A stretch of DNA of 64,000 nucleotides from a virus. Positions within the stretch are counted from its first letter, which is position 1, and each line of letters opens with the position of its first letter. The position numbers and the translations under genes were made by a program. Shown here piece by piece: positions 1 to 64,000 of the stretch. The stretch is from IMG/VR virus record IMGVR_UViG_3300022602_000001, one strand, 5' to 3'. The notes under the pieces are model-generated. The model ran no database searches, was not told the origin of the DNA, and saw nothing but the letters and a program-made list of their open reading frames with translations.

Positions 1-2
1 AG

Positions 3-209
3 TTGGTGGGATCGACTCCACCAAACTACTGGTACACAAAGGACTTCAGAAAAAAACTCCACAGGTACAACTTCACAAAATCAAGGCTGGTCAAGGAGTT
101 TGGAGCGGATCCATCGAACACTGAGTTTAGGATAATGTCTGAGCTTGGGTACGACAGAGTTTGGGACTGCGGAAGTTTGAAGTACGTGTATCCAAAGAGC
201 AAAAATTGA
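3..209 (+). CDS. C-terminal fragment of a Hef-like homing-endonuclease-related protein (partial)
   Basis: Ends in GYDRVWDCGSLKYVY, a tail typical of phage Hef-like proteins; truncated by the window edge. Confidence 0.55.
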   Translation: MVGSTPPNYWYTKDFRKKLHRYNFTKSRLVKEFGADPSNTEFRIMSELGYDRVWDCGSLKYVYPKSKN

Positions 210-230
210 TTGAACCACAAGCAGTCTTTT

Positions 231-258
231 GGTGCCCCAAGAAATTGGGGCATTTTTT
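231..258 (+). terminator. Intrinsic terminator
   Basis: ggtgccccaa-gaaa-ttggggcatt hairpin followed by T-run. Confidence 0.85.
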
Positions 259-308
259 GTTTTGGAAACAACCGTCATTGTCTCATATTTATTTAAAATA
301 AAAACAGC

Positions 309-980
309 ATGCTGGAAACAGAAGAGCCAAAGAAGAAACCAAAAGGACCTATCAAATTCAATGTGCAACTCAACGATGAACAAAAAGCAGCAAAGCAGGC
401 AATACTGGAAAACAAAATAACGGTCATAAAGGGGCAGGCGGGATCAGGAAAGTCCCTTGTTGCTGCCCAGGCGGCTCTGGACCTTCTGTTCAGGAAGGAG
501 GTGACAAAGATAGTGCTGACAAGGCCTGCAGTGACGTCAGGAGAGGAGATCGGGTTCCTTCCAGGAACAAAGGACGAAAAGCTGGCTCCCTACATGGCAG
601 CAATATACGACAACATGTACACACTGTACAACAAGGAGAAGGTGGACAAGGAGCTCGAGGAGGGAAAGATAGAGGTGATACCCCTTGGATTCATGAGGGG
701 AAGAAACTTGAGCAACGCATGCGTGCTGGTGGACGAGGGACAGAACATAACAAACAGGCAGATGGAGCTTCTATTTGGGAGGATATGCAATGGAACCAGA
801 ATGATAATATGCGGAGACAGCGTTCAGATAGACCTAAAGGACAGGTCATCTTCTGGGTTCAACTTTGTCTGCAACAACTTGAAGGAAATACCCGGGTTCA
901 AGGTGATCACATTAAAGACCAACCACAGGGACCCAATAGTTGAATCAATACTTGAAGTTTACAGACAAAACGACAACTGA
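309..980 (+). CDS. phoH: PhoH-family ATPase
   Basis: GQAGSGKS Walker A, TRPAV, GFLPG, FMRGR, VDEGQN, GDSVQID motifs. Confidence 0.95.
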   Translation: MLETEEPKKKPKGPIKFNVQLNDEQKAAKQAILENKITVIKGQAGSGKSLVAAQAALDLLFRKEVTKIVLTRPAVTSGEEIGFLPGTKDEKLAPYMAAIYDNMYTLYNKEKVDKELEEGKIEVIPLGFMRGRNLSNACVLVDEGQNITNRQMELLFGRICNGTRMIICGDSVQIDLKDRSSSGFNFVCNNLKEIPGFKVITLKTNHRDPIVESILEVYRQNDN

Positions 981-2152
981 TGGCAAACCCAATAATATAC
1001 ACAGGATCTGCACAGCCCATATCAGGAAGCACTCCTTTTGGATTCTACGACTCCGATCTGTCCTACCAAAACGACGGCCCCAGAGTGGTCAACTATGTGT
1101 GCACAAAGCTGGGCTACCCAATAATGGACGTGGAGCTTCAGGACACTCAGGTGTACGCCTGCTTTGAGGAGGCGGTTTCTGTGTACGCGGAGGAAGTGTA
1201 CCAGTCGAAGATAAAGGACAACTACTTCTCTTTGGAGGGAGCCACGACCTCCTCCTTGCTGAACAATCAGGTGGTCGTTCCGACAATAAACTCAATAGTC
1301 AACATAGCGGACAACTTTGGATCGTACGTTGGAGTGGGTGGGCTAATGACTTGGTACAGCGCATCTCTGTCACTGACGGCAAGCCAGCAGGCCTACGACA
1401 TGCAGGCGTGGGCGGTTCAGAACGGAATAATATCATCAAGCACAAGCGACAGGATCATCATACAGAGGATATTCTACCAATCGCCTCCTGCAATAAATCA
1501 GTACTACGACCCGTTCATAGGAGGATCGATAAACTACCAAGGAGCAACGGAGAACTTTGGATGGGCCAGTTACTCGCCAGGTCTCAATTTCCAGTTGTTT
1601 CCGGTTTACTGGGACATTCAGAGGATACAGGAGATAGAGATGTCGAACGAGGTGAGAGTGTCAAAGTACACCTTTGAGCTCACAAACAACGTGCTGAAGA
1701 TATTCCCTGCCCCTGACATGGGTGGACTGGTCCTTTGGTTCGAGTACTCCCTAAAGAGCGACTACTCCAGCGTAGCAAAGAACAGTCCTTACGGAAGCAA
1801 CCAAGGCCTGGTGACAAATCCGTCCAACGTGCCGTACGGAACGATGACGTACTCCCAGATAAACCAGCCAGGAAAGCAGTGGATCTACGAGTACACTCTG
1901 GCCCTTTCGTCGGAGCTTCTTGGTCTAATAAGAGGAAAGTACCAACAAGTGGCAATACCCGGCTCAGAGGTTACCCTAAACGGGTCAGACCTCATAGCAA
2001 AGGCAAACACTGCAAAGGAGTCTCTCAGAGAGAAGCTGAGGCAGGACCTAGACGACATGAGCAGAAGATCACAACTGGAGAGGAAACAGTCGGAGAACGA
2101 GTCCATGTCGAACACGCTGAACCAGGTGCCACTATTTATTTACATTGGATAA
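980..2152 (+). CDS. Neck/head-tail adaptor protein (T4 gp13-like)
   Basis: KLGYPIMDVEL N-terminus, LGLIRGKY...LNGSDL C-terminus; first gene of the neck module. Confidence 0.75.
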   Translation: MANPIIYTGSAQPISGSTPFGFYDSDLSYQNDGPRVVNYVCTKLGYPIMDVELQDTQVYACFEEAVSVYAEEVYQSKIKDNYFSLEGATTSSLLNNQVVVPTINSIVNIADNFGSYVGVGGLMTWYSASLSLTASQQAYDMQAWAVQNGIISSSTSDRIIIQRIFYQSPPAINQYYDPFIGGSINYQGATENFGWASYSPGLNFQLFPVYWDIQRIQEIEMSNEVRVSKYTFELTNNVLKIFPAPDMGGLVLWFEYSLKSDYSSVAKNSPYGSNQGLVTNPSNVPYGTMTYSQINQPGKQWIYEYTLALSSELLGLIRGKYQQVAIPGSEVTLNGSDLIAKANTAKESLREKLRQDLDDMSRRSQLERKQSENESMSNTLNQVPLFIYIG

Positions 2153-2172
2153 TTTCAGACTAATAGACCAAC

Positions 2173-2667
2173 ATGGCAATATTTGGATCCAGCAGAGACA
2201 TACAGATGTTCAAAGGAATAAGCTACGAGTTCGTTGAGAACGTGGCAAGCCAGCAGTGCGGATACTACAAGGTGGTGCTGTCTGACACCCCGCCGAACGT
2301 CTACGGAGAGGCTGCAGAAAAGCAGTACATAGGCCCTGTTCTTCTCTGGACACTGGTTAAGAGGGGAGACTTTTCCTTTCAGGACTGGAACGACCAGTCT
2401 ACTGACGTTCAGAGGGAGGTGACTTTCAGGTTCTTCAAGGACCACTTAATTAATGCAAACGTGTTTCCTGAGGTTGGAGACATAGTGATGTACAACGAGC
2501 TGTACTTTGAGGTAGACAACGTGAATGAGAACCAACTGATAATGGGAAAGGATCCAAATTACAGCTACTCTAGTGGGCTGAACAATTTTGGATCTTCCTA
2601 CTCAATAATATTAAAAACTCACTACACAAGCCCAGACAGGCTTGGTATCCAAAAACAAAGAGTGTAA
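2173..2667 (+). CDS. Head closure/neck protein (gp14-like)
   Basis: NVYGE and PEVGDIV...YFEV motifs; follows the gp13-like gene. Confidence 0.65.
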   Translation: MAIFGSSRDIQMFKGISYEFVENVASQQCGYYKVVLSDTPPNVYGEAAEKQYIGPVLLWTLVKRGDFSFQDWNDQSTDVQREVTFRFFKDHLINANVFPEVGDIVMYNELYFEVDNVNENQLIMGKDPNYSYSSGLNNFGSSYSIILKTHYTSPDRLGIQKQRV

Positions 2668-2670
2668 CAG

Positions 2671-3951
2671 ATGGCAAGTCAGGTAACAAGGCCACAAAAT
2701 AGACAGGAGTTCATGGACAAGCTGGTCATGCCGTACCTTCCATCTTTGGGAAATCCAAATACAGTTTTTTCTGAACCACAAAAGTTGGGACAGCCTGAAA
2801 TCAATCGAGCGCTAGAGGTCACTCTAAGGAATGACACCAACAAAGACTTTTCAATAGGAATAAAGGACTTCGACGAGGCGCTGAAGTACTACTTTGACAA
2901 CATCTTAAAATTGTCAGTGACCCAGAATGGAACCAGGGTGGACGTCCCCGTTCTGTACGGCAACCAGGAGAACTGGAAGGACATTCAGCTTGAGGGCTAC
3001 CTGAGAGACAAGAATGGAAAGATGATGGCGCCCATGCTGTTCTTCAGAAGGACTGGCATAGAGCAGAACAGAACACTGGGATTCAAGTTGGACGGGAACC
3101 AGGCGCACAATCTGCAGTACTTTGAGGGAAGCTACGACAGACGGAACGTCTACTCAAACTTCAATGTGCTCAATTCAAGAGTACCAACAAAAAAGTACAT
3201 TGTCTCCGTTACTCCAGACTACGTCACCGTCAGCTACTCTTGCATAGTGTGGACCTACTACGTGGAGCAGATGGACAAGCTGGTGGAGTCTTTGAACTTT
3301 GCGGCAAGGAGCTACTGGGGAGACCCAAACAAATTTCTGTTCTACACGGACATTGAGAGCTTCAGCGAGACCCTTCAGTACAACATAGGAACAGACAGAT
3401 CAGTCAGAAACGATTTCACCTTAAAGCTAAACGGGTACCTCATACCAGATTCAATAAATGCAAAGTTGTCCGCTGGAAACAGAGTGTACAGCATAGCAAA
3501 CATATCCTTTGGGCTGGAAACTGCCACCAGCTTTGAGCAGTTCCAGGCGAACTTGGCCAAGCCAAAGTCTTCTCAAATTGCAGCAGTTGCAGCAAACGAC
3601 TCTGTGAACGTGACAAACAACACAACAGTACAGACCGTCTACAGTGGAAGCCTACCAAGCTCTGTGTCAGCTTATCTTCTGCAGACGAAGCAGGTGCAGG
3701 GTACCTACGTGGCTGCAAACACGGTAATATTTGCGGACGGGTGGGCAGTACCACCTTCTGGATACAGCCTTCCGAGCAACACGGTGGCAAACTTCAACTT
3801 TTTTGTCAACTCTACTCTGATAGACCCTGGAGCTGTGGTGAGCTTTGTGGACAACTTGAACAGCACGAGTACACTGACAATAAACACGGGGTCTCTCGGC
3901 TTTGGCTTTGATTCTTCCGACACAATATACGCAATAGGTAAATTCGCATAA
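2671..3951 (+). CDS. Tail terminator/sheath stabiliser (gp15-like) with C-terminal extension
   Basis: VPVLYG..E.W motif; position between neck and tail genes. Confidence 0.55.
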   Translation: MASQVTRPQNRQEFMDKLVMPYLPSLGNPNTVFSEPQKLGQPEINRALEVTLRNDTNKDFSIGIKDFDEALKYYFDNILKLSVTQNGTRVDVPVLYGNQENWKDIQLEGYLRDKNGKMMAPMLFFRRTGIEQNRTLGFKLDGNQAHNLQYFEGSYDRRNVYSNFNVLNSRVPTKKYIVSVTPDYVTVSYSCIVWTYYVEQMDKLVESLNFAARSYWGDPNKFLFYTDIESFSETLQYNIGTDRSVRNDFTLKLNGYLIPDSINAKLSAGNRVYSIANISFGLETATSFEQFQANLAKPKSSQIAAVAANDSVNVTNNTTVQTVYSGSLPSSVSAYLLQTKQVQGTYVAANTVIFADGWAVPPSGYSLPSNTVANFNFFVNSTLIDPGAVVSFVDNLNSTSTLTINTGSLGFGFDSSDTIYAIGKFA

Positions 3952-3953
3952 AT

Positions 3954-6900
3954 ATGTCCTACGTAAAGAGCAAGCAAATAGGTTATCCCTTAACTGGATC
4001 ATTCACTGGATCATTTTTTGGAACTTTCAGCGGAAGCATTATTGGAGTGCTGAGCGGGAGCACAAGCAACTCCCTGACTGCATCCACAGCGGTGAGCTCG
4101 TCGTTCTCTTTGACCAGCTCATACACCCTTCAGGTGGCAACTGCCTCATATGCCGTAACATCGTCCTATACGGTGTCTTCTTCCTATGCAACTTCTGCTT
4201 CTTACTCTCTGTCATCTAGCTACGCTGTTAGTTCTTCTTACTCAACTCTGTCGTTGACAAGTTCGTATGCACAGCAAGCTTTGAGTGCATCTTACTCTTA
4301 CACTGCGTCCACCGCAGTAAGTGCATCTTATGCAGTGTCGGCTAGCAATACAGTTAGTGCAACTTCTGCTTCTTACTCCTACACAGCTTCAAGCGCAGTG
4401 AACTCATCAGCTTCGTTAATATCAGTGTCAAGCTCTTACGCTGTCACAGCTAGTTACGCATCCACCTCTTCATTTTCTTTAGTATCTACAACCAGTTCGT
4501 ATTCAATACAGGCATCAAGTGCGTCATACGTTAGCACGGCAAGTTACGTTGCTAGTTCTTCTTATTCTTATCAGTCTTCTACGTCGTCGTATTCGTTGAA
4601 CAGCGGACTGCTCAGCGGAACTTCATCTGCCACATTTGCAACAACTGGAAGCAACGCATTTGTTGGGACTCAGATCATAACAGGATCAATAATTAGCACA
4701 TACAGTGGCAGCTTGGGAAACACTATAAATTTAAGCACAACAACAGGCAGCCTATACGACGGAAATATATACTTTACTCAAACTGGATCAAACCCACAAT
4801 TGTATTTTTTCCAAAATGGAGTTTCTTGGTTTTCAAGCAGAAATAATTCGGTGTTTTTTACGGACGTGTCTTCTTTTTACTTGTCAAGCTATTCAATAAC
4901 TATAACTACAAATGGATCTATAAATCTTAGAGGATACATTTCTTTAGGATACACATCATTCGATTCAGGAATAAATCAGTTCGTGAAGGTCGGTGGAAAT
5001 TATGCGTCGTTTTCTTTTACTGGAAGTTCATCATCCTCCGCCACAAGCATAATTTTTCAGGACAAGAATTATACAGTCGCAGGCCTAGACGACGTGAACA
5101 GTCTAACTTCCTCCTTGTCAAGCAGCTACGTAACTCTAAACACAGCTCAAACTGTGTCCAGCTCAAAGATTTTTGTTGGAAATCAAACTGTCAGCGGAAG
5201 TTTGAGCGTGACAAGCGGCATCACGGGGTCGTTATTTGGAACGGGATCCCAAGCAGTTTCAAGTTCGTACTCAGCAACTGCGTCGTATGCACTTTCCGGC
5301 CCGCTTCTATCTGGTTCCTACATACTGAATACGACATCAACTCAGGTAAGTTCAAGCTTGGCGATCGATGGCACAATTGGAATAGGGCAGTCGGCTAGAC
5401 CAGGAAATAATCTTGACATCCAGTCGTCTATCGGAGGCACAAGCTTTGGCACCTCCGATCCAACTGCCTCTACAGTTCTGTACCTCAACAGGTCTTTTGG
5501 AACTCCAGCTTCACCAACAATTCCAACTAGCACAGGTTCGATAGGGTCCATAAATTTTATGATGTACACTGGTACGGGATCTCCTGACACAACCACCTAT
5601 CGTGAGTCTGCAAAGATAGTGGGAGGGATGGACGGAATTCCAACTTCTTCTTCAATACCTGGATATTTGTCATTCAGAACAACTCCCTCAGGCTCAACAA
5701 GTTCTGTGGAGGCACTGTGCATAAATTCTACAGGTGTATCTGTGTTTGGAGGGTACACTCCAACTGGTTCAGCACTGACCAATGCAAACATATTAAAAGC
5801 AGTAACTAACAGCACAACTGGTTTAGTTGGCTTTCAAAATTTGAATGCTGCTGGATACTCAAGCTTTGATTATTACGATAATACTGGTACGTTTACACTA
5901 AACACTGGATATGCCAACGCAAGCGCTTCAAGCTTTGCTGGTTTAGTTTATTGGAACACCACTAAAGATATGGTGTATGCTTATAATATTATTGAATGGC
6001 TTCGTTTTAACAGCGCAAATAGTAGAGTAGGTTTACTTACACCATCTCCAACCCATACCCTTACTTTAGGTTCAACCGCTACAGGATTGTCGGCTTACAA
6101 CACATCAGACCAAACCACAAACTACGAAAGGATTGTTGGACAGTGGCAATCAAATGCGTATACAATAGGGAGCTATGCTGGTGGAACTGGTACTTTAAGA
6201 TCTATTGTTTTAGGAGTATCTGCTAATACAGGTAGTACAACAATATCAAATGGAAATGCAAGAATATTTACAATAAACTCATCTATATCTGCAACAGCAG
6301 GTTTTTATGATTTCAACTCAATTACTGGTCTCACACCAAGTATAACAACCTTTCAGGGTACAGCAGCAGCTTCAACAAGCTCACAGAATTGGGTGTCAAT
6401 ACAGCCTACAATAAGCCAATCAAGCTCTGCTGGCTACTCTGCTTTGTTGGTGCAGCCGTACGAACAGGCAATTGGTTCAGGCAACAGGTATTTAATAAAT
6501 GCAGGAACAAATTCCGCTTTAAATGGAGCAGGGTCGTTCAACCAACTGTTCTCAGTTGCAAGTAACGGAAAGACTGCCATAGGATCGACCAATAATAGAA
6601 CGTCTGTTTTGGCGGTGACTCCATCACCAACCAACAGCTCAAATGTAGCTTGGGGATCGGTCGGTCCTGTGTTCAGCGTCAATGCAGGGTCAATTGTAGA
6701 CACCACCTCTAGCGGAAGCGTCGCATCAGTCACCGCCATAAGCTCCTTTGCCAATGCAACTCTATCTGCGTCGAGCGCAGTCACGTACTCAAACGCAACA
6801 CTTCTGTACTTGGGCTCTCTTTCAGCAGGAGGCAGTGCGTCTCTAGTAAATCCAACGTCTTTGTACGTGTCAGGATCACAGTATACAGGAAATGTATATG

Positions 6901-8606
6901 TGGCAAACACATCAGGAATTTCTATTAACAACAATGGAGCTCCGGGGAGTGGATCTAAAATTTATGTGGGAAATGCATCTCAAGTGTCTGCGGCAACCAC
7001 ATTTGGAGTAGGAAATAGCTTATCATCAATTAGCATTCCGGCAAACACATACATAAGCACGACTTCAACAGGTTCAACAACAACAGCGGGGATGTACATT
7101 TTTGGAACTCCTACATTGTCAGCGTCAAACTCTACAACGATCACCAACGGAGCTTCAATGTACATAGACGGAGCTCCAATTGCTGGAGGCAATGTGGTGA
7201 TAACAAATCCGTGGGCACTGTACGTAAACACAGGAAACATATCTGCCCAAGCTTCTAGCGTGCTTTTTCAGAGGATGCAGCTGGGGACTAGTGCATTTTC
7301 AACATCTACAATAGGAACTTCTGGAAACTTGCTCAATGTGAATGCACTAACTGTTTCAGATAATATAACAGCAACCAGCGGCTCAGTTGTTCACGTTGCT
7401 GCAAATGGAATAGCGCAGACCACCTACACCACAACAGGAAACACGAACATAACATATGCAACTTCAAGCACTCTTTACATAGCAGGAGCTCCAATAGCAG
7501 GTGCAAACATGACCATGAGCAATCCTTACTCACTGTTTGTGAACTCTGGAACAGTATACATAGGAGGAAGTGTAAACATGGCTTCCAACTTGTCCATAGG
7601 ATCCTACAGTGGCCAGTCGATATTCTACATAAACAAAATCGGTTGGAACGTTGCAGCTTGGGGAACCACAGGAGTTGCAACAAACGTCGTGGGAAACGTC
7701 TACAAGGACTCAACCTCTACATCAGGGTCGACTGTAGCTGGCATGACTGTATTCAGTTCATTTGGAGCTCCCACCCTTTCTTCTTCGTTGGCTGTTTCGG
7801 GGTCCTCTGTTACATACTCAACAGCGTCTACAGTTTATATAGCCAGTGCACCACTTGCGGGAGCAAATGTCACCATGTCAAATCCATACGCTCTGTATGT
7901 CAATGCGGGTAATGTTTATTTAGGACCAGGTACAACTTTTTCTAACAGGATACTAAATAACTTAAATAATGCTTTTAGCACAACAGCTATAGGTGTAAAC
8001 GGTTCTTTATTTGCACTGTCTTCTGGTGTTATTACTGATACTTCAACTGCTGTGAGCGGTACAGTGGCTACGTACGCTATAAATGGGATAGCCCAATCTA
8101 CAATAGCAGCGTCCAGCTCAAGGGTTACATACACCAATGCGGCCACTCTGTACATAGCAGGAGCTCCAGTAGGTAGCACCAATGTGACAATGAGCAACTC
8201 CTGGTCTCTTTACGTTAACAGCGGGTCTGCTTACTTTGGCGGCTCACTGACGGTCAAAGGACAGTTGGCAAACGTTGCTTCTCCACTGATTTTAACATCT
8301 GGAAGTGGGGCAGGGACTGGATCGATCATATCAGCCACTGGATCGGTAAACGGAGGAGTGCTGTACGTCACGGCAGGATCTTCTCCCGCTGCAAACTCAA
8401 CCATAGTCACTCTGACATACTCCTCTCCATTTCCTACTGGGTCATCTGTCCTGTTGTACCCTGCAAACTTTGCAACGGCCAATTTGACGGGATCTGCAAC
8501 AGTTTTTGCTTCAGGAAGCACAACAGGATTCGGAATTTTTGCAAACTCAAGCTCGTTGGCATCTTCTTCGTTGTATGCATGGAACTACGCTGTGGAGGGA
8601 TATTGA
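3954..8606 (+). CDS. Ser/Thr-rich tail fibre/virion fibre protein with internal repeats
   Basis: 1550 aa; tandem xSSYA/ASYA repeats at the N-terminus; ~5 copies of a TLYIAGAP..GANVTMSNPY.LYVN repeat. Confidence 0.7.
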   Translation: MSYVKSKQIGYPLTGSFTGSFFGTFSGSIIGVLSGSTSNSLTASTAVSSSFSLTSSYTLQVATASYAVTSSYTVSSSYATSASYSLSSSYAVSSSYSTLSLTSSYAQQALSASYSYTASTAVSASYAVSASNTVSATSASYSYTASSAVNSSASLISVSSSYAVTASYASTSSFSLVSTTSSYSIQASSASYVSTASYVASSSYSYQSSTSSYSLNSGLLSGTSSATFATTGSNAFVGTQIITGSIISTYSGSLGNTINLSTTTGSLYDGNIYFTQTGSNPQLYFFQNGVSWFSSRNNSVFFTDVSSFYLSSYSITITTNGSINLRGYISLGYTSFDSGINQFVKVGGNYASFSFTGSSSSSATSIIFQDKNYTVAGLDDVNSLTSSLSSSYVTLNTAQTVSSSKIFVGNQTVSGSLSVTSGITGSLFGTGSQAVSSSYSATASYALSGPLLSGSYILNTTSTQVSSSLAIDGTIGIGQSARPGNNLDIQSSIGGTSFGTSDPTASTVLYLNRSFGTPASPTIPTSTGSIGSINFMMYTGTGSPDTTTYRESAKIVGGMDGIPTSSSIPGYLSFRTTPSGSTSSVEALCINSTGVSVFGGYTPTGSALTNANILKAVTNSTTGLVGFQNLNAAGYSSFDYYDNTGTFTLNTGYANASASSFAGLVYWNTTKDMVYAYNIIEWLRFNSANSRVGLLTPSPTHTLTLGSTATGLSAYNTSDQTTNYERIVGQWQSNAYTIGSYAGGTGTLRSIVLGVSANTGSTTISNGNARIFTINSSISATAGFYDFNSITGLTPSITTFQGTAAASTSSQNWVSIQPTISQSSSAGYSALLVQPYEQAIGSGNRYLINAGTNSALNGAGSFNQLFSVASNGKTAIGSTNNRTSVLAVTPSPTNSSNVAWGSVGPVFSVNAGSIVDTTSSGSVASVTAISSFANATLSASSAVTYSNATLLYLGSLSAGGSASLVNPTSLYVSGSQYTGNVYVANTSGISINNNGAPGSGSKIYVGNASQVSAATTFGVGNSLSSISIPANTYISTTSTGSTTTAGMYIFGTPTLSASNSTTITNGASMYIDGAPIAGGNVVITNPWALYVNTGNISAQASSVLFQRMQLGTSAFSTSTIGTSGNLLNVNALTVSDNITATSGSVVHVAANGIAQTTYTTTGNTNITYATSSTLYIAGAPIAGANMTMSNPYSLFVNSGTVYIGGSVNMASNLSIGSYSGQSIFYINKIGWNVAAWGTTGVATNVVGNVYKDSTSTSGSTVAGMTVFSSFGAPTLSSSLAVSGSSVTYSTASTVYIASAPLAGANVTMSNPYALYVNAGNVYLGPGTTFSNRILNNLNNAFSTTAIGVNGSLFALSSGVITDTSTAVSGTVATYAINGIAQSTIAASSSRVTYTNAATLYIAGAPVGSTNVTMSNSWSLYVNSGSAYFGGSLTVKGQLANVASPLILTSGSGAGTGSIISATGSVNGGVLYVTAGSSPAANSTIVTLTYSSPFPTGSSVLLYPANFATANLTGSATVFASGSTTGFGIFANSSSLASSSLYAWNYAVEGY

Positions 8607-8644
8607 GTTTTTTGTTTTAAAATTGACATATTTATTAATAAAAA

Positions 8645-8917
8645 ATGAAGTCAATACAGCCAGTTTCAGTGTACCAACCTGGAATAGCATCATTGAATCC
8701 ACCAACAGCTCAGGCAACCAGCTTTGACGTGACCATAATCAATGATAATTTGGTCGACATGTGCCAAATGTACTTTGAGCTATACGACGATAGCGGTGGG
8801 AGGGTTTACTATGGAAACACGTCTATAGTCGGAGACGATTATGCAAATTGGAATGGAAACAACGACTATCCTTATCAGTACATAGCAAAATTATTTTCTT
8901 TGACTATTTTAGAATAG
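8645..8917 (+). CDS. Small fibre-associated protein (possible fibre chaperone)
   Basis: Follows the fibre gene; DYANWNGNNDYPYQYIAK..LTI tail common downstream of phage fibres. Confidence 0.55.
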   Translation: MKSIQPVSVYQPGIASLNPPTAQATSFDVTIINDNLVDMCQMYFELYDDSGGRVYYGNTSIVGDDYANWNGNNDYPYQYIAKLFSLTILE

Positions 8918-8972
8918 CGGCAATTTGTCTAACTAACCTGGATATTTATATACATAAGATAAAATACATAAA

Positions 8973-9242
8973 ATGACAATCATAGCAATACTACTTTTGA
9001 CTGCTGTTCTTTATGTGTTGTATTTGAGCAACAAAAAAAAGATAGAGAACTTTGAAAGTAAAGTTGAGGAAAAAGAAAAGGCTGAAGTTGAAAGTGCAAC
9101 TAAAATTATTGATGCAGTCGCATCAGATGCAAATAAAATTATTAGTAAGGCAAAGAGCATTGCAACGGAGGATACTAAGGCAGTGCTGACAACTGCCGAG
9201 CAGGCAATTTCAGAGGTAAAAAAGATAACAAAAAAGTCTTAA
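8973..9242 (+). CDS. Membrane-anchored coiled-coil hypothetical protein
   Basis: N-terminal hydrophobic helix; ATATTTAT motif upstream. Confidence 0.6.
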   Translation: MTIIAILLLTAVLYVLYLSNKKKIENFESKVEEKEKAEVESATKIIDAVASDANKIISKAKSIATEDTKAVLTTAEQAISEVKKITKKS

Positions 9243-9265
9243 AAATTCTATAAAAAACACAGTTT

Positions 9266-9511
9266 ATGGCAGAAGTTAAAAAGCTCACAGAACAGGAATT
9301 CTCAAGGTTGAATTTGTTAAAACAGGACGCAATAGAAGTGGCGTCTGCTTTGGGCGAATTGAACTATCAAAAAACAATCCTTGAACTGCAGATTCAAGAA
9401 CTGACCCAAAAGATAAAAACAATAAGATCGAAGGAGTCAGAATTTTTTCAGGAGTTGAGAGACACCTATGGAACAATTTCCATTAATATCAACACAGGTG
9501 AGTTTCAGTAG
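9266..9511 (+). CDS. Small coiled-coil phage protein
   Basis: Heptad pattern with YG.ISINI.TGEF end; agtttATG start context. Confidence 0.7.
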   Translation: MAEVKKLTEQEFSRLNLLKQDAIEVASALGELNYQKTILELQIQELTQKIKTIRSKESEFFQELRDTYGTISININTGEFQ

Positions 9512-9562
9512 TGAGTTTTGACAGACTGGCCCCATATTTATTGGTAGATAAAAATAATGTAA

Positions 9563-11662
9563 ATGGCCGAAACACTCATTAGCCCAGGAGTTTTCTTGAA
9601 TGAAAACGATCAAAGTCAAATAACCCAGGGTCCAATTGCAGCTGGAGCAGCTGTGGTGGGCCCAACAGTATTGGGACCAGTTAACACTCCAACTCTAGTA
9701 ACTTCATACTCACAATACAAGCAGATATTTGGATCCACCTTCATCTCAGGAGGTGTGACTCTTGAATACACAACCAACGTAGCTGTCCTAAACTACTTCA
9801 ACCAGGGGGGAAACTCTCTTCTTGTGACCAGGGTGGCTTCAGGTTCATACACCTCAGCAACTGCAAGCGTTCCAAGCCAAACAGGCCTGACAACTGCAAG
9901 CCTGGTGATTGACTCATCTACCATAGCAACTGGCTCTGGGATTTCAACTTCACTGGTGATAAACGGATACACATTTGTCATAACAGGGTCAAGCTTTGGC
10001 TCTGCTCCAGTGAGCACAAGCTACGTCAGCTCAGGATCGACCTACCCATTAACATCAAATTCACTTACTGCATCAATAAATGCGGTGAAGAGCACCATAA
10101 ACGTAACAGCATCGTTGGTGAGCGGAAACACGTTCACAGTGTCTGCAACGACTCCTGGAATTCAGGGAAACACGTACTACTACATTTCTGGAAGCAACAC
10201 CTACCTGTTCTCAGGAGGCACAAATTCAGTGTCCTTTCAGCTGTCAACATTGTCAGTCGGCCAGGTGATGAACAATGCAACTTCATCTCAGCTGACGCTA
10301 AACTCTTTGCCGTCAGGATCCTCTTCAAACATCAGGTGGGAGATAGTTCAGACCAGCACTGGATCTGGACTCTTCACAGTAAACATAAGAAGAGGGGACG
10401 ACTACGAGAACAGCAAGACCGTTATTGAGAGCTGGACCAATCTTTCGCTGGATCCTAACCAAAGCAACTACATATCCTACGTTATAGGAGACCAGTTCCA
10501 GACCCTTACGCAGGACCCAAGCACAGGAACTTACTACCTGCAGATGACAGGAAGCTACACAAACAAGTCAAAGTACGTGTACGTGTCGTCGATCACTCCG
10601 ACTCCAAACTACATCAACCAGCTTGGAAAGCCACAGAGCCAATACACAGGTTCTCTGCCCCTTTTGGGATCAGGATCCTACAACGGAGGTTTTGGAGGTG
10701 CAAACGGCGCATTCTGGGGTTCTTACGGACTTGCCCCTCTCAACATGTTTGAGAGCATACCAACTGTGACCTCAGTGTACACAAACCCAACAACGAACAT
10801 TCAGGGAGTTTACGCCCCAGACTACGACGTGGCAATAAGCCTGTTGAGCAATCAGGACCAGTACGACTTCAACATCGTATACGCCCCGGGGCTAAACAAC
10901 CAAAATGCCCCAACAGAAATAAACAATCTTCTGTTGCTTGCAAGCAACAGAGGAGACAGCATAGCAGTGGTTGACATGGTTGGATACAACCAGCAGCTCT
11001 CCACTGTGACTAACCAAGCAATAAGCTTTGACAACTCCTACGGAGCAACGTACTGGCCGTGGGTGCAGATAAGGTCCTCAGAGACTGGAAGGATGAACTT
11101 TGTGCCGCCTTCCGTGCTAATACCAGCCGTGTACGAGTACAACGACAAGATTGCGGCAGAGTGGTGGGCCCCAGCAGGTCTGAACAGAGGAGGACTTTCA
11201 ACTGCTCTTCAACCAGAAAGAAAGCTGTCAATCACCGACAGAAACACACTCTACGCAAACAGAGTCAATCCAATAGCAACGTTTGCTGGAGTTGGAACTG
11301 TAGTGTACGGCCAAAAGACTCTGCAGGCAAAGGCATCTGCTCTGGACAGGGTTAACGTGAGAAGACTTCTGATATCCTTGAAGAGGTACATAAGGCAGAT
11401 AGGGCAGACTCTGGTGTTTGAGCCCAATACACAAGTGACGTGGAACAAGTTCCTAAACCAAGTGAATCCTTATCTGGAGTCAGTTCAGCAGAGGCAGGGC
11501 CTCTACGCATTCCAGGTGGTGATGGACAGCACAAACAACACGCCGGACCAAATAGACAGAAACATACTGGTGGGAAGCATATACCTGCAGCCGACCAGAG
11601 TTGCTGAGTTCATACAGCTGGACTTCAACATACTTCCAACAGGGGCAACTTTTGCACAGTAA
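9563..11662 (+). CDS. Contractile tail sheath protein
   Basis: SPGVF.NE.D start, YWPW, WWAPAGLNRG, RVNPI, GQKT, RVNVRRL motifs. Confidence 0.95.
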   Translation: MAETLISPGVFLNENDQSQITQGPIAAGAAVVGPTVLGPVNTPTLVTSYSQYKQIFGSTFISGGVTLEYTTNVAVLNYFNQGGNSLLVTRVASGSYTSATASVPSQTGLTTASLVIDSSTIATGSGISTSLVINGYTFVITGSSFGSAPVSTSYVSSGSTYPLTSNSLTASINAVKSTINVTASLVSGNTFTVSATTPGIQGNTYYYISGSNTYLFSGGTNSVSFQLSTLSVGQVMNNATSSQLTLNSLPSGSSSNIRWEIVQTSTGSGLFTVNIRRGDDYENSKTVIESWTNLSLDPNQSNYISYVIGDQFQTLTQDPSTGTYYLQMTGSYTNKSKYVYVSSITPTPNYINQLGKPQSQYTGSLPLLGSGSYNGGFGGANGAFWGSYGLAPLNMFESIPTVTSVYTNPTTNIQGVYAPDYDVAISLLSNQDQYDFNIVYAPGLNNQNAPTEINNLLLLASNRGDSIAVVDMVGYNQQLSTVTNQAISFDNSYGATYWPWVQIRSSETGRMNFVPPSVLIPAVYEYNDKIAAEWWAPAGLNRGGLSTALQPERKLSITDRNTLYANRVNPIATFAGVGTVVYGQKTLQAKASALDRVNVRRLLISLKRYIRQIGQTLVFEPNTQVTWNKFLNQVNPYLESVQQRQGLYAFQVVMDSTNNTPDQIDRNILVGSIYLQPTRVAEFIQLDFNILPTGATFAQ

Positions 11663-11678
11663 AAAAATACACAGATAA

Positions 11679-12185
11679 ATGAAAGATAGCACGTTAATAA
11701 GGATAAAGGTGCCAAAGGCCCTCTACGAATCAGCTCTTAGACAGGCACTTTTGGAGGCAAAAGAGCCAATTGGAGGCCCCAAGGGAAGGAAGTACTCAAA
11801 GGAGGACGACTACGACAAGCCTGCAAAGAAAGTAAACCCTGCAAAGAAGTACAAGGACGCTGAACCAAAGAGGGGAGTCGGCGCGCACAAGGGAAAGGCA
11901 TTCGTGAAGGACGACGCCTACACAGAGAAGGTGAGCAAGAAGAAGAGCCTTAAAGAGGATGAGTTTGGCTCTGCATACCCCCACCCACACGAGAACACGG
12001 GAGGATCGAGGAACGCAACCCTGTACCCAAACAGAAAGCCAGAGCTGGACGCTAACAGACTGGCGGAGAAGAAGAAAATTCAGGAGCGCAAGCGCAGGGC
12101 GGAAAAGAAGCACAACGACGCTGCTGAGGACAAAAAGTTGATAAAAAAACTGGTAAAGCCGGGAGCTCTTAGGGGTTCAAAATAA
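11679..12185 (+). CDS. Lys-rich low-complexity protein (possible internal head protein)
   Basis: 168-aa ORF with phage-typical codon use, lying between sheath and tube genes. Confidence 0.6.
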   Translation: MKDSTLIRIKVPKALYESALRQALLEAKEPIGGPKGRKYSKEDDYDKPAKKVNPAKKYKDAEPKRGVGAHKGKAFVKDDAYTEKVSKKKSLKEDEFGSAYPHPHENTGGSRNATLYPNRKPELDANRLAEKKKIQERKRRAEKKHNDAAEDKKLIKKLVKPGALRGSK

Positions 12186-12226
12186 TTTTTTACAGCAGAT
12201 ACTTATACTAAACAAAGAATTACACC

Positions 12227-12712
12227 ATGCCACTGTTGGATCCAAATGAGATAATGTTCACTAGCTTTGAGCCGATGGTTCAAAACCGCTTCGTGTTCTA
12301 CGTAGACGGAGTACCATCCTACCTTATAAAAAAGGCGGACGCCCCAGGAGTGACTCTTGGAGAGATAAAAATTGAGCACATAAATGTCTACCGCAAGCTG
12401 AAGGGAAAGGCCGAGTGGAAGGACATAACCCTGGAGCTCTACAGCCCAATATCTCCGTCGGGCCAGCAGGCAGTGATGGAGTGGGTGAGGCTGCACCACG
12501 AGTCTGTGACGGGAAGGGACGGCTACTCTGACTTCTACAAGAAGGACTGCAGCCTTTCAATACTCGGCCCAGTTGGGGACATAGTGTCCGAGTGGGTCAT
12601 CAAGGGAGCTTTCATAAAGGACGCGGCTTTCGGCTCGTACGACTGGGCAACCGCTGATCCCACAATGCTGACGCTGTCACTTGGAATGGACTACTGCGAG
12701 CTTCAGTACTAG
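12227..12712 (+). CDS. Tail tube protein (gp19-like)
   Basis: FEP..QNRF, W.DITL.LY, VMEW, GRDGYSDFYKKD, EW..KGAF motifs. Confidence 0.9.
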   Translation: MPLLDPNEIMFTSFEPMVQNRFVFYVDGVPSYLIKKADAPGVTLGEIKIEHINVYRKLKGKAEWKDITLELYSPISPSGQQAVMEWVRLHHESVTGRDGYSDFYKKDCSLSILGPVGDIVSEWVIKGAFIKDAAFGSYDWATADPTMLTLSLGMDYCELQY

Positions 12713-12731
12713 CAAATACTTTAAATTTTAC

Positions 12732-12758
12732 AGAGCCTCCAAATTTGGGGGCTTTTTT
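12732..12758 (+). terminator. Intrinsic terminator
   Basis: agagcctcca-aatt-tgggggcttt hairpin plus T-run. Confidence 0.8.
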
Positions 12759-12802
12759 GTTTTAAAAAGGTTGTATGCGTATATTTATTATAAATACAAT
12801 TT

Positions 12803-13564
12803 ATGACGGATTCAAAGTTCACTGCGCCGACCGAGGTGGTCGACCTTCCAAGCAAGGGCCTGCTGTACCCAAAGGACAATCACCTGTCCTCGGGCAGCGT
12901 GGAGATGTACTACATGACTGCTAAGACAGAAGACATACTGACAAACACAAACCTTCTTCGACAGGGGCTGGCAGTGGAAAAGATGCTGAAAGCCCTGATA
13001 AAGTCCCCAATAAACTACGAGGACCTTACGATAGGGGACAGAAACGGCCTGCTGATCGCCGCAAGAGTGCTGGGATACGGGAAGGAGTACATAGTTGAGG
13101 CGACGAATCCAAACACAGGAGATTCAGAAAAAGTGAACGTTGACCTGCAGACGCTGAAGTACAAGGAAATAGACTTCTCCGTATTCAGCAATGGAGAGGC
13201 GACCTACGAGCTGCCGCACACAAAGAACGTGGTGACGTTCAAGATTCTGACGGTTGGCGACGACAAGAAGATAGACGAGGAGGCAAAGTCACTAAAAAAG
13301 GCCCTTGGAATTGAGCTGGGAGCCAGCGAGAGGCTCAAGTACCAGATCACGTCGATCAACGGAGAGAGGTCTCCAAAGGCGGTCAGAGAGTTCATAGACT
13401 CTGGTGCGCTTCTTGCTAGGGACTCTAACCCTCTTAGAAAGTACATAAATTCTGTGACTCCAGACGTTGAAATGAGGGCGACTGTCACCTTCAAGGACGG
13501 CACGGACCTGGACATAGACGTTCCGATGACGGCAGAGTTCTTTTTTCCCAACATCGGCGTATAG
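12803..13564 (+). CDS. Tail assembly chaperone / baseplate hub assembly protein (gp26-like)
   Basis: LPSKG..YP, YMTA..EDILT, GDRN.LLIAAR..GYG motifs; lies between tube and tape-measure genes. Confidence 0.8.
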   Translation: MTDSKFTAPTEVVDLPSKGLLYPKDNHLSSGSVEMYYMTAKTEDILTNTNLLRQGLAVEKMLKALIKSPINYEDLTIGDRNGLLIAARVLGYGKEYIVEATNPNTGDSEKVNVDLQTLKYKEIDFSVFSNGEATYELPHTKNVVTFKILTVGDDKKIDEEAKSLKKALGIELGASERLKYQITSINGERSPKAVREFIDSGALLARDSNPLRKYINSVTPDVEMRATVTFKDGTDLDIDVPMTAEFFFPNIGV

Positions 13565-13838
13565 ACCCGTCTTCATGAACGAAGTCTTTGAGCTCGTGTA
13601 CCACGGGGGAGGAGGCTTCAGCTACTCAGAGGTGTGGAATATGCCGGTTCCCCACCGTCGTTTCAGTCTTAGAAAGATAAACGAATACCTGGAAAAGGTC
13701 CAGGAGATGAGAGAGAAGAGCAGCAAGGTTTTGACGGAGAAGTCCGACCTGAGACAGTCAGTCAGAGTGCCAGACCACGTCAACAGAGCGTCCCAGAATG
13801 AGCAGGCGTTCGTTTCCAAAGTGCAGCCAAAAAAATAG
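13545..13838 (+). CDS. Frameshift extension of the tail assembly chaperone (ORF track starts it at 13575)
   Basis: +1 frame open from 13530, reading FFPTSAYRPVFMNEVFELVYHGGGGFSYSEVWNMP; overlaps TTT TTT CCC at the end of the upstream gene. Confidence 0.65.
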   Translation, partial: FPTSAYRPVFMNEVFELVYHGGGGFSYSEVWNMPVPHRRFSLRKINEYLEKVQEMREKSSKVLTEKSDLRQSVRVPDHVNRASQNEQAFVSKVQPKK

Positions 13839-13874
13839 GCCAATTCAATATTTATATGGGTAAAACCACCACGA

Positions 13875-16208
13875 ATGTCTGTTAGCAAGGAAGGCAAAGA
13901 AGTAAAAGCATTTTTGCAGGAAATAAAAAAGAGCGAGGGAGACTACAACGACCTGCTAAAGGATTCCATAAGGGGGCTGGACCGCATCATTGATGCGTAC
14001 GAAAAGATACAGGAGAAAGTCAATGGCCTCTCCAAGTCGACAATAAATTTGTCTGCGCTCAACAAGGAGCTGGAAAAAGCAAAAGCAAAAGAATTCACAT
14101 CTTCCAAAAAGCTGTCAGAGCTGCAAAAAGAGATAAACAAGGACGGAAGGACCGGAGTCGCCAATGCAAATGACTATATAAAATCTCTCAGCAAGTTGAA
14201 GGACTTAGAGGACCAGATACAAAAAGCGGCCGCAATTGGAGACAAAAAGAGAGGAATCAGTCTGCAGAGGGATTACAAGTTGGAACTTGAAAGAAATGAG
14301 AGGCAAAAAACAGGTTTGACTATTCAGGAGGCTGCCTACATAGGTCAGCTGAAGGCAAACCAAATTGCAAAGGAGGCGGTCAATTATGCTCAGGATCACG
14401 TGGACAAGGAGAAGGAGGTTGCAAAGAGAGTGGGATTCACTGGAAATCTCATTGGTCAAGTCAGCAAGTACTTGAAGATTGGTGGAAAATTGTACGAAAA
14501 AATAGTCTTAGAGGCAAGGGAGGGCGAGAAGACCACTAAAAATTTGGTAATTGCAATTTCTTCTTTGGGAATTACTGGGTACGTAGCCACGAGGTCTTTG
14601 GCAAAAGGACTGGCACAAGTTGTTGCTCCAATGAAGAGCATCAATGCCAATTCAACAGGAGTGGTCTCAAACCTAACCAGCAAACTTTCTAGCATTATAA
14701 AAAGCATACCAGTGGTAGGAGGACTGCTGGGAGGGTTAGTAGATGCATTTTCAAGCATTGCAGACCTTTTGTTGGGAGCCAACGATCAGATAGTGAAGGT
14801 TGGAAGAAACCTTGGGCTAAGCACAGCGCAGGCAGAACAAATGGCCCACCACTTTCAGGACTTGTCATATGCCAACAACGACGTATTTGTCACCTCAACA
14901 AAGCTGCTGGAGACTCAGGTGTCCATAGGCGCCCAGCTGGGAATAAACAACCAGCTGACAGACGAGCAGCTGTCAACCCTCAGCAAGCTCAAGGACATTG
15001 CTGGCATTGACGAGGAAACTCAAGCAAGAATAGCAGAGAGCTCTGTTATCACAAGCAGGTCTGCGCAGAGCACGGTCAATTCGGTTTTGGCCCAGGTTGT
15101 TGGACTGCAAAAAGCCACAGGAATTGCTCTTAATCAGAAGCAGGTGCTAAAAGAAGCGTCCAGTTTGGGGGGGTACCTGGGACTGTCATTTGCAAAGTAC
15201 CCCGGGCAGCTGTCAAAGGCATTGGTTGAGGCGAAGACCCTTGGCCTGGAGCTGAAGCAACTGGACTCCATGGCAGACTCCTTTTTGGACTTTGAATCGA
15301 GCATATCAAGCGAATTTGAGGCCCAGCTCTTAACAGGAAAGGACATAAACCTGTCAAAGGCAAGGGAGCTGTTCTTGAACAACGACCTGGCGGGAGCGGC
15401 TGAAGAAATAACCAGCCAGGTGGGAAGCTCTGCGGACTTTTTAAAGATGAACAGAATCCAGGCGGAGTCCCTTGCAAAGGCATTTGGAATGTCAAGGGAC
15501 CAAATGGGAGAAATGCTAAAAAAACAGGAGCTGCTCTCCAAGATAGGAGCAAAGGACACGGACAATGCACAGAAGCAGTTGGAGATAGGAATAAAGAGGT
15601 TCCACGGGCAGAAAGAGCTGGCAGCAGCAATCGGGGAGGAGGCCTACCAAAACATGTTAAACGCATCCACACAGGAAAAGATAGCCGCCTACGTGGACAA
15701 ACTAAAGACGTCAATAGTGGACTTTGTGGAAAAATCTGGGCTGATAGACAAAATTACGGGATTTATTGATTGGCTTTCGAATCCAAAAAACATGCAGGGA
15801 GTGCTGAACACCATAAAGGGGGTCATAGCAAATGCAATAGACTTTTTTGGATATGTGGCTTCGAGCGTTGCAGACTTGATAAGCCACCTGCCTTTTACTG
15901 ACAAAGAAAAGTGGCAGGGAATATCGGATAGCATAATGAGGGGAACAGCGGGTGCTTCTGCAGCAGTCAGAGGCGTTGGTGGATCCTCATTCGGGTCAGA
16001 GAGCGTTGCAGGAAATGCTGCAAGCTCAACAGTCGCGCAGAGCCAGACAATCCAGTACACGCCGTCTGCAGCGGCAGCAGCCACGGGGGGACCAAACATA
16101 TACATAGTGGGAGAAGAAATTAACGGAAGGATGATATATAGGCAGACCGACCAAAGCCACTTTCCTAGTTTTGATAAAACAACTCTTGCGACTGCAGGAA
16201 ACAAATAA
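13875..16208 (+). CDS. Tape measure protein
   Basis: Helical coiled-coil; LDFESSISSEFEAQLLTGK.INL..AR motif; follows the chaperone genes. Confidence 0.8.
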   Translation: MSVSKEGKEVKAFLQEIKKSEGDYNDLLKDSIRGLDRIIDAYEKIQEKVNGLSKSTINLSALNKELEKAKAKEFTSSKKLSELQKEINKDGRTGVANANDYIKSLSKLKDLEDQIQKAAAIGDKKRGISLQRDYKLELERNERQKTGLTIQEAAYIGQLKANQIAKEAVNYAQDHVDKEKEVAKRVGFTGNLIGQVSKYLKIGGKLYEKIVLEAREGEKTTKNLVIAISSLGITGYVATRSLAKGLAQVVAPMKSINANSTGVVSNLTSKLSSIIKSIPVVGGLLGGLVDAFSSIADLLLGANDQIVKVGRNLGLSTAQAEQMAHHFQDLSYANNDVFVTSTKLLETQVSIGAQLGINNQLTDEQLSTLSKLKDIAGIDEETQARIAESSVITSRSAQSTVNSVLAQVVGLQKATGIALNQKQVLKEASSLGGYLGLSFAKYPGQLSKALVEAKTLGLELKQLDSMADSFLDFESSISSEFEAQLLTGKDINLSKARELFLNNDLAGAAEEITSQVGSSADFLKMNRIQAESLAKAFGMSRDQMGEMLKKQELLSKIGAKDTDNAQKQLEIGIKRFHGQKELAAAIGEEAYQNMLNASTQEKIAAYVDKLKTSIVDFVEKSGLIDKITGFIDWLSNPKNMQGVLNTIKGVIANAIDFFGYVASSVADLISHLPFTDKEKWQGISDSIMRGTAGASAAVRGVGGSSFGSESVAGNAASSTVAQSQTIQYTPSAAAAATGGPNIYIVGEEINGRMIYRQTDQSHFPSFDKTTLATAGNK

Positions 16209-16216
16209 TCAAAAAA

Positions 16217-18106
16217 ATGCCATTAGTAGATTTAAAGACAAAATTGAAGGACCTTAAGTTTGGATCTGACAGGGCAATGGGAGGAAGCTCAGGCCAACCG
16301 TATGTGAAGTTCCAGAGCCCTGACAGCGTTCCGACTCAGTTGATTGCGGACTTTTGGCAGAGCACAAGGGATGGGCTGGACTACCCAATAAGGGGATCCA
16401 GCGTATTTGGAGCAGGAGGAATCATGAGCACTCCCAACGGGGAGATCGACAGGCAGAGGATTGGAGAATTTTTGAGGGACTCACCAAGAGGATACACTTT
16501 TGTGCAGAAGCAGATCGGGCTGCAGAAGTCCAATCCACGCATGGAAACAGGAATTCCAAACAGCACATTGACAAATATTCAAAGCATTGTTGGATCGATC
16601 GACAACATAATTCCTGGTGTGAATCTTGGAATAGGAAGGACAATAAATTCTTACATAAACGACTCTTTTACTTTCAATGGAGCTGGAGGAAACAACCAAA
16701 TTTATAACAATGGGAGGAACACCCTAGCGCAGGTTGCATCGTCTGGTACGGGCACTCACATTCCCTACGGGGGATTGGCTCCCTACGACTTAAACGCGCA
16801 GTACTACGTCGACACAGTAGGGCAGCAAATTGGGCTGGGAGTGGACGCAAGCAAGTACAACAGGCTCCTCCTCCTTCAGCAGAGCAAGTTGATCTTGGAC
16901 AATTCAAGCAATCAGACTTCGTTGCTTTCATACGAGGCAGTCAACCTTGGAATATCTCCAAGAGATTTTGTTTTGTTTGACTACCCAGGCGGGCCTGGAT
17001 CTACCTATGGAATAGGAAACACAGTGATCAACAGAGCAGTAGACAGCTCAGAGGCGTACGGCATGACCCAGGATGGATCAACCCAGCAGCTGTTTCCCAA
17101 CGTGTTCACAATGACGTACTCTCAGATTGCTGGGATGGAGAGCAACACACCAGGAGTTCTTTCTGGAAACGGAAAGGACAGAAATTCTACCATACTCTAT
17201 GACTTCAGGGACCTCACTGGAGCTCCCAAAGGCAGCAGTACGTGGACAAAGCAGCAGGGGGTGGACTACAGGTTCTACAGCAGTGGAGTGGACAACATGA
17301 ACAGCGCAATACTAAAGAGCTTGACGGCGGACGATCCGTTCAGCAACATAAGCCAGGGCTCTCCTGACGACATAATAAAGTTTGGGTTTGAGTGTATGAG
17401 CAATGACTTCCCAGGACAGTCCGTTCCTCTTCTGTTCAGGGCCTTTCTGATCAATGGAATAAATGACTCAAACACAGGCGAGTGGAGCTCATTTAAGTAC
17501 ATGGGAAGAGGGGAGACGTTCTACACCTACCAGGGATTCACAAGGCAGATATCGTTTGCTTTCAAGGTAGTTGTGTTTTCCCAGGACGAGCTGCAGCCAC
17601 TATACAACAAGCTGAACTACTTGGTTTCACAGGTGTATCCAGACTACTCAAACGACGGCTACATGAGAGCTCCACTGGTGAAGGTGACCATAGGGGACTA
17701 CCTGTATCGTGTGCCGGGAGTGCTTGAGAGCGTCAACGTGACGGTGGACAACAGCTCCCCATGGGAGCTCCAAGGCTACGACTCTGGGAGCGTGGCCCAG
17801 CTTCCAAAGATGCTGGACGTTGCAGTGTCCTTCAAGCCAATATTTGACGAGCTGCCAAGGAGGTCGGTGACCGGAGTTGACTCTATTGTGGTGGGATCTG
17901 CAATAACGGGAAGAAGGGGATTTTTGAACATCACAAGCGGAAGCATTGTAAAAACTGTAGAAAGACCCCCCATAAACGCGTCTCCAACAGCGGGCCCAAC
18001 CAGCCTTCCTCCGGCCAATGAGCTGCAAATACCGGTATCTCCTCCAGTGCCTAAGAAGTACCAGATGGTTCCAAAAAGGGGACACTGGGTTCCTCCTGGC
18101 TCTTAA
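16217..18106 (+). CDS. Baseplate tube-initiator/hub protein
   Basis: C-terminal tube-like domain (FRAF...W...KYMGRGE.FYTY.GF.R.I.F.F). Confidence 0.65.
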   Translation: MPLVDLKTKLKDLKFGSDRAMGGSSGQPYVKFQSPDSVPTQLIADFWQSTRDGLDYPIRGSSVFGAGGIMSTPNGEIDRQRIGEFLRDSPRGYTFVQKQIGLQKSNPRMETGIPNSTLTNIQSIVGSIDNIIPGVNLGIGRTINSYINDSFTFNGAGGNNQIYNNGRNTLAQVASSGTGTHIPYGGLAPYDLNAQYYVDTVGQQIGLGVDASKYNRLLLLQQSKLILDNSSNQTSLLSYEAVNLGISPRDFVLFDYPGGPGSTYGIGNTVINRAVDSSEAYGMTQDGSTQQLFPNVFTMTYSQIAGMESNTPGVLSGNGKDRNSTILYDFRDLTGAPKGSSTWTKQQGVDYRFYSSGVDNMNSAILKSLTADDPFSNISQGSPDDIIKFGFECMSNDFPGQSVPLLFRAFLINGINDSNTGEWSSFKYMGRGETFYTYQGFTRQISFAFKVVVFSQDELQPLYNKLNYLVSQVYPDYSNDGYMRAPLVKVTIGDYLYRVPGVLESVNVTVDNSSPWELQGYDSGSVAQLPKMLDVAVSFKPIFDELPRRSVTGVDSIVVGSAITGRRGFLNITSGSIVKTVERPPINASPTAGPTSLPPANELQIPVSPPVPKKYQMVPKRGHWVPPGS

Positions 18107-18123
18107 AAAGAAAACAATAAACA

Positions 18124-18432
18124 ATGTTTAACAGATACCAGACCATACCGATACAGAAGGACCAGGCCAGCGGCAGCAGATTCTTTGCAAACGCGGTTTA
18201 TCCCGACATAGAAGTGTCAGACAACGACCTCTACGTAATAACAACCCTGGGAGACAGGTTGGACGTGCTGTCTCAGAGCTACTACGGAGACGTTGACTTT
18301 TGGTGGGTGATAGCTTCGGCAAACTCTCTCACTGGGGACTCTCTGTTCCCTCCCGTCGGTGTGCAGCTCAGAATTCCCACCAATTTGGCCAGCATAGTAA
18401 ACAGTTACAAACAAATAAACTACACGAGGTAA
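18124..18432 (+). CDS. LysM-like baseplate wedge protein (gp53/TailX-like)
   Basis: GDRLD.LS..YYGD..FWWVIASAN...G.QLRIP. Confidence 0.85.
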   Translation: MFNRYQTIPIQKDQASGSRFFANAVYPDIEVSDNDLYVITTLGDRLDVLSQSYYGDVDFWWVIASANSLTGDSLFPPVGVQLRIPTNLASIVNSYKQINYTR

Positions 18433-18433
18433 T

Positions 18434-21400
18434 ATGGACGCAGGAATGGACAATAAAATATCCAACGTTCTTGGGAAGGCGCTCCCCCAGTGGCTTAAGA
18501 ATCAGTTGGGAACAAGAATAAAGGCCAACACACAGTCCAGCAGGAACGATGAAAATATTCTCTACTTGGGAAACAGAACGGCCTGGGTCAGGCTGGTGTC
18601 CTCGATCGATCTTTCCAAAAACGGCAATCTTTCCAGCAACGACATAGACTACTTTAAAAACACTTTGGGCATAGAAGACATAAAAGAGCCGGCAGACCTG
18701 TCCAAGAAGTTCGTTCTTTTTGGAGGCACCTCTCAGTACCTGAAATCAGACCAAGGAAAGTTGAGGTCTGGACTGGGCAGAGACGGATCGTACGGAATTA
18801 TGGGAGAAGAAGAAATAAAAAAATACGGCTACAGGCCCATGCCAGGGATAACTGACGCAAAGATAGAGACTCAGGGAAGGTTGGGATCACTGAAGATGGC
18901 CACCATAAATTTCAAAGTCTGGGACAGAATGCAGCTGGACGTGATCGACGCTCTGTACTTCAAGCTGGGTTACACCATGCTACTTGAGTGGGGGCACACG
19001 GTGTACTACACCACAGATCAAAAGACTGCAGACATAAATTACAACTACTCTGAGTTCAACGCAATAGATCCATTTATCAATAATCTGTCAAAGGAGACCA
19101 TCAATTTGATGATAGCGCAGAAATCGAGGCAGTCTGAGGGAAACTACGACGGCATGCTTGGGGTCGTGACCAACTTCAACTTTTCTTACAACCAGGAAGG
19201 TGGATACGACTGCACCCTAAAAATAATAGGCCTTGGATCAATAGGAGACACCCTAAAAATAAACAATCCGGGAAACTTGCCGGATTTTGTCAGAGCTCAG
19301 TTAAAGCTGTACATAGAGACCCTGACTAAAGCAAAGATAGCAGAGGAGGAGAAGAAGATGAATGATCAAATTTCCGCCCAAGAAAAAAATTTAACAGACA
19401 CTCTTAATAATCAATTGGCTGCTGTAACGGGAATATCTTACTCTGAAAAAATAAAGCAACTACAAGAAGCTGGAAAAAATATAGACTACATAAATACATC
19501 AGATCAAGAAAATACAGCACACACCATTGATAAAAAAATAAACGACTCTAATATAGATTCTGCTATAGAAAAAAATTTATTAACTATACAGACAATTTAT
19601 GAAGTATTTGCTTTTCCTAAATTTAAAAAAATTCTTATTGCAGGAGACGATAATTTAAAAAATGCAACAGTCAAAGTTGATTTAACTGCTGCAAATAAGT
19701 TTTTTTTATCAGATAATGGCGTTCAAGATTATTTACCGTATAATCCACTTGTAAATTATCCAGGTTACAAGAATGAACCATATAATAGATTTAAAGAAAC
19801 GAATGATGATTTTTATTATAGCAAAATAACATATGAAGATAAAAATAAAATTCAATACAGTGTAGGTGTTACTGTACCAAATAAATTAAAAAAAGACGGT
19901 TATGTGAATATAGATTTATTTAAAAATTCTAGTTTCACAAATTTTTATGAAAGTAATATTCCGTATATTGTATATGGAGTAAGAGATAAAATATTTGCTT
20001 CATTGTTTGATAGCGAGGATTGGAATTTTGATTTAGACGGAAAAAAAAATTACGATGGTACTCAATACTCATTATACAATGTTGTAGACACATACAATTA
20101 TTCTAAATATGATGCAAATACGTTTACACATTATGATGTCAATCTATCATATCGTAAAATTAAATTTACTTTATATAAAAAGCTAACAATAACAGTACCA
20201 AGAGTAGGCAAAAAAGATACAGAAACAAAAGATCGTATTTCAGGAATAGTAAATGGAATTAAAGGAGTAACTGAGGAAAATGTGCAATTTGATTTATATG
20301 TCGGTCTTACATTTGATGATGCAGCATTAATTACAAATATTCAGCAAAATATAGATGGTTATAAAACAAAAGAAGCTGAACAAATACAAATACAACAAGA
20401 TTTAAAGAATCAAATAAAACAACTGGAAGATAAAAAAAACCAGCCTCCTGAAGCCCCAGATCAACAGGCAACAGACGCGCAACTGGACTCGTCTTTGAAC
20501 TACCAGTCCAATTTGGAGCTTGCAATAAAAGCGGTGGAACTGTACGCCCTTTCCACGTCGATAAGGTCTAGAGGAGGTAAATTAGACTTGAACAACAGCG
20601 TGTACAGCTACTCACTTTCTAAGGATAGTAACAAAGACGGATTTTTTAAAAAACTAATGGAAAAAAGTATTTTTGGAGGTATTTTTCAAGATCTTTTTGT
20701 GGGTGGAATAAATGACGACAATAATTTTGGTATTGAGGATTCTTACGTAAGTAATTTGATAAACGCCACCGAAAATATAAAGTTCAGGGTATTTTCAAAG
20801 TACGGATTCAACAGCGCGCTGATGGGAGGAAAGACTGCTGCATTTGGCTCGAATAAATCTTTTTTGGTGCACTCTGTGGACTACGGGGAGCTCACCACAG
20901 TTTACGTGGTTCCATACACAATAAATGACACCGGAGACGGAGGCACTCAAATAGTGCATCCTGTGTACTTGCAGCTTGGGTTTGTTCTTATGCTGATAAA
21001 CTCAATGGCAGTCATATACGAGTCGGACTCACATCCAGAAAGTGATGCAAAAAGCACGACCTCTAAACCACTGGTCTATGTGGACTTCAATCCAGAAACA
21101 AACCGCTGCTTCACAAACTCCTTGCAGTTCAGCACAAATCCTCTAAACTTTTTAATTCCAATACAGGCAACTTTAAGCGACTACAAGACTCTTTTTGGCA
21201 AAAACACATTGGACAGTGATTCAATAAAAGCGCCTCAAAGCGGATCCACTAGTCCACTGTACGATCCAGCAAAAGAAGCGAACATATTTTCAGGAGTTGG
21301 CCTTCCAAAGTTTAGGGAAGGAGGCGCTGCTGGGGCTTACAGCGGAAAGACCATGAAGATGCTTGTGAGCTGCGAGTACCTGCTGGGGCTGGTGAGCAGC

Positions 21401-22846
21401 TTTGCAGACAAGAATTCATTGAACAAGGTGTACCTCAGGCCGTTTTTGGACCAATTGGTGTCGGACATAAATAAGTACTTGGGAGCCATGAACGTTTTTA
21501 GGGTGTCATACGATGATTCTTCCAACTGCTTTTCCATCGTTGACGACCAAACGCAGCCGCTGTTACCATCAGAGGTTGTTGTAACTTCAAAATTGAACGA
21601 CCAAATACCCGTGTATGGAAAAGATTCATTGGCAAAGTCTCTGAACATACAGACGGATATATCTACAAACCTTTCCAACATGATTGCGGTGTCTGCCAAT
21701 TCCCATCCAAGCGACCAATCAGCAAACTCAACAAACGCCAGCAGCTTTGGATTCATAAACAACTCCTACACTGATAGGTACGTGCCTGTCAGAAAGGATC
21801 TTACTGCTGACGAAATAAAACAAAATAATGATAATCAGGAGAGTATTGAAAAAAAGAATTTGGACTCTACTCTGAGATCAGAACAAAAGTTCAACGAGGC
21901 AATAAGGCAGTTCTACGGAAAACTGACCGTCAACAAAGACGATATTAATCAGGCAACTAGCTACTACATAGAAAAAATAACAAAGATTAATAACAACGAT
22001 ACTAGTCCAACAAGGGCGTCTGCAATGATACCCGTGTCAGTCAACTTCACAACAGAAGGAATATCAGGATTCAACATGGGCCACGCTTTTACCCTCCCAC
22101 CAGAGGTGCTTCCCTACACGTACACTGCAAGAAACACCCCTTACTTGAGTAAAACAACAGGAATAGGAGCGTCTGACACAAAGGTGGCATTTGTTGTGAC
22201 GGGACTCAGCCACAACCTTCAGAACAACATGTGGGACACGGCCATCAAAGGAAACATGATACTCATAAAGGATCAAAGTGTGTACTCAGAAGGAAAAATA
22301 AATACAGAGTACAGCTCCACCGTCATAGTAAAACCTGCAACTGAAGAAGAAAAAGCTAATCTTGATAAAGTTAATACGCAATCTGATTACTCTAATTATC
22401 CAACTGCCACTGAAGTGAATTCATATAAAAACACTCTATTTGTAGACGGGCCCATGGGGCAGGCTCTTAGTGACTTTACAATTGGCAAAATTGACACAAA
22501 ATTATTGGATGATGTTGACGCTGCAGCCAAAGCAGCTGGAGTCAAAGTCACAATAACCACAGCCTTCACAGGACATGAATCATACACAACCGCTGGAAAT
22601 TATAGCAGGCACCAATTTAACGGAATTGCACGCGCGGTTGACATAGCAATAATAGACAAAAAGCCAGTAAATAAAAAAAATACTTCAGCTATTGAATTTA
22701 TGAAAAAATTGATTGGATTAGGTTATCAGTACAACGTTCCTGAAAGCGGAAGACCCAAAGTTGTTTTGGGGCCAGGTTTTGACGGAACGCCTGATTTTCC
22801 TAATCACGGAACTCACGTGCACGTATCCTATAGAGACGATCTTTAA
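18434..22846 (+). CDS. Large baseplate hub protein with C-terminal Zn-peptidase (M15-like) domain
   Basis: RPMPGI, LEWGH, NYDGMLG.V.NF hub motifs; C-terminal SRH...AVDI and HGTHVHVS. Confidence 0.7.
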   Translation: MDAGMDNKISNVLGKALPQWLKNQLGTRIKANTQSSRNDENILYLGNRTAWVRLVSSIDLSKNGNLSSNDIDYFKNTLGIEDIKEPADLSKKFVLFGGTSQYLKSDQGKLRSGLGRDGSYGIMGEEEIKKYGYRPMPGITDAKIETQGRLGSLKMATINFKVWDRMQLDVIDALYFKLGYTMLLEWGHTVYYTTDQKTADINYNYSEFNAIDPFINNLSKETINLMIAQKSRQSEGNYDGMLGVVTNFNFSYNQEGGYDCTLKIIGLGSIGDTLKINNPGNLPDFVRAQLKLYIETLTKAKIAEEEKKMNDQISAQEKNLTDTLNNQLAAVTGISYSEKIKQLQEAGKNIDYINTSDQENTAHTIDKKINDSNIDSAIEKNLLTIQTIYEVFAFPKFKKILIAGDDNLKNATVKVDLTAANKFFLSDNGVQDYLPYNPLVNYPGYKNEPYNRFKETNDDFYYSKITYEDKNKIQYSVGVTVPNKLKKDGYVNIDLFKNSSFTNFYESNIPYIVYGVRDKIFASLFDSEDWNFDLDGKKNYDGTQYSLYNVVDTYNYSKYDANTFTHYDVNLSYRKIKFTLYKKLTITVPRVGKKDTETKDRISGIVNGIKGVTEENVQFDLYVGLTFDDAALITNIQQNIDGYKTKEAEQIQIQQDLKNQIKQLEDKKNQPPEAPDQQATDAQLDSSLNYQSNLELAIKAVELYALSTSIRSRGGKLDLNNSVYSYSLSKDSNKDGFFKKLMEKSIFGGIFQDLFVGGINDDNNFGIEDSYVSNLINATENIKFRVFSKYGFNSALMGGKTAAFGSNKSFLVHSVDYGELTTVYVVPYTINDTGDGGTQIVHPVYLQLGFVLMLINSMAVIYESDSHPESDAKSTTSKPLVYVDFNPETNRCFTNSLQFSTNPLNFLIPIQATLSDYKTLFGKNTLDSDSIKAPQSGSTSPLYDPAKEANIFSGVGLPKFREGGAAGAYSGKTMKMLVSCEYLLGLVSSFADKNSLNKVYLRPFLDQLVSDINKYLGAMNVFRVSYDDSSNCFSIVDDQTQPLLPSEVVVTSKLNDQIPVYGKDSLAKSLNIQTDISTNLSNMIAVSANSHPSDQSANSTNASSFGFINNSYTDRYVPVRKDLTADEIKQNNDNQESIEKKNLDSTLRSEQKFNEAIRQFYGKLTVNKDDINQATSYYIEKITKINNNDTSPTRASAMIPVSVNFTTEGISGFNMGHAFTLPPEVLPYTYTARNTPYLSKTTGIGASDTKVAFVVTGLSHNLQNNMWDTAIKGNMILIKDQSVYSEGKINTEYSSTVIVKPATEEEKANLDKVNTQSDYSNYPTATEVNSYKNTLFVDGPMGQALSDFTIGKIDTKLLDDVDAAAKAAGVKVTITTAFTGHESYTTAGNYSRHQFNGIARAVDIAIIDKKPVNKKNTSAIEFMKKLIGLGYQYNVPESGRPKVVLGPGFDGTPDFPNHGTHVHVSYRDDL

Positions 22847-22865
22847 AAGTGAAAAATAATCAACA

Positions 22866-23498
22866 ATGCCGATAAGATACTACCCGTCATTTAGGATAAG
22901 AAAGAACTTGAAAACCAACGGAGGTGAGCTGTCCCTGAACGGAGAGCCGTACTCTGGCCCCTACTATGTGACCTTTTCTGGAGAAATTTTTAGTGGCCCC
23001 GATCCGATCACTGGCCCCAACGAGCCCCTCGAGAGTATGAACGACTACGCTCAGGAGTCCGTCGGCCTGCAGTCAATTGGGGGCAGCAGGCAGTTTGTGA
23101 AGCAGATGGTCTCAGCAACAAAGAATGCATCTACAAAGCCGAAGCCCCTTGTGTCTCATTTTCCAAATCCAATAAAGAACGACTACGACCTTGGGTACAT
23201 AGACAGGTACTTTGCCAAGCAGATAAATAACAAAGGGTACATAACTGAGATCTCCCCACAGCAGTACACCGACATAAAGAACGGAGCAGTGGGCTACGAC
23301 GTGTCGATAATACAGGCCATCAGCATCAGGTGGAAGCTCACCGGCCCCCTCAACGCAGTTAGGATAAGCCAGTTCGACGTGAGGGCCGGAATAGTGGACA
23401 CAAACAAGAGGCTGGTAGAGGCCGCAAACCCAAACTTCTTTGGGCTGGTCGAGTTCATCGGAGGAAACTACTCAAAATTTGCAAGGCCAACTCAATAG
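22866..23498 (+). CDS. Conserved phage hypothetical protein (baseplate-associated)
   Basis: YYP..RI..NL.TNGGE, DY..GYI.RYF, WKLTGP motifs. Confidence 0.65.
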   Translation: MPIRYYPSFRIRKNLKTNGGELSLNGEPYSGPYYVTFSGEIFSGPDPITGPNEPLESMNDYAQESVGLQSIGGSRQFVKQMVSATKNASTKPKPLVSHFPNPIKNDYDLGYIDRYFAKQINNKGYITEISPQQYTDIKNGAVGYDVSIIQAISIRWKLTGPLNAVRISQFDVRAGIVDTNKRLVEAANPNFFGLVEFIGGNYSKFARPTQ

Positions 23499-23527
23499 TT
23501 TTATTTCATTTTGTAAAAATAGTGTCG

Positions 23528-23535
23528 TACTTTTG
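23528..23535 (+). promoter_or_regulatory. Bacteroidota-type -7 promoter element (TAnnTTTG)
   Basis: TACTTTTG at the structural-to-replication module boundary, 21 nt before an ATG. Confidence 0.55.
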
Positions 23536-23556
23536 TAGTCAATAAAGGTTACAAAC

Positions 23557-24867
23557 ATGTACTTCATAGTAGAAACAGAAGAACAGCTTGCAAGGATGTC
23601 CACTGCGGAGGAGTGTTTTGTTCATCTTGTATCGGGGAATGACCTCTGCCACCCAAAGCTGTCTTACCCTAGCCTGATCTACTACCACAACGGCAGTAAG
23701 GGGTACATAATGCCCGTGAAGCACTCGGAGGCATTCTCTCTTGGCCTTGATCTAATCGTTGACTTCCTATCAAAGCACGATCGGGTGTACATGGTGGACA
23801 AGAAGTACCACTCATATTTCTTTGATCTACCCAACACCATAGACGTAAATTTTGCCTGCATAGACAGAAACAACTCATACGAACCCAAGGACTGCAGCAC
23901 TAGACTTCACTCAAACTACTACTCCAAATTCTTCCGACTGAAGGGAGTCAACGAAATAATACCCATATCAAAGCACTACGAGAAGTGCCAGTGCCTGTAC
24001 GACTCAGTGAAGCATGCACTTGGTATGGAGTCCAATTTAGAATTCCAGAATGAGATGATTGCCGCGTACAGGAGCGTTGAAGAGAATCCAATTTTCATAG
24101 ATGCAGAAAAGTTTAAAAAGAAGTTCACTCTACATCAGGATCTTCATTCTAGGGTAGAAGACTCTGTGTACTCATACTACAACCTGTACAACCTTACCGG
24201 CCGGCCGACCAACTCGTTCAACGGGCTGAATTTTTTGGCAGTGCCAAAGGATCCAGAGTTCAGGGAGTGCTTTGTTTCAAAGAATGGGTACCTGGTTGAG
24301 TTCGACTTTGACGCGTACCATCTTAGGCTCATAGGAAACATGGTGGGCTACGACTGGGGAGCGGAGTCCGTGCACGCTCAGCTCGGAAGGCACTATTTCT
24401 GCAAGGGCGTCCTGACCCAAGAGGAGTACCAGGAGTCAAAGTCAATGACTTTTAAACAGCTGTACGGTGGGGTTGACGAGCGGCACAGGCGCATAGAGTT
24501 CTTTGCAAAGATGGACGACTTTGCGCAGGACCTGTGGAACAGCTACAAAAAGCAGGGAGCAGTTGCACTTCCCAGCGGCAGAGTGATAAAGTGGTCGGAG
24601 GACATGAGCAAGTACAAACTGTTCAACTACCTAGTGCAGAATAAGGAGACCGTGGTCAACACGAAAAAGATAAACAGTATAAACCACTACCTCAAGCAAA
24701 ACGGCATGAAGACGAGCCTCCTATTAATAACCTATGATGCTTTTCTGTTTGACTTCAGTCCAGAAGACGGAAAGCAGGCTCTTTTGAGCATAAAGGAGAT
24801 TCTTGAGGAGGGCGGCATGGTGGTGAGGCACAAATACGGAAGAGACTACTCATTTTCATCTCAATAA
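23557..24867 (+). CDS. Divergent short family A DNA polymerase-like protein
   Basis: TGRP.N, motif A FDFDAYHLRL, motif B K.MTFKQLYG, motif C TYDAFLFD; exonuclease region degenerate. Confidence 0.75.
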   Translation: MYFIVETEEQLARMSTAEECFVHLVSGNDLCHPKLSYPSLIYYHNGSKGYIMPVKHSEAFSLGLDLIVDFLSKHDRVYMVDKKYHSYFFDLPNTIDVNFACIDRNNSYEPKDCSTRLHSNYYSKFFRLKGVNEIIPISKHYEKCQCLYDSVKHALGMESNLEFQNEMIAAYRSVEENPIFIDAEKFKKKFTLHQDLHSRVEDSVYSYYNLYNLTGRPTNSFNGLNFLAVPKDPEFRECFVSKNGYLVEFDFDAYHLRLIGNMVGYDWGAESVHAQLGRHYFCKGVLTQEEYQESKSMTFKQLYGGVDERHRRIEFFAKMDDFAQDLWNSYKKQGAVALPSGRVIKWSEDMSKYKLFNYLVQNKETVVNTKKINSINHYLKQNGMKTSLLLITYDAFLFDFSPEDGKQALLSIKEILEEGGMVVRHKYGRDYSFSSQ

Positions 24868-24892
24868 TTAATATTTATAAGTAATAGCAGTT

Positions 24893-25333
24893 ATGGAAAA
24901 TTTAAAGTTGATAGAACTAACACCGGAAGACATAATGAACAAATTATTTTGCAGCTTCACTCCAAAGGAGGAATTGGACGAGAGGCTGCAGGAAATAAAC
25001 AGAGAGTACAAGATAATGTACGGAAAGATATTCGTGCTGGAGTCCCTAGACTCAGACGAGTACATGTGCACCTACAACATAGAGATAGAGTCTTCCATCA
25101 CCAGAGTTCTTAAGAACACAATCCTTCTTCACAGAAAAAAGGAATCAAACACCCTGTACACCATAAATGCACTCAACACGCTGATCAGGTCCCTGAACGA
25201 CGGAGTGCTGGACACCAAGTACATGATCAACTGGATGGACTACAAGAACTCAGTGCTCCTGACCCAGGGCAGTGAACTGAGAAAATTGGACACTGCAATC
25301 CACAGGATAGTAAATGTGTCACTTGATTTTTAA
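24893..25333 (+). CDS. Conserved phage hypothetical protein
   Basis: NKLFCSF, TYN, HRKKESNTLYTINALN motif. Confidence 0.75.
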   Translation: MENLKLIELTPEDIMNKLFCSFTPKEELDERLQEINREYKIMYGKIFVLESLDSDEYMCTYNIEIESSITRVLKNTILLHRKKESNTLYTINALNTLIRSLNDGVLDTKYMINWMDYKNSVLLTQGSELRKLDTAIHRIVNVSLDF

Positions 25334-25393
25334 ATTTTTTATCTTCAATTTGATTCCTTAGATTTCAATCATTAACTAAAACAACACAGAGTT

Positions 25394-26221
25394 ATGGATT
25401 TATCAGCATTAAAGAGCCGTTTGGCGGCTCTACAAAATCCTCGTGCTGGCCAGGGTGGGGAGACAGCAAAGACCCTATGGTCCCCATCGGTCGGAAAGCA
25501 CCTGGTGCGCCTAGTTCCGTCTGCGTACAACAAGTCAAACCCATTCAAGGAGCTGTTCTTCTACTACGGCATCGGCAACAAAAACGCAATGATTGCACTG
25601 ACAAACTTTGGCGAAAAGGACCCCATTGTGGAGTTCTGCCAAGGATTGAGAAGGTCCTCAGTGAAAGAGGACTGGCAGCTTGCAAGAAAATTGGAGCCAA
25701 AGATGAGGGTGTACGCACCTGTAATCGTCAGAGGGGAGGAAGAGCTTGGAGTGGTTCTTTGGGGATTTGGCAAGCAGGTGTACATGGACCTGTTGGCGCT
25801 GGTTGAGGACGAGGACGTGGGCGACTTCACTGACCCAGTTCAGGGCCGCGACATAACGATAGACGTGCTAGGCAAAGAGAGCACAGGCCTGAACTACAAC
25901 ACGTCGAGCATAAGGGTGAAGACCAAGGTGACCCCACTGTCGTCGGATCCAGCAAAGATGAAATTATGGCTCAGCACTCAGCCTGACCCAATGACCCAAT
26001 TTAGGAAGTACACGTACGACGAGATGAAGAGCACTCTGATGGCCCACTTGAACCCAGAAGAGGAGGCTCCAGCAGCTCCTGCCTCCCCTGAAATCAAGGA
26101 AGAGGGCATCGGCGACCTTCCTTGGGAAAAAGAACCACCCAAGTCCAAAAACCAGTTCTCTTTGAGCACGTCAAAAACAGACATAGACTCAAAGATAGAC
26201 GAACTTTTCAAATTTGACTAA
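25394..26221 (+). CDS. Single-stranded DNA-binding protein (gp32-like)
   Basis: W.P..G...VR.VP, NPF.EL.FYY, GDFTDP..GRDI motifs; acidic C-terminal tail. Confidence 0.85.
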   Translation: MDLSALKSRLAALQNPRAGQGGETAKTLWSPSVGKHLVRLVPSAYNKSNPFKELFFYYGIGNKNAMIALTNFGEKDPIVEFCQGLRRSSVKEDWQLARKLEPKMRVYAPVIVRGEEELGVVLWGFGKQVYMDLLALVEDEDVGDFTDPVQGRDITIDVLGKESTGLNYNTSSIRVKTKVTPLSSDPAKMKLWLSTQPDPMTQFRKYTYDEMKSTLMAHLNPEEEAPAAPASPEIKEEGIGDLPWEKEPPKSKNQFSLSTSKTDIDSKIDELFKFD

Positions 26222-26226
26222 CAAAC

Positions 26227-26251
26227 AAAGCCCTCAAAAGAGGGCTTTTTT
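26227..26251 (+). terminator. Intrinsic terminator
   Basis: aaagccctc-aaaa-gagggcttt hairpin plus T-run. Confidence 0.85.
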
Positions 26252-26264
26252 AACGTTAAAAAAG

Positions 26265-27332
26265 ATGGCAAAAGCACTAACAAATAAAATAGCAACGGCT
26301 ATAAAGACAGAATTCAACCTTGAAAAATTCAAGACGTCAAAGAACCTCTCGTCGTCTTCTGTGAAGTTCAAGGACACAAAGTGGATTCCTCTGTCTCCTG
26401 CTTTTCAGGAAGCTCTGCAGATACCTGGAATTCCAATTGGGCACATAACTCTGCTGAGGGGACACTCGGACACGGGCAAAACCACAGCACTTCTGGAGAC
26501 GGCAGTGCAGGCGCAGAAGATGAACATACTCCCAGTATTCATAATCACCGAGATGAAGTGGAGCTGGGACCACGCAAGGGAGATGGGGCTTAAGTTCGAG
26601 GAGGTGCCAAACGAGGATGGAGTGGTTGCGGACTACTCGGGGTTCTTCATCTATGTGGATAGGGAAAAGTTAAACTGCATAGAGGACGTGTCAGCCTTCA
26701 TACTGGACATTCTGGACGAGCAGAAGAGGGGAAACCTTCCGTACGACCTGTGCTTCTTGTGGGACTCCGTAGGCTCCATACCTTGCAGGATGTCCATAGA
26801 GAAGTCGACCAACAACAACGAGTGGAACGCAGGAGCAATGTCTCAGCAGTTTGGGAACTTTGTCAACCAAAAAATAGTGATGTCCAGAAAGGAGAGCCAG
26901 CCCCACACAAACACCATGGTTGCGATCAACAAGGTGTGGGTGGCCAAGCCAGAGCACATAATGGGCCAGCCAAAGATGAAGAACAAGGGCGGGGACACGA
27001 TGTTCTTTGACTCCAGCCTGATAATAACGTTCGGCAACGTGACGAACTCAGGTACCAATAAAATAAAGGCCACAAAAAATGGAAAGGAGGTCGAATTTGC
27101 AAAGAGGACAAAGCTCTCCTGCGACAAGAACCACATAACCGGCGTGACCGCAACGAACAAGCTGATAATGACAGTCCATGGATTCATTGAGGACAAGCCA
27201 TCCGCACTGGAAAAGTACAAAAAGCAATACTCCAACCAGTGGCTCCAAGTGCTGGGGTCTACAGACTTTGACCTTGTTGAGGAGCAGGACGCAGATGCAA
27301 AGGACATTTTTGACTCATCAGACTCAGAGTAA
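26265..27332 (+). CDS. RecA/UvsX-like recombinase
   Basis: GHSDTGKT Walker A, WDSVG Walker B; start placed at ATG 26265 after the terminator. Confidence 0.85.
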   Translation: MAKALTNKIATAIKTEFNLEKFKTSKNLSSSSVKFKDTKWIPLSPAFQEALQIPGIPIGHITLLRGHSDTGKTTALLETAVQAQKMNILPVFIITEMKWSWDHAREMGLKFEEVPNEDGVVADYSGFFIYVDREKLNCIEDVSAFILDILDEQKRGNLPYDLCFLWDSVGSIPCRMSIEKSTNNNEWNAGAMSQQFGNFVNQKIVMSRKESQPHTNTMVAINKVWVAKPEHIMGQPKMKNKGGDTMFFDSSLIITFGNVTNSGTNKIKATKNGKEVEFAKRTKLSCDKNHITGVTATNKLIMTVHGFIEDKPSALEKYKKQYSNQWLQVLGSTDFDLVEEQDADAKDIFDSSDSE

Positions 27333-28363
27333 TGGAAGACAGACACAAAAAAATGATGGAATTCCTTGGAAAGGAGGACCAGAGCAAAAAAGCAGCACCC
27401 TTAAAAATAAACGATCGGGTGCTCATAGTGGACTCGCTGAACTCCTTCATAAGGTCTTTCACAATAATAAACCACGTAAACAAGTACGGAATCCACATAG
27501 GGGGACTCTCTGGATACTTGAAGTCGCTGGGGTACGCTATAAATTTGGTGAGGCCAACTAGGGTGATGCTGGTTTTCGACGGCCAGGGAGGGTCTACCAA
27601 CAAGAGGTACCTCTACCCTGAGTACAAGGCGAACAGAGGGTACAGGAGGGTGACCAACTGGGAGCTGTTTGACAACCAGGAGCAGGAAGCAGAGTCCATA
27701 ACCAACCAAATACTGAGGCTGATAGACTACCTGAAGTGCCTCCCCGTCGACCTGCTGTCAATAGACAAGATAGAGGCGGACGACGTGATTGGGTGCCTGT
27801 GCAACAATCTTCAAGGAGAGGTGACCATAGTTTCCAGCGACAGGGACTATCTGCAGTTGGTCAACGACAGGGTCTGCGTATACTCACCAGTGAAGAAGAA
27901 GTTCTACGAGCCAAAGGACGTACTGAAAGAGTATGGAGTGACTCCACAGAATTTTCTGATGCAGAAGGTCATAACCGGCGATGCAGGAGACAACGTTCCA
28001 GGAGTCAAGGGAATAGGGCAAAAGACCCTTTTAAAGCACTACCCCGAACTGTCGGAACAGGAAGTGTACACTCTAGACGAGATGTTGAACAAGGCAAAGT
28101 CAAACAGCGCAAGTGCCTACAAAAAGATAGTTGCTTTTGAGAGCCAGCTCAGGATAAACGAAAAGCTGATGGACCTTAAAAAGGTGAACATACCGGAGGA
28201 TTCAATGTTGGTGATAGAGGAGGTTCTGAGCAGCCCAAATAAGCTGTTCAGGCCAAAGGAGTTTGCGGAGCTGTACGAGGAGGACGACCTAGGAAAGAGC
28301 ATAAACAACCTGCAGTTGTGGCTGTTTGAAAAGTTCCATGCTCTGTCAAAATACGAACAATAA
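27332..28363 (+). CDS. 5'-3' exonuclease/flap endonuclease (T4 RNase H-like)
   Basis: VDSLN, FDG, YKANR, EADD, SSDRD, GD.GDNVPGVKGIG.KT motifs. Confidence 0.92.
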   Translation: MEDRHKKMMEFLGKEDQSKKAAPLKINDRVLIVDSLNSFIRSFTIINHVNKYGIHIGGLSGYLKSLGYAINLVRPTRVMLVFDGQGGSTNKRYLYPEYKANRGYRRVTNWELFDNQEQEAESITNQILRLIDYLKCLPVDLLSIDKIEADDVIGCLCNNLQGEVTIVSSDRDYLQLVNDRVCVYSPVKKKFYEPKDVLKEYGVTPQNFLMQKVITGDAGDNVPGVKGIGQKTLLKHYPELSEQEVYTLDEMLNKAKSNSASAYKKIVAFESQLRINEKLMDLKKVNIPEDSMLVIEEVLSSPNKLFRPKEFAELYEEDDLGKSINNLQLWLFEKFHALSKYEQ

Positions 28364-28379
28364 AAAAAACAAAAAAGTT

Positions 28380-28844
28380 ATGTACCAAGAAGTATACGGA
28401 GACCTGATTAAATTGACAAAAGACGGGCATTTTGACGTCATTACCCACGGTTGCAATTGCATGTGCAAAATGGGAGCAGGGATTGCTCCACAGATGGCCA
28501 GAGCATTTGGATGCAACGGATACCCACTGGAAGAATTATCAACAGAGGGAGACATGGACAAATTGGGAAGGATCGACTGGAAGTACTACCCAATCTCTCC
28601 CAATAAAAGCGTAGCGGTGGTAAACTCTTACACACAGTACTCTCCAGCGCCATGGCTTAAGCCGTTGGACTACGAAGCGCTGACGCTCTGCATGAGAAAA
28701 ATCAATCACGCATTCAAGGGAAAACATGTTGGACTTCCGCAAATAGGTGCCGGCCTGGCAGGAGGAGATTGGGAAAGGATCAAACAAATAATACAAACGG
28801 AATTGAAGGACTGTAACACAACAGTTGTCATATTCAAAAAATAA
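28380..28844 (+). CDS. Macro-domain (ADP-ribose-processing) protein
   Basis: GDL, HGCNC...MGAGIA, N.YTQ, P.IGAGLAGG.W motifs; start at aaagttATG 28380. Confidence 0.88.
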   Translation: MYQEVYGDLIKLTKDGHFDVITHGCNCMCKMGAGIAPQMARAFGCNGYPLEELSTEGDMDKLGRIDWKYYPISPNKSVAVVNSYTQYSPAPWLKPLDYEALTLCMRKINHAFKGKHVGLPQIGAGLAGGDWERIKQIIQTELKDCNTTVVIFKK

Positions 28845-28849
28845 AAATA

Positions 28850-29641
28850 ATGCCAGTACTGAACACGTTGCAGAGTTATGGAAATGGTTTCCAAATAAAA
28901 GTGCTGTCCAGCCTATTGAAGCACAAGGAGTTTTTGCAAAACGTCAACGACATACTCAGCACAGACATGTTTGACTCCCCTGCGCACAAGTGGATAGTGT
29001 CCGAGACGCTCAGGTACTACCACAAGTACCACACGACCCCAACCATGGAGTCGCTTCAGGTGGAAGTAAAAAAGATCGACAACGAGATTCTTAAAGTGGG
29101 AGTAATAGACCAGCTCAAGGAGTCCTTGAAGGCAATAAACGACGACAGGGAGTACATAGAGCAGGAGTTTGCAAACTTTTGCAGAAACCAACAGTTGAAG
29201 AACGCAATACTTGAGTCGGTTAAGCTCCTTGAGAAGGGCGAGTACGAGGACATAAGGAGCATAATAAACACGGCCGCAAAGGCCGGTCAGGACAAGACGA
29301 TAGGCCACGAGTACGAAAAGGACCTGGAGACCCGCTACAGGCAGGAGCAGAGGTCGCCTATTCCCACTGCATGGCCCCAGGTGAACGAGCTGCTAATGGG
29401 AGGGCTTGGAGTGGGAGACCTAGGAATCATATTTGGAAATCCTGGAGGCGGAAAGTGCATTGGGCCTAACTCCATAGTAGAAATAGAGTACGAAGAAATA
29501 GGCGTCGATGTGAACAACAACGGAAAGACAACGACCATTTGGTTTGATTCTTTTGCTGAGTTCAACATAGACGGAACGCACATGTGGGGGCACGAAGTAA
29601 AAAAGTTCTTTGAATTTGTTGAGGCCCAAAAATTAAATTAA
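28850..29641 (+). CDS. DnaB-like replicative helicase, N-terminal half fused to split-intein N-fragment
   Basis: Helicase sequence runs to GNPGGGK, then CIGPNSIV (intein block A, Cys1 at 29456); 61-aa IntN then stop. Confidence 0.88.
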   Translation: MPVLNTLQSYGNGFQIKVLSSLLKHKEFLQNVNDILSTDMFDSPAHKWIVSETLRYYHKYHTTPTMESLQVEVKKIDNEILKVGVIDQLKESLKAINDDREYIEQEFANFCRNQQLKNAILESVKLLEKGEYEDIRSIINTAAKAGQDKTIGHEYEKDLETRYRQEQRSPIPTAWPQVNELLMGGLGVGDLGIIFGNPGGGKCIGPNSIVEIEYEEIGVDVNNNGKTTTIWFDSFAEFNIDGTHMWGHEVKKFFEFVEAQKLN

Positions 29642-30059
29642 AAAGTTACATATGCTAAAGACCAGAAAAGTCCAGAGAAAAATTTCAATGGAAAATTTGT
29701 TCATGAAGTTGGCAATAGATCCCAGACCAAACAATGTTAGGCTGATTGATTTTCCCCTAAAGGTGAAGACTCCCCACGGCTACAAACAAATAGTCAATTT
29801 GTTCACCACTGAAAAACAAAAGAGGGTCACAACCTACTTCTCAAATGGAAAAACTCTGACCAGTTCAAACCAGCACTTGCTAAAAGTGGGAGAGGAGTGG
29901 AAAAAAGTCGAAGAGCTGCACAAGGGAGACTATGTGACAACAGAAAAGGGAACAACAAAAATAACAAAAAAAGTGCACCTCAAGAATGACAAAGTCCTCT
30001 ACGACATGTCCGTTGACGAGGTCCACTGTTATTATTCAAACGGGTTGCTCTCGCACAAC
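29456..30059 (+). mobile_element. Atypically split mini-intein (IntN 61 aa, IntC 136 aa) in the helicase Walker A motif
   Basis: Cys1; block B-like LTSSNQHLL; block F VLYDMSV; terminal SHN followed by Ser+1. Confidence 0.88.
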
Positions 30060-30830
30060 TCCTGGTGTTTGATAAATTTGGGAGCAGCAGCAGTTAAGGC
30101 GGGATACACGGTCTGCCACTACACTCTTGAACTGTCGGAGGACTACGTTGGAAAGAGGTATGACGCCATATTTACGGGAATTGATGCTCAGCAGATACAC
30201 CTACACAAGGACAAGGTGGCCGAAGCAATAGAAAAGCTTCCCGGAAAGCTGATCATAAAAGAGTACCCCATGGGAAAGGTTGGACCAAACACCATTGAGT
30301 CCCACATTCAGAAGTGCAGAGACCTCAAGCACCCTCCCAATCTCGTTATAATAGACTACGTGGACCTTTTGAAGAGCAAAACAAGGTCCATAGATCCAAA
30401 GGACGCCATAGATGACGTGTACACTGCGGTGAAGGGGCTGGCAAGAGAGCTAAAAATACCAATATGGACCGTTTCCCAGGTTAATCGCATGGGTTCTAAG
30501 GACGATGTTATTGAGGGAGACAAGGCTGCAGGATCCTACAACAAGATGATGATCGCGGACTTTGCCATGTCTTTGTCAAGAAAACGTCAGGACAAGGTGA
30601 ACGGCACTGGCAGGATCCACATAATGAAGAACAGGTACGGTGGAGATGGAATGACGTACGGTGCAAGAGTAAACACTCATAACGGATCGATTGAAATAAA
30701 CAGCGAAGAAATTGGAGATGAAGATTTAACATTTGACACTGGCCAAAAACAGCCCTTTCAGGGAAAAACAATGTTCACCCTGGACGAGAAGAGCTACCTG
30801 AACAAAAAATTCACAGAGCTGATTGGCTAG
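29652..30830 (+). CDS. Split-intein C-fragment fused to C-terminal half of DnaB-like helicase
   Basis: ...GLLSHN|SWCLINLG, then HYTLELSE, IIDYVDLL, WTVSQVNR, KNRYG helicase motifs. Confidence 0.9.
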   Translation: MLKTRKVQRKISMENLFMKLAIDPRPNNVRLIDFPLKVKTPHGYKQIVNLFTTEKQKRVTTYFSNGKTLTSSNQHLLKVGEEWKKVEELHKGDYVTTEKGTTKITKKVHLKNDKVLYDMSVDEVHCYYSNGLLSHNSWCLINLGAAAVKAGYTVCHYTLELSEDYVGKRYDAIFTGIDAQQIHLHKDKVAEAIEKLPGKLIIKEYPMGKVGPNTIESHIQKCRDLKHPPNLVIIDYVDLLKSKTRSIDPKDAIDDVYTAVKGLARELKIPIWTVSQVNRMGSKDDVIEGDKAAGSYNKMMIADFAMSLSRKRQDKVNGTGRIHIMKNRYGGDGMTYGARVNTHNGSIEINSEEIGDEDLTFDTGQKQPFQGKTMFTLDEKSYLNKKFTELIG

Positions 30831-30885
30831 AGGAGAGGCAATTTTCTGAGGGTAGATCATATTTATTACAACAAAACAAACTCGC

Positions 30886-31092
30886 ATGTTTTTAATAGAC
30901 ATATTCAAAAAAGCAACAAAGGGCGACGCCTTCAGGCCGTCAGCCTCACCGGACAGATACACAGACAAGATCGCTGCCATGAACTCTGGAGGATCTGCCA
31001 CACAGAACAACAACAAGATCACCACTCCAAATTTGGCCAAAATATCGAATTCTTCTCCTGGCAACAGCGCAGGAATTCTGCCTTCGGCCTAA
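30886..31092 (+). CDS. Small hypothetical protein
   Basis: 68-aa ORF 19 nt downstream of an ATATTTAT motif. Confidence 0.55.
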   Translation: MFLIDIFKKATKGDAFRPSASPDRYTDKIAAMNSGGSATQNNNKITTPNLAKISNSSPGNSAGILPSA

Positions 31093-31183
31093 TTTTTGAA
31101 TTTTAATCTACTGTCAACCGTCAATGGGTGCCAAAAGCAGACCAAACGGTTATCTATTTTTCTTAACTAAAAAATTATTTTAA

Positions 31184-32158
31184 ATGTCAGTTTTTGACAA
31201 GAGGATAGCGTTTAAGCCATTTGAGTATCCTGAACTGTACGATTTTGTAGATGCAATAAATCACAGCTATTGGATCCATACAGAGTACTCCTACGAGTCG
31301 GACATTCAGGACTTCCACGTGAACCTGAACGACGTGGAAAAGAACGCAGTGAAGAATGCCATGCTGGCAATATCCCAAATTGAAATAAATGTAAAGAGGT
31401 TTTGGAGCAATCTGTACACTCAGTTTCCCAAGCCGGAGTTTGATGCTCTTGGAAACACCTTTGGGGAGTCAGAGGTGAGGCACAGCCGGGCGTACAGCCA
31501 CGTGCTGGAGCTGCTTGGGTTCAACAACGCATTCGACGAGATGATCGACAATCCAGTGATTCAGGGAAGGATCGACTACCTGACTAAGTACCTAAAAAAT
31601 GCAGGGTCAAACAACAAGGAGCTGTACACGCTCACGCTGGCCCTTTTTTCTTTGTTTGTTGAGAACTGCTCCCTGTTCAGCCAATTTTACATCATAAAGT
31701 CATTCAACAAGCAGAAAAACACGTTCAAAGGAATCGACAACGTCATAGCTGCAACCATGAAAGAGGAAAAGCTCCATGGAATGGCAGGCGCATACATCAT
31801 AAACCTAATAAGGAAGGAGAATCCAGAGTGGTTCAACGAGGACTTTTTTAAGACTGTGGAAAGGGCGTGCAAAAAGGCCTACGCAGCAGAGGAAAAAATA
31901 ATAGACTGGATCTTTGAACTGGGAGAATTGACTTTTTTGTCCAAAAAAAATGTCCTAGAATTCACAAAGAACAGGTTCAATGAGTCGCTAAAGATGATAG
32001 GCGCACAAGAAGTCTTTGAGATAGACAAAAAGCTGCTGAAGGGATCTGAGTGGTTCAATGTGGAAGTGGACTCAGAGACTCACACTGACTTCTTTCACAA
32101 GACTCCAACTGCCTACCAAAAAAAGGCACAGTCAATAAACGCAGAGGACATTTTTTAA
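31184..32158 (+). CDS. nrdB: Ribonucleotide reductase class I beta subunit
   Basis: KPFEYP, E.RHSRAYS, EE.LH iron-ligand motifs; TDFF...PTAY tail. Confidence 0.95.
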   Translation: MSVFDKRIAFKPFEYPELYDFVDAINHSYWIHTEYSYESDIQDFHVNLNDVEKNAVKNAMLAISQIEINVKRFWSNLYTQFPKPEFDALGNTFGESEVRHSRAYSHVLELLGFNNAFDEMIDNPVIQGRIDYLTKYLKNAGSNNKELYTLTLALFSLFVENCSLFSQFYIIKSFNKQKNTFKGIDNVIAATMKEEKLHGMAGAYIINLIRKENPEWFNEDFFKTVERACKKAYAAEEKIIDWIFELGELTFLSKKNVLEFTKNRFNESLKMIGAQEVFEIDKKLLKGSEWFNVEVDSETHTDFFHKTPTAYQKKAQSINAEDIF

Positions 32159-32170
32159 AAAAACAATACT

Positions 32171-33811
32171 ATGGAAATTAGATGGCTGAATGAGCACTCC
32201 AAAGCATTTTTGGAGAAGGACTACCTGCTTCCTGGACAAACGGTGCAGGAGAGGCTAAAGGTGATAGGAGACGCTGCAGAGAGGATTTTGGGGATGGAGG
32301 GGTATGGAGAAAAGCTTCAGAGGTACGTGTCAAATGGATGGATAAGTCTGAGCACTCCCATGTGGACGAACTTTGGAGTTGACAGGGGGCTCCCCATAAG
32401 CTGCTTTGGAGTTCACGTGGACGACAGCGTAGAGAGCATACTCAGCTCGGTCGCAGAGATAGGCACAATGAGCAAGCACGGAGGGGGCACGTCAGGATAC
32501 TTTGGCGCTCTCAGGCCAAGGGGATCTGAAATAAAAAACAATGGCCACAGCAATGGATCAAAGGCGTTCCTTGAGCTCTTTCAATCATGCGCCCAGTCGA
32601 TGAACCAGGGGTCCGTTAGAAGGGGATACTTTTCAGCATATCAGGACATAAGCCACCCAGACTTTGAGGAGTGGCTAAACATAAGAGCAGAGGGAGATCC
32701 AATACAGCACATCACCTGGGGAGCGTGCGTCTCAGACGAGTGGCTCAAGTCGATGAGGGACGGAGACGCCAAAAAAAGAAAGATTTGGGCAAGGGTGATC
32801 CAAAAGAAGTTTGAAACTGGTCTTCCTTACATATTTTTCACAGACAACGCAAACAATCATGAGTCCGTTCCAGAAGTTTACAGAGGAAAAGGCAAAATAT
32901 TAAGTTCACAAATGTGCAGTGAAATCATGCTACCGGCTGACAACACCCAATCGTTTGTGTGCGACCTGGGCTCGATGAACGACTTCTACTACGACGAGTG
33001 GAAGGACACGGACTGCGTAGAGGTGCTGACATTCTTGCTGGACGCAGCAATGACAGAGTTCATAGAGAAGGCGTCAAAGATAAAGTTCCTTTCCAGGGCA
33101 GTTGAGTTTTCCAAAAAGCACAGAGCCATTGGAATAGGCAGGCTGGGGTACCACTCCATGCTGCAGAGCAGGATGATTCCCTTTGAGAGCCTTCTGGCAA
33201 GAAATCTAAACATAGAAATCCAAAGGAACATCCAGGAAAATTCAATGAAGGCTTCCAAGAAGCTGGCTGAGCTGTTTGGAGAGTGCGAAATGACGAAAGG
33301 GCTGGGCAGAAGGAACACAACAACCCAAGCAATAGCTCCAACGACCTCGTCCGCCTTCATAATGCAAGTGTCCCAGAGCATAGAGCCGTGGATGAGCAAC
33401 TACATGATCAAGGACCTTTCCAAGGGAAAGTTTGTTATTAAGAACGTGTTCCTGGAGAGGCTGTTGCAACAGTTGGGAAAAAACACCGACGAGGTCTGGG
33501 AGAGCATACAGAAGCAGCAGGGAAGCGTCTTGCATTTGGACTTCCTGACGGACGATGAAAAGCTAGTGTTCAAAACAGCAAGGGAGATCTCCCAGACGGA
33601 GATAGTGGTTCAGGCGGCCCACAGGCAAAAGTACATAGATCAGGGGCAGTCTCTGAACCTCCTCATAACTGCAGACACAAAGGCAAAGGAGGTAAACGAG
33701 CTCATCCTCCTTGCCCACGATATGGGACTCAAGTCGCTGTACTACCAGCACAACATATCAAAGGCTTCTGAGTTCGCAAAGAACTTCAACCACTGCGTTG
33801 CGTGCGAGTAG
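32171..33811 (+). CDS. nrdA: Ribonucleotide reductase class I alpha subunit (no ATP cone)
   Basis: PISCF, QGSVRRG, SQMCSEI, AIAPTTSS, DQGQSLN, KSLYY motifs; C-terminal CVACE. Confidence 0.95.
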   Translation: MEIRWLNEHSKAFLEKDYLLPGQTVQERLKVIGDAAERILGMEGYGEKLQRYVSNGWISLSTPMWTNFGVDRGLPISCFGVHVDDSVESILSSVAEIGTMSKHGGGTSGYFGALRPRGSEIKNNGHSNGSKAFLELFQSCAQSMNQGSVRRGYFSAYQDISHPDFEEWLNIRAEGDPIQHITWGACVSDEWLKSMRDGDAKKRKIWARVIQKKFETGLPYIFFTDNANNHESVPEVYRGKGKILSSQMCSEIMLPADNTQSFVCDLGSMNDFYYDEWKDTDCVEVLTFLLDAAMTEFIEKASKIKFLSRAVEFSKKHRAIGIGRLGYHSMLQSRMIPFESLLARNLNIEIQRNIQENSMKASKKLAELFGECEMTKGLGRRNTTTQAIAPTTSSAFIMQVSQSIEPWMSNYMIKDLSKGKFVIKNVFLERLLQQLGKNTDEVWESIQKQQGSVLHLDFLTDDEKLVFKTAREISQTEIVVQAAHRQKYIDQGQSLNLLITADTKAKEVNELILLAHDMGLKSLYYQHNISKASEFAKNFNHCVACE

Positions 33812-33867
33812 TTTCTAACATGAGTTTTAAATTTTTATTGATAAATTTTAATTAATAAATTACAGTT

Positions 33868-34074
33868 ATGGAAAAACAGGACTTTTACCTTTTGATTGTC
33901 ATCATTCTGTTCGTCATCCAATTGTACCAGATGATCTTAATAGACAGAATAAAGAAGGAGCTTGACCAGCTTTGGGACCAAATCAGTTTGTTGACGGCCA
34001 TAACGTCGGCAAAATTGGTGGACGCACTGCTAAAAAAGAAGGAGGAAATAGATGGAAAAGGAAAAGAAGCCTAA
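33868..34074 (+). CDS. Small membrane protein
   Basis: N-terminal TM helix; cagttATG start context. Confidence 0.6.
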   Translation: MEKQDFYLLIVIILFVIQLYQMILIDRIKKELDQLWDQISLLTAITSAKLVDALLKKKEEIDGKGKEA

Positions 34075-34234
34075 GGGGCTTGGAGATACGGTGGCAAAGA
34101 TAACACACGCACTCAAGTTGGACGAGCTGGCCCACACCGTGGCAGAGCTGACAGGAAAGGAGGACTGCGGCTGCTCAAGGAGGCAGGAGAAGCTAAACGA
34201 AATGTTTCCTTACAAGAGCAAGGAGTCGGAGTAA
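34052..34234 (+). CDS. Conserved small phage protein
   Basis: KGLGDTVAK...DCGC..RQEKLN.MFPY motif. Confidence 0.75.
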   Translation: MEKEKKPKGLGDTVAKITHALKLDELAHTVAELTGKEDCGCSRRQEKLNEMFPYKSKESE

Positions 34235-34253
34235 AACAAACAAAAAAAAGGTC

Positions 34254-36557
34254 ATGCAAAAAAGTTACGTCCTTGTCAACACCATAGAATTGGCCCAGCA
34301 GATGACTCGTCACATTTTGGAGAACGACGTCATTGCATTTGACACGGAGACCACGTCCCTGAATCCAAGGAAGGGAGAAATTATAGGCTGGTCTATCTCT
34401 GCAGAGCCTGGAGTTGGGTACTATCTGCCAACAAAAATTTACCAAGACGGAGAACTGGTGGACGCTCTGATAGACGGCCACTCTGCTCACGACATCTCAG
34501 TGAAGATGATCAAGATGCTGGTGGGCAAAAAAATAATTGGTCATAATTTTTCTTTTGACGTGAGATACGTCAAGAACTATTTTGGGGTGGACCTTCTGTC
34601 CTCTCTGTACGCGGACACCATTCTTTTGGTGCACACGGTGAACGAGGAGGGCGCTGGGTTTGGCACCAATTCCCCATTTGGCTTGAAGAGCATAGCAAAG
34701 TCCATACAGGAAGAGCTCGGGCTTGACCTTGACAAGGAGGCAAACGAGGAGCAGGTTGAGCTCAAAAACTCAATAAAGCAGAACGGCGGGTCTGTGACAA
34801 AGGACGACTACGAAATATGGAAGGCAGACATAGACGTTCTTTCAAAGTATGCTGCTGCGGACACGGATCTAACGCTTAGAATTTACAACCATTTCATAAA
34901 GGAACTGTACAGACAGGATCTTCAGGACTTCTTCTTTGAATCGGAGGTGATGCCCCTCTACAAAGAGGTCACCATACCAATGGAGGAGAGGGGGATAAAG
35001 CTCGACATGGACCTAATTGTCAGAACAAGGGATGAAATTTCTTTGTCCCTGGAGGAGTACAAAACAAAAGTTGTCAATGGGCTGATGGACCTTGCAGAGG
35101 TCAAGCACTGGATAATGACAAAAGCCGCAACTGCATTTCCTGCAAACAACAGGGGAGCTTTTGCAGTTGAACTGATAAAGCAGAGCGGACTGGAGTTTCC
35201 AAAGTCGGAAAAGACGGGAAAGTATAACGTGTCCAACGCAAACATACACCGCATGGAGGAGAGCAGCGTAAAGCAATTCCTCCTGCACGGAGACAAAGAA
35301 ATTTTGGACAGCGACACAGTTACAAAAGTTCAGTTGAAGCTGTGGAGGCAGTCCAACGACGACACTTGGTTCAACATTCAGTCCAAGGACCAGATGGGGG
35401 AGATTGCGTTCAAGGCTCTTGGAATAAAGTACAAGTCCGTTACAAAGACCGGGAAGCCCCAGTTTGACGACGACGTGATTCAGGAAATAGCAGATAAGGA
35501 GGAGTGGGCAAAAAACTTAAGAATATACAACAGGCTGCTGAAGATAAAGTCCACCTACGTGGACAGGTTTCTAGAGGGCCAAGAGGATGGTAGGTACTAC
35601 TTCAGCTACAAGCAGCACGGCACAGTTTCGGGAAGGTATGGATCGGACGCCCAACAGCTCCCAAGAACCAAGGAGGAGGGGGACGACGATCCTATTGTGG
35701 TGGAGTACAACAATCGAGTGAGAGCATTTTTTGTTGCTGAAGAAAACAACGTATTCATAGACGACGACTACACCTCGCTGGAGCCGGTGGTTTTCTCCCA
35801 CGTGTCTGGAGACGACGGCCTAAAGGACATTTTCAGAAATGGGTGGGACTTCTACTCAACAATTGCAATAAAAACAGAGAAGTTGAACGAGTACTCCCCA
35901 GACAAGAAGGCGGACAACTACCTTAGAAAGCTGGCTCCAAAGCTAAGAAACAAGGCAAAGGCGTACTCGCTGGGAATTCCTTACGGAATGTCCCCCTACG
36001 CCCTTGGAAAGACCCTTGAAATATCCACCAAAGAGGCAAAAAAGCTGGTTGACGGCTATCTGGGAGGATTTCCAAAGCTGAAGAAGTGGATGGAAGACTC
36101 AACTGCCTACGCAAAGGAGCACGGGTACATAAAGACTCAGGTCGGGCGAATAAGGCACCTACCAAAGGTGAAGGAGATATACACTGCAGTTGGAGACGCT
36201 CTTTTGGACTGGGACCTTAGAAAGCAGCTGTCGTACCAGTTCGGAGAGGAGAAGATTAAAAACTTGTACAGGGACTACAAGAATGGCCTGAACAACTCTC
36301 TCAACGTTCAGATACAAGGACTGGCTGCTTCCATTGTAAATCGAGCGGCCATAGCAATAAACAGAGAGTTCAAGAGGATGGGAATCGACGGGTGGGTGTG
36401 CGCTCAGGTGCACGACCAATTGCTGATCGAGGTCCTTGAGAGCCAGCGCAAGGAGGCAGCCCAAATTGTCCAGGACAAGATGGAGAACACGACAAAGTTG
36501 GACATAGACCTGATCGCAGTTCCACAGTTCTCAAAGAACATGAGGGACGGCCACTAG
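34254..36557 (+). CDS. polA: DNA polymerase family A with 3'-5' exonuclease
   Basis: FDTETT ExoI, HNFSFD ExoII, YAAAD ExoIII; DYTSLEP motif A, RNKAKAYSLGIPYGM motif B, QVHDQL motif C. Confidence 0.95.
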   Translation: MQKSYVLVNTIELAQQMTRHILENDVIAFDTETTSLNPRKGEIIGWSISAEPGVGYYLPTKIYQDGELVDALIDGHSAHDISVKMIKMLVGKKIIGHNFSFDVRYVKNYFGVDLLSSLYADTILLVHTVNEEGAGFGTNSPFGLKSIAKSIQEELGLDLDKEANEEQVELKNSIKQNGGSVTKDDYEIWKADIDVLSKYAAADTDLTLRIYNHFIKELYRQDLQDFFFESEVMPLYKEVTIPMEERGIKLDMDLIVRTRDEISLSLEEYKTKVVNGLMDLAEVKHWIMTKAATAFPANNRGAFAVELIKQSGLEFPKSEKTGKYNVSNANIHRMEESSVKQFLLHGDKEILDSDTVTKVQLKLWRQSNDDTWFNIQSKDQMGEIAFKALGIKYKSVTKTGKPQFDDDVIQEIADKEEWAKNLRIYNRLLKIKSTYVDRFLEGQEDGRYYFSYKQHGTVSGRYGSDAQQLPRTKEEGDDDPIVVEYNNRVRAFFVAEENNVFIDDDYTSLEPVVFSHVSGDDGLKDIFRNGWDFYSTIAIKTEKLNEYSPDKKADNYLRKLAPKLRNKAKAYSLGIPYGMSPYALGKTLEISTKEAKKLVDGYLGGFPKLKKWMEDSTAYAKEHGYIKTQVGRIRHLPKVKEIYTAVGDALLDWDLRKQLSYQFGEEKIKNLYRDYKNGLNNSLNVQIQGLAASIVNRAAIAINREFKRMGIDGWVCAQVHDQLLIEVLESQRKEAAQIVQDKMENTTKLDIDLIAVPQFSKNMRDGH

Positions 36558-36607
36558 AATTTTAAATTTTTTTGCAGAGCAAATTTCTGTATATTTATTA
36601 GAAACAA

Positions 36608-37138
36608 GGTACTTGGTAGGCCTTAGGTTGCAAAAGAAACACTAACCGTTCACCGCAAGGGAACACAAAACTAAAAAAAAATGACTTACACACTGAGACC
36701 ATTTGAACTGGATCCGTTTGATCTTCTGTGGAAGGACCTGCTGGACACCCAATCCCACTTTTCTTCCATCACGCAAAAAGTAACGCACCCCGTGGACATT
36801 TTTGAGACAAAAAAGGGCATTACCATAGAGGTTGCCGCAGTCGGACTTGAGAAGGACGACATAAACATAATCGTCGAGGGGGACCAACTAAAAATAACCT
36901 ACGAAAAACCAAAGGACGAAGAATCCACCGCCCTGTACAGGGGAATAAAGAGGTCGTCGTTCAATCTGAGCTGGAAGATAGCTTCCAAGTTTGACCTTTC
37001 CAAGCTAACGGCTTCCCTGGACAAGGGGCTGCTAATCCTGTCGATACCAGTCGCAGAGGGCAAAGAGCCAAAGAGAGTTGAGATACACACAGCAAAGCAG
37101 CTGTTAAAGGACTAATTTAAAAGAGCCTGCCAAGTACC
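36608..37138 (+). repeat. 14-nt inverted repeat (one G-U pair) flanking hsp20
   Basis: ggtacttggtaggc at 36608-36621 versus gcctgccaagtacc at 37125-37138. Confidence 0.85.
36681..37115 (+). CDS. Small heat-shock protein (Hsp20/alpha-crystallin)
   Basis: PVDI.ET, EVAAVGL.K.DI, YRGI.RSSF, ASLDKGLL.L.IP motifs. Confidence 0.92.
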   Translation: MTYTLRPFELDPFDLLWKDLLDTQSHFSSITQKVTHPVDIFETKKGITIEVAAVGLEKDDINIIVEGDQLKITYEKPKDEESTALYRGIKRSSFNLSWKIASKFDLSKLTASLDKGLLILSIPVAEGKEPKRVEIHTAKQLLKD

Positions 37139-37143
37139 AAGTT

Positions 37144-37335
37144 ATGTTTTCAATTTCAAAAAATTTCATCAGAGTCAACGACACTCTTTTTCACGTCAAA
37201 AAAACTTTCCTCGAAGAGAGAATAAAGAACGTAGACGCTGCAAAGGAGCTGTTCGGGTGCACGCACGTCTTCAAGAAGGACGAAACGCTTTATTTTACAG
37301 AAGAGGTGCCAGAGGCACAGACAACAACAGAATAA
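37144..37335 (+). CDS. Small hypothetical protein in the chaperone operon
   Basis: aagttATG start; fills the gap between hsp20 and groES. Confidence 0.7.
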   Translation: MFSISKNFIRVNDTLFHVKKTFLEERIKNVDAAKELFGCTHVFKKDETLYFTEEVPEAQTTTE

Positions 37336-37339
37336 ATTT

Positions 37340-37633
37340 ATGAGTAAATTAAATCCAAAGAACGGTTTCGTTGTTTTGAAACCCATCGAGGAGCAGGAGC
37401 AGACCTACGGAAACATAGTGATCCCTGACCTCGGAAAAGAGCGCCCAGAAATGGGGGAGGTAATTGCAACCAGCAGGACCTACAACTGGCACAGGGGAGA
37501 GTTCGTGGAGTCGCAGTTTGAGGTGGGACAGAAGGTCCTGATACCAAAGATGGGCACCATGAAAATATCCATGGAAGGAGAAGAGTATTTTTTAACAAAA
37601 GACACAGAGATACTTTCTGTGGTGGAGAATTAA
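37340..37633 (+). CDS. groES: Co-chaperonin GroES
   Basis: KL.P..G.VVLK, GNIVIPD..KE.P..GEVIA, VGQKVL motifs. Confidence 0.9.
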   Translation: MSKLNPKNGFVVLKPIEEQEQTYGNIVIPDLGKERPEMGEVIATSRTYNWHRGEFVESQFEVGQKVLIPKMGTMKISMEGEEYFLTKDTEILSVVEN

Positions 37634-37637
37634 GACT

Positions 37638-39269
37638 ATGAGCACAACAACAAACGTTAGCGGGACAGAACTCAAGGAGAGGCTGCTTTCAGGAATCAAC
37701 AAGCTGAACCATGCGGTGTCTTCCACTCTTGGGCCAGGGGGAAGAACAGTTCTCATCAGGGAGCAGAGCGGCGAGGTGAAAGTCACAAAGGACGGAGTCT
37801 CTGTTGCAAAGTCATTCCACAAGCTGGAGGACGACATAGAGGACCTTGGAGCAACGCTGGTGAAGCAGGTGAGCATAAAGTCTGCAACCGAAGCGGGCGA
37901 CGGCACAACTACGTCCACTCTGCTGGCCACAAGGATTGTGGAAGAGGGACTGAAGAACATAAGACAGGGCACAAACGCAGTCGAGATAAAGATTGCAATT
38001 GACAAGGGCGTGGACGACGTCATAAAGCAGATAAGGAGCACTGCCAAGGAGGTGTCCTCCGAGGACCAAATAAAGCAAATAGCAACAATATCTGGCAACA
38101 ACGACGAGGAGGTCGGAAGCCTGATAGCAGTCGCAATAGAGAAGGTGGGAAGAGAAGGAGTCGTGACGATAGAAGAGTCAAAGACCGGAGAGACCAGCCT
38201 AGAAATAGTGGAGGGAATGCAGTTCGACAGAGGGTACAAGTCCCCCTTCTTTGTAACAAACAACTCCAGCATGACGGCCGGCCTGGAGAACCCATACGTA
38301 CTGCTGTACGATGGAAGAATATCTACCGCAAAGGACGTCCTTGAGTCTCTAACAAAGGCAAACACTGACAACAGGCCTCTGCTGATAATTTCTGAGGACA
38401 TCGGCGACGAGGCACTGGCCACGCTGATCGTGAACAAGATGAGAGGACTAGTTCAGGTGTGCGCCGTAAGGGCTCCAGACTTTGGGGACAGAAAGACCCT
38501 GATACTCGAGGACATAGCAGTTCTCACAGGGGGCCAAGTCATATCGAAGGACAAAGGCCACAAGCTTGACAAACTCACTCCTCAACAGTTGAGTGGATTC
38601 TTGGGCTCGGCCCGCCTGGCAACCGTGTCAAAAGAGGAGACGACCATAGTAGACGGAAGGGGAGACGAGAGCAAGATTGCTGCCAGGGCCGAAGAGATAA
38701 AGGACCAGATCGACAAGGCCACCTCTTTCTACGAGAAGGAGAAGCTGCAGGAGAGGCTGGGCAAGCTCGTCGGCGGAGTGGCAATAATAAACGTTGGAGG
38801 AAACTCTGACATAGAGATAAGGGAGAAGAAAGACAGGGTGGAGGACGCTCTGTACGCAACAAAGGCCGCCCTTGCGGATGGAATAGTTCCCGGCGGAGGC
38901 GCAGCTCTCTACAGCGCGTGCAGTGCCATTGAGCCGAGCGACTCGGACAGCAGGAGCACTGCAATTGCAAAGGAGGTGCTAAAAAAAGCCCTGCAGTCTC
39001 CGTTCAAGACCATACTCTCTAACGCAGGCGTTGAGAACTGGTACGAGTTCGTTCCAAACGCGGAGGAGGGGACAATATACAACGCAAAGAGCCACAGGAT
39101 GGTGAATGCCCTTGAGGCTGGAATAATAGACCCTGCAAAGGTGGTGATCACGGCCCTGAAGAATGCTGCCTCTGTGGCAGGAACAATTTTGACGACAGAG
39201 TCTGTTGTCTACGAAAAAAAATCAAAGGACGAAAAGGAAGAGCCAAATCCAATGGCTGGACTGATGTAA
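37638..39269 (+). CDS. groEL: Chaperonin GroEL
   Basis: TLGP.GR, TKDGVSVAK, AGDGTTT, EGMQFDRGY.SPFF, GIVPGGG motifs. Confidence 0.97.
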   Translation: MSTTTNVSGTELKERLLSGINKLNHAVSSTLGPGGRTVLIREQSGEVKVTKDGVSVAKSFHKLEDDIEDLGATLVKQVSIKSATEAGDGTTTSTLLATRIVEEGLKNIRQGTNAVEIKIAIDKGVDDVIKQIRSTAKEVSSEDQIKQIATISGNNDEEVGSLIAVAIEKVGREGVVTIEESKTGETSLEIVEGMQFDRGYKSPFFVTNNSSMTAGLENPYVLLYDGRISTAKDVLESLTKANTDNRPLLIISEDIGDEALATLIVNKMRGLVQVCAVRAPDFGDRKTLILEDIAVLTGGQVISKDKGHKLDKLTPQQLSGFLGSARLATVSKEETTIVDGRGDESKIAARAEEIKDQIDKATSFYEKEKLQERLGKLVGGVAIINVGGNSDIEIREKKDRVEDALYATKAALADGIVPGGGAALYSACSAIEPSDSDSRSTAIAKEVLKKALQSPFKTILSNAGVENWYEFVPNAEEGTIYNAKSHRMVNALEAGIIDPAKVVITALKNAASVAGTILTTESVVYEKKSKDEKEEPNPMAGLM

Positions 39270-39279
39270 AATTAAGATT

Positions 39280-40041
39280 ATGAAAAAATACAACACAACG
39301 GACCTGGATCCACAGACAACTTTTGAGCGACACGTGTTCCACAGGGACCAGTTTGCCCACTACCTGAGGTGGACTCACATACTAAAAGAGGCCAACGAGG
39401 GGGACACAATTGTGGACTTTGGGTCAGGCAAGGGAGCGCTGCTGGAGGTTCTGTACAGAAACAGAACCAGGTGCAAGAGCTACACGGGCATAGACATAAG
39501 AAGCAAAACCATCGAGGCAGCCAGCAAAAAGTACGAAATGGTCGAGTGGGCAAAGTTCTATGCGGACGATTTGATATACCCAAAGCTGAACTACGACGAA
39601 TTTCAGGCGGACAGGGTGTGCTCGTTTGAGGTGGCCGAGCACGTGGGCAAGAACAACATACAGACGTTCCTAGCAAACTTCAAGCGCTGTGGCCATTCTG
39701 ACGCAGTCTACTACCTCTCTACGCCCAACTTTGACTCGCAAGTGGGAGCTGCAGGCAACCACACCTACGACTCGGGAGACGGAAGAGGAGTTGCAGTGCA
39801 GGAGTTCGAGCACGAGGAGCTTGCAGCAGAGATCAGGTCGGCAGGGTTTGAGATCGTCAAAAAGTTCGGCACCTTTGCCAGCATAAAGGACTACAAGCAC
39901 CTAATGAACGACTGGCAGACCAGCATGTTCAATGCTCTGAAGGAGTACTACGACGTAAATCTCATATCAAACATAATGGCGCCAATGTTTCCGGAAAACT
40001 CAAGAAACACAATGTGGATTCTGAAGCAGGCAGGCAGCTAG
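39280..40041 (+). CDS. Class I SAM-dependent methyltransferase-like protein
   Basis: VDFGSGKG motif I, GIDI, SFEVAEHV, LSTPN. Confidence 0.85.
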   Translation: MKKYNTTDLDPQTTFERHVFHRDQFAHYLRWTHILKEANEGDTIVDFGSGKGALLEVLYRNRTRCKSYTGIDIRSKTIEAASKKYEMVEWAKFYADDLIYPKLNYDEFQADRVCSFEVAEHVGKNNIQTFLANFKRCGHSDAVYYLSTPNFDSQVGAAGNHTYDSGDGRGVAVQEFEHEELAAEIRSAGFEIVKKFGTFASIKDYKHLMNDWQTSMFNALKEYYDVNLISNIMAPMFPENSRNTMWILKQAGS

Positions 40042-40068
40042 TTCTTTTTGCAGTAAACGCTTTAATTA

Positions 40069-40092
40069 GGTCCCCCAGCAATGGGGGATTTT
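40069..40092 (+). terminator. Intrinsic terminator-like hairpin
   Basis: tccccca-gcaa-tggggga followed by tttt. Confidence 0.7.
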
Positions 40093-40149
40093 ATCTTTAA
40101 CTGCAAAAATTAATTTTACAATACAAAACAATTTTCATACATTGTCCTT

Positions 40150-40446
40150 ATGAAAAAGGAAAATCACAAAAACATACTCGATCAGGCAAAGGACATCGTC
40201 TACGAGAGGAACGAAGAGGCCGAGAGAATGTACGGCCCGTTCGACCAGGGAATGGAAAGAGTGTCAAAGCTTGCAACCATCATGTGCTCAAAGGAGATAA
40301 CCCCCAGCGACTGCTACAAGGTGCTGATAGCCCTTAAGCTGTCGAGGGAGTCCTACAACAGAAAGTACGACAACCTCCTGGACGCAATCTCATACATGAC
40401 CGGGCTGTACGAACACTACAAGGAGGAGTACGATGCAACACGATAA
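40150..40446 (+). CDS. DUF6378-like helical protein (nucleotide-pyrophosphatase-related)
   Basis: IL..A..IV..R....R.YG, LKLSR......DN.LD...Y pattern. Confidence 0.65.
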   Translation: MKKENHKNILDQAKDIVYERNEEAERMYGPFDQGMERVSKLATIMCSKEITPSDCYKVLIALKLSRESYNRKYDNLLDAISYMTGLYEHYKEEYDATR

Positions 40447-40699
40447 AATACAGTCGATCTCAGAGGAGATCCTAAAAATGGAAGCAATCGTTGAAAAGAT
40501 GAAGGCTGACAGGATAGAAATCAACCACGCATACGGCACTTACTTTCATCTTCCAAAAATGGCAGGAGGCTACGAGTGGGGAAGAAAGCATGGCAGCAAG
40601 TACATTCCATTCTACATCTCCTTTGAGGAAAAGCCCAGCTGGTTGAAGAGGACCATGGTGAAGTGGATTTTGGGCTTTGAATGGGTGGACAAAAAGTAA
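40433..40699 (+). CDS. Hypothetical protein
   Basis: Overlapping operonic ORF; KPSWLKR.MVKWILGFEWVD tail. Confidence 0.6.
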   Translation: MQHDKIQSISEEILKMEAIVEKMKADRIEINHAYGTYFHLPKMAGGYEWGRKHGSKYIPFYISFEEKPSWLKRTMVKWILGFEWVDKK

Positions 40700-40714
40700 A
40701 CAAAACAAACAAAA

Positions 40715-41012
40715 TATGTGCGTAGTATCAATGATCGGCGACCACTACCGTGACAAGTGGAGCGTGCCCCCTTACCAAGGTTATTTGTCTCAGGCAGTTG
40801 AAGGAACCACAACCAACCTGTTTTCTTTAATAACGCGGCCAGAGTTCGAGTCTCTGAAAAAAGAGGTCAAAGAGATGAAGGCCCTTTTGATCAAGGCCAA
40901 GATCTACGACGAAAAGAACAACGAGCCCAACTGCGAAATGGAGGACAAGATCAGCACTCTAAAGAAGATGGCAGAGCTGATGGGCGTGAGCCTGGACGAA
41001 GTCTTTAAATAA
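40715..41012 (+). CDS. Hypothetical protein (starts MCVVSMIGDHY; start coordinate approximate)
   Basis: A-rich leader; C-terminal YDEKNNEPNCEMEDK motif. Confidence 0.6.
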
Positions 41013-41025
41013 AAAAACAAAACAT

Positions 41026-41166
41026 ATGAAAAAAATCTTATTGGTGCTATTGGCATCAACAGCAATTGTGAGCTGCTCAGTGCAGAGATACGGGTGCAAC
41101 AATCCCACAGGACTGATTAAAAGAAACGGAGAGTACATTCATTTTAGAATAAGAGGAAAAAATTAA
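41026..41166 (+). CDS. Small lipoprotein (46 aa, not in ORF track)
   Basis: MKKILLVLLASTAIVS-C lipobox; fills the intergenic gap exactly. Confidence 0.7.
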   Translation: MKKILLVLLASTAIVSCSVQRYGCNNPTGLIKRNGEYIHFRIRGKN

Positions 41167-41173
41167 ACAAACC

Positions 41174-41476
41174 ATGAACTTAACAAACGAATTTGACAGC
41201 ATCAGGCAGTGGGCCCATGACAAGGGAATCCTCGAGAAGGGGGATCCAAAGACTCAGTACGCAAAGTTGATTGAGGAGGCAGGAGAGCTTGCCAAATCAA
41301 TACTCGACGACGACGAAGAGGAGTTCATTGATGCCATAGGGGACTGCGTTGTGGTGCTCACAAACTTGGCCAAGCTCAAGGGCCACAACATCGAGGACTG
41401 CATAAATTCTGCCTACGGTGTAATTGCCAAGAGGACTGGAAAAATGATCAACGGTACCTTTGTAAAGGAGCAGTAA
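41174..41476 (+). CDS. MazG-like nucleotide pyrophosphohydrolase
   Basis: KLIEEAGEL, DAIGD..VVL, AY..I..RTG motifs. Confidence 0.88.
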   Translation: MNLTNEFDSIRQWAHDKGILEKGDPKTQYAKLIEEAGELAKSILDDDEEEFIDAIGDCVVVLTNLAKLKGHNIEDCINSAYGVIAKRTGKMINGTFVKEQ

Positions 41477-41487
41477 AAAAAATCAAC

Positions 41488-41991
41488 ATGCCAACACAGA
41501 AAGAGCTGGACACAGTTTACATAAACGTTGCAAAAGAAATATCTTCCCTTTCAAAGTGCAGAAGGGCAAAGGTCGGCGCCATAATTGTCAACAACGGCAA
41601 CATAGTGAGCATGTCCTACAACGGCACAATTGCTGGAGAGGACAACTCCTGCGAGGACAAGCAGTACATGTCGGAGGACGCCGGTGGCTGGTTGGATCCA
41701 GAGATGGTTGACGAGATTTGGCCTTACGAGGACTCTGAGGGAAGGTACGCTCTTGTAACAAAGAAGGAGGTGATCCATGCTGAGATGGGGGCAATACTGA
41801 AAGCTGCAAAGTCTGGATACCCAGTTGAAGGATCCACTCTGTACTTGACACTGTCTCCGTGCAAGGACTGCGCAAAGCTGATAATACAGTCGGGGGTGAA
41901 CAGAGTGGTGTACTCTAAGGACTACAGGGACCTTTCTGCTGTTGAGTACTTAAAAAAATTCATACAAATAGACAAGCATGATTTACAGTAA
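41488..41991 (+). CDS. dCMP deaminase
   Basis: C.R.KVGA, YNG, HAE, LSPCKDC zinc motifs. Confidence 0.92.
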   Translation: MPTQKELDTVYINVAKEISSLSKCRRAKVGAIIVNNGNIVSMSYNGTIAGEDNSCEDKQYMSEDAGGWLDPEMVDEIWPYEDSEGRYALVTKKEVIHAEMGAILKAAKSGYPVEGSTLYLTLSPCKDCAKLIIQSGVNRVVYSKDYRDLSAVEYLKKFIQIDKHDLQ

Positions 41992-42613
41992 TGCAACAAG
42001 CGCCTTTGAGTCTCTTTACGGGCGCATAATGTCTGACGGAGAGCTGTTTGCAGACACCAAGGCCCTGTTCAACGAGTCATTTTCTCTGCTGAACCCAAAG
42101 GAGAGAATAATAATGACCCCACAAAGAAAGTTCAGCCAGGACTACGCAGAGTTAGAGTGGAAGTGGTACCTCTCTGGAGACAGGGATGCCACAGAAATTT
42201 CCGAAAGGGCAAAGATGTGGAAGAAGATGATGGTGCCTGGCACATCCAGCGTGGTCAGCAACTACGGCCATTTTTGGAACTATAACGACCAATTAAAAAG
42301 AGCAATAAATGAAATCAAAATCAACCCAGAGACCAGAAGGGCTATCGTCGTTCATTATCTACTACACGAACTGGATCTATATAAATACGATACACCTTGC
42401 AACCTGGCTCTTAACTTTTATGTGAGATCAGGACAATTGGACCTTACCGTCATGGCAAGATCGATTGACATTTGGTTTGGGTTCGGATGCGACCAGTACT
42501 GCTTCTCAAAGCTGATGGACATGGTGTCTGAGCAAACGGGACATCCAGTGGGACAGATGCATTGGCACGTGACAAACCTGCACCTGTACCCCAGGCACTT
42601 TGGTCTACTGTAA
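41978..42613 (+). CDS. Thymidylate-synthase-fold protein, dCMP hydroxymethylase/methylase-like
   Basis: SNYG, TRRA, DTPC (catalytic Cys), RSIDIWFGFGCDQY (Asp at the specificity position), NLHLY. Confidence 0.8.
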   Translation: MIYSNATSAFESLYGRIMSDGELFADTKALFNESFSLLNPKERIIMTPQRKFSQDYAELEWKWYLSGDRDATEISERAKMWKKMMVPGTSSVVSNYGHFWNYNDQLKRAINEIKINPETRRAIVVHYLLHELDLYKYDTPCNLALNFYVRSGQLDLTVMARSIDIWFGFGCDQYCFSKLMDMVSEQTGHPVGQMHWHVTNLHLYPRHFGLL

Positions 42614-42620
42614 AGATAAA

Positions 42621-42652
42621 TTTGCGGAAGTCTCACTAGTTTCCTATATTTG
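42621..42652 (+). promoter_or_regulatory. Bacteroidota sigma70-type promoter (TTTG-N20-TAnnTTTG)
   Basis: tttg at 42621-24, 20-nt spacer, tatatttg at 42645-52. Confidence 0.75.
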
Positions 42653-42666
42653 TAAAAATAAAAGTT

Positions 42667-43125
42667 ATGAGAGCGTACTGCGACAGATCTTTCCTTGAGT
42701 CGAAACTTTCCTGCCTGGACAAAAAAACTTACAATCCCTACCAGTGGTGGAGGAGGTACGGGGCAAAGAAGGAGCTGAACAAAAAGACTCCTTTGTACGA
42801 AAAGATAAAGAACGGCGACTACGATCCGTCGAGCTACTTGTACCAGATGGAGCACGAGTTCTATTTGATGGACGACAAGTTGTCCTCTCTGAAGGATCCC
42901 GAAAAGCTTCACGAGGCAAGGAGCCTATTTTTGGAGAGGGCCAGACGGCTCAACGAGGACTACCAAAAGAACGAGAAGGAGATCATGGACGGCCTGTGCA
43001 CGGACTTCTGCAAAACTTTCAAAATGAGCAGGCAGGAGCTGACTGACATCATGGAGAGCTTTGACGGAACCCTGTTGGAGCTGTACGAGTTCGTAAAAAA
43101 ATCGAAGAATGGAGACGTCGACTAA
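42667..43125 (+). CDS. Hypothetical protein
   Basis: aaagttATG start; YNPYQWWRRY and KIKNGDYD motifs. Confidence 0.75.
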   Translation: MRAYCDRSFLESKLSCLDKKTYNPYQWWRRYGAKKELNKKTPLYEKIKNGDYDPSSYLYQMEHEFYLMDDKLSSLKDPEKLHEARSLFLERARRLNEDYQKNEKEIMDGLCTDFCKTFKMSRQELTDIMESFDGTLLELYEFVKKSKNGDVD

Positions 43126-43408
43126 CAAGTACAGGCTGTACCTGTTCACCTATGGCATACTGTCTTTGCTGAAAGTTCTGGACCACTTTGTTTCAGAGGA
43201 AAAGTACGAGGAGTGCAAGAAGATAGTGGACGCAATAAAAGAGCAGAACAGCAGGCTTGGACTAGACCTGCCAACAGCCCTGAACAAAGAAGTCTATGCC
43301 ATGGTGATGGAAGAGTTCAACAGGACAGATCCGAAGGTGGACTTGGAGTGGCTGGAAAATTCAACTGATTATTACAAAAAATTTAATATTAAAAGAAACA
43401 GACCATGA
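43109..43408 (+). CDS. Hypothetical protein
   Basis: Operonic overlap; E.YEEC..I..AI helical-hairpin-like motif. Confidence 0.6.
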   Translation: METSTNKYRLYLFTYGILSLLKVLDHFVSEEKYEECKKIVDAIKEQNSRLGLDLPTALNKEVYAMVMEEFNRTDPKVDLEWLENSTDYYKKFNIKRNRP

Positions 43409-43992
43409 AGCACTACAATAAGCTGTGCATACCAACAGAATCATCTTGGAACAAGCGCACGTGGAGGAGATACTCTCCCTACTGGATAATTAGCATTGTT
43501 GATGGCATTTCCAACCTCATCAGGTGGCTTCCAACCATCTGGAGGGACAGGGACTGGGACGACTTCTACATCACAAAAATCCTGCAGAAAAAGATAGAGT
43601 TTCAGCGCGAGTATCTGGTTAAGCACAACAGGCACACTAGCACGGAGAGGGACAACAGGTACATGACGCTGGCGCTGAACCTGCTGGATAGGATCCACGA
43701 AGATTACTACTCGTTGGAGGCGTACGACTACCAAAAATTGGACATTGAGTTCGAGGATGCAGAGCATGGAACAAAGAGCTTGAAGATGGTGTCGGACGAA
43801 AAATTTAACCGGCTGGATGAGTACCTTGAAAAGTACAAGTCCTCAGTTCGTGCAGTAAAAAAAAGAAATCCAGAATTTGACCTATCCGACAAGCAGAGGC
43901 TGGCATTTTTTGTGTCGCACCACAACCAAAACAAGTGCGAGGACCTTCTTTACAGGATCCTGCGTGAGCACCTATCGTCTTGGTGGGATTAA
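43405..43992 (+). CDS. Conserved phage hypothetical protein
   Basis: W.PTIW.DRDWD motif and terminal WWD. Confidence 0.75.
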   Translation: MKHYNKLCIPTESSWNKRTWRRYSPYWIISIVDGISNLIRWLPTIWRDRDWDDFYITKILQKKIEFQREYLVKHNRHTSTERDNRYMTLALNLLDRIHEDYYSLEAYDYQKLDIEFEDAEHGTKSLKMVSDEKFNRLDEYLEKYKSSVRAVKKRNPEFDLSDKQRLAFFVSHHNQNKCEDLLYRILREHLSSWWD

Positions 43993-44013
43993 ACAAAAAA
44001 ATTAAAACAGAGA

Positions 44014-44157
44014 ATGAAAAAGTACATCAATGCTGCGCTCAGCTTGGCCACCGTAGGAATGCTGTTCTACACAATACACAATCAGAAACAGCAAATAAAT
44101 TTCTACAGGAGCAAAATTGCAGCTGCAGACTCAACAAAAATAAACATCAAGCGATGA
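44014..44157 (+). CDS. Small membrane protein (47 aa, not in ORF track)
   Basis: MKKYINAALSLATVGMLFYTIH...; its TGA overlaps the next ATG (ATGA). Confidence 0.6.
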   Translation: MKKYINAALSLATVGMLFYTIHNQKQQINFYRSKIAAADSTKINIKR

Positions 44158-44630
44158 AAAAAATGATCCTCTGTCTTGCACTTTTGTCGTCTCCTGCCAG
44201 GAGTACCACCCAGTGCAGTTTTGTCGACACCTCAGAGCCAGTCAAGGCACAGGACACAATCACGGTCAAAAGTTTGAGGGCACTAGTGGATTCAACGCCG
44301 CTAAGATTCAAGAGCATTGTTGTTGCGCAGGCAGTCCTGGAGAGCGGTTGGTTCAAGTCAAAGAATTTTGTTCAAAACAACAACCTGTTTGGGATGAAGA
44401 GGGTTTCTCACAGGGGCACTCTGTCTGACACCTCAATAAACGGGTATGCCCACTACAGGGGATGGAGGGAGAGCGTGTTGGACTACTGCATGATGGTTCA
44501 GTCAAACAGGAGGATGTCAAAGATAATTACTGAGAGGGCCTACTACGACTACCTCGACAGGGTGTACTCTGGCATGGGACTGAAGTACAGCACAGCAGTA
44601 AAAAAAATGATAAAAAAATATAAACTGTAA
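44154..44630 (+). CDS. Signal-peptide-bearing glucosaminidase (GH73-like)
   Basis: AQAVLESGW, NNLFGMK, Y..WRESVLDY motifs; hydrophobic N-terminus. Confidence 0.8.
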   Translation: MKKMILCLALLSSPARSTTQCSFVDTSEPVKAQDTITVKSLRALVDSTPLRFKSIVVAQAVLESGWFKSKNFVQNNNLFGMKRVSHRGTLSDTSINGYAHYRGWRESVLDYCMMVQSNRRMSKIITERAYYDYLDRVYSGMGLKYSTAVKKMIKKYKL

Positions 44631-44633
44631 TTG

Positions 44634-44816
44634 ATGAAAGAGGAAAAAAGGTTCAACTACGTGGTGGGCTTCTACGCGGACAACGGAGCAGTGCTTCCTT
44701 ACTCTTACGGATCTACTGTGTTTTTTGGCACGGATCAGGGAGCGGAGAGCATGAGAAAGTTCCTGTCCGAAAGAGCAAAAAAGGAGCTGAAAATCTTTAA
44801 ACTAAAAGAGGCATGA
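44634..44816 (+). CDS. Hypothetical protein
   Basis: Operonic ORF overlapping the thyA start. Confidence 0.55.
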   Translation: MKEEKRFNYVVGFYADNGAVLPYSYGSTVFFGTDQGAESMRKFLSERAKKELKIFKLKEA

Positions 44817-45940
44817 ACAGACTAGACCAGGACTACAAAAGTCTACTGAGCGACGTGCTTGTCAGTGGAACTGCAAAGGAGACCAGAAATGGCAAAGTTC
44901 TGAGCGTGTTTGGCAGGCAGATAAGGCACAGAATGAAGGATGGATTTCCAATTATAACAACAAGGAAAATTCACTGGAATTCTGTTGTGGCTGAGCTGCT
45001 GTGGTTCTTGAGAGGGGACACAAACATAAAGTACCTCGTCGACAATGGGTGCAACATTTGGGTTGGAGATGCGTACAAGAAGTACGCAGACCACTGGGGA
45101 AGTCCAGTAGAGGACATAAATTTTGAACTGTACAGAGGGGAGTTCCACCACGAAAAAAGGCTGTTCACAAAGGAGGAGTTCTTGGAAATTGTGAAAGGAA
45201 AGGACTTTTTGTCCTCCAACAACTCTTGGTGGGGAGACATGGGACCAATATATGGAAAGCAGTGGAGGAGGTGGTTTTACGGAAACTGGTGGTACAACGG
45301 CACAAGGCCGATGCCGGAGTCGAAGAACATCGATCAGCTGGCCAATTTGATCACAGAGCTGAAGACGAATCCGGACAGCAGAAGGCTGGTGGTCTCGTCG
45401 TGGAACCCGGGAGAGCTGGACAGAATGGTTTTGCCTCCCTGCCACTACTCCTTTCAAGTCTACACTCGCAAGCTGAGCACGGATGAGAGAAAAAAAATCT
45501 ACGAAGAATTGCACGTTGGTGGGCACGAGATTGAGTTTGACCACTGGCTGGAGGCAAAGTTAGCGACGCACAACATTCCAACCAGGGCCGTGTCCCTCAT
45601 GTACAACGCAAGAAGCCAAGACCTTCCGCTGGGCACTCCGTTCAACATTGCAAGCTACGGACTGCTGCTCAGCATCATTGCAAAGATTGTCAACATGGTG
45701 CCAGACGAGCTCATTGCAAGCATGGGAGACTGCCACATTTACCAGAACCAAGTGGAAGCGGCCATAGAGCAGCTGGACAGAAGCCCGTATGACCTTCCCA
45801 TCCTGATTCACAAAAAAGAAAACAGTTTTTACGAGTCAATTTTTGAGAACATGTCCCTGATTGAGAGCCTGAGTCCAAGCGACTTTCTGCTAGAGAACTA
45901 CGAGAGCCACCCACCAATAAAAATTCCTCTATCAAACTGA
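44813..45940 (+). CDS. thyA: Thymidylate synthase (canonical, dUMP)
   Basis: ELLWFLRG.TN, GPIYG.QWR, PDSRR, LPPCH, RSQDLPLGTPFNIASY, DCHIY motifs. Confidence 0.95.
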   Translation: MNRLDQDYKSLLSDVLVSGTAKETRNGKVLSVFGRQIRHRMKDGFPIITTRKIHWNSVVAELLWFLRGDTNIKYLVDNGCNIWVGDAYKKYADHWGSPVEDINFELYRGEFHHEKRLFTKEEFLEIVKGKDFLSSNNSWWGDMGPIYGKQWRRWFYGNWWYNGTRPMPESKNIDQLANLITELKTNPDSRRLVVSSWNPGELDRMVLPPCHYSFQVYTRKLSTDERKKIYEELHVGGHEIEFDHWLEAKLATHNIPTRAVSLMYNARSQDLPLGTPFNIASYGLLLSIIAKIVNMVPDELIASMGDCHIYQNQVEAAIEQLDRSPYDLPILIHKKENSFYESIFENMSLIESLSPSDFLLENYESHPPIKIPLSN

Positions 45941-45966
45941 TTGTTAAATACAACATACTTATAACA

Positions 45967-46638
45967 ATGAAAAGAATACTAACACTGGTCTTGATGCTGT
46001 TCATCTGGTCCACGACCAGAGCACAGGACACAGTTCACATTGTGCACACAAACTACACTACAGTCTATTCAAAGTCTTTGAAGTATCCGCTGCTGGTGGA
46101 ATGGTGGGACACAAGAGCAAAGGTGCAGTGCACAAATCCAGAGGCAAGAAAGGACCAGTTTGCTCCAGACCCTCAGGACGTAAACGACACAAAAATACAA
46201 GCAGACTACGATTCAGCAAACAAAGCGCACAAGAGGATGGGGCTGAAGGGGTTCGACAGAGGACACATGTGCCCTGCTGCTGACAACCTGTGCCAGACTC
46301 CAAAGGTTCAAACGGAGTGCTTCTACTTCTCAAACATGGCGCCGCAGTACCATGCACTGAACGCAGGCGACTGGAAGTCGCTGGAGACAGCTGAAAGGCA
46401 GTGGTCGATTCAGAACGACTCGGTCCACATTTGGTGCGGATCACTGGGAAGATCGGAGGTCTTTGGGCCCGACAGCCTTGCAGTTCCCGTGAAGTGCTGG
46501 AAGGTGCTGTTCATAGTGAGGACCAATGAGTGGCTTGCATACTTGTTCAACAACCTGGACGAGAAGCAAACGGGAATAAACCCCCACAGAGTGGACGTCA
46601 AAGTCATCGTCCAGCTAACAGGATTCAAATTCAACTAA
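45967..46638 (+). CDS. Secreted DNA/RNA non-specific endonuclease (NucA/Serratia-like)
   Basis: Signal peptide; DRGHMCPA, NMAPQ...LN.G.W..LE motifs. Confidence 0.9.
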   Translation: MKRILTLVLMLFIWSTTRAQDTVHIVHTNYTTVYSKSLKYPLLVEWWDTRAKVQCTNPEARKDQFAPDPQDVNDTKIQADYDSANKAHKRMGLKGFDRGHMCPAADNLCQTPKVQTECFYFSNMAPQYHALNAGDWKSLETAERQWSIQNDSVHIWCGSLGRSEVFGPDSLAVPVKCWKVLFIVRTNEWLAYLFNNLDEKQTGINPHRVDVKVIVQLTGFKFN

Positions 46639-46651
46639 TAAACAAAATTTC

Positions 46652-46909
46652 ATGAGAACTGCGTACTATTTTTCCTCTAGGACTTGCATACCGTGCAAGA
46701 CGTTCAAGCCCATATTCAAACAAGTCGCCTCTCAGGCGGGAATTACAGTCTCTGAGGTGGACGTTGACTCAAACGGATCCATGGTTCAGCAACTTGGAAT
46801 AAGCAAAGTTCCAACAATAGTCCTGACGGATGCGTTGACCAACAAAGAGCTGAAGAGGCACTCTGGAGCCATGAGCGCTCCAGCCCTTCTGCAGTTTTTA
46901 AAGTATTAG
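46652..46909 (+). CDS. Thioredoxin
   Basis: CIPC active site, VDVD, VPT motifs. Confidence 0.85.
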   Translation: MRTAYYFSSRTCIPCKTFKPIFKQVASQAGITVSEVDVDSNGSMVQQLGISKVPTIVLTDALTNKELKRHSGAMSAPALLQFLKY

Positions 46910-46963
46910 CAGGGTTGTTTTTTAGAGCTGTGCACATATTTATACTAAATTCACTGCACAGTC

Positions 46964-47479
46964 ATGGCAAAATTTGATCAGTACTTTCCAAGGATATTGG
47001 ACTCAGAGGGCAGAGTGTACGAAAACGTTCCAGGAGACTCCGGTGGGTGCACTCACTACGGTCTAATTCTTGACGACGTAAAGAGCTTTTTTAAAAAATT
47101 GGATGCTACCTGCGAGGACGTAAAGTCCTTGACAGAGGATGATGCTTTTAAAATGTACAAGAGCTTATACTGGGACAAGTTCTTTGCAGATGAAATACTG
47201 AACCAGTCAGTGGCAGAGTATGCGGTAGACGGCGCCATCAACCAGGGAGTCAGGCTGATATCAAAGTACGTCCAGGAGATTGTGGGAATTGCAGTGGACG
47301 GAGTTGTGGGAAAAAATACAGTTGATGCAATCAATGCCCACGATCAGAAGGACCTCTTTGACAGGCTGAAGCAGAAGAGAATCAACAGGTATAACGAGAT
47401 TGTTGCAAACAATCCAAGCCAACAGAAGTTCTTGAAGGGGTGGATGAACCGCGTGAATTGCATATCCTTTAAAGCATAA
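46964..47479 (+). CDS. Endolysin, GH108 with peptidoglycan-binding domain
   Basis: EG...N.PGD.GG.T.YG, Y...YWD, VDG.VG..T, FLKGWMNR motifs. Confidence 0.9.
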   Translation: MAKFDQYFPRILDSEGRVYENVPGDSGGCTHYGLILDDVKSFFKKLDATCEDVKSLTEDDAFKMYKSLYWDKFFADEILNQSVAEYAVDGAINQGVRLISKYVQEIVGIAVDGVVGKNTVDAINAHDQKDLFDRLKQKRINRYNEIVANNPSQQKFLKGWMNRVNCISFKA

Positions 47480-47494
47480 CTAAAATAATATCCT

Positions 47495-47761
47495 ATGACA
47501 TTTAAGGAGTGGATAGTTGACCTATTCAAGGACGAGAGAGGAAGAACTTCAATAAAGCCCGTAGTCGCTTTTTTGGGAGCGTTGTTCCTTTGCGCAACAA
47601 TGTGCACAAATTCCTACAGCCAGAGCAAGGTGAATCCTTCCGACAAGCTGGTGGACGCAGTGATGATAATAACCGCAGTGGGGATGGGAGCGGACAGCTT
47701 AGACAAGTTCACAAAGAAAGATGGTGGAGATTCTCAGCCACCCACAGACAAACAGAGCTGA
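47495..47761 (+). CDS. Holin-like two-TM protein
   Basis: Two hydrophobic segments and charged C-tail, directly after the endolysin. Confidence 0.6.
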   Translation: MTFKEWIVDLFKDERGRTSIKPVVAFLGALFLCATMCTNSYSQSKVNPSDKLVDAVMIITAVGMGADSLDKFTKKDGGDSQPPTDKQS

Positions 47762-47764
47762 TTC

Positions 47765-48124
47765 ATGAAAGACTTAACAAAGCTGACGAGCATCCTATTT
47801 GAGGCACTGGACGAAGACATGGGCTTCTTGGAGTTCTCCTCAAAGAGGCTTGCAGGTGCAACAAAGATAGCGGACGACGCAAAAAAGAAGGGAGGGCCAG
47901 CAATGCTCACGTACCATCACTTTTCAGTAAAGCTCCCGTACTACAGCAGGGCAAAAGATGGAAAGATGGATCCAGAGAAGTCAAAAGAGGAGTACAAAAA
48001 GCTTGTTGAGAGGCTCTCAAAGGCTGGAGACTCCATTGACATGACCCAGACAGAGTTCCAAAAGCTTCTCGGAAGAATAGAGTGCATAGGAGAGCTGATA
48101 ATAAAATCAAAGAACAACAAATAA
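47765..48124 (+). CDS. Hypothetical protein
   Basis: R..GA.KI...A..KGG.A.LTY.HF.VKLPYY motif. Confidence 0.7.
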   Translation: MKDLTKLTSILFEALDEDMGFLEFSSKRLAGATKIADDAKKKGGPAMLTYHHFSVKLPYYSRAKDGKMDPEKSKEEYKKLVERLSKAGDSIDMTQTEFQKLLGRIECIGELIIKSKNNK

Positions 48125-48135
48125 AAACTACAGTT

Positions 48136-48387
48136 ATGACAGAAACAAGAACATTTTTGAGAGTGAGGTGCGCCAAGGAGGACCCACACGGCCTGACACA
48201 GGTGGGAGAGCACTATACGGTGACCTCCTTCACCAAAGAGGGGAACTTCCTGCTGATGGAGTGCGATCCGCCAGACCCGTACAACTGTTTTGATTCCAAC
48301 AGGTTTGAGGAGGAGGGACTCGTCCACTTTGACGTGGACTACGACCAGGACCTGGCGTACGAGGAAGAGTACTGGCAGAACAACTGA
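48136..48387 (+). CDS. Acidic hypothetical protein (start MTETRTF)
   Basis: cagttATG start context at 48136. Confidence 0.6.
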   Translation: MTETRTFLRVRCAKEDPHGLTQVGEHYTVTSFTKEGNFLLMECDPPDPYNCFDSNRFEEEGLVHFDVDYDQDLAYEEEYWQNN

Positions 48388-48482
48388 TTTGGCTGAAAGT
48401 ACAGTGAGAAGACTGGGCGGATTTTGGCCCGCGATTGTAGAGCTTACGCTCCCGCACGCCAATGCGGGAAAATTTAGCCAAA
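48388..48482 (+). ncRNA. Putative multi-branch structured RNA
   Basis: 10-bp closing stem tttggctgaa/tttagccaaa enclosing four hairpins. Confidence 0.5.
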
Positions 48483-48570
48483 CTAAAAAGATAAATTTTT
48501 CTTACAAAAGAATGTTGAGTACTTTTACTATGTAACAACAAAACAAGCATATTTATAAACAAACAGCAGA

Positions 48571-48723
48571 ATGAGGCACACAACATCACACAAATCAAAT
48601 TGGAAGGCAGAATCCGTTATAAGAAATCAGCCGGAGTATTGCTTTATGCCCATTCAAAGTAACGACGGGATGAGCAGAGTCTCAAAGAGTTCGGAAAGTA
48701 ATGAAGAGGACGATTGTAAGTAA
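48571..48723 (+). CDS. Putative 50-aa leader peptide of the tRNA island (not in ORF track)
   Basis: ATG 14 nt after ATATTTAT; ORF ends 20 nt before a terminator. Confidence 0.55.
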   Translation: MRHTTSHKSNWKAESVIRNQPEYCFMPIQSNDGMSRVSKSSESNEEDDCK

Positions 48724-48743
48724 ATTATAAATCTCAAATCATG

Positions 48744-48776
48744 AAAAGCCCCGAACCTAAAAAATTCGGGGTTTTT
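48744..48776 (+). terminator. Intrinsic terminator immediately before the first tRNA
   Basis: aaaagccccgaa-cctaaaaaa-ttcggggttttt. Confidence 0.8.
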
Positions 48777-48786
48777 AATTTTTTCC

Positions 48787-48859
48787 GGTGCTCAAGCTAA
48801 CTTGGTAGAAGCGTAAGTTTGAAAAACTTAAGGACTCGGGTCGAAACCGAGGAGCACCA
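48787..48859 (+). tRNA. tRNA-Phe(GAA)
   Basis: ggtgctc/gagcacc acceptor; taagt-ttGAAaa-actta anticodon arm. Confidence 0.85.
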
Positions 48860-48915
48860 CAAAAAAACAAACATGAAAAAAATAACAATGCATTAGGTAC
48901 CAAACCTAATGTAAA

Positions 48916-49098
48916 GTGAAAGTAAAAAAACTAAAAAATTCATCCTGCAGCAGAGAATACACAATAAGGATGAAGGGCTACAAAGTGTACTGTACAGTGT
49001 GCAACAGACGAGCAGGAGTGTTCAATGCATACTGTGGAAAGGAGAGCAAAAAACAAAACAGAAACTGGAAAAACTACAGAAAAACAAAATGGAAGTGA
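48916..49098 (+). CDS. Small basic protein with CxxC
   Basis: C-terminal RNWKNYRKTKWK motif typical of small phage proteins. Confidence 0.55.
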   Translation: MKVKKLKNSSCSREYTIRMKGYKVYCTVCNRRAGVFNAYCGKESKKQNRNWKNYRKTKWK

Positions 49099-49148
49099 AA
49101 AACTATAAACGAAAGCAGTAGGCTCCCCCTTGACAGAGGGAGCAGAAC

Positions 49149-49222
49149 TCCCTCTTAACTCAGCGGTCAGAGTACTATACTTTTAATATAGGAGTCGCTC
49201 GGTTCAAATCCGGCAGGGGAAC
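49149..49222 (+). tRNA. tRNA-Lys(TTT)
   Basis: ctata-ctTTTaa-tatag anticodon arm; ggttcaaatcc T-arm; imperfect acceptor. Confidence 0.8.
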
Positions 49223-49256
49223 ACAGTTGATCTTTGACATAACAAAACCAAGAAAC

Positions 49257-49328
49257 ACGTCTTAGCATAAGAAATGCAGCAGGCCTCCAAAACCTTGCAT
49301 GGACAGAGTTTGATTCTCTGAAGACGTG
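49257..49328 (+). tRNA. tRNA-Trp(CCA)
   Basis: acgtctt/aagacgt acceptor; ctCCAaa loop; short D-arm. Confidence 0.75.
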
Positions 49329-49334
49329 CAGCAC

Positions 49335-49408
49335 GCTCTAGTAGCTCAATTGAAGAGAGCATTTGACTACGAATCAAAAGGTTGAACGTTTGAGTCGTTC
49401 CTAGAGCC
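49335..49408 (+). tRNA. tRNA-Arg(ACG)
   Basis: gctctag/ctagagc acceptor; tttga-ctACGaa-tcaaa. Confidence 0.88.
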
Positions 49409-49420
49409 AATTTTTTAAAT

Positions 49421-49493
49421 AGTCGAGTGGCCGAGAGGATTAAGGCACAGGGCTGCAAACCCTGCCACGTCAGTTTGACTCTGACCTCGACTT
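49421..49493 (+). tRNA. tRNA-Cys(GCA)
   Basis: agtcgag/ctcgact acceptor, U73; caggg-ctGCAaa-ccctg. Confidence 0.88.
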
Positions 49494-49549
49494 CTAAAAT
49501 AAATTTTTTTGTTTGATTGATTGTTTGTACATTTATCTGACTCTAATAT

Positions 49550-49622
49550 CTAGGTGTGGCCGAGTTGGTAAGGCACTAGCTTTGGGAGCTAGACCAAGCA
49601 GGATCGTCACCTGTCGCCTAGA
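49550..49622 (+). tRNA. tRNA-Pro(TGG)
   Basis: ctaggtg/cgcctag acceptor; ctagc-ttTGGga-gctag. Confidence 0.85.
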
Positions 49623-49630
49623 CAAAATTT

Positions 49631-49703
49631 GGGGATGAAGCTCTAGTGGATGAGCGTGTGCTTTGCAAGCACGATGGTGCGGTTTCGAGTACCGCCTTCT
49701 CCA
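49631..49703 (+). tRNA. tRNA-Ala(TGC)
   Basis: ggggatg/cttctcc acceptor with G3-U70; tgtgc-ttTGCaa-gcacg. Confidence 0.85.
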
Positions 49704-49708
49704 CCCTC

Positions 49709-49783
49709 GGGCGCTTCGCTTAGTTGGTTTTAAAGCCCTTGCCTTACAAGCAAGAGATCATTCGTTCGATTCGGAGCGCGGCA
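49709..49783 (+). tRNA. tRNA-Val(TAC), degenerate 3' acceptor (possible pseudo-tRNA)
   Basis: cttgc-ctTACaa-gcaag and ttcgatt T-loop present; acceptor pairs poorly. Confidence 0.55.
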
Positions 49784-49801
49784 ACAGTGCTTTTTGAAAA
49801 T

Positions 49802-49873
49802 TGCCTGATGGTGTAATGGTAAACATTCCAGATTTTGGATCTGGGGATTTTAGTTCGAGTCTAAATCGGGCAA
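49802..49873 (+). tRNA. tRNA-Gln(TTG)
   Basis: tgcctga/tcgggca acceptor; ccaga-ttTTGga-tctgg. Confidence 0.88.
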
Positions 49874-49875
49874 CT

Positions 49876-50226
49876 ATGGAAATCAAATTTTACAAAGAGA
49901 AAAACGACCTTTGGTACGTAGACCTTCCAGAGTACATAGAGTCGGGAGGCACAAAGGAGGACTGTCAAATGGTGGCAGGAGCGGACGACTGGTTGGACGT
50001 GTTGTCCCAGGGAGAAAGCAGGGTGGTTCTCGAAATCCAAACGGTCCCATTCGACGGAGCAAACTCCCTAACCATGGACGAGCTTCTAACAGATGCCTTT
50101 GGATACGGCGCCTACTACAAAGTGGAAAAGTACAACGGCGTGGACTATCCAGACCTTTCAATTTGGCTGTGCCCAGTGACAGTCTACGTGTTCGGAGAGT
50201 ATCCAAAGACAATCTACTACAGGTAG
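49876..50226 (+). CDS. DUF6717-like hypothetical protein
   Basis: WYVDLPEY, MVAGAD..LD, WLCPVT.YVFGEYPK.IY; start after tRNA-Gln. Confidence 0.75.
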   Translation: MEIKFYKEKNDLWYVDLPEYIESGGTKEDCQMVAGADDWLDVLSQGESRVVLEIQTVPFDGANSLTMDELLTDAFGYGAYYKVEKYNGVDYPDLSIWLCPVTVYVFGEYPKTIYYR

Positions 50227-50231
50227 TTATT

Positions 50232-50315
50232 GGAAGAGTAATTCTAGCGGCCTAGAATCCAGTCTTGAAAACTGTGAGTGCCTCAGGGCATGGGGATCGA
50301 CACCTCACTTTTCCG
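50232..50315 (+). tRNA. tRNA-Ser(TGA)
   Basis: ggaagag/cttttcc acceptor, G73; ctTGAaa loop; long variable arm. Confidence 0.82.
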
Positions 50316-50317
50316 CT

Positions 50318-50388
50318 GGCCTAGAAGCTTTAAGGTGAAGCGCAAGTTTGTGGCACTTGAGAATCCGGATCGGTACCGGGCTTGGCCC
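50318..50388 (+). tRNA. tRNA-His(GTG)
   Basis: caagt-ttGTGgc-acttg; C discriminator. Confidence 0.8.
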
Positions 50389-50404
50389 CCCCCCCCACAG
50401 AAAT

Positions 50405-50491
50405 GGATGGTGAGCAGAGGGTTCTGCAGCTGGTTTGCTAAACCGGCGATCGTTCAAAAAGGCGGTTGAATTTCGATTATTCCGCCATCCG
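50405..50491 (+). tRNA. tRNA-Ser(GCT)
   Basis: ggatggt/gccatcc acceptor; ttGCTaa loop; long variable arm. Confidence 0.8.
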
Positions 50492-50506
50492 CTGAGTTTA
50501 AAAAAT

Positions 50507-50580
50507 GCTCATCTAGCTCAACTGGTTGGAGCACCCGCCTGATACGCGGGAGGTTGTTGGCTCGAATCCAACGATGAGCA
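50507..50580 (+). tRNA. tRNA-Ile(GAT)
   Basis: gctcatc/gatgagc acceptor; cccgc-ctGATac-gcggg. Confidence 0.88.
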
Positions 50581-50627
50581 CAGGTCAGTTTGCTATTTCT
50601 GCGTGGAGTTAAAAAATAGCTGTTTTA

Positions 50628-50699
50628 GCCTTCGTCGTATAAAGGTCAGTACGAAAGACTGTTAATCTTTTTGTCCAAGTTCGAGTCTTGGCGAAGGCG
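50628..50699 (+). tRNA. tRNA-Asn(GTT)
   Basis: gccttcg/cgaaggc acceptor; aaaga-ctGTTaa-tcttt. Confidence 0.9.
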
Positions 50700-50868
50700 C
50701 TAAAAATAAAATGTGAAGACTAAAAAAATAAACTTTTTTCATTCATCCGCATTGTATACTTTTACTCTATAATAGCAACTAATAGATCTTTGAAAATAAA
50801 GACAATAAACTTACACGTAAGGGATTGTGAGCCAGCCGAAAGGTTGCAATTACTCACTTTCCCAGGAA

Positions 50869-50986
50869 ATTTTGATGAATAGCAAGGACCAGCGTTACTT
50901 CGCGTGCATGGTGCACAATTTTTATGTTAAAAAAATACAGAGGTTCAATTCCTCCTGAAACGCTACCAATTTTCTTTCATCTAAAT
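50869..50986 (+). ncRNA. Y-RNA-like scaffold copy 1 with tRNA-like arms
   Basis: gatgaa-T-ag/ct-ttcatc bulged stem and agcgtt/aacgct inner stem enclosing a hairpin, a 7-nt-loop hairpin (atGTTaa) and a T-arm (gagg-ttcaatt-cctc). Confidence 0.65.
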
Positions 50987-50987
50987 C

Positions 50988-51060
50988 GTTCCCGTCGTCT
51001 AATGGTCAGGACAGCCCCCTTTCACGGGGCAAATTTCGGTTCGAGTCCGTGCGTGGAACA
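50988..51060 (+). tRNA. tRNA-Glu(TTC)
   Basis: gcccc-ctTTCac-ggggc; ggttcgagtcc T-arm. Confidence 0.85.
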
Positions 51061-51069
51061 CAAAAATTC

Positions 51070-51143
51070 GGAGTAGTGGTTGAATGGTTTACAACACCGG
51101 CTTGTCGCGCCGTGAGGTGGGGGTTCGAGTCCCCCTTATTCCG
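51070..51143 (+). tRNA. tRNA-Asp(GTC)
   Basis: ggagtag/ttattcc acceptor, G73; ttGTCgc loop. Confidence 0.85.
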
Positions 51144-51160
51144 CCTTGACTTTTTTAAAC

Positions 51161-51237
51161 GTATTCGTATAGGCTCTGTCTCATAAACAGTTGAAACCTT
51201 AACAGGTTACATGAGAGTTCGATTCTCTCCGAATACA
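51161..51237 (+). tRNA. D-armless tRNA-like RNA, anticodon CAT, long variable arm
   Basis: gtattcg/cgaatac acceptor; only 7 nt where the D-arm belongs; ctgt-ctCATaa-acag; gagag-ttcgatt-ctctc. Confidence 0.7.
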
Positions 51238-51262
51238 CTCTGGACTTTTTGAAATAAAGACA

Positions 51263-51397
51263 TTAGTCATAGTAATAGAAAGCGTTTCATCGTGTGGGTT
51301 CGATTCCCATTTTTTGCGACTGCAAAAATAGCCAAATGGTTAAGGCACCAAATTCGTAATTTGTAAAACAAACACGCTCCTAAAATTTCTTGACTAA
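51263..51397 (+). ncRNA. Y-RNA-like scaffold copy 2 containing a circularly permuted tRNA (anticodon CGT)
   Basis: T-arm, loop-closed acceptor stem, D-arm and anticodon arm in that order, inside a ttagtca-T-ag/ct-tgactaa stem. Confidence 0.8.
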
Positions 51398-51410
51398 ATT
51401 ATTTGATCAC

Positions 51411-51483
51411 AGCTGGTGGGAGGTAAGGTATCTCGTTGGTCTCATAAGCCAAAATAACCCCGTTCGATTCGGGGACGCAGCAA
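51411..51483 (+). tRNA. tRNA-Met(CAT), initiator-like
   Basis: ttggt-ctCATaa-gccaa; ccccg-ttcgatt-cgggg; mismatched first acceptor pair. Confidence 0.72.
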
Positions 51484-51502
51484 CTAAAGTGAAGTAAAGT
51501 AC

Positions 51503-51757
51503 AATCTAGAGCAGCAGTACCCATAGGGCAACATTGCGTACCCCTGAATTGACAGGCCGTTTATTGAAACAGATAAGCGTGGTGGGATTTCTACCTGCGA
51601 ATGGCCAGTCGCTACTACTGGTGTCTGAGTGGGTGTAATTAACCTTTCCTCCCGAAGTGGGAGGCTTACTGTACGTGCTGGTACAGACAGGGATAATACC
51701 TTGATGGAAGGAGCCGGTTAATTACCGTATTACCGTAGCAGGCTGCTGCTCTAGATT
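51503..51757 (+). ncRNA. Unidentified 255-nt structured ncRNA
   Basis: Perfect 15-bp terminal stem aatctagagcagcag/ctgctgctctagatt; internal 10-bp stem and multiple hairpins; flanked by tRNAs. Confidence 0.75.
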
Positions 51758-51758
51758 T

Positions 51759-51830
51759 GGCGCCGTAGTTCAAAGGCAGAACATTTGGCTCATATCCAAA
51801 AGGTTGAGATCTCAGAATTCTCCGGCGCCA
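51759..51830 (+). tRNA. tRNA-Met/Ile2(CAT)
   Basis: ggcgccg/cggcgcc acceptor; tttgg-ctCATat-ccaaa; atypical T-loop. Confidence 0.8.
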
Positions 51831-51956
51831 CGAAGAGCATGAAGGCCACATGATCGTAGATCCTCTCAGCCTCTCAACGATGCACACTGTAGAGCCAGAC
51901 CGTAGGCTGGATGAGTTGACAACTTACTCACTGACTTTAGAAAAGTTGTAAATTTT

Positions 51957-52029
51957 GCCTGAATAACTCAATTGGTAGAGTATCTCATTTGTAATGAGAA
52001 GGTTGCGGATTCGATTTCTGCTTCAGGCT
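51957..52029 (+). tRNA. tRNA-Thr(TGT)
   Basis: gcctgaa/ttcaggc acceptor; tctca-ttTGTaa-tgaga. Confidence 0.9.
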
Positions 52030-52057
52030 CAAAAATAGCAGCATTGCTGCTTTTCAT

Positions 52058-52132
52058 GCGACAGTCGTATAATGGTCATTACTCCATCCTTCCAAGTTGG
52101 AGATGAAGGTTCGATTCCTTTCTGTCGCTCCA
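52058..52132 (+). tRNA. tRNA-Gly(TCC)
   Basis: gcgacag/ctgtcgc acceptor with encoded tCCA; ctTCCaa loop. Confidence 0.9.
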
Positions 52133-52158
52133 GTGGACTTTTTTGAAATTGGTCAATT

Positions 52159-52232
52159 GATCCCATAGCTCAACTGAACAGAGCAATTGCCTTCTAAGCA
52201 ATAGGTTTCCAGTTTGAATCTGGATGGGATCA
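52159..52232 (+). tRNA. tRNA-Arg(TCT)
   Basis: gatccca/tgggatc acceptor; attgc-ctTCTaa-gcaat. Confidence 0.9.
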
Positions 52233-52247
52233 CTTTAAAAATGAAAC

Positions 52248-52574
52248 ATGACAGCAAGAGAGTTGAAGGACCACATTCTAAATTACATGACGGCAGAGGA
52301 GGCTCTTGAGAGGCTCATTGCGTCCACTGTGAAAAATTTAAACGAAGAAGAGGAAAGTTCCCATGAAAGAATCTACCTCGAGGAGGACCAGGAATCTGAA
52401 TTAGACGAGACAGACACCGAATTGCCCAACTACAATTCTCCCTACTTTGAAATAATTACTGCAGCAAAGAAGCTGGGCTGGGACATAGCGATTCAAGGGG
52501 ACAAGGACTTTGTGAGAGGGATATCGATAGGCACGGCTGAGTACTTGGACGAGAACATAAAACATACAACATGA
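52248..52574 (+). CDS. Acidic hypothetical protein
   Basis: 108-aa ORF inside the tRNA island. Confidence 0.65.
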   Translation: MTARELKDHILNYMTAEEALERLIASTVKNLNEEEESSHERIYLEEDQESELDETDTELPNYNSPYFEIITAAKKLGWDIAIQGDKDFVRGISIGTAEYLDENIKHTT

Positions 52575-52780
52575 TAATTTTATTCGTTTACCACATAATC
52601 GCTGTTGCGTATTGCATGTGGAGAATTCTAAAGAGGTACAAGAAGTCCTCCTTGGACGGAGTCATAGGAACCAGCCCTGGGTTGGACACCTTGGCGGTGG
52701 TTTTTTTGGCGCCGCTGCTGATGCCCCTGGATCTTCTGATCACTCTGGCAGGGCTCAAAAAGAAGAAGGAGTCCGCATAA
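52571..52780 (+). CDS. Small two-TM membrane protein
   Basis: Two hydrophobic stretches; ATGA overlap with the upstream gene. Confidence 0.65.
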   Translation: MIILFVYHIIAVAYCMWRILKRYKKSSLDGVIGTSPGLDTLAVVFLAPLLMPLDLLITLAGLKKKKESA

Positions 52781-52792
52781 ACTTTTTAAAAA

Positions 52793-52921
52793 CTGGCGGG
52801 TGGTGAAAAGCTACATGGTGGCTGGGTAAACACACCTCATAGTCTCTGAGGCGCGGAACAGGAAATAGATTGCAATTGCCGTTGAATCCCCGCTTGTTGG
52901 TTCAAGCCCAACCTCGCCAGC
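52793..52921 (+). ncRNA. Oversized tRNA-like RNA (8-bp acceptor, expanded D-loop and variable arm)
   Basis: ctggcggg/ctcgccag; cctca-tagtctc-tgagg; gttgg-ttcaagc-ccaac. Confidence 0.7.
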
Positions 52922-52924
52922 GAC

Positions 52925-52999
52925 GCTCTTGTAGCCCAATTGGAAGGAGGCAACAGACTTAGGATCTGTGCAGTATCAGTTTGAATTTGATCATGAGCA
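52925..52999 (+). tRNA. tRNA-Leu(TAG) with short variable loop
   Basis: gctcttg/catgagc acceptor, A73; acaga-ctTAGga-tctgt; 5-nt variable region. Confidence 0.82.
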
Positions 53000-53091
53000 C
53001 TGAACTTTTTAAGCCACAACAAAAAACAATTCTCTAAAATTCAACATGGAGCAAGTCGTGCCTTTATATTTATTCTAAAAAGCTTTGTCTC

Positions 53092-53553
53092 ATGGATAGA
53101 ACATTTAAAACACTGAGCAACAGCGCAGTTGTGGATTTGGTGCCCTACACAAAGCAGTACATTGAAAATTTTCCCGATACTGAAATACTAATAGGGTGCG
53201 ACTCTCAAAACAGAAAAACTGAGACCGTCTATGCAATAGTTGTTGGATTTTACAAGCCAGGAAAGGGCGCGCATGTGGTGTACTCAAGATTCAAAAATCA
53301 AAGAGAGAAGGACAACGTGGGAAGGCTTTTGAACGAGGTGTGGAACTCAGTTCAGGTTGCTGAAGTTTTAAAAAATGAAGTTGGAATCCACACAAAGTGG
53401 ATAGACATAGACCTAAATCCCGACCCCAAGTACAAGTCGAACGCGGCGCTGTCCAGCGCAGTGGGAATAGTAACAGGAATGGGGTACAACGTCAGGCACA
53501 AGGGCAATTCTCCAATAATGACGTACGCAGCAGACTCTCTCGTAAAATTTTAA
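53092..53553 (+). CDS. RNase H-like YkuK-family protein
   Basis: IGCDSQ, RLLNEVW.S, IDIDLN, YAAD motifs. Confidence 0.8.
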   Translation: MDRTFKTLSNSAVVDLVPYTKQYIENFPDTEILIGCDSQNRKTETVYAIVVGFYKPGKGAHVVYSRFKNQREKDNVGRLLNEVWNSVQVAEVLKNEVGIHTKWIDIDLNPDPKYKSNAALSSAVGIVTGMGYNVRHKGNSPIMTYAADSLVKF

Positions 53554-53609
53554 ATGGGGGCAATCCACCGTTCTTTGCATATAGATATTTATTAGAAAAT
53601 ATTTGTATC

Positions 53610-55502
53610 ATGGCCCAATTTAACATATCCAATCCCAACTATGGGTTCAGCGGAACCTCTTTGGTTGACGGAGGATATTCTTTGCACACACAACCATCTG
53701 AAAAAACCTCCGACAACTTTGGCCGTCAGAAGGTGACAATACACCAAAACGTCTACGAGGCTGACTTTGAGTACGGCACGCAGCCCCTTCGCTGGGAAGT
53801 GCTAACAAACGGATCTGCTTCCGTTCAACAGGTGTCAAGCCTGGGAGGCGTAACAATGATAGTAGGAACAGGATCTAACGACATGGTGGTGAGGCAGTCG
53901 AGGCCCTACCACAGGTATCAGCCGGGAAAGACAATGTACATGTCGTGCAATGCCAACTTTGGTGGCCCTGTAGTGGGAAACTACACGAGGGTTGGATTCT
54001 TTGACGACTCCAATGGAGTTTTTTTTGAGCAGAGCATACCCACAACAAACAATCCGTCTGGAATGTACGTGTGCGTGAGGACCGATGCGAGTCTTACGGG
54101 AAGCCTTCCAAGCACCGTAAAGGTACCTCTGAACCAGTGGAACGGAGACCAAAACATAATTCCAACTCTAAACTGGTACAACGTTCAGATGCTGTGGATA
54201 GAGTTTGCTTGGTACGGAGCAGGAACGATAAGATTCGGAGTGACCATGAACAGCGAGCAGTACGTGCTTCACACAATAAACACTGGAAACGTAGGCAACG
54301 GTCCGTGGGCAAGAACCGGAAACCTCCCTGTGAGGTACGAGAACAGAAACAGCGGATCATGGATACCTGCCAACACCGTAGTGACGTCGTCCTTTGGAGA
54401 CGGATCCTACTTTCAGCTGAGCGGGTCTGTAAGCGCATCATTTTACGTAACGTCTAGCACCAGCCTGGTGAGCACAGCGGCGGTGAAGTACGTGACCACG
54501 GGCTCAACTCTGTACGGAACCTATCAGAACATAGCAACAACAATAAACGCCTCCTCTTCACAGTTTGGAATAGTGGCATCTGCCTCTTCTGGAATTCCGT
54601 CCCTCTTGCTGTCGGCCAGCTCTCCAGTGGGAAACAACGGTCTTGGTCTGAACTACACATACGCATCGGGCGGCCTGAGCCAGTCGTTTGTGGCAATCAC
54701 AGGGGGCACAACCCTAATCCACTACGGAGTGTCCGTTATAGTCGAAGGAGGCCGTGATGCTCAGAGAGGATTCACCTACTCGTACGGAATAAACCCAACT
54801 ACACCGAGAGGAAGAACAGTTCCAGCCGGATCGTTCAGGTACCCAGTACTGTCGATTCAGAACCGTGTAATGGGCACACAAGAGTACACAGGATCCATAT
54901 CGTCAGCAACCACCTCCAGCATAACGACTGCGGGAAATCCATGGAGTGCGAACCAGTGGGTTGGAAAGTGCGTGTACGTGAGCGGAAGTGCAATAAACGG
55001 AAGGATACTGAGCAACACGACAAACACGATCAACTTTGTCGACGTGGTGACGGGGCTGGCCCAGACCGCATCAATAGCAACAAGCGCAGCAACAAACTCA
55101 TTCACTATAGGGCTTATAAACAGAGGGCAAATACTTCCCCTGCAGTTCATCCTTTCCGCGGACAACATCTGTACTGTGGAGTTCATAGCAAGCGCTCCTG
55201 CGAATCCTGTGGTGCTGACCGGGTCGAACTTCGTTCCAATGACTCAGTTGGGATCCAATTACTCTTTTGCCACAAGGGACATATCTGCAACGGGAATCAA
55301 CTCAGGAAGCGGGGAGGTGGTTTACGCCTTCGTGTCACCAGCAGGAGGATCTGGCCTTCAGGTTATCGACCTGAATCAGTTCTTCCCTCTTTACAACACC
55401 ATCCGCGGAAACATTCCTGACATTCTGACCGTTGCAGTGAGCACAGCAGCGACTGCGTCTAGCATAGGTTGCCACCTGGTTGGACAGGAAGCAATGTCTT
55501 AG
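53610..55502 (+). CDS. Ser/Thr/Gly-rich virion structural protein
   Basis: Start MAQFNIS 17 nt after ATATTTAT; DNFGRQKV, RQS..Y.RYQPGK, WYGAG.IRFG, NLPVRYE motifs. Confidence 0.7.
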   Translation: MAQFNISNPNYGFSGTSLVDGGYSLHTQPSEKTSDNFGRQKVTIHQNVYEADFEYGTQPLRWEVLTNGSASVQQVSSLGGVTMIVGTGSNDMVVRQSRPYHRYQPGKTMYMSCNANFGGPVVGNYTRVGFFDDSNGVFFEQSIPTTNNPSGMYVCVRTDASLTGSLPSTVKVPLNQWNGDQNIIPTLNWYNVQMLWIEFAWYGAGTIRFGVTMNSEQYVLHTINTGNVGNGPWARTGNLPVRYENRNSGSWIPANTVVTSSFGDGSYFQLSGSVSASFYVTSSTSLVSTAAVKYVTTGSTLYGTYQNIATTINASSSQFGIVASASSGIPSLLLSASSPVGNNGLGLNYTYASGGLSQSFVAITGGTTLIHYGVSVIVEGGRDAQRGFTYSYGINPTTPRGRTVPAGSFRYPVLSIQNRVMGTQEYTGSISSATTSSITTAGNPWSANQWVGKCVYVSGSAINGRILSNTTNTINFVDVVTGLAQTASIATSAATNSFTIGLINRGQILPLQFILSADNICTVEFIASAPANPVVLTGSNFVPMTQLGSNYSFATRDISATGINSGSGEVVYAFVSPAGGSGLQVIDLNQFFPLYNTIRGNIPDILTVAVSTAATASSIGCHLVGQEAMS

Positions 55503-55589
55503 AGACTGAATTTTAAAATTTTACGATTAGTGGGATACATCCTATATTGATGATGTATCCCATTTTTTATTTTAAACAAAGCGAACAAA

Positions 55590-55838
55590 ATGCAACAGCA
55601 AAAACAGTTGAACATTTCAATTGACAAGACGACTCCCGTCTTCTGCGAGTACTGCTCCAACCAAACATTCACTGAGGCTCTGATGCTTAGAAAGGTGAGC
55701 AAGTTTTTGACGGGACAGTCTCAGGATGCAATAACACCAATATCAGTGTTTCTGTGCTCTGAGTGCGGAGAGGTGAACAGGGACCTGCTTCCGCAGGAAT
55801 TGTTGAACCAACTAAACAAGGAAAAGAATGTCGAGTAA
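55590..55838 (+). CDS. Zn-ribbon protein
   Basis: CEYC...CSECG. Confidence 0.75.
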   Translation: MQQQKQLNISIDKTTPVFCEYCSNQTFTEALMLRKVSKFLTGQSQDAITPISVFLCSECGEVNRDLLPQELLNQLNKEKNVE

Positions 55839-56088
55839 GGACTTTGTAAACGACACGATCATCTATGACGAGGCGAATTCTAGAAAGGTTCTCAGGACGG
55901 ATTCAGTTGTTGACTCGATTGTGGACAAGTTCATAGACAGGTCGAGGGTGGGAAAGCTGAAGTACGGAACTGACCTAGACAGGCAGGACCTGTCCCTCTG
56001 CGAATGGCTCACCCACCTTCAGGAGGAGCTGATGGACGCCGTCAACTACATAGAAAAGGTAAAAATTTTAGTAGGGGGTAAAAAGTAA
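55828..56088 (+). CDS. Small all-alpha nucleotide-pyrophosphatase-like protein
   Basis: RSRVG..KYGT.LDR.DL...EW..HLQEELMD..NY. Confidence 0.65.
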   Translation: MSSKDFVNDTIIYDEANSRKVLRTDSVVDSIVDKFIDRSRVGKLKYGTDLDRQDLSLCEWLTHLQEELMDAVNYIEKVKILVGGKK

Positions 56089-56091
56089 AAA

Positions 56092-56991
56092 ATGCCAAAG
56101 AGAGAATCCACTATTAATTACGCTTACCAAAAGTCGATCTCTTATTCGCAGTACTCAATGTACAGGCAGTGCAATTTTAGGTGGTATTTGAGCTACGTCA
56201 AGAAGCAGAGGGTGTTCAAGCCGACTGTGCACTTGACGTTTGGCACCAGCTTTCACGAAACCATACAGGAGTATCTGAGAATAATGTACGAAGAGTCCGT
56301 AAAAAAATCAGACGAATTCGACTATGAGACCTATCTGAAGGAGAGAATGGTTGCAAACTACAAAGAGGAGCTGGAAAAAAACAAGGGAGAGCACTACATA
56401 AAGAAGGAAGAGTTCAATGAGTTTGTTCAGGACGGGATGAACATAATGTCCTGGTTAAAAAAGAACAGGAAGAAGTACTTTACAACTAGAAAGGTCAAGC
56501 TGGTCGGAGTGGAAGTTCCTATGGAGCAGAGAGTTTTGGAAGACTTTCCCAACGTCATAATGCAGGGCTACATAGACATAGTGTTCTACGACCAGGAGCT
56601 CAAAAAGTACCTGATCATCGACTTCAAGACATCCACCTCAGGGTGGAAGGACTCTGACAAGAAGGACGACCTCAAGCTCAACCAAGTTCTTTTCTACAAG
56701 CACTTCTACTCCAGAGCTCTTAAAATATCACCAGAAGAGGTCGACGTAATGTTTTTGGTGGTTAAGAGGAGGCCCTTCATAAGCGAGGACTTTCCAACAA
56801 AGTGGGCTCAGGAGATAAGGCCTGCTCAGGGAAAGATCAAGATGAAGAAGGTGGTCGAGGACCTTGAGAATTTTGTAAAAGAGTGCTTTACAAAGGACAC
56901 CAAGTACGCCGAGCGGGAGTACAGCAAAAATTTTGACTCCTGCAAGTTCTGCGAGTACAGGGACAGGGACGATCTGTGCGCAAAGTCATAG
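56092..56991 (+). CDS. PD-(D/E)xK nuclease (RecB/Cas4-like)
   Basis: SYSQ...Y.QC, FGTSFH, GYID, IIDFKT, Q..FY motifs; C-terminal CKFC...C. Confidence 0.88.
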   Translation: MPKRESTINYAYQKSISYSQYSMYRQCNFRWYLSYVKKQRVFKPTVHLTFGTSFHETIQEYLRIMYEESVKKSDEFDYETYLKERMVANYKEELEKNKGEHYIKKEEFNEFVQDGMNIMSWLKKNRKKYFTTRKVKLVGVEVPMEQRVLEDFPNVIMQGYIDIVFYDQELKKYLIIDFKTSTSGWKDSDKKDDLKLNQVLFYKHFYSRALKISPEEVDVMFLVVKRRPFISEDFPTKWAQEIRPAQGKIKMKKVVEDLENFVKECFTKDTKYAEREYSKNFDSCKFCEYRDRDDLCAKS

Positions 56992-57054
56992 AAATATTTT
57001 GTATACGCAAATATATTTATGCTGTTGTGAAGATATTTATATAAAAACAACGCA

Positions 57055-57258
57055 ATGACAACAAACGTAAAAAAAACGACCACGTCTCTTAAGCTTCCTG
57101 AGACTCTCTACGAGGACTTCAAAGTAACCTGCATAAAATCAAAGATGAATCTTCAGCAGGTTGTGGAGAGAACTCTGTTTCTCTACATGACCGACGCAGA
57201 GTACAGAAACAAGATCTACAACCAGATAAACACTCACTACACCGGGTCTACAAACTAA
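57055..57258 (+). CDS. Ribbon-helix-helix-like regulator
   Basis: TTSLKL...LYEDFK..CI....NLQ.VVER; two ATATTTAT motifs upstream. Confidence 0.65.
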   Translation: MTTNVKKTTTSLKLPETLYEDFKVTCIKSKMNLQQVVERTLFLYMTDAEYRNKIYNQINTHYTGSTN

Positions 57259-57286
57259 AGATCAACAAAACAACTAGAGTAAAGTT

Positions 57287-58738
57287 ATGCTAGAAGGTTA
57301 CATACCTAGAGAAAAGAGAAAAAAGATACTGCTCCTGTCGGACGACATAAGAATGACGTCTGGGATATCCACAATGGCAAGGGAGATAGTAGTCAACACT
57401 GCGCACGTGTTCAATTGGGTGAATCTTGGAGGAGCAATAAACCATCCGGACCAGGGGAAGAGGCTGGACATCTGCGCCGACACCAACACCATAATGGGAA
57501 TAAGCGACTCCCACGTGTACATCTATCCAGTCAGTGGATACGGAACGCAGGAGATAGTGAGAAACATGATCCAGATGGAGAACCCAGATGCCATCATGAT
57601 GTTCACCGATCCCAGGTACTGGATATGGCTATTTCAGATGGAGAACGAGATAAGGAGGAAGATTCCAATCATGTACATTAACATTTGGGACGATCTTCCT
57701 GCCCCTCTGTACAACAGGGCCTACTACGAGTCGTGCGATGCTCTGTTCGCAATATCCAAGCAGACCAAGAACATAAACGAAATGGTGCTGGGAGAAAAGG
57801 CAAACAGCAAAATAATCAAGTACATTCCCCACGGAATAAACGAAAAGCACTTCTACCCAATAAATGAGTTCATGCAGGAGGACTTTGCCAAGCTGAAGGA
57901 GTTCAAAAATAGAATTTTTAAGGGGAAGGAGTACGAATTTGTTCTGTTCTACAACGCAAGGAACATCAGGAGGAAGTGCGTTCCTGACTTGGTAGCTGCA
58001 TGGTCCCACTTCTGCGACAGCGTTGGAAAGGACAAAGCCAGCAAGTGCGCCCTTCTTCTGCACACTCAGGGGCTGGACGAGAACGGCACAGACCTTCCCG
58101 CCGTTGTGAACCTTCTCTGCTCAGAGGACCACAAGAACGTGATCATCAACGAGGATAGGCTGTTGGTTGACCAAATGAACCTCATGTACAACTCCTGTGA
58201 TGCTGCAGCTCTGATCTCTTCTAACGAAGGATGGGGACTGAGCCTCACAGAGGCCATGATGTGCGGAATGCCAATACTTGGGACAGTCACTGGAGGAATG
58301 CAGGACCAAATGAGGTTTGAGGACGAAGAAGGAAACTGGTACACTCCAACAAGAGAGGTGCCATCCAATCACTTTGGAACTTACAAAAAACACGGGAATT
58401 GGGCGATTCCAGTCTTTCCAAACAACATGAGCCTGGTTGGATCGATCCCCACACCATACATCTGGGACGATCGTGTAGACTTCAGAGACGTTGCAGCTGC
58501 AATAGAAACTCTAGTGGACACAAAGAACCTGAACACTCCGTTGTGGGACGAGATGAAGAAGCAGGCCAGACAGTGGGTGACCTCAGACGAATCAATGATG
58601 AGTGCCAGGTGGATGGCAAAGAACATAATCGACGGAGTGAACGACACCTTCGACCACTGGAGTCCCAGGCCAAATTTTGAGTTCATAAAAACAGAACCAC
58701 TAAAACCAAAAAGCTTAGCTCACCCGCTAACATACTAA
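57287..58738 (+). CDS. GT-B (GT4-like) glycosyltransferase
   Basis: KILLLSDD...SG, IPHGI, RNIRRK, SSNEGWGLSLTEAM.CG motifs. Confidence 0.88.
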   Translation: MLEGYIPREKRKKILLLSDDIRMTSGISTMAREIVVNTAHVFNWVNLGGAINHPDQGKRLDICADTNTIMGISDSHVYIYPVSGYGTQEIVRNMIQMENPDAIMMFTDPRYWIWLFQMENEIRRKIPIMYINIWDDLPAPLYNRAYYESCDALFAISKQTKNINEMVLGEKANSKIIKYIPHGINEKHFYPINEFMQEDFAKLKEFKNRIFKGKEYEFVLFYNARNIRRKCVPDLVAAWSHFCDSVGKDKASKCALLLHTQGLDENGTDLPAVVNLLCSEDHKNVIINEDRLLVDQMNLMYNSCDAAALISSNEGWGLSLTEAMMCGMPILGTVTGGMQDQMRFEDEEGNWYTPTREVPSNHFGTYKKHGNWAIPVFPNNMSLVGSIPTPYIWDDRVDFRDVAAAIETLVDTKNLNTPLWDEMKKQARQWVTSDESMMSARWMAKNIIDGVNDTFDHWSPRPNFEFIKTEPLKPKSLAHPLTY

Positions 58739-58746
58739 ATCAGTTT

Positions 58747-60054
58747 ATGAAGCAATACGTAGTTATATCGTGTCCAATAGACACAGTCAGCGGATACGGA
58801 TTCAGGTCGAGGGACTTTGTAAAGGCCCTCTACGAATTAAAGAAGGACGAGTGGCAAATAGAGATACTCCCCCAGAGGTGGGGATCAACCCCGTGGGGGT
58901 ACATATCGGAGAACAAGGAGGAGTGGGCGTGGGTAATTCCTTTGCTGAACACGACTGGACAGCTGAGGGCACAGCCGGACTGTTGGATTCAGATAACAGT
59001 TCCCAACGAGTTTCAACCGATAGGAAAGTTTAACGTAGGAGTGACTGCAGGCATAGAGACGAACATCTGCCACGCGAGCTGGATAGACGGACTCAACAGG
59101 ATGAACCTCAATTTGGTTTCTTCCAAGCACGCAAAGAACGTGTTTGAGCGATCGACCTTCCAGGAAAAGAACCCGCAGGGGCAGGTGGTGAGAGACATAA
59201 AGCTAGAAAGGCCCGTGGAAGTTCTGTTCGAGGGCGTAGACCTAAACAAGTACTTCCACTTAGAGGACAACGACATACCGGAGACCAATCTGGTCGGTGT
59301 TCTTGACCAAATAAAGGAGGACTTCAACTACTTGGTCGTGGGACACTGGCTGCAGGGAGACCTGGGAGAGGACAGAAAGAATATAGGACTCACGATAAAG
59401 ACCTTCTTCGAGACGTTCAAGAACAAGAAAAGCAGGCCGGGGCTCGTGCTTAAGGTGTCTGGAGGCGGCGCAAGCATAATGGACAGGGACCTAATTCTCG
59501 AGAGGATAGACGCCATAAGAAAGTCAATAGACTCAAAGGACCTTCCGAGCGTGTACCTACTCCACGGAGAGATGTCTGACACTGACATGAACCACCTGTA
59601 CAACCACGGAAAGATAAAGGCAATGATCAGCCTCACCAAGGGCGAGGGATTTGGCAGACCGCTGCTCGAGTTCAGCGTCTCAAAAAAGCCGATAATAGCA
59701 ACCGCCTACTCTGGCCACATCGACTTCCTGTACTCAGAGTACACGTCTTTTGTGGGAGGCCAGCTCAAACAGATACACCCCTCTGCAGTTGTGGAAAATT
59801 TGCTGATACCAGAGTCTGGGTGGTTTTCCCCAGACGTCAAACAGGCAGAGTTCTACCTGAGGGACGTGTACGAAAAGTATCCAAAGTACCAGGAGAAGGC
59901 AAAGCAGCAGGCCCACAAGTCAAAGACGCTGTTCTCCTACGACGAAATGAAAAAGCTATTGGCCACCCACTTGGACAAAGTTCCAAAGCAGGTCTCTCTA
60001 AAGCTGCCTCAGCTGAAAAAAATTGAACTTCCAAAATTAACCAAAGTACAATAA
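58747..60054 (+). CDS. GT-B (GT4-like) glycosyltransferase
   Basis: SGYG..SRD, DRKN, TKGEGFGRPLLEF motifs. Confidence 0.88.
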   Translation: MKQYVVISCPIDTVSGYGFRSRDFVKALYELKKDEWQIEILPQRWGSTPWGYISENKEEWAWVIPLLNTTGQLRAQPDCWIQITVPNEFQPIGKFNVGVTAGIETNICHASWIDGLNRMNLNLVSSKHAKNVFERSTFQEKNPQGQVVRDIKLERPVEVLFEGVDLNKYFHLEDNDIPETNLVGVLDQIKEDFNYLVVGHWLQGDLGEDRKNIGLTIKTFFETFKNKKSRPGLVLKVSGGGASIMDRDLILERIDAIRKSIDSKDLPSVYLLHGEMSDTDMNHLYNHGKIKAMISLTKGEGFGRPLLEFSVSKKPIIATAYSGHIDFLYSEYTSFVGGQLKQIHPSAVVENLLIPESGWFSPDVKQAEFYLRDVYEKYPKYQEKAKQQAHKSKTLFSYDEMKKLLATHLDKVPKQVSLKLPQLKKIELPKLTKVQ

Positions 60055-60500
60055 TGACAAACACGTTACTGCAGACGTGCCCGCTGTGCAAACAAGAGGA
60101 GTGCTGCAACTCAGAGCCCATAAACGAATTCCACAGCCAGTACACCTGCCTGTCGTGCGGGTTTGAAACCAACGACCTGATGAGAGAGGGAGAATTTGAC
60201 TTCGAGGCCTACGAGTCCGACGACTCCTTTCCCCTTCTCTACAGGGACATAAAACAGACCGACGAAGAGGGAAGGGTGTGGTACCCAATAACCATAAACA
60301 CCCCGGGAAGGGGAACAGTGTACGCATTTGGAAAATCTGCAGAGGACTGGAGGTGGAGGGCCACAAAGAGCGTTGGGCTGACGGAAGAGGAGAGGTCTCA
60401 GCCCAAGTTCAAAGGACAAACCCACAGGTCGGACCCAACCACAACTCAGGACTTTGGGAGGGACTTCTTTGGCGCAGTGGAGTACGTGGGAATTTTTTAA
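60054..60500 (+). CDS. Zn-binding hypothetical protein
   Basis: CPLC...CLSCGF. Confidence 0.7.
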   Translation: MTNTLLQTCPLCKQEECCNSEPINEFHSQYTCLSCGFETNDLMREGEFDFEAYESDDSFPLLYRDIKQTDEEGRVWYPITINTPGRGTVYAFGKSAEDWRWRATKSVGLTEEERSQPKFKGQTHRSDPTTTQDFGRDFFGAVEYVGIF

Positions 60501-60513
60501 AAAAACAAAGACA

Positions 60514-61158
60514 ATGCCAACAATAAGTTACGCAGTTACCGCATGCAACGAAAGCGTTGAGCTGGGCAGGCTGCTGGAGCAGCTGTCCCGCTGCGCCGAC
60601 AAGGAGGACGAGATCGTAGTCCAGGTGGACACGGAGACCGTCACCAAGGAGGTCTCTCAGGTCTTTCAGTACTTCAAAAAAGAGCACTATCCAAATGGAA
60701 ATTTGTTTATCGTGTACAACTACCTAAACAAAAACTTTGCCAACCACAAAAATCATTTGAAGTCCTTCTGCAAAAAGGACTACATTTTCTTCATAGACGC
60801 GGACGAGTACCTGTCCTACGTCCTCGAGACCAGCCTAAAGGATCTTCTTGAAGACGACGGAGGGACAACGGACTGCTTCCTTGTGCCAAGAGCAAACACG
60901 GTCGAAGGTCTTACGGACGAGCACGTTGCCAAGTGGGGATGGAGGGTGGACAACAGACGTTTTGTCAACTGGCCTGACTACCAGTCGAGGATCGTAAAGA
61001 ACGACAGCAGAATAAGATGGGAGGGAAAAGTCCACGAGAGGATAACTGGGCACTCCACCTATGCGTTCCTTCCAGATGATGACGAAACGTGGGCACTTCA
61101 CCACCCAAAGGACATAAAGAGGCAGGAAAAACAGAACAACTTCTACAGCAGCATATGA
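60514..61158 (+). CDS. GT-A (GT2-like) glycosyltransferase
   Basis: ISYAVTACNE, FIDADE (DxD), WPDYQ.RI, W.GKVHE motifs. Confidence 0.88.
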   Translation: MPTISYAVTACNESVELGRLLEQLSRCADKEDEIVVQVDTETVTKEVSQVFQYFKKEHYPNGNLFIVYNYLNKNFANHKNHLKSFCKKDYIFFIDADEYLSYVLETSLKDLLEDDGGTTDCFLVPRANTVEGLTDEHVAKWGWRVDNRRFVNWPDYQSRIVKNDSRIRWEGKVHERITGHSTYAFLPDDDETWALHHPKDIKRQEKQNNFYSSI

Positions 61159-61826
61159 CAAAAGAAATAGTGGTTGCGGCCTACGACAAGTACCTGGACT
61201 GGCTGGACGGCCTGGACTCTGACGTCAAGAGGACGGTCTACAGAAAGGGAATGGAGCCTGCGCAGAGGGACGACGAAATTTTCATAGAACCAAACAGAGG
61301 CAGGTGCGTCCACACGTTCTTCAACCACATTTGGAAGAACTACGACTCTTTGTCGGACGTCACCTTCTTTGCCCAGGACTATCCATTTGACCACTGGGAG
61401 GACATAGTCGACGTGATAAACTCAGGCACACATGAATCAAAGTGCCAACTGAAAACTGCAGGCTACTACGGATTTCACTACAACACAATAATGGTTCCCT
61501 CTCCTATGGGAGGGAGGATGTGGGACCTGTCTCCATCCAAACACCACGGCACGGGGAAGGTGTTGGTTTGTCAGAGCAACGGACGTCCTCAGGACTCCAA
61601 TCCCGGCATTGACGTGGACAGGTACTGGAGGATGCTCTTTGACGATCCAACTCCAATGAACTACGAATTCATGCCGGGAGGGCACTTTGGAATCACAAGA
61701 GATCATGCAAGGCTGAGGACAAGGGACTTCTACGGCAGAGTGTGCAAAATTCTGCTGGAAGAGGACGCAGCCCCATGGAACATAGAGAGGCTGGAGTGCT
61801 ACATATTCAATCCATCAATACAATAA
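61155..61826 (+). CDS. DUF3431-like (glycosyltransferase-related) protein
   Basis: IVVAAY...LDW, PNRGR..HT..NHI..NYDSL.D.T.F.Q..PFDH, W..ERL. Confidence 0.7.
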   Translation: MTKEIVVAAYDKYLDWLDGLDSDVKRTVYRKGMEPAQRDDEIFIEPNRGRCVHTFFNHIWKNYDSLSDVTFFAQDYPFDHWEDIVDVINSGTHESKCQLKTAGYYGFHYNTIMVPSPMGGRMWDLSPSKHHGTGKVLVCQSNGRPQDSNPGIDVDRYWRMLFDDPTPMNYEFMPGGHFGITRDHARLRTRDFYGRVCKILLEEDAAPWNIERLECYIFNPSIQ

Positions 61827-61827
61827 A

Positions 61828-63114
61828 ATGGTAAAAATAGAAAACATACAGGAGCTGGTGGGAAACCACGTGGCTCCCTACATCTACAACGCAAAGAACT
61901 TCGTGCCAGGCGCCACTCCCATCTACTACAGTGGGCCCTACTGGGACAACAAGGAGACCGAAGCCGCAATGGACAGCTTCTTAAACGGAAAGTGGATCAC
62001 TGCAGGAGAAAAGGTCTACAAATTTGAGAACAAGTTCAGCAAGAGGTTCAACGTGAAGCACTCCCACATGGTGAATTCCGGCAGCTCTGCAAACTTGGTG
62101 CTGATAGCCGCTCTAAAAAAAAGGTTTGGGTGGGAGGACGGAGATGAAATAATTGTCTCTCCAGTGGGATTTGCAACCACAGTGTCGGTTCTCTACCAGC
62201 ACAGGCTCAAGCCAGTGTTTGCTGACATTGAGTGGGACACTTTGAATTTCGACCTTTCAAAGGTGGAAGAGAAGATCACCAGCAGAACCAGAGGAATCTT
62301 CGTTTCTCCTGTGCTGGGAAATCCACCCAACATGGACGTGCTCGTTCAGCTGGCTGAAAAGCACAACTTGAAGCTGATAGGGGACAACTGCGACAGTTTG
62401 GGATCAAAGTGGGACGGCAGGTACCTGAACGAGCACTACGTTGCGTTTTCAAACTCCTTCTATCCGGCCCACCACATATCGACGGGAGAGGGAGGCATGG
62501 TGTGCTCCGACGACGACGAGCTGAAGAAGCTGTTCGTCAGCTTTAGCTGGTGGGGCAGGGACTGCTACTGCATTGGGTCAGCAAATCTTCTGCCGTGCGG
62601 AACGTGCGGAAAGAGGTTCGATAACTGGCTGGAGAGCTACGACGGGGTCATTGACCACAAGTACGTGTTCAGCGAGATGGGGTACAACCTAAAGCCCCTG
62701 GATCTGCAGGGAGCGATTGGGCTGGAGCAGCTGGACAAGTTGGACACCATGGAACAGAGGAGAAGGACAGCAAAAAACAGGATTGAAAAGATATTTACCA
62801 GCAGCATACAGGATTTGAGGTCTCCAAGCGCATTGGACAAAGCAGACCCTTGTTGGTTTGGCACTCCTTTTATATGCGACGAGCCAGGGCTGAAGCACAG
62901 GTTGGTTTCATTTCTGGAGCAGAACAAGATACAGACCAGGAACTACTTCGCTGGAAACATACTGATGCACCCAGGGTACTCCTTCTTGGACGACTACAAA
63001 AATTATCCAGAGGCAAACAAGGTGCTGGACAAGGTGTTCTTCATAGGAGCGGCCCCACACTACACAGAAGAGGTGTTCGAGTATATAGAAGAAGTAGTAA
63101 AAAAATTCAAATGA
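61828..63114 (+). CDS. NDP-4-keto-6-deoxyhexose 3-dehydratase (RfbH/E1-like, DegT family)
   Basis: VNSGSSANL, DNCDSLGS, SFYPAHHISTGEGG (His in place of Lys), GRDCYC...CGTC Fe-S-type Cys cluster. Confidence 0.88.
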   Translation: MVKIENIQELVGNHVAPYIYNAKNFVPGATPIYYSGPYWDNKETEAAMDSFLNGKWITAGEKVYKFENKFSKRFNVKHSHMVNSGSSANLVLIAALKKRFGWEDGDEIIVSPVGFATTVSVLYQHRLKPVFADIEWDTLNFDLSKVEEKITSRTRGIFVSPVLGNPPNMDVLVQLAEKHNLKLIGDNCDSLGSKWDGRYLNEHYVAFSNSFYPAHHISTGEGGMVCSDDDELKKLFVSFSWWGRDCYCIGSANLLPCGTCGKRFDNWLESYDGVIDHKYVFSEMGYNLKPLDLQGAIGLEQLDKLDTMEQRRRTAKNRIEKIFTSSIQDLRSPSALDKADPCWFGTPFICDEPGLKHRLVSFLEQNKIQTRNYFAGNILMHPGYSFLDDYKNYPEANKVLDKVFFIGAAPHYTEEVFEYIEEVVKKFK

Positions 63115-63935
63115 TGATTGAAGTTTTCGGAGGCACAGGGTTTGTGGGGACAGAGTTCTGCAAGAGGCACAGCGGCGAGTGCAGAGCGGTCCCCAGGGAA
63201 ACCCTGGAGGTGCCAAAAAATTCCAAAGTTCTATACTTGATCAGCACAGTGGACAACTACAACGTGCTGACCGATCCCTACGTGGATATAAACACCAACC
63301 TGATCCACCTGATGAAGGTGCTGGATGCAAACAAGGCCAACGACGTTGAGTTTCACTTTGTGAGTTCGTGGTTCGTCTACGGAGAGGTTGCGCTACCGGC
63401 GAGGGAGGACTCTTGCTGCAGGCCAAAGGGGTTCTACTCAATAACTAAGCTGGCTGCAGAGCAGCTTTTGGAGTCCTACTGCAGGACCTACAAAATCAAG
63501 TACACGATAACCAGGCTTGGGAACGTTGTTGGGAGGGGCGACGAAAAGGCGTCAAAAAAGAAGAACGCAATGCAGTACTTGGTGGATGAGATGAGGGCCA
63601 ACCGTGACATAGCGCTCTACGATTCTGGAATGTTCTACAGGGACTTCGTCCACGTTTCCGACGTGGCAGACGGGCTGAAGTTCATAGTGGAAAATGGAGC
63701 CAGCGGAGAGGTGTACAACCTGGGATCAGCCTCAGAGGATCCAACTCTCTTCAAGGACGTCATAGAGTACGCCCACAGAGAGCTCAATTCAACGAGCAGA
63801 GTGGGCACAATGAGCGCAACGGAATTCCACAGCATAGTCCAGGTAAAGAACATGCATCTGGACTGCAGCAAGTTGAAGAGCCTTGGGTGGAAGCCGTCTA
63901 GGACTGTGCTCCAGGCTATAAAAGAAATTTTATGA
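63111..63935 (+). CDS. NAD-dependent sugar epimerase/reductase (extended SDR)
   Basis: GGTGFVG, SSWFVYG, YSITK, RDFVHVSDVA motifs. Confidence 0.9.
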   Translation: MMIEVFGGTGFVGTEFCKRHSGECRAVPRETLEVPKNSKVLYLISTVDNYNVLTDPYVDINTNLIHLMKVLDANKANDVEFHFVSSWFVYGEVALPAREDSCCRPKGFYSITKLAAEQLLESYCRTYKIKYTITRLGNVVGRGDEKASKKKNAMQYLVDEMRANRDIALYDSGMFYRDFVHVSDVADGLKFIVENGASGEVYNLGSASEDPTLFKDVIEYAHRELNSTSRVGTMSATEFHSIVQVKNMHLDCSKLKSLGWKPSRTVLQAIKEIL

Positions 63936-64000
63936 TCAGCTACAAAAGAATAGGCCACTTTGGACGATGTGGAAATCAGATGTTCCAATTTGCAGCAACT
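63932..64000 (+). CDS. GT11 (alpha-1,2-fucosyltransferase-like) N-terminus, partial
   Basis: MISYKRIGHFGRCGNQMFQFAA resembles the GT11 GxLGNQMFQYA motif; only 23 codons visible. Confidence 0.65.
   Translation, partial: MISYKRIGHFGRCGNQMFQFAAT

What the first reader, a model, noticed from the sequence alone, without database searches (positions are those of the whole stretch)
50869..50986. Y-RNA-like scaffold copy 1: same frame, different tRNA-mimic cargo
Seen: shares with 51263-51397 the frame [stem]-A-T(bulge)-AG-YAA-...-AGCGTT-WCWTC-[cargo]-ACGCT-...-AATTT-CT-T-[stem]. Outer stems differ in sequence yet still pair (gatgaa/ttcatc versus ttagtca/tgactaa), i.e. covariation between copies. The cargo here is in normal tRNA order: hairpin gtgca/tgcac, anticodon-like arm attttt-atGTTaa-aaaaat and T-arm gagg-ttcaatt-cctc, with the scaffold replacing the acceptor stem. 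Inference: a modular ncRNA family with a constant protein-binding handle, plausibly for Ro60/TROVE, and interchangeable tRNA mimics.
Basis: partly seen in the sequence, partly recalled or inferred. Interest (0 to 1): 0.78.

Follow-up and report, generated by a model that had tools for sequence, protein, structure and literature searches.

The report
Phage Ro60-partner RNA with tRNA mimic
This ~110-base phage RNA belongs to a widespread, uncatalogued RNA family that joins one conserved base-paired "handle" to interchangeable tRNA-shaped inserts and sits beside genes for the ring-shaped RNA-binding protein Ro60 in many phages, so it is most likely a new branch of the Y RNAs, although this phage shows no Ro60 gene in the 64 kb available.

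Summary
Window 50873-50982 (copy 1) and 51263-51397 (copy 2) share a frame. It runs: covarying outer stem, bulged U plus AGYAA/UUUCU helix, internal loop, covarying inner stem, ACUUCG-type junction, then cargo.

A covariance model trained without any copy-1-type sequence finds exactly these two sites in the window (38.9 and 72.9 bits). It also finds about 50 distinct relatives in about 17 phage lineages. Covariation is strong.

Copy 1 carries a tRNA-shaped body in normal order. Its anticodon loop is not conserved and its D arm is replaced, so it is not a decoding tRNA. Copy 2 carries a circularly permuted tRNA-Thr(CGU)-like body.

The Ro60 idea is supported at family level:
- 18 of 21 handle-bearing contigs encode a Ro60/TROVE homologue, against 0 of 14 control contigs.
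- 67 of 80 phage TROVE loci have a handle RNA within 5 kb.
- All 181 of those hits lie on the TROVE strand.

The window itself has no TROVE gene, and the slot that holds it in relatives is empty.

The RNAs do not match Rfam YrlA and lack its GNCGAA motif. I read them as a new variant of a known kind (Y RNA/YrlA). Other agents of this scan noted the same handle on other DNA.

The parts
50874..50879 (+). Copy 1, outer stem 5' strand (GAUGAA)
   Evidence: Pairs with 50976-50981 in the MFE fold and in the alignment consensus. Across the family this stem shows all four Watson-Crick pair types per column.
50880..50885 (+). Copy 1, conserved handle 5' strand U(bulge)-AG-CAA (family consensus UAGUAA)
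   Evidence: Nearly invariant in the family. The AG/CU pairs covary to GG/CC in 5 distinct members (pair 9/177).
50886..50890 (+). Copy 1, 5' side of the internal loop (GGACC). GG pairs with CC 50966-50967 in copy-1 orthologues.
   Evidence: fold_alignment pairs 14/97 and 15/96, invariant in 8 sequences.
50891..50896 (+). Copy 1, inner stem 5' strand (AGCGUU). It takes the place of a tRNA acceptor stem.
   Evidence: Pairs with 50959-50964. Orthologues L104 and L105 have ACAGUU/AACUGU. The family inner stem covaries.
50897..50903 (+). Conserved junction ACUUCG(C)
   Evidence: W-C-W-UCG follows the inner stem in nearly every family member listed.
50904..50916 (+). Cargo hairpin 1 (GUGCA-UGG-UGCAC), in the D-arm position
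   Evidence: Three of its five pairs change on both sides among orthologues.
50918..50936 (+). Cargo hairpin 2, an anticodon-like arm (6 bp, loop AUGUUAA)
   Evidence: The stem covaries. The loop is not conserved: AUGUUAA here, UUUGGAU or UUUGGCU in the L001-L004 lineage, and 8-9-nt loops in L005 and L107.
50940..50954 (+). Cargo T arm (GAGG-UUCAAUU-CCUC)
   Evidence: T-loop consensus. The stem covaries to GCGG/CCGC and CCGG/CCGG.
50955..50964 (+). CUGA linker and inner stem 3' strand (AACGCU)
50965..50975 (+). 3' side of the internal loop and conserved handle 3' strand (ACCAA-UUUUCU)
   Evidence: Family consensus UUUCU lies just before the outer stem.
50976..50981 (+). Copy 1, outer stem 3' strand (UUCAUC). 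tRNA-Glu starts 6-7 nt later, at 50988.
51263..51397 (+). Copy 2, the same handle around a circularly permuted tRNA body. Outer stem 51263-51269/51391-51397. UAGUAA 51270-51275. Inner stem 51281-51285/51374-51378. UUUCU 51386-51390. Cargo order: T arm, acceptor hairpin UUUUUGC-GACU-GCAAAAA, D arm, anticodon arm with CGU.
   Evidence: R1 34.7 bits, R2 72.9 bits. ARAGORN calls tRNA-Thr(cgt) once the cargo is circularised. The orthologue L005 10254-10393 has compensatory changes in both stems and anticodon UGU.
53092..53553 (+). YkuK-type RNase H-like gene (PF04308) just after the tRNA island, a frequent neighbour of the system in relatives
   Evidence: PF04308 is present in 13 of 21 handle-bearing contigs and 0 of 13 control contigs. 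In L004 it lies about 0.8 kb downstream of the TROVE gene.

Best explanation
Copy 1 (50873-50982) is a stable non-coding RNA of a phage 'handle RNA' family that partners phage Ro60 (TROVE) proteins. It is a Y-RNA-like molecule.

Inferred steps:
1. It is transcribed with the tRNA array.
2. It is freed by the enzymes that trim the flanking tRNAs. tRNA-Glu starts 6-7 nt after its 3' stem.
3. Its two ends pair into the outer stem.

The sequence-conserved bulged helix (U-bulge, AGYAA/UUUCU), set between two covarying stems, is the likely protein-binding site. Shown: this handle travels with Ro60 genes, on the same strand and mostly within 3 kb. Inferred: Ro60 binds it.

The insert is a tRNA-shaped module (D-position hairpin, variable A/U-rich anticodon-like hairpin, canonical T arm). 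It is selected for shape and not for decoding. It most likely presents a tRNA-like elbow to tRNA-recognising proteins, acting as a tether or decoy. This is how bacterial Y RNAs tether Ro60 to PNPase and are handled by tRNA enzymes.

Copy 2 puts a complete, circularly permuted tRNA-Thr-like body on the same handle. In this phage the Ro60 partner would have to be encoded outside the 64-kb window or supplied by the host.
For: Family and structure:
- R1/R2 hits occur only in handle contigs, with none below E 0.3 in about 20 control loci.
- 15 of 17 handle pairs show double changes. 87% of cells are paired, against 66% in shuffles (0 of 500 shuffles reach it) and 42-53% when partners are slid.
- The copy-1 cargo has 12 compensatory pairs among 28.

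Ro60 link:
- A TROVE ORF of 513 aa lies 0.55-1.4 kb downstream of the copy-1 orthologue and its sister handle RNAs in L001-L004.
- 13 of 16 further handle contigs are TROVE-positive by Pfam, and one more (G016) by tblastn. The 14 control contigs give none.
- Handle RNAs lie 0.2-2.7 kb upstream of TROVE, on the same strand, in most contigs where both were placed (G001-G004, G007, G012, G013, G015, G017, G019-G021).
- 67 of 80 TROVE loci carry handle RNAs, and all 181 hits are on the TROVE strand.
- The handle also sits directly upstream of TROVE genes only 27% identical, in Lachnospiraceae genomes.
- The protein is a full-length homologue of Thermus phage phiLo Ro60 (9KOP/9L5Y, E 1e-18) and of Xenopus Ro60.

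Not a decoding tRNA:
- ARAGORN makes no call and Rfam tRNA gives no hit at E 10.
- The anticodon loop differs between orthologues.

Precedent:
- Bacterial and phage Y RNAs carry tRNA-like domains and lie within 4 kb of Ro60 on the same strand (PMC4201824).
- Deinococcus Yrn1 has its tRNA-like arms in the opposite order to YrlA, with an anticodon-like arm between them, much like copy 1 (PMC4201824, sections 6 and 10).
- phiLo Ro60 binds two phage-encoded Y-like RNAs and forms a complex with host PNPase (PMC12135203).
Against: - No TROVE homologue exists in the 64-kb window (tblastn; profile of 12 phage TROVEs, best E 4.5; Pfam on all ORFs of 340 aa or more).
- The slot between tRNA-Leu(UAG) and the YkuK gene, which holds TROVE in relatives, is only 91 nt here.
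- The handle lacks the GNCGAA(N)G motif proposed for Rsr binding and does not match Rfam YrlA or Y_RNA.
- Binding, RNA ends and RNA abundance are untested.
- Some family members carry complete, canonical tRNAs (Rfam tRNA 57-62 bits, one with an encoded CCA). The handle could therefore serve tRNA handling and not mimicry.
Confidence: 0.6

Rival explanations
1. The handle is a processing or storage tag for real tRNAs. The inserts are, or recently were, functional tRNAs. Normal-order ones are cut out by RNase P and 3' trimming. Permuted ones such as copy 2 are opened at the acceptor loop, and either work as two-piece tRNAs held together by the handle or are re-joined by a ligase. Ro60 would act as chaperone or gatekeeper for these precursors.
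For: - ARAGORN reads 17 handle inserts as normal tRNAs. It reads 13 as tRNAs once the insert is circularised, with canonical 7-nt anticodon loops and many anticodons.
- L035 1791-1862 and L062 75-145 are full tRNAs inside handles (57.7 and 62.1 bits). The L062 one has an encoded CCA and a UCA anticodon.
- The G of the conserved UCG is the +1 base in these full tRNAs.
- Copy 2 and its L005 orthologue both keep a Thr anticodon (CGU, UGU) while their stems covary.
- The L057 permuted insert has GCCA after its acceptor 3' strand.
Against: - For copy 1 the anticodon loop is not conserved (GUU, UGG, and 8-9-nt loops), and the D arm is a 5-bp hairpin with a 3-nt loop.
- In copy 1, 7 nt separate the acceptor-position stem from that hairpin and 4 nt lie between the T arm and the stem.
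- 22 members have no tRNA-like insert at all.
- No RtcB was found in the window or in five related contigs. Other ligase families and a splicing endonuclease were not specifically searched for.
- Bacteria are not known to mature permuted tRNAs (established knowledge, not tested here).
Confidence: 0.17
2. The handle binds a different partner, and the link with Ro60 is only shared residence in a phage tRNA/RNA-repair island. Candidates are the YkuK-type RNase H-like protein that the window retains, the cREC-domain protein, or a host factor.
For: - The window keeps the handle RNAs and the YkuK gene but has no TROVE.
- PF04308 is found in 13 of 21 handle contigs and 0 of 13 controls.
- A cREC_REC gene lies between TROVE and YkuK in L004.
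Against: - YkuK is absent from the complete 175-kb genome G007, which has TROVE directly flanked by handle RNAs. In G012 and G013 it lies about 35 kb away on the other strand.
- The handle follows TROVE genes down to 27% identity in unrelated genomic settings. That is hard to explain by island residence alone.
Confidence: 0.13
3. Copy 1 is a decaying tRNA duplicate with a chance leader-trailer pairing and has no function of its own.
For: - It lies in a tRNA array.
- ARAGORN calls its L002-L004 orthologue tRNA-Pro(tgg).
- The folding z-score is only -1.2.
Against: - Compensatory changes occur in every helix across at least four lineages.
- The handle is conserved in about 17 phage lineages and in bacterial contigs.
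- The element is detected by a model that never saw a copy-1-type sequence.
Confidence: 0.03
4. It is an ordinary member of the described YrlA family (Rfam RF02553).
For: Copy 2 has the T arm, capped acceptor stem and D arm order of YrlA. The family sits beside Ro60 genes as YrlA does (PMC4201824).
Against: - There is no RF02553 hit at E 10 on the two elements, nor at E 1 on 45 kb of relatives.
- In five related phage records the best RF02553 score is 24 bits, against a cut-off of 69. The highest-scoring partial matches fall on positions ARAGORN calls as tRNA genes, and 13 of 14 control genomes give sub-threshold hits too.
- No GNCGAA(N)G motif lies on the 5' strand.
- Copy 1 is in normal tRNA order, and the handle joins at the acceptor position (copy 1) or at the variable loop (copy 2), not at the anticodon stem.
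Confidence: 0.05

Closest known systems
YrlA, the bacterial and mycobacteriophage Y RNA with a tRNA-like domain (Rfam RF02553; Chen et al. 2014, PMC4201824; structure preprint 10.1101/312249)
   Same: - A small RNA whose 5' and 3' ends pair into a long stem that carries a protein-binding site.
- A tRNA-like module with a canonical T loop.
- Encoded on the same strand within a few kb of a Ro60/TROVE gene, often several per locus, and present in phages.
- Copy 2 shares the T arm, capped acceptor stem and D arm order.
   Different: - No match to the RF02553 model.
- No GNCGAA(N)G motif. The conserved element is a U-bulged AGUAA/UUUCU helix plus an ACUUCG junction.
- The stem joins the tRNA body at the acceptor end (copy 1) or at the variable loop (copy 2), not in place of the anticodon stem.
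- Copy 2 keeps a full anticodon arm.
- The same handle also occurs with no insert or with complete tRNAs.
Deinococcus radiodurans Yrn1 (Y RNA that tethers Rsr to PNPase; PMC4201824)
   Same: Its tRNA-like features run in the opposite order to YrlA relative to the RNA's 5' end, with an anticodon-like arm between the D-like and T-like arms. That is much like copy 1. The D element is reduced.
   Different: No sequence relationship was detected. Yrn1 carries the Rsr-binding motif related to GGUCCGA. PNPase tethering is shown for Yrn1 and only inferred here.
Thermus phage phiLo Ro60 with Yrl1/Yrl2 (PMC12135203; PDB 9KOP, 9L5Y)
   Same: The Ro60 of the relatives of this phage is a full-length homologue (E 1e-18). 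The phage encodes its own Y-like RNAs upstream of the Ro60 gene.
   Different: Yrl1 and Yrl2 were picked by a CGAA motif in a large internal bulge and are not described as tRNA-shaped. The present handle has no such motif.
Circularly permuted tRNA genes of the red alga Cyanidioschyzon merolae (recalled from memory; reviewed in PMC3400036 and PMC4238349, neither read here)
   Same: Copy 2 has the 3' half of a tRNA ahead of the 5' half, with the acceptor ends joined by a short loop and leader and trailer paired.
   Different: Those precursors use a bulge-helix-bulge motif, the splicing endonuclease and a ligase, in a eukaryote. No such motif or enzymes were seen here. This comparison concerns copy 2, not copy 1.

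Membership tests
YrlA (Rfam RF02553) | Scores at or above the family's gathering threshold (69 bits) with the Rfam covariance model | tested here: not met
   No RF02553 hit at E up to 10 on window 50800-51410, or at E up to 1 on 45 kb of related loci. The best score in five related phage records is 24 bits. The highest-scoring partial matches fall on positions ARAGORN calls as tRNA genes, and sub-threshold hits also occur in 13 of 14 control genomes.
YrlA (Rfam RF02553) | GNCGAA(N0-1)G motif near the 5' end, the proposed Rsr contact (PMC4201824) | tested here: not met
   The 5' strand of copy 1 reads UGAUGAAUAGCAAGGACCAGCGUUACUUCG and copy 2 reads UUAGUCAUAGUAAUAGAAAGCGUUUCAUCG. Neither contains CGAA.
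YrlA (Rfam RF02553) | tRNA-like domain in the order (V)-T arm-capped acceptor stem-D arm, with the Ro60-binding stem in the place of the anticodon stem | tested here: not met
   Copy 1 is in the normal order (D-position hairpin, anticodon-like arm, T arm), with the handle in place of the acceptor stem. Copy 2 has the T-acceptor-D order but keeps an anticodon arm, and the handle leaves from the variable-loop position. Two relatives (L074 1497-1645, L089 3080-3241) do show the YrlA order, by my reading of the sequences.
Y RNA in the functional sense (partner of Ro60) | Encoded within about 4 kb of a Ro60/TROVE gene on the same strand (criterion of PMC4201824) | tested here: inconclusive
   Met for the family: 67 of 80 TROVE loci, 181 of 181 hits on the TROVE strand, and the copy-1 orthologue lies about 1.1 kb from TROVE in L004. 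Not met in this window: no TROVE in 64 kb.
Y RNA in the functional sense (partner of Ro60) | Binds Ro60 protein | not testable with these tools
   No RNA-protein binding or complex prediction tool was available. An EMSA or pull-down is needed.
tRNA (Rfam RF00005) | Cloverleaf recognised by tRNA models, with a conserved 7-nt anticodon loop of fixed identity | tested here: not met
   Copy 1 gets no ARAGORN call and no RF00005 hit at E 10. Its loop is AUGUUAA here, UUUGGAU or UUUGGCU in L001-L004, and 8-9 nt in L005 and L107. ARAGORN does call the L002-L004 orthologue tRNA-Pro, which shows how close the mimicry is.
Phage handle-RNA family defined here (models R1 and R2) | Covarying outer stem, U-bulged AGYAA/UUUCU helix, covarying inner stem and WCWUCG junction | tested here: met
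   Copy 1 scores 38.9 bits (E 4e-6) and copy 2 72.9 bits with R2, whose training set held no copy-1-type row. For covariation.

The most novel reading that the evidence does not exclude
The handle is a universal adaptor that loads whole tRNAs and tRNA look-alikes onto a phage Ro60 ring. The inserts can be in normal order, circularly permuted or absent. The phage thereby keeps a panel of anticodon-loop baits or spare tRNAs. These would absorb or report attack by host tRNA-cleaving defence nucleases. Alternatively, the permuted ones are matured into working tRNAs, which would be the first permuted tRNA genes in a bacterial virus.
Probability: 0.15. Interest if true: 0.85.

Novelty: new variant of a known kind. 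Interest (0 to 1): 0.62.

Why it matters
Ro60 and its Y RNAs are conserved from bacteria to humans, yet what the RNA's second module does is still debated. Here nature has run the swap experiment. One handle, apparently co-inherited with one Ro60 lineage, carries either nothing, tRNA shapes in two topologies, or complete tRNAs. These often stand side by side in one tRNA array.

That gives a defined and testable set of RNAs for two questions: what Ro60 recognises, and what the tRNA-like module recruits.

It also flags a large class of RNAs in big phages that tRNA finders either miss or miscall. ARAGORN labels one orthologue tRNA-Pro. The class is absent from Rfam.

The window adds a natural case in which the RNAs persist without a nearby Ro60 gene.

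Tried and rejected
- **Rfam scans.** Gathering and E-value thresholds on the window, the island, the two elements and 45 kb of relatives gave only tRNA, GOLLD and tmRNA. There were no Y_RNA or YrlA hits.
- **Nearby 701-aa ORF.** The search for related loci with this single ORF found no relatives. The ORF later proved to be a virion structural protein (phrog_1645), not a Ro60 substitute.
- **Pattern TCGCGTGCANGGTGCAC.** It gave 24 viral loci, but only L001-L005 were real. The rest were chance hits in GC-rich coding DNA and were reused as controls.
- **Pattern TAGTAANNNNNTGAGTTNCNTCG.** It gave 57 loci. My first filter (AACTCA downstream) was too strict and wrongly discarded true members, so a pairing-aware finder replaced it.
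- **RtcB.** No PF01139 match in the five closest contigs, and none in the 40 window ORFs scanned with Pfam.
- **Own genome.** None is held. The look-up of encoding contigs for a window protein returned only a 3.7-kb contig, so I could not look for Ro60 elsewhere in this phage.
- **GenBank phages.** No close relative of the island; the matches are short, mostly single-tRNA hits.
- **Known structural motifs.** Read by eye, the handle shows no hammerhead core, no bulge-helix-bulge and no obvious kink-turn consensus.
- **Integron attC-like hairpin.** Rejected, because the cargo lies inside the hairpin and the stems contain G-U pairs on this strand.
- **Literature.** Searches for permuted tRNAs in phages and for phage TROVE RNAs found no description of this handle.

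Full report
**Context.** The window is part of a large tailed phage. It encodes a tail sheath, family A DNA polymerase, ribonucleotide reductase, GroEL-like chaperonin, DnaB with an intein, and thymidylate synthase. All its long genes lie on the + strand. Positions 48787-53000 hold a tRNA array: 17 ARAGORN calls plus further Rfam tRNA hits. The finding lies between tRNA-Asn (50628-50700) and tRNA-Glu (50988-51059). Its sister, copy 2, lies between an odd tRNA-like gene (51161-51237) and another (51412-51482).

**Observation.** In copy 1 these are:
- the outer stem 50874-50879/50976-50981;
- a bulged U and an AG/CU step;
- an internal loop;
- the inner stem 50891-50896/50959-50964;
- three hairpins in tRNA order (50904-50916, 50918-50936, 50940-50954).

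Copy 2 (51263-51397) shares the frame with a different outer stem. The exact core AGCGTTNCNTCG occurs only at these two places in 64 kb. Folding energies alone are unremarkable (z -1.2 and -1.9), so the case rests on comparison.

**Relatives.** A frame-derived pattern found five IMG/VR contigs with orthologues of copy 1, each followed by tRNA-Glu or a Glu-like tRNA as in the window. One of them (L005) also has an orthologue of copy 2. In it both stems are changed by compensatory substitutions: outer UAACAG/CUGUUA and inner AGUCU/AGACU. Its anticodon is UGU, where the window has CGU.

The same contigs hold a third type, a 'mini' with the handle and only about 25-40 nt inside. A pattern for that type, plus a pairing-aware script, showed the frame in many other phage contigs, including records of 175-430 kb.

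**Models.** I built a covariance model from five minis (R1). I then rebuilt it from 38 of its hits (R2). None of those 38 was of copy-1 type.
- R2 finds copy 1 at 38.9 bits and copy 2 at 72.9 bits. Nothing else in the tRNA island exceeds 12 bits with filters off.
- It finds no hit below E 0.3 in about 20 unrelated control loci.

**Structure support.**
- On 36 distinct family members, 15 of the 17 handle pairs show changes on both sides.
- 87% of cells pair, against 66% in column shuffles (0 of 500 shuffles reach it) and 42-53% when the partners are slid.
- The nearly invariant AG/CU step switches to GG/CC in five members, so the sequence-conserved part is also a helix.
- For copy 1 itself, eight orthologues give 28 pairs. 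Twelve have compensatory changes and only one cell is broken, with covariation in every helix.
- The loop of the anticodon-like hairpin is not conserved (AUGUUAA; UUUGGAU or UUUGGCU; 8-9-nt loops). The T loop and the junctions ACUUCG and CUGA are conserved.

Copy 1 is therefore selected as a shape, not as a decoder. ARAGORN and the Rfam tRNA model do not call it, although ARAGORN calls one orthologue tRNA-Pro.

**Modularity.** Across about 84 script-detected members, which include a few false positives among the longest:
- ARAGORN reads 17 inserts as normal-order tRNAs.
- It reads 13 as tRNAs only after the insert is circularised. The window's copy 2 becomes tRNA-Thr(cgt).
- 22 are minis, and the rest are other shapes.

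By my reading of the sequences, two inserts (L074 1497-1645, L089 3080-3241) have the V-T-acceptor-D order of YrlA without an anticodon arm. Two others are complete tRNAs by the Rfam model (57.7 and 62.1 bits), one with an encoded CCA and a UCA anticodon.

**Partner.**
- PF05731 (TROVE) hits a 513-aa ORF in four of the five closest contigs. It lies inside the tRNA island, 0.55-1.4 kb downstream of the handle RNAs on the same strand.
- The protein aligns end to end with the Ro60 of Thermus phage phiLo (9KOP, E 1e-18) and weakly with Xenopus Ro60.
- Of 16 further handle-bearing contigs, 13 are TROVE-positive by Pfam and one more by tblastn. The three without it overall are fragments: 11 kb, 5.5 kb, and 53 kb at 17% estimated completeness. 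None of 14 control contigs of 43-145 kb has it.
- Contig coordinates put at least one handle RNA 0.2-2.7 kb upstream of TROVE on the same strand in most contigs where both were placed.

In the reverse direction, a profile of 11 of these proteins retrieved 145 relatives in IMG/VR. Of the 80 loci kept, 67 have a handle RNA within 5 kb at E below 0.01. All 181 hits are on the TROVE strand. Several of the 13 negatives have under 1.2 kb of upstream sequence. In genome assemblies the handle again sits directly upstream of TROVE genes, down to 27% identity in Lachnospiraceae.

This meets the criterion Chen et al. used to call Y RNAs: within 4 kb and on the same strand (PMC4201824).

**The window.** There is no TROVE here, by three tests:
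- tblastn with the L004 protein;
- a profile of 12 phage TROVEs against all ORFs of 60 aa or more (best E 4.5);
- Pfam on every ORF of 340 aa or more.

In relatives the order is tRNA-Leu(UAG), TROVE, handle RNA, tRNA-Leu(UAA), cREC-domain gene, YkuK-type RNase H-like gene. In the window tRNA-Leu(UAG) is followed after 91 nt by the YkuK gene. The genome outside the window could not be reached. The partner in this phage is therefore unknown: it could lie elsewhere in the genome, come from the host, or have been lost.

YkuK itself co-occurs with the handle (13 of 21 contigs against 0 of 13 controls) but less faithfully than TROVE. It is absent from one complete TROVE-plus-handle genome.

**Comparison with known families.** The architecture and the partnership are those of bacterial Y RNAs.
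- YrlA has a Ro60-binding stem plus a tRNA-like domain in the order V-T-acceptor-D.
- Deinococcus Yrn1 has its arms in the opposite order to YrlA, with an anticodon-like arm between them (PMC4201824).
- Copy 2 resembles the first and copy 1 the second.

Membership in YrlA fails each test I could run. There is no RF02553 hit, no GNCGAA(N)G motif, and a different junction between stem and tRNA body. Phage Ro60 with Y-like RNAs is itself known, from mycobacteriophages, CcrColossus, phage G and phiLo (PMC4201824, PMC12135203). [quoted passage not shown] I found no paper describing this handle or its swap of inserts.

Other agents of this scan have reported what appears to be the same handle beside Ro60 genes on other DNA. 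I reached the TROVE link before reading those notes, and my tests agree with them.

**Mechanism and confidence.**
- Shown: a conserved, covarying RNA structure; a modular insert; and tight, strand-specific linkage of the family to a Ro60 lineage.
- Inferred: release from the tRNA transcript by the tRNA-processing enzymes; binding of Ro60 to the U-bulged helix; and use of the tRNA-like module as a tether or decoy for tRNA-recognising proteins.

I put 0.6 on this reading for copy 1. The main rivals are a tRNA-precursor or storage tag (0.17) and a different protein partner (0.13).

**Verdict.** This is a real and well-supported RNA, a new variant of a known kind. Interest is moderately high because of the natural insert swapping and because the family is absent from Rfam and miscalled by tRNA finders.

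Noticed in passing
window 51503-51757: A stretch of about 255 nt between two CAU-anticodon tRNA-like genes is closed by a long perfect helix (AUCUAGAGCAGCAG / CUGCUGCUCUAGAU). It has no Rfam match at E up to 10. In three related contigs a GOLLD RNA lies near the handle RNAs, so this may be another large phage ncRNA.
   Followed up: no
L057 3190-3605, L035 769-1185, L080 451-938: GOLLD RNAs (Rfam RF02032; 288, 277 and 152 bits) lie in the same tRNA/handle-RNA islands, within a few hundred bases of handle RNAs.
   Followed up: no
L062 42-174 (minus strand): A complete tRNA sits inside a handle (Rfam tRNA 62.1 bits). It has anticodon loop AUUCAAA (UCA, which would read UGA) and an encoded CCA. 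The contig is a 316-kb phage record, so this may be a handle-tagged suppressor or recoding tRNA.
   Followed up: partly
window 51161-51237 and 51412-51482: Two weak tRNA hits (31.0 and 31.3 bits) flank copy 2. The first lacks a D arm and has a long variable arm with a CAU anticodon.
   Followed up: no
L004 4431-4937 (minus strand): A cREC_REC gene (PF20274, cyclic-phosphate processing receiver domain) lies between the TROVE gene and the YkuK RNase H-like gene in relatives. The window ORFs scanned with Pfam gave no PF20274 hit, although ORFs under 150 aa and several of 150-340 aa were not scanned.
   Followed up: partly
L004 4988-5153; L056 7113-7263; L067 7555-7702: Directly downstream of the TROVE gene there is a handle RNA with a 100-115-nt insert that has no tRNA features. 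It is conserved between lineages, so it is a further cargo class.
   Followed up: no
window 29652-30830: The DnaB-like helicase ORF carries HINT/intein hits (PF07591, PF14890), which suggests an intein.
   Followed up: no
L002 11956-12352; L004 8274-8670; L056 195-578: A phage-encoded tmRNA lies in the same tRNA islands of relatives. ARAGORN calls none in the window.
   Followed up: no
L194 4837-4968 (Lachnospiraceae bacterium A4 scaffold KE159560.1): A handle RNA lies directly upstream of a TROVE gene in an isolate genome. Here ACUUCG pairs with CGAAG after the T arm, giving a 5-bp acceptor-like stem. The 3' side reads GUCGAAGG, which fits the YrlA GNCGAA(N)G motif but in a different place.
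   Followed up: partly

What the first reader, a model, noticed from the sequence alone, without database searches (positions are those of the whole stretch)
51263..51397. Complete circularly permuted tRNA (anticodon CGT) embedded in a Y-RNA-like stem
Seen 5'->3': T-arm gtggg-ttcgatt-cccat (51294-310); acceptor 3' strand tttttgc, loop gact, acceptor 5' strand gcaaaaa (51311-28); U8A9; D-arm gcc-aaatggttaa-ggc; anticodon arm caaa-ttCGTaa-tttg (to 51363). The tRNA is opened at its variable loop and attached to a long stem (agcgt/acgct; ttagtca-T-ag / ct-tgactaa) whose bulged end resembles the Ro60-binding helix of Y RNAs (GGUCCGA/UUGACU). Known: bacterial YrlA RNAs are permuted tRNA mimics in which the Ro-binding stem replaces the anticodon arm. 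Here the anticodon arm is retained, a topology I do not recognise. Inference: an unchargeable decoy for anticodon nucleases, a Ro60 adaptor, or a precursor that cleavage and ligation could mature into tRNA-Thr(CGU). Standard tRNA scanners would probably miss it.
Basis: partly seen in the sequence, partly recalled or inferred. Interest (0 to 1): 0.9.

Follow-up and report, generated by a model that had tools for sequence, protein, structure and literature searches.

The report
Whole permuted tRNA on Y-RNA handle
This 135-base phage RNA gene encodes a complete tRNA shape written in rearranged order with its amino-acid end sealed, on a base-paired handle that in sister phages lies beside the gene for the RNA-binding ring protein Ro60, so it is most likely a new variant of the tRNA-mimicking Y RNAs, one that also displays an anticodon.

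Summary
Window 51263-51397 holds, in order, a T arm, a closed 7-bp acceptor hairpin, a D arm and an anticodon arm (CGT), enclosed by two outer helices.

- **tRNA test.** Rearranged in silico, it passes ARAGORN as tRNA-Thr(CGU) in 87 of 90 junction choices.
- **Membership.** A covariance model built only from five homologues in other metagenomes hits it at 65.8 bits (next best in the window: 23).
- **Covariation.** Across nine such elements, 97% of cells pair and 16 of 20 pairs show compensatory changes.
- **Handle.** Its conserved motifs (UAGUAA, UUCAUCG, UUCU) recur with other cargoes. Handles lie on the tRNA strand in 7 of 7 Ro60-positive sister loci and in 0 of 19 Ro60-negative ones. All four assessable homologues of this element lie within 0.5-2.2 kb of a Ro60 gene on the same strand.
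- **Gap.** This window has no Ro60 gene.
- **Anticodon.** The loop keeps U33 and R37, but the triplet changes even between near-identical relatives.

Most likely this is a Y-RNA-type adaptor that displays an unchargeable, anticodon-bearing tRNA mimic. It is not a member of Rfam YrlA. The scan had already met this handle on the same genome (copy 1, e1-5725794). Verdict: new variant of a known kind.

The parts
51263..51269 (+). Handle, outer helix S1, 5' strand
   Evidence: It pairs 7/7 with 51391-51397. The sequences differ completely in homologues, yet pairing is 100%.
51270..51280 (+). Handle internal loop, 5' side, starting with the conserved hexamer UAGUAA
   Evidence: The same hexamer, or a one-letter variant, opens this loop in every handle found.
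51281..51285 (+). Handle, inner helix S2, 5' strand
   Evidence: It pairs 5/5 with 51374-51378 and covaries in homologues. Copy 1 of the window uses the same S2 letters.
51286..51293 (+). Conserved junction motif UUCAUCG(U) leading into the cargo
   Evidence: A U(U)AC(A/U)UCG or UUCAUCG motif sits at this place in all handles, whatever the cargo.
51294..51310 (+). T arm: 5-bp stem and a 7-nt UUCGAUU loop
   Evidence: G53-C61 is invariant, and 4 of 5 pairs covary across 9 sequences.
51311..51328 (+). Acceptor stem closed into a hairpin: 3' strand, 4-nt loop 51318-51321, 5' strand. Predicted RNase P site between 51321 and 51322.
   Evidence: It is a perfect 7 bp, and 6 of 7 pairs show double changes across 9 sequences. 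The RNase P site is inferred from M. smegmatis YrlA (PMC4201824).
51329..51347 (+). U8 A9, D arm (3-bp stem, loop with A14 and G18 G19) and position 26
   Evidence: U8, A9, A14, G18 and G19 are invariant in 9 sequences. The middle D pair covaries between C-G and U-A.
51348..51364 (+). Anticodon arm: 5-position stem and 7-nt loop, anticodon CGT at 51355-51357
   Evidence: All 5 stem pairs covary. U33 and R37 are invariant, while the triplet varies.
51365..51373 (+). Junction strand, A-rich, ending in the conserved ACAAAC-type motif
   Evidence: It is conserved at this position across handles.
51374..51378 (+). Handle, inner helix S2, 3' strand
51379..51390 (+). Handle internal loop, 3' side, A/U-rich and ending in the conserved UUCU
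51391..51397 (+). Handle, outer helix S1, 3' strand
50872..50975 (+). Sister copy of the same handle with a different cargo (a hairpin plus a T-arm-like hairpin)
   Evidence: It is homologous to L001:6455-6559, which lies 1.1 kb upstream of a TROVE gene.

Best explanation
The element is a gene for a small non-coding RNA of the Y-RNA kind, built from two modules.

Module 1 is a handle. It has two short helices formed by the 5' and 3' ends, separated by conserved internal-loop sequences. In sister phages it is always encoded beside a Ro60 (TROVE) gene, so it is presumably what Ro60 holds.

Module 2 is a cargo: a full tRNA fold in circularly permuted order (T arm, acceptor stem capped by a 4-nt loop, D arm, anticodon arm). 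The handle leaves the fold at the variable-loop position, where class II tRNAs carry their long extra arm, so the L-shape can form. As transcribed, the RNA has no free CCA end and cannot be charged.

It most likely works as an adaptor. It shows a tRNA-shaped surface, including a genuine anticodon loop, to a protein that reads tRNAs, and so couples that protein to Ro60. By analogy with known Ro60-Y RNA complexes, it would also couple it to a 3'-5' exonuclease such as PNPase. Because the triplet is the fastest-changing part between close relatives, the anticodon is probably the specificity element. This fits a bait for anticodon-specific host factors such as anticodon nucleases.

Shown here: the fold and its conservation, the shared handle, the handle-Ro60 synteny in relatives, and the variable triplet. 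Inferred: Ro60 binding, the partner protein, and any processing by RNase P.
For: 1. The rearranged sequence is called a tRNA by ARAGORN in 87 of 90 junction choices. It is the only permuted-order hit in the 64 kb.
2. Homologues with the same order of arms were found in independent metagenome contigs: L027, L054/L160/L175/L179, L178, L181, L173 and L164/L171/L172.
3. In six hand-segmented elements, 195 of 198 helix positions form standard pairs, and both handle helices change completely in sequence.
4. On nine model-aligned cores, 97.2% of cells pair against 65.8% in shuffles (0 of 500 reach it). 16 of 20 pairs change on both sides. Slid controls give 30-43%.
5. The leave-one-out model scores the window element at 65.8 bits, E 7e-16, against 23 bits for the next hit in the window. 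Junctions of tandem normal tRNAs in other loci reach at most about 55 bits.
6. The handle motifs recur with other cargoes: small hairpins, T arm plus acceptor hairpin only, a YrlA-like T-acceptor-D set, a D-anticodon-T set without acceptor, and a whole normal tRNA.
7. TROVE reading frames of 518-573 aa lie in the contigs of L027, L010, L026, L095 and L001. The permuted elements of L027, L160, L178 and L181 lie 0.5-2.2 kb from one on the same strand. Handles lie on the tRNA strand in 7 of 7 TROVE-positive loci and in 0 of 19 TROVE-negative loci.
8. L010:4195-4256 gives a partial Rfam YrlA match of 28 bits over the tRNA-like core.
9. U8, A14, G18 G19, the UUC of the T loop, A58, U33 and R37 are invariant.
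10. In the near-identical trio L164/L171/L172, only 9 of 77 columns vary. Two of them are in the anticodon and none in the 44 columns of the T arm, D arm and anticodon stem.
11. Published precedent: bacterial and phage YrlA RNAs are closed-acceptor permuted tRNA mimics encoded within 4 kb of Ro60 on the same strand (PMC4201824). A phage Ro60 binds phage Y-like RNAs and host PNPase (PMC12135203).
Against: - No TROVE homologue exists anywhere in this 64-kb window (tblastn with five phage TROVE proteins). In the closest relative, L001, the gene sits between the tRNA cluster and the RNase H-like gene. In the window that slot holds a 108-aa reading frame, a small reading frame and an odd tRNA-like sequence.
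- The window element gives no Rfam YrlA or Y RNA match at E up to 10.
- The bacterial GNCGAA(N)G Ro60 motif is absent, and only a UCG core is shared.
- Ro60 binding, expression and RNA ends are untested.
- The whole-element fold z-score is modest, -1.9.
- The sample for the fast-changing-triplet argument is small.
Confidence: 0.62

Rival explanations
1. It is a precursor of a working two-piece tRNA. RNase P cuts the capped acceptor hairpin at 51321/51322. The 3' side is trimmed and receives CCA. The two pieces stay together through the acceptor stem and the handle, and the product is charged and used in translation, or by a synthetase-dependent sensor.
For: - The acceptor stem is a perfect 7 bp stacked on a 5-bp T stem. 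This is the feature that makes M. smegmatis YrlA an RNase P substrate that is CCA-tailed in vivo (PMC4201824; 10.1101/312249).
- The window element has G1-C72, C2-G71 and a GU-ending anticodon. By my own knowledge of E. coli tRNA identity, these match tRNA-Thr.
- In none of the five assessable loci does a normal tRNA carry the same anticodon as the permuted one. For example, the window has Thr(UGU) while the element has CGU, and L027 has no normal Thr tRNA in 20 kb.
- L178 encodes CCA right after the discriminator base.
Against: - Nearly identical bodies carry anticodons of different amino acids: UAG, GUG and UUG in L164/L171/L172, and UGU versus UGA in L027/L054. Acceptor or discriminator bases do not change with them, so correct charging of all of them is unlikely.
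- The non-overlap of anticodons is not significant. I estimate roughly a 1 in 8 chance, and the loci are partial.
- The same handle carries cargo that is not a tRNA at all.
- A handle of about 45 nt on the variable side has no known ribosome-competent precedent.
Confidence: 0.12
2. It is a free-standing tRNA decoy that works without Ro60. The handle only stabilises the RNA or directs its excision from the long tRNA-cluster transcript, and the capped tRNA soaks up a host tRNA-cleaving or tRNA-modifying enzyme.
For: - No Ro60 gene lies in 64 kb around two handle RNAs.
- The element lies inside a cluster of about 22 tRNAs and other odd tRNA-like RNAs.
- The triplet varies within a conserved anticodon loop.
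Against: - The handle and the TROVE gene co-occur strictly in sister loci: 7 of 7 against 0 of 19.
- The conserved single-stranded motifs of the handle look like a protein-binding site, not a mere clamp.
- Ro60 may lie outside the window or be supplied by the host.
Confidence: 0.15
3. It is a decaying relic of a tandem tRNA duplication: the 3' half of one copy followed by the 5' half of the next, with no function. The flanking helices are chance.
For: A tandem duplication followed by loss of the outer halves would give matching acceptor strands automatically. The whole-element fold z-score is only -1.9.
Against: - The same architecture occurs in at least eight further distinct sequences from other samples.
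- Compensatory changes occur in every helix, including both flanking helices.
- The loop motifs are conserved.
- The leave-one-out score is 65.8 bits.
Confidence: 0.02
4. It is a local misassembly joining two tRNA genes.
For: The window comes from a metagenome, and the only run holding all of it may be its own source.
Against: - One contig of the source run covers 50800-51801 without a difference at depth 38.
- Independent assemblies from other studies hold homologues with the same order of arms.
Confidence: 0.01

Closest known systems
YrlA RNAs (Rfam RF02553) of bacteria and mycobacteriophages, including S. Typhimurium YrlA, whose tRNA-like domain structure is solved
   Same: - A terminal stem formed by both ends.
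- A permuted order of T arm, closed acceptor hairpin and D arm.
- The universal tRNA tertiary nucleotides.
- For the homologues, a position within a few kb of a Ro60 gene on the same strand (PMC4201824).
   Different: - YrlA has no anticodon loop. Its terminal stem takes the place of the anticodon stem (10.1101/312249). Here a separate anticodon arm is kept and the handle leaves at the variable region.
- The handle has other conserved motifs and no GNCGAA(N)G.
- There is no Rfam match for the window element.
- There is no Ro60 gene in the window.
M. smegmatis YrlA
   Same: Its 7-bp acceptor-like stem makes it an RNase P substrate. It is cut and CCA-tailed in vivo, and the halves stay bound to Ro60 (PMC4201824). 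The window element also has a 7-bp acceptor stem.
   Different: Processing of the window element is untested. The M. smegmatis RNA has no anticodon arm.
D. radiodurans Yrn1
   Same: It is a Y RNA that can be drawn with a possible anticodon arm between D-like and T arms, with the Ro60-binding stem in place of the acceptor (PMC4201824). Sister cargoes L026:617, L027:1123 and L095 have this normal-order layout.
   Different: Yrn1 is not permuted and has no acceptor hairpin. Its loop has 6 nt. The window element has all four arms and a canonical 7-nt loop.
Circularly permuted tRNA genes of unicellular algae and Thermofilum pendens
   Same: The 3' half is encoded upstream of the 5' half, and a short spacer joins the acceptor strands (PMC3978253).
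   Different: - Those mature through a bulge-helix-bulge motif, the splicing endonuclease, ligation to a circle and reopening at the acceptor.
- The 2014 review lists them only from six algae and one archaeon.
- Here there is no such motif. The handle has 11/12-nt and 8/9-nt internal loops, and the same handle also carries non-tRNA cargo.
Two-piece tmRNA from permuted ssrA genes (Keiler et al. 2000, as cited in PMC3978253)
   Same: It is a bacterial precedent for a permuted tRNA-like gene whose transcript is cut into two pieces that stay base-paired and expose a chargeable acceptor end.
   Different: tmRNA has no anticodon arm, is charged with alanine and works on stalled ribosomes. No such role is shown here.
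Thermus phage phiLo Yrl1 and Yrl2 with phage Ro60
   Same: They are phage-encoded Y-like RNAs upstream of a phage Ro60 gene. They bind Ro60 and assemble with host PNPase (PMC12135203).
   Different: They were identified through a CGAA motif and are not described as carrying a full tRNA fold. The TROVE protein of the closest relative (L001) is only about 25% identical to phiLo's.

Membership tests
YrlA (Rfam RF02553) | Covariance-model score at or above the gathering score of 69 bits | tested here: not met
   No YrlA match at E up to 10 in window 51100-51960. The best relative, L010:4195-4256, reaches 28 bits over the core only.
YrlA (Rfam RF02553) | Permuted order of T arm, closed acceptor-like hairpin and D arm, enclosed by a stem of the two ends | tested here: met
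YrlA (Rfam RF02553) | The terminal stem occupies the anticodon-stem position and there is no anticodon loop | tested here: not met
   A separate 5-position stem with a 7-nt loop lies at 51348-51364, and the handle leaves between the anticodon arm and the T arm. The YrlA feature is taken from 10.1101/312249.
YrlA (Rfam RF02553) | GNCGAA(N0-1)G motif near the 5' end | tested here: not met
   The 5' strand carries UAGUAA and UUCAUCGU instead. The motif definition is from PMC4201824.
YrlA (Rfam RF02553) | Encoded within about 4 kb of a Ro60 gene on the same strand | tested here: not met
   Not met in the window. Met for homologues L027, L160/L175/L179, L178 and L181.
Y RNA (functional class: Ro60-bound small RNA) | Physical binding to Ro60 | not testable with these tools
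   Only synteny was tested: handles in 7 of 7 TROVE-positive loci and 0 of 19 TROVE-negative loci.
Y RNA (functional class: Ro60-bound small RNA) | A long stem formed by both ends, with a conserved protein-binding part, plus a variable effector module | tested here: met
   The handle is conserved across at least five cargo types.
tRNA (Rfam RF00005) | A contiguous cloverleaf scoring at or above 29 bits | tested here: not met
   The normal-order reading 51322-51407 scores 24 bits. ARAGORN and the Rfam gathering scan skip it.
tRNA (Rfam RF00005) | All four arms with the universal tertiary nucleotides and a canonical anticodon loop | tested here: met
   The rearranged sequence passes ARAGORN. U8, A14, G18 G19, UUC, A58, U33 and R37 are present.
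tRNA (Rfam RF00005) | Free 5' end and a 3' CCA end that can be aminoacylated | tested here: not met
   As encoded, the acceptor stem is closed by a 4-nt loop, 51318-51321. Opening by RNase P was not tested.
Circularly permuted tRNA genes (algal and archaeal type) | 3' half upstream of 5' half, with complementary acceptor strands | tested here: met
Circularly permuted tRNA genes (algal and archaeal type) | A bulge-helix-bulge motif formed by leader and trailer for the splicing endonuclease | tested here: not met
   The handle is 7 bp, an 11/12-nt loop, 5 bp and an 8/9-nt loop. It has no 3-nt bulge, 4-bp helix, 3-nt bulge arrangement. The motif definition is from PMC3978253.
Circularly permuted tRNA genes (algal and archaeal type) | Maturation through a circular intermediate to a one-piece tRNA | not testable with these tools
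   No RNA data: no RNA holder was listed.

The most novel reading that the evidence does not exclude
After RNase P opens the capped acceptor hairpin and CCA is added, the RNA becomes a two-piece but complete tRNA that stays on its Ro60 handle. Such a leashed tRNA could be charged, bind a synthetase, EF-Tu or the ribosome, and so couple Ro60-exonuclease action, or a sensing step, to a chosen codon or anticodon. The phage could re-aim it by changing three bases.
Probability: 0.08. Interest if true: 0.95.

Novelty: new variant of a known kind. Interest (0 to 1): 0.7.

Why it matters
The partner that the tRNA-like domain of bacterial Y RNAs recruits has been unknown since 2014. This variant keeps a canonical anticodon loop and changes its triplet between near-identical relatives. 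That points to partners that read anticodons, such as anticodon nucleases, synthetases or modification enzymes, and it gives a direct handle for pull-downs.

It is also, to my knowledge, the first complete circularly permuted tRNA fold reported from a bacterial virus. Permuted tRNA genes were listed only from algae and one archaeon (PMC3978253).

The handle carries interchangeable tRNA parts in uncultured freshwater phages, including a 635-kb phage. Phage Ro60 systems may therefore deploy panels of tRNA mimics, which bears on the contest between phages and tRNA-targeting host defences.

Tried and rejected
- **Rfam.** At gathering and at E up to 10, nothing but tRNA matches on the element.
- **blastn against cultured phages.** Window 50900-52300 gave only ordinary tRNA matches.
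- **blastn against the first 27 loci.** The element gave only T-loop matches.
- **Strict DNA patterns.** Two found nothing in viral contigs because their gaps were too narrow.
- **Permuted-order ARAGORN scan.** It mostly reports chimeras of adjacent normal tRNAs and must be filtered against normal calls.
- **Model R1.** It also scores tandem tRNA junctions up to about 55 bits, so it cannot be used alone.
- **Whole genome and contigs.** I therefore could not look for Ro60 beyond the 64 kb. Earlier scan notes on neighbouring windows mention none.
- **Expression.** No RNA holder was listed for 50800-51900.
- **Contigs of two other runs.** They carry the first about 35 and last about 35 bases of the element unchanged but leave its middle uncovered, so they say nothing about it.
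- **The 701-aa reading frame after the RNase H-like gene.** I considered it as a possible substitute partner, but it matches virion structural protein families.
- **The 108-aa reading frame in the Ro60 slot.** It has no family.
Rejected, because the stem sequence is not conserved.
- **Bulge-helix-bulge motif.** None present.
- **Anticodon-anticodon pairing with a target tRNA.** The complements of the nine triplets do not form a consistent set, so I dropped the idea.
- **MAFFT alignment A1 of whole elements.** It misaligned the handle, so I segmented the helices by coordinates instead.

Full report
**1. What is in the sequence**

The window is phage-like. All genes lie on the + strand. They include a tail sheath, family A DNA polymerase, ribonucleotide reductase, thymidylate synthase and a chaperonin. 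A cluster of about 22 tRNA genes lies at 48.8-53.0 kb.

From 5' to 3' it has:
- an outer helix of 7 bp and an inner helix of 5 bp;
- a T arm;
- an acceptor stem of 7 perfect pairs, closed by a 4-nt loop;
- U8 A9 and a D arm with A14 and G18 G19;
- an anticodon arm with a 7-nt loop (U33, CGT, A37).

RNAfold recovers this layout, but the z-score is only -1.9. ARAGORN and Rfam skip the element. The normal-order reading gets 24 bits, below the tRNA threshold. Joining 51322 onward to the stretch ending at 51318 gives a sequence that ARAGORN calls tRNA-Thr(CGT) in 87 of 90 junction choices. A scan of the whole window in permuted order, on both strands, gave this one hit.

**2. Relatives**

Twenty-seven related phage loci were fetched through the RNase H-like gene at 53092-53553. 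The permuted scan of these loci mostly returned chimeras of neighbouring normal tRNAs. It also returned a clear homologue in L027 and a YrlA-like relative in L010.

Reading these showed a common frame: an outer helix, the hexamer UAGUAA, an inner helix, a U(U)AC(A/U)UCG or UUCAUCG motif, the cargo, an ACAAAC-type motif, the inner helix, an A/U-rich stretch ending in UUCU, and the outer helix.

The cargo differs from copy to copy:
- small hairpins;
- a T arm plus acceptor hairpin only;
- a T-acceptor-D set with an extra hairpin, as in YrlA;
- a D-anticodon-T set without an acceptor stem;
- a whole normal-order tRNA (L001:6326);
- the complete permuted set.

The window holds a second copy of the frame at 50872-50975 with another cargo. 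Pattern scans of viral and metagenome contigs added further complete permuted elements. L054 (identical in L160, L175 and L179), L178 and L181 are on the same frame. L173 and the trio L164/L171/L172 are on other frames.

**3. Is the structure selected?**

I segmented six elements by coordinates. In them, 195 of 198 helix positions form standard pairs. Both handle helices are completely different in sequence from one element to the next.

A covariance model built from five cores, without the window, finds window 51294-51364 at 65.8 bits, E about 7e-16. The next hit in the window scores 23 bits. In the other loci, junctions of tandem tRNAs reach at most about 55 bits, so the model is helpful but not sufficient alone.

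On nine model-aligned cores:
- 97.2% of cells pair, against 65.8% in shuffles (0 of 500 reach it);
- 16 of 20 pairs change on both sides;
- slid controls give 30-43%.

This alignment was fitted to the model, which favours the structure somewhat. The hand segmentation agrees with it. The universal tertiary nucleotides, U33 and R37 are invariant. This rules out a pseudogene relic or chance.

**4. The link to Ro60**

The TROVE profile finds reading frames of 518-573 aa in the contigs of L027, L010, L026, L095 and L001. The permuted elements of L027, L160/L175/L179, L178 and L181 lie 0.5-2.2 kb from such a gene on the same strand. L173 and the L164 trio sit on contigs too short to judge.

A rule-based handle finder sees handles on the tRNA strand in 7 of 7 assessable TROVE-positive loci and in none of 19 TROVE-negative loci. 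A 635-kb uncultured phage, whose TROVE protein is 36% identical to that of L001, has two handles directly upstream of that gene. This meets the published criterion for YrlA genes, within 4 kb and on the same strand (PMC4201824).

The window is the exception. tblastn with five phage TROVE proteins finds nothing in 64 kb. The slot that holds the gene in L001 contains other things here. The rest of the genome could not be reached.

**5. How it compares with known RNAs**

YrlA RNAs are closed-acceptor permuted tRNA mimics, but they lack the anticodon loop. Their terminal stem stands where the anticodon stem would be (10.1101/312249). In the window element the anticodon arm is kept. The handle leaves at the variable region, which is geometrically the place of a class II extra arm.

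The window element does not match the Rfam YrlA model and lacks the GNCGAA(N)G motif. It is therefore not a YrlA member, although it probably works like one.

The algal and archaeal permuted tRNA genes depend on a bulge-helix-bulge motif and the splicing endonuclease (PMC3978253). The handle has no such motif, and it also carries cargo that is not a tRNA.

**6. Mechanism**

The anticodon loop keeps its canonical frame, but the triplet differs among the nine elements: CGU, UGU, UGA, UGA, CAA, AAU, UAG, GUG and UUG. In the near-identical trio, 9 of 77 columns vary. Two of them are in the anticodon and none in the 44 columns of the T arm, D arm and anticodon stem. L027 and L054 share the anticodon stem and differ at position 36.

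Bodies that stay the same while the triplet moves between amino-acid families argue against correct charging. They argue for a displayed anticodon as a specificity element. I therefore favour an adaptor or bait that presents a whole, uncharged tRNA shape to an anticodon-reading partner while the handle holds Ro60. By analogy with the D. radiodurans, Salmonella and phiLo complexes, the handle would also hold an exonuclease (PMC4201824, PMC12135203).

The 7-bp acceptor stem makes RNase P opening and CCA addition plausible, as in M. smegmatis YrlA (PMC4201824). No locus has a normal tRNA with the same anticodon. So a two-piece working tRNA is not excluded, but I rate it low. None of these steps is shown. 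No RNA data were available.

**7. Assembly**

A contig of the probable source run covers 50800-51801 without a difference. This is not independent support. The independent support is the set of homologues from other studies.

**8. Verdict**

The element is a real, selected RNA element and a new variant of the tRNA-mimicking Y RNAs. It has a complete permuted tRNA fold with a variable anticodon, on a handle family that is not in Rfam. An earlier follow-up in this scan (e1-5725794) reached the same reading for copy 1 of this window. I saw that note, after deriving the shared frame, its variable cargo and the Ro60 link myself.

Noticed in passing
window 50872-50975: A second copy of the same handle (hexamer UAGCAA, the same inner-helix letters as the main element). 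Its cargo is a GC hairpin, an A/U-rich stretch and a T-arm-like hairpin. It is homologous to L001:6455-6559.
   Followed up: partly
window 51161-51237: A tRNA-like gene with anticodon CAT. It has full acceptor and T arms and a long variable arm, but only about 4 nt where the D arm should be. Rfam tRNA scores it at 31 bits, and ARAGORN misses it.
   Followed up: no
window 51503-51757: A roughly 255-nt stretch closed by a 13-bp helix between two CAT tRNAs, with no Rfam match. Contigs of two other runs replace 51534-51605 and 51637-51731 with other letters while keeping the rest. This suggests exchangeable side arms.
   Followed up: partly
window 51830-51957 and L001:7190-7310: The spacer between a CAT tRNA and tRNA-Thr(TGT) shares a conserved block with the closest relative. 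It may be another small RNA.
   Followed up: no
window 52793-52921: A 129-nt tRNA-like sequence with long complementary ends and a T arm. It sits where the closest relative has its Ro60 gene.
   Followed up: no
L001:6322-6440 (also L002, L004, L006): A complete normal-order tRNA, called Asp(atc) by ARAGORN with one acceptor mismatch, is embedded inside the same handle. The handle motif runs straight into base 1 of the tRNA.
   Followed up: partly
L010:3606-3730: A tRNA(CAU)-like RNA with a 7-bp acceptor stem and an encoded ACCA end. The two handle motifs lie inside it, in swapped order, where the D arm should be. It is a circular permutation of the usual handle-cargo arrangement.
   Followed up: no
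L164:1040-1260, L171, L172: A third frame carrying a complete permuted tRNA, preceded by a lone D-arm-like hairpin and followed by a 7-bp hairpin. The three copies differ almost only in the anticodon (UAG, GUG, UUG) and the acceptor loop.
   Followed up: partly
window 51294-51317: The T-arm hairpin followed by the T-rich acceptor strand is flagged as terminator-like by the consensus scan. If it acts as a terminator, some transcripts would end inside the element.
   Followed up: no
window 29652-30830: A DnaB-like helicase reading frame with HINT/intein matches at residues 43-136. It is probably an intein-containing helicase.
   Followed up: no
L027 (tRNA cluster): ARAGORN calls one tRNA with anticodon CTA, an amber-reading type, among the 22 tRNAs of this sister phage.
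   Followed up: no

What the first reader, a model, noticed from the sequence alone, without database searches (positions are those of the whole stretch)
51503..51757. Unidentified 255-nt highly structured ncRNA between two CAT tRNAs
Seen: a perfect 15-bp closing helix; domain 1 with ggcc/ggcc enclosing cgtttat/ataagcg and ggtgg/ctacc hairpins; a ccagt/actgg hairpin; domain 2 with a 10-bp gtaattaacc/ggttaattac helix (51635-44 / 51716-25) leading to a junction with ctccc/gggag and ctgtac/gtacag. I could not find RNase P (GAGGAAAGUCC), tmRNA (tRNA-like ends, tag ORF) or intron hallmarks. It abuts the next tRNA, so tRNA processing would release it. Known: large ncRNAs such as GOLLD and ROOL occur in phage tRNA regions. 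Inference: a possibly new class.
Basis: partly seen in the sequence, partly recalled or inferred. Interest (0 to 1): 0.75.

Follow-up and report, generated by a model that had tools for sequence, protein, structure and literature searches.

The report
Modular structured RNA in phage tRNA operon
A 255-base, very strongly folding RNA-like element sits between two tRNA genes of an uncultured freshwater phage; one sister phage carries a version with the same three-helix core but two completely different side arms, so it is probably a real but very narrowly distributed non-coding RNA of unknown function.

Summary
The element is the most stable 255-nt segment of the window (z = -4.8 against shuffles; -5.0 SD after GC correction). 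It lies between two CAU tRNAs, 1 nt from the 5' end of the second. It matches no Rfam 15 family.

One homologue was found, a 202-nt allele at the same position in a sister phage (ENA contig L095, and two JGI fragments, L096 and L097). Only three segments are shared, at 94% identity. They pair with each other into a three-way junction: P1 closing helix, long-range P2 and the base of P3. A conserved hairpin is also shared.

Of six core differences, two keep a pair (G-U to A-U) and two together form one compensatory A-U to G-C change. The other two break the outer end of P1.

The element is absent from about 90 more distant relatives. Pattern scans of IMG/VR, JGI metagenomes and GTDB genomes, and a BLAST search of GenBank phages, found nothing.

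Best reading (0.5): a lineage-specific stable ncRNA released by tRNA processing. Main rival: a neutral, fast-evolving palindromic spacer. With two alleles, covariation cannot be tested statistically. Interest is moderate.

The parts
51412..51482 (+). Upstream tRNA (anticodon CAU), non-canonical
   Evidence: Rfam tRNA model, 31.3 bits. Orthologues at 92-95% identity in L009 and L016-L019. L095 has a different tRNA here.
51489..51502 (+). Conserved single-stranded 5' leader of the element
   Evidence: 13 of 14 nt identical in L095, although the tRNA just upstream is replaced.
51503..51518 (+). P1, 5' strand of the closing helix (pairs with 51742-51757)
   Evidence: 15 perfect pairs plus one U-G. 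In L095 the inner 11 bp are identical and positions 4-5 are mismatched.
51519..51530 (+). P2 and P2b, 5' strands (pair with 51629-51634 and 51622-51626)
   Evidence: Conserved in L095 and part of the L095 MFE fold. Enforcing these helices in the window costs only 1-2 kcal/mol. Two pairs change G-U to A-U.
51534..51602 (+).
   Evidence: 69 nt here against an unrelated 54 nt in L095. No match elsewhere. The V1 region, folded together with the adjacent conserved hairpin (51531-51622), is only weakly structured, z = -1.5.
51603..51639 (+). Conserved middle segment S2: hairpin Hc (51605-51621, 7-nt loop), the 3' strands of P2b and P2, and the 5' strand of the P3 base
   Evidence: 35 of 37 nt identical in L095. 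Both differences keep pairing.
51640..51720 (+).
   Evidence: Replaced by an unrelated hairpin of about 50 nt in L095 and L096. In the window it is strongly and uniquely folded: z = -4.35, and the MFE structure holds 41% of the ensemble.
51721..51741 (+). 3' strand of the P3 base and junction J3/1, with an 8-nt tandem duplication (51721-28 and 51729-36)
   Evidence: Read directly. L095 has a single copy. Bases 51735-39 are complementary to the Hc loop (51611-15). This is a possible pseudoknot; it is invariant in both alleles, so untested.
51742..51757 (+). P1, 3' strand of the closing helix
51759..51830 (+). Downstream tRNA (anticodon CAU) with an unusual T arm; its 5' end would set the element's 3' end
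   Evidence: Rfam tRNA model, 53.2 bits. Identical in L095 and 78% identical in L024.

Best explanation
The element is a lineage-specific structured non-coding RNA encoded inside the phage's polycistronic tRNA operon.

Inferred mechanism:
- It is transcribed with the tRNAs on the + strand.
- RNase P cleavage at the 5' end of the next tRNA (51758/51759) creates its 3' end.
- 3' maturation of the upstream tRNA, plus trimming of a short conserved leader, creates its 5' end.
- The 16-bp terminal helix P1 then protects both ends, so a stable RNA of roughly 255-270 nt accumulates.

Its functional core is a three-way junction. P1 stacks on the long-range helix P2/P2b, and P3 branches off. A conserved 7-nt-loop hairpin (Hc) may pair with the junction strand J3/1. 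The two large arms on P2 and P3 are peripheral and interchangeable.

The most likely role is a trans-acting stable RNA that binds a host or phage factor through the conserved core, for example as a decoy or sponge during infection. That last step is a guess.

Shown: the fold statistics, the position, the shared core and the swapped arms. Inferred: expression, processing and any function.
For: - Exceptional predicted stability.
- All genes and tRNAs of the window are on the + strand. No + strand terminator-like site lies beside the element, so co-transcription is expected.
- It ends 1 nt from a tRNA 5' end.
- A homologue sits at the same position in a sister phage: covariance model R1 scores 45.9 bits, E = 4e-15, on L095:3878-4079. 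The same allele was seen again in an independent JGI sample (L096, L097).
- Only three segments are conserved (89 of 95 nt), and these are the ones that pair with one another as P1, P2, P2b and P3.
- On 37 core pairs, 97.3% of cells are paired, against 28-44% when partners are slid by 1-3 columns. There are two G-U/A-U changes and one double A-U to G-C change.
- The boundaries of the replaced V2 block fall at complementary positions of P3, so a whole arm was exchanged while the helix was kept.
- No plausible ORF.
- Precedent: other phage ncRNAs of unknown function lie near tRNA islands (PMC12286853).
Against: - Only two alleles, from very close relatives (flanks 97-99% identical). Core conservation could therefore simply be recent common ancestry.
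- The shuffle control is uninformative (247 of 500).
- The compensatory pair sits at the edge of the swapped arm and may have arrived with it.
- Two of the six core differences break pairs 4 and 5 of P1 in L095.
- The element is absent from about 90 related phage contigs, including the closest ones. The same intergenic spot there holds a short spacer (L017), an endonuclease-like ORF (L009) or an unstructured spacer (L024, z = -0.84).
- Helices are nearly all perfect Watson-Crick, and the - strand folds equally well, as expected for young DNA palindromes.
- There are no expression data, and no partner protein gene is evident in the window.
Confidence: 0.5

Rival explanations
1. Neutral or selfish palindromic spacer. 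The element is a fast-evolving stretch of nested DNA palindromes that grew in a recombination-prone inter-tRNA spacer, for example by template switching or by repair after homing-endonuclease cuts. This would resemble the intervening sequences that expand rRNA helices. It is transcribed and merely tolerated, because it folds on itself and does not disturb tRNA maturation.
For: - Restricted to one small lineage and absent from about 90 relatives.
- The site is a hot spot: endonuclease-type ORFs sit in or beside the arrays of L009, L002 and L094, against a short spacer in L017.
- The arms are replaced wholesale between 97-99% identical genomes.
- Helices are almost all perfect Watson-Crick, and both strands fold equally well.
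- There is an 8-nt tandem duplication at the base of V2.
- The outer P1 pairs are broken in L095.
Against: - No second copy in the window, and no copy with the same terminal repeats in IMG/VR, JGI metagenomes or GTDB genomes.
- No target-site duplication.
- The conserved islands coincide with mutually pairing strands, and four of six changes keep pairing.
- The core is somewhat more diverged than the flanks (6 of 95 against about 8 of 371 positions). This fits an older allele whose core was retained while the arms were lost.
Confidence: 0.28
2. Cis-acting processing module. P1, stacked on P2 into a helix of about 22 bp, acts like the processing stalk of an rRNA operon. A double-strand-specific RNase cuts it. 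This separates the upstream and downstream parts of the tRNA precursor, or tunes maturation of the unusual CAU tRNA that follows. The excised RNA itself has no further role.
For: - The terminal helix brings the 3' end of one tRNA next to the 5' end of the following one, and the element is flush with that tRNA.
- P1 and P2 are contiguous on the 5' strand.
- The arms can vary freely while the base helices stay.
- The downstream tRNA has an atypical T arm and is missed by ARAGORN.
Against: - The orthologous tRNA in L024 is preceded by an unstructured 140-nt spacer. Other arrays have spacers of 4-10 nt, so no such module is needed in general.
- A conserved internal hairpin and junction are not explained by this reading.
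Confidence: 0.12
3. A strongly diverged or degenerate member of a known RNA class that Rfam models miss. Candidates are a self-cleaving ribozyme, a Y-RNA-like RNA, a 6S-like RNA, an intron remnant or a transposon-associated guide RNA.
For: - Relatives carry other accessory RNAs next to their arrays, such as tmRNA in L007, L013 and L014.
- The modular pattern of a conserved stem with a variable module is reminiscent of Y RNAs (own knowledge).
Against: - No match at E <= 10 for either allele.
- ARAGORN finds no tmRNA.
- Among the 41 + strand ORFs scanned against Pfam (most of the large ones), none is a reverse transcriptase, a TROVE/Ro protein or a TnpB/IscB protein.
- The flanking tRNAs are complete, so the element is not an intron in them.
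Confidence: 0.05

Closest known systems
GOLLD and ROOL RNAs (large ornate phage/prophage ncRNAs)
   Same: Phage-encoded, often beside or within tRNA islands, highly structured, function unknown. One GOLLD was first seen downstream of a Met tRNA (PMC12286853).
   Different: Those are about 580 to more than 800 nt, widely distributed, and supported by covariation. This element is 202-255 nt, matches neither Rfam model even at E <= 10, and is known from a single small lineage.
Phage T4 tRNA-region stable RNAs, species 1 and 2 (RNA C and D) (own knowledge, not checked here)
   Same: Small stable RNAs of unknown function, co-transcribed with phage tRNAs and cut out by the tRNA-processing machinery. 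That is the mechanism proposed here.
   Different: About 120-140 nt, from a different phage group. No sequence or structural comparison could be made with these tools. No modular arm exchange has been described for them.
Intervening sequences (IVS) of bacterial 23S rRNA helices (own knowledge)
   Same: Extra stem-loops at the tips of conserved helices. They are present, absent or unrelated in sequence between close strains, as V1 and V2 are here.
   Different: IVSs sit in an essential RNA of known function. Here the host scaffold itself is of unknown function and narrowly distributed.
Y RNAs / bacterial YrlA (own knowledge plus Rfam scan)
   Same: Terminal helix formed by the 5' and 3' ends. 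Conserved stem with a variable module. Some are phage-encoded near tRNAs.
   Different: No Rfam match. No Ro/TROVE gene among the ORFs scanned. There is no tRNA-like module inside the element.

Membership tests
Bacterial RNase P RNA | Match to the type A or B covariance model, including the conserved P4 core | tested here: not met
   No Rfam hit at E <= 10 for either allele.
tmRNA | tRNA-like ends plus a tag reading frame | tested here: not met
   ARAGORN finds none in the window, although it finds tmRNA in the relatives L007, L013 and L014. The only Rfam tmRNA hit is an 8-bit fragment elsewhere.
Group I intron in a tRNA gene | Interrupts a tRNA (anticodon loop) and matches the group I core | tested here: not met
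   Both flanking tRNAs are complete end to end in the tRNA model. There is no Intron_gpI match.
GOLLD / ROOL | Match to the conserved core of the family models; size above 500 nt | tested here: not met
   No match in the 831-nt region or in the element. Length is 202-255 nt.
Self-cleaving ribozymes next to phage tRNAs (HDV-like, hammerhead and others) | Match to a ribozyme covariance model or its conserved junction motifs | tested here: not met
   No Rfam ribozyme family at E <= 10. The junction strands are 0, 0 and 8-16 nt, which does not fit a hammerhead core. Catalysis itself cannot be tested here.
MITE / non-autonomous transposon | Terminal inverted repeats | tested here: met
   15-nt perfect inverted repeat at the ends.
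MITE / non-autonomous transposon | Target-site duplication and multiple copies | tested here: not met
   No duplication at the flanks. There is a single copy in the window. No copy with these termini in IMG/VR, JGI metagenomes or GTDB genomes. The rest of the phage genome was not available.
Retron ncRNA or transposon guide RNA | Adjacent reverse transcriptase, or TnpB/IscB gene | tested here: not met
   Neighbours are tRNAs, two small ORFs and an RNaseH_like (PF04308) gene. No such domain was found in the ORFs scanned.
Structured ncRNA in general (evolutionary criterion) | Statistically supported covariation across homologues | tested here: inconclusive
   Two alleles only: one double change and two one-sided changes in 37 pairs. 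The shuffle control gives 247 of 500.

The most novel reading that the evidence does not exclude
A new family of modular phage RNAs. A conserved, possibly pseudoknotted three-way-junction core would be released from the tRNA precursor and would display interchangeable arms. The arms would be exchanged between co-circulating strains under diversifying pressure, for example as decoys for host RNA-targeting defences. Alternatively, the core itself could be a new catalytic or processing RNA.
Probability: 0.15. Interest if true: 0.75.

Novelty: new variant of a known kind. Interest (0 to 1): 0.45.

Why it matters
Phage tRNA islands are known to hide ncRNAs whose functions are still unknown, such as GOLLD, ROOL and the T4 stable RNAs. 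This element would add a small example in freshwater phages related to a Flavobacterium phage. Unusually, nature has already done a domain-swap experiment on it: the same core carries unrelated arms in nearly identical genomes. That points directly to the part worth testing and gives a compact construct for structure probing. If it is only a neutral palindromic expansion, it is still a clean example of how hairpin arms are gained and replaced inside transcribed spacers.

Tried and rejected
Searches that found nothing:
- Rfam at gathering score on the window, and at E <= 10 on the 831-nt region, on the element and on the L095 allele.
- GenBank phages, with the window region and with the L095 region. 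The only hit was an 83% match of 54 nt inside the upstream tRNA.
- IMG/VR exact or degenerate patterns: 30-mer of V2 (16), upstream tRNA 33-mer (39), terminal repeats with a gap (52), middle segment as an exact 24-mer (79), its purine/pyrimidine-coded form (100), and the 3' segment (101).
- JGI metagenome contigs: V2 pattern (54) and terminal repeats (60).
- GTDB genome contigs: the same two patterns (58, 59).
- blastn, nhmmer and collinear three-segment HMM search on up to 97 related loci, 1.6 Mb.
- Covariance models R1 and R2 on all loci, and R1 on the whole records of four related IMG/VR contigs and of phage immuto.
- A filters-off search with R2 failed technically.

Candidates considered and dropped:
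- Syntenic spacers in L002 (222 nt, z = -3.3, own 10-bp closing helix) and L024 (140 nt, z = -0.84) share no sequence or model match, so they are not treated as homologues.
- Coding potential: only stop-to-stop frames of 77 aa or less, without support.
- The exact proteins of the window occur on short JGI and Logan contigs that could not be retrieved.
- A bacterial-genome search with the RNA model was not possible, because no bacterial handle was available.

Full report
CONTEXT. The window is a phage. All large ORFs and all tRNAs lie on the + strand. It has myovirus tail genes, a replication module, GroEL, nucleotide metabolism genes and glycosyltransferases. The closest cultured relative is Flavobacterium phage immuto (DNA polymerase 54% identical). 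That phage has no tRNA array at the syntenic place. The array in the window spans about 48.8-53.0 kb and is followed by an RNaseH_like (PF04308) gene.

THE OBSERVATION.
- The + strand folds to -100.7 kcal/mol, z = -4.81. The - strand has z = -5.47, so strand assignment rests on context.
- Against all 255-nt windows of the 64 kb, the element is the top outlier after GC correction (-5.0 SD; the next independent region is -3.2 SD).
- The flanking CAU tRNAs are found by the Rfam tRNA model (31.3 and 53.2 bits) but not by ARAGORN.
- One nucleotide separates the element from the second tRNA.
- No Rfam family matches, even at E <= 10.
- There is no credible ORF, and no + strand terminator-like site beside the element.

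SEARCH FOR RELATIVES. Relatives were fetched through a virion protein and through the RNaseH_like gene that always follows these arrays. This gave 93 loci, 1.56 Mb in all. None contains the element by blastn, nhmmer or a covariance model of the window sequence.

The flanking tRNAs do have orthologues, so the site can be compared across relatives:
- L017 has a spacer of about 55 nt there.
- L009 has an 810-bp AT-rich endonuclease-like ORF inserted in that spacer.
- L014 has two CAU tRNAs 4 nt apart.
- L024, which has the orthologue of the downstream tRNA, has an unstructured 140-nt spacer.
- L002 has a 222-nt structured spacer with its own 10-bp closing helix but no similarity to the element.

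The site is therefore a variable hot spot, and the element is lineage-specific. Pattern scans of IMG/VR, JGI metagenomes and GTDB genomes found nothing.

THE HOMOLOGUE. The exact proteins of the window occur on short metagenome contigs. A cluster mate of the 108-aa ORF just downstream led to L095 (ENA, 5250 bp) and L096 (JGI). Model R1 hits L095:3878-4079 (45.9 bits, E = 4e-15) and the 5' end of L096. L097, from the same JGI sample as L096, carries the 5' half. L096 and L097 are identical to L095 where they overlap.

The window and L095 are 96-99% identical around the locus, except for three replaced blocks:
- the upstream tRNA;
- V1 (51534-51602; 69 nt against an unrelated 54 nt);
- V2 (51640-51720; 81 nt against an unrelated 50 nt or so).

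Between these blocks lie conserved islands: the leader plus element positions 1-31, positions 101-137, and the 3' segment from about position 227 (the second copy of an 8-nt tandem repeat) to 255. Together these are 89 of 95 nt identical.

THE CONSERVED CORE. The islands pair with each other as follows.
- P1: 1-16 with 240-255.
- P2: 17-22 with 127-132.
- P2b: 24-28 with 120-124.
- Hc: hairpin 103-119 with a 7-nt loop.
- P3 base: 133-137 with 219-223, or with the duplicated copy 227-231.

This fold is the MFE of the L095 allele. In the window it costs only 1-2 kcal/mol more than the MFE. The 5' strands of P1 and P2 are contiguous, and P3 follows the 3' strand of P2 directly. A junction strand of 8 nt (L095) or 16 nt (window) is left over. 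The window's longer strand comes from an 8-nt tandem duplication. Five bases of the Hc loop are complementary to this junction strand. This could form a pseudoknot, but both sides are invariant, so it is untested.

On 37 core pairs, 97.3% of cells are paired, against 28-44% with slid partners. Two pairs change G-U to A-U, one changes A-U to G-C on both sides, and two outer P1 pairs are broken in L095. With two sequences the shuffle control is uninformative. The double change lies at the edge of the swapped arm and may have travelled with it.

THE ARMS. V2 of the window is very well defined (z = -4.35; the MFE structure holds 41% of the ensemble). V2 of L095 is moderately structured (z = -2.0). 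The V1 regions, each folded together with the adjacent conserved hairpin, are weakly structured (z = -1.5 and -0.6). None of the arms matches anything else in the window or in the loci. Model R2, built on the shared core, finds only the window, L095, L096 and L097. A three-segment HMM search gives the same result. Degenerate scans of IMG/VR for the core segments are also negative. The L095 allele matches no Rfam family either.

INTERPRETATION. Position and orientation make transcription with the tRNAs very likely. RNase P cleavage of the next tRNA would define the element's 3' end. These are inferences from general tRNA-operon biology, not data.

In favour of a real RNA with a functional core and peripheral arms: the conserved islands are exactly the mutually pairing strands, most core changes keep pairing, and a whole arm was exchanged at complementary positions of P3.

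In favour of a young, neutral palindromic expansion in a recombination hot spot: the distribution is extremely narrow, the helices are near-perfect Watson-Crick, both strands fold equally well, there is a tandem duplication, the outer P1 pairs are broken in L095, and homing-endonuclease genes lie in neighbouring arrays.

My weights are:
- stable trans-acting ncRNA, 0.50;
- neutral or selfish spacer, 0.28;
- cis-acting processing module, 0.12;
- diverged known class, 0.05;
- other, 0.05.

COMPARISON AND NOVELTY. By kind, the element resembles the ncRNAs of unknown function found in phage tRNA regions: GOLLD and ROOL and the T4 stable RNAs (own knowledge). It is a member of none of the tested families. 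The exchange of arms on a fixed core is the unusual feature.

Noticed in passing
window 51831-51956; L082:2428-2489: The 126-nt spacer between the second CAU tRNA and tRNA-Thr is 98% identical in L095. Its last 62 nt are 80% identical to a stretch in the distant contig L082, with apparently compensatory changes in two small hairpins. The whole spacer is not globally structured (z = +1.05).
   Followed up: partly
window 53092-53553, and the match position in loci L014-L093: An RNaseH_like (PF04308, YkuK/DUF458) gene lies next to the tRNA array, within about 100 nt downstream of its last tRNA, in the window, L002, L009 and L017. In L043, L026 and L014 more tRNAs (in L014 also a tmRNA) follow the gene. 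It has hundreds of metagenomic relatives. It may be linked to array function.
   Followed up: partly
L007:9111-9500, L013:544-901, L014:11397-11820: Related phages carry tmRNA genes next to their arrays or the structural gene. The window has none.
   Followed up: no
L002:5886-6404, L009:7785-8594, L094:272-997: Free-standing endonuclease-type ORFs (GIY-YIG/NUMOD3 in L002 and L094; no Pfam family in L009) are inserted in or beside the tRNA arrays of relatives. In L009 and L002 the insert is between the CAU tRNAs. L017 shows the empty site for the L009 insert.
   Followed up: partly
window 51759-51830; L024:8911-8982: The CAU tRNA after the element has an atypical T arm, with no TTCGA-type loop. 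ARAGORN misses it, but it scores 53 bits with Rfam. The odd T arm is conserved in L024 and L095.
   Followed up: no
window 51062-51236 and 48872-49076; L095:200-1057: Between the window and the near-identical L095, whole blocks of the array are present or absent. tRNA-Asp plus a tRNA-like gene and a 205-nt block occur only in the window. An 860-nt block with two ORFs occurs only in L095.
   Followed up: no
L096:1 and L097:1373 (JGI sample 3300045434): Two contigs of one sample end inside the conserved middle segment of the element. This is what an assembler does when several alleles of the arms coexist.
   Followed up: no
window 41488-42613 and 44813-45940: A dCMP deaminase sits next to a short thymidylate-synthase-like gene, and a second, full-length thymidylate synthase lies 2 kb further on. 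Several glycosyltransferases lie at 57-61 kb. This may be a DNA hypermodification set.
   Followed up: no
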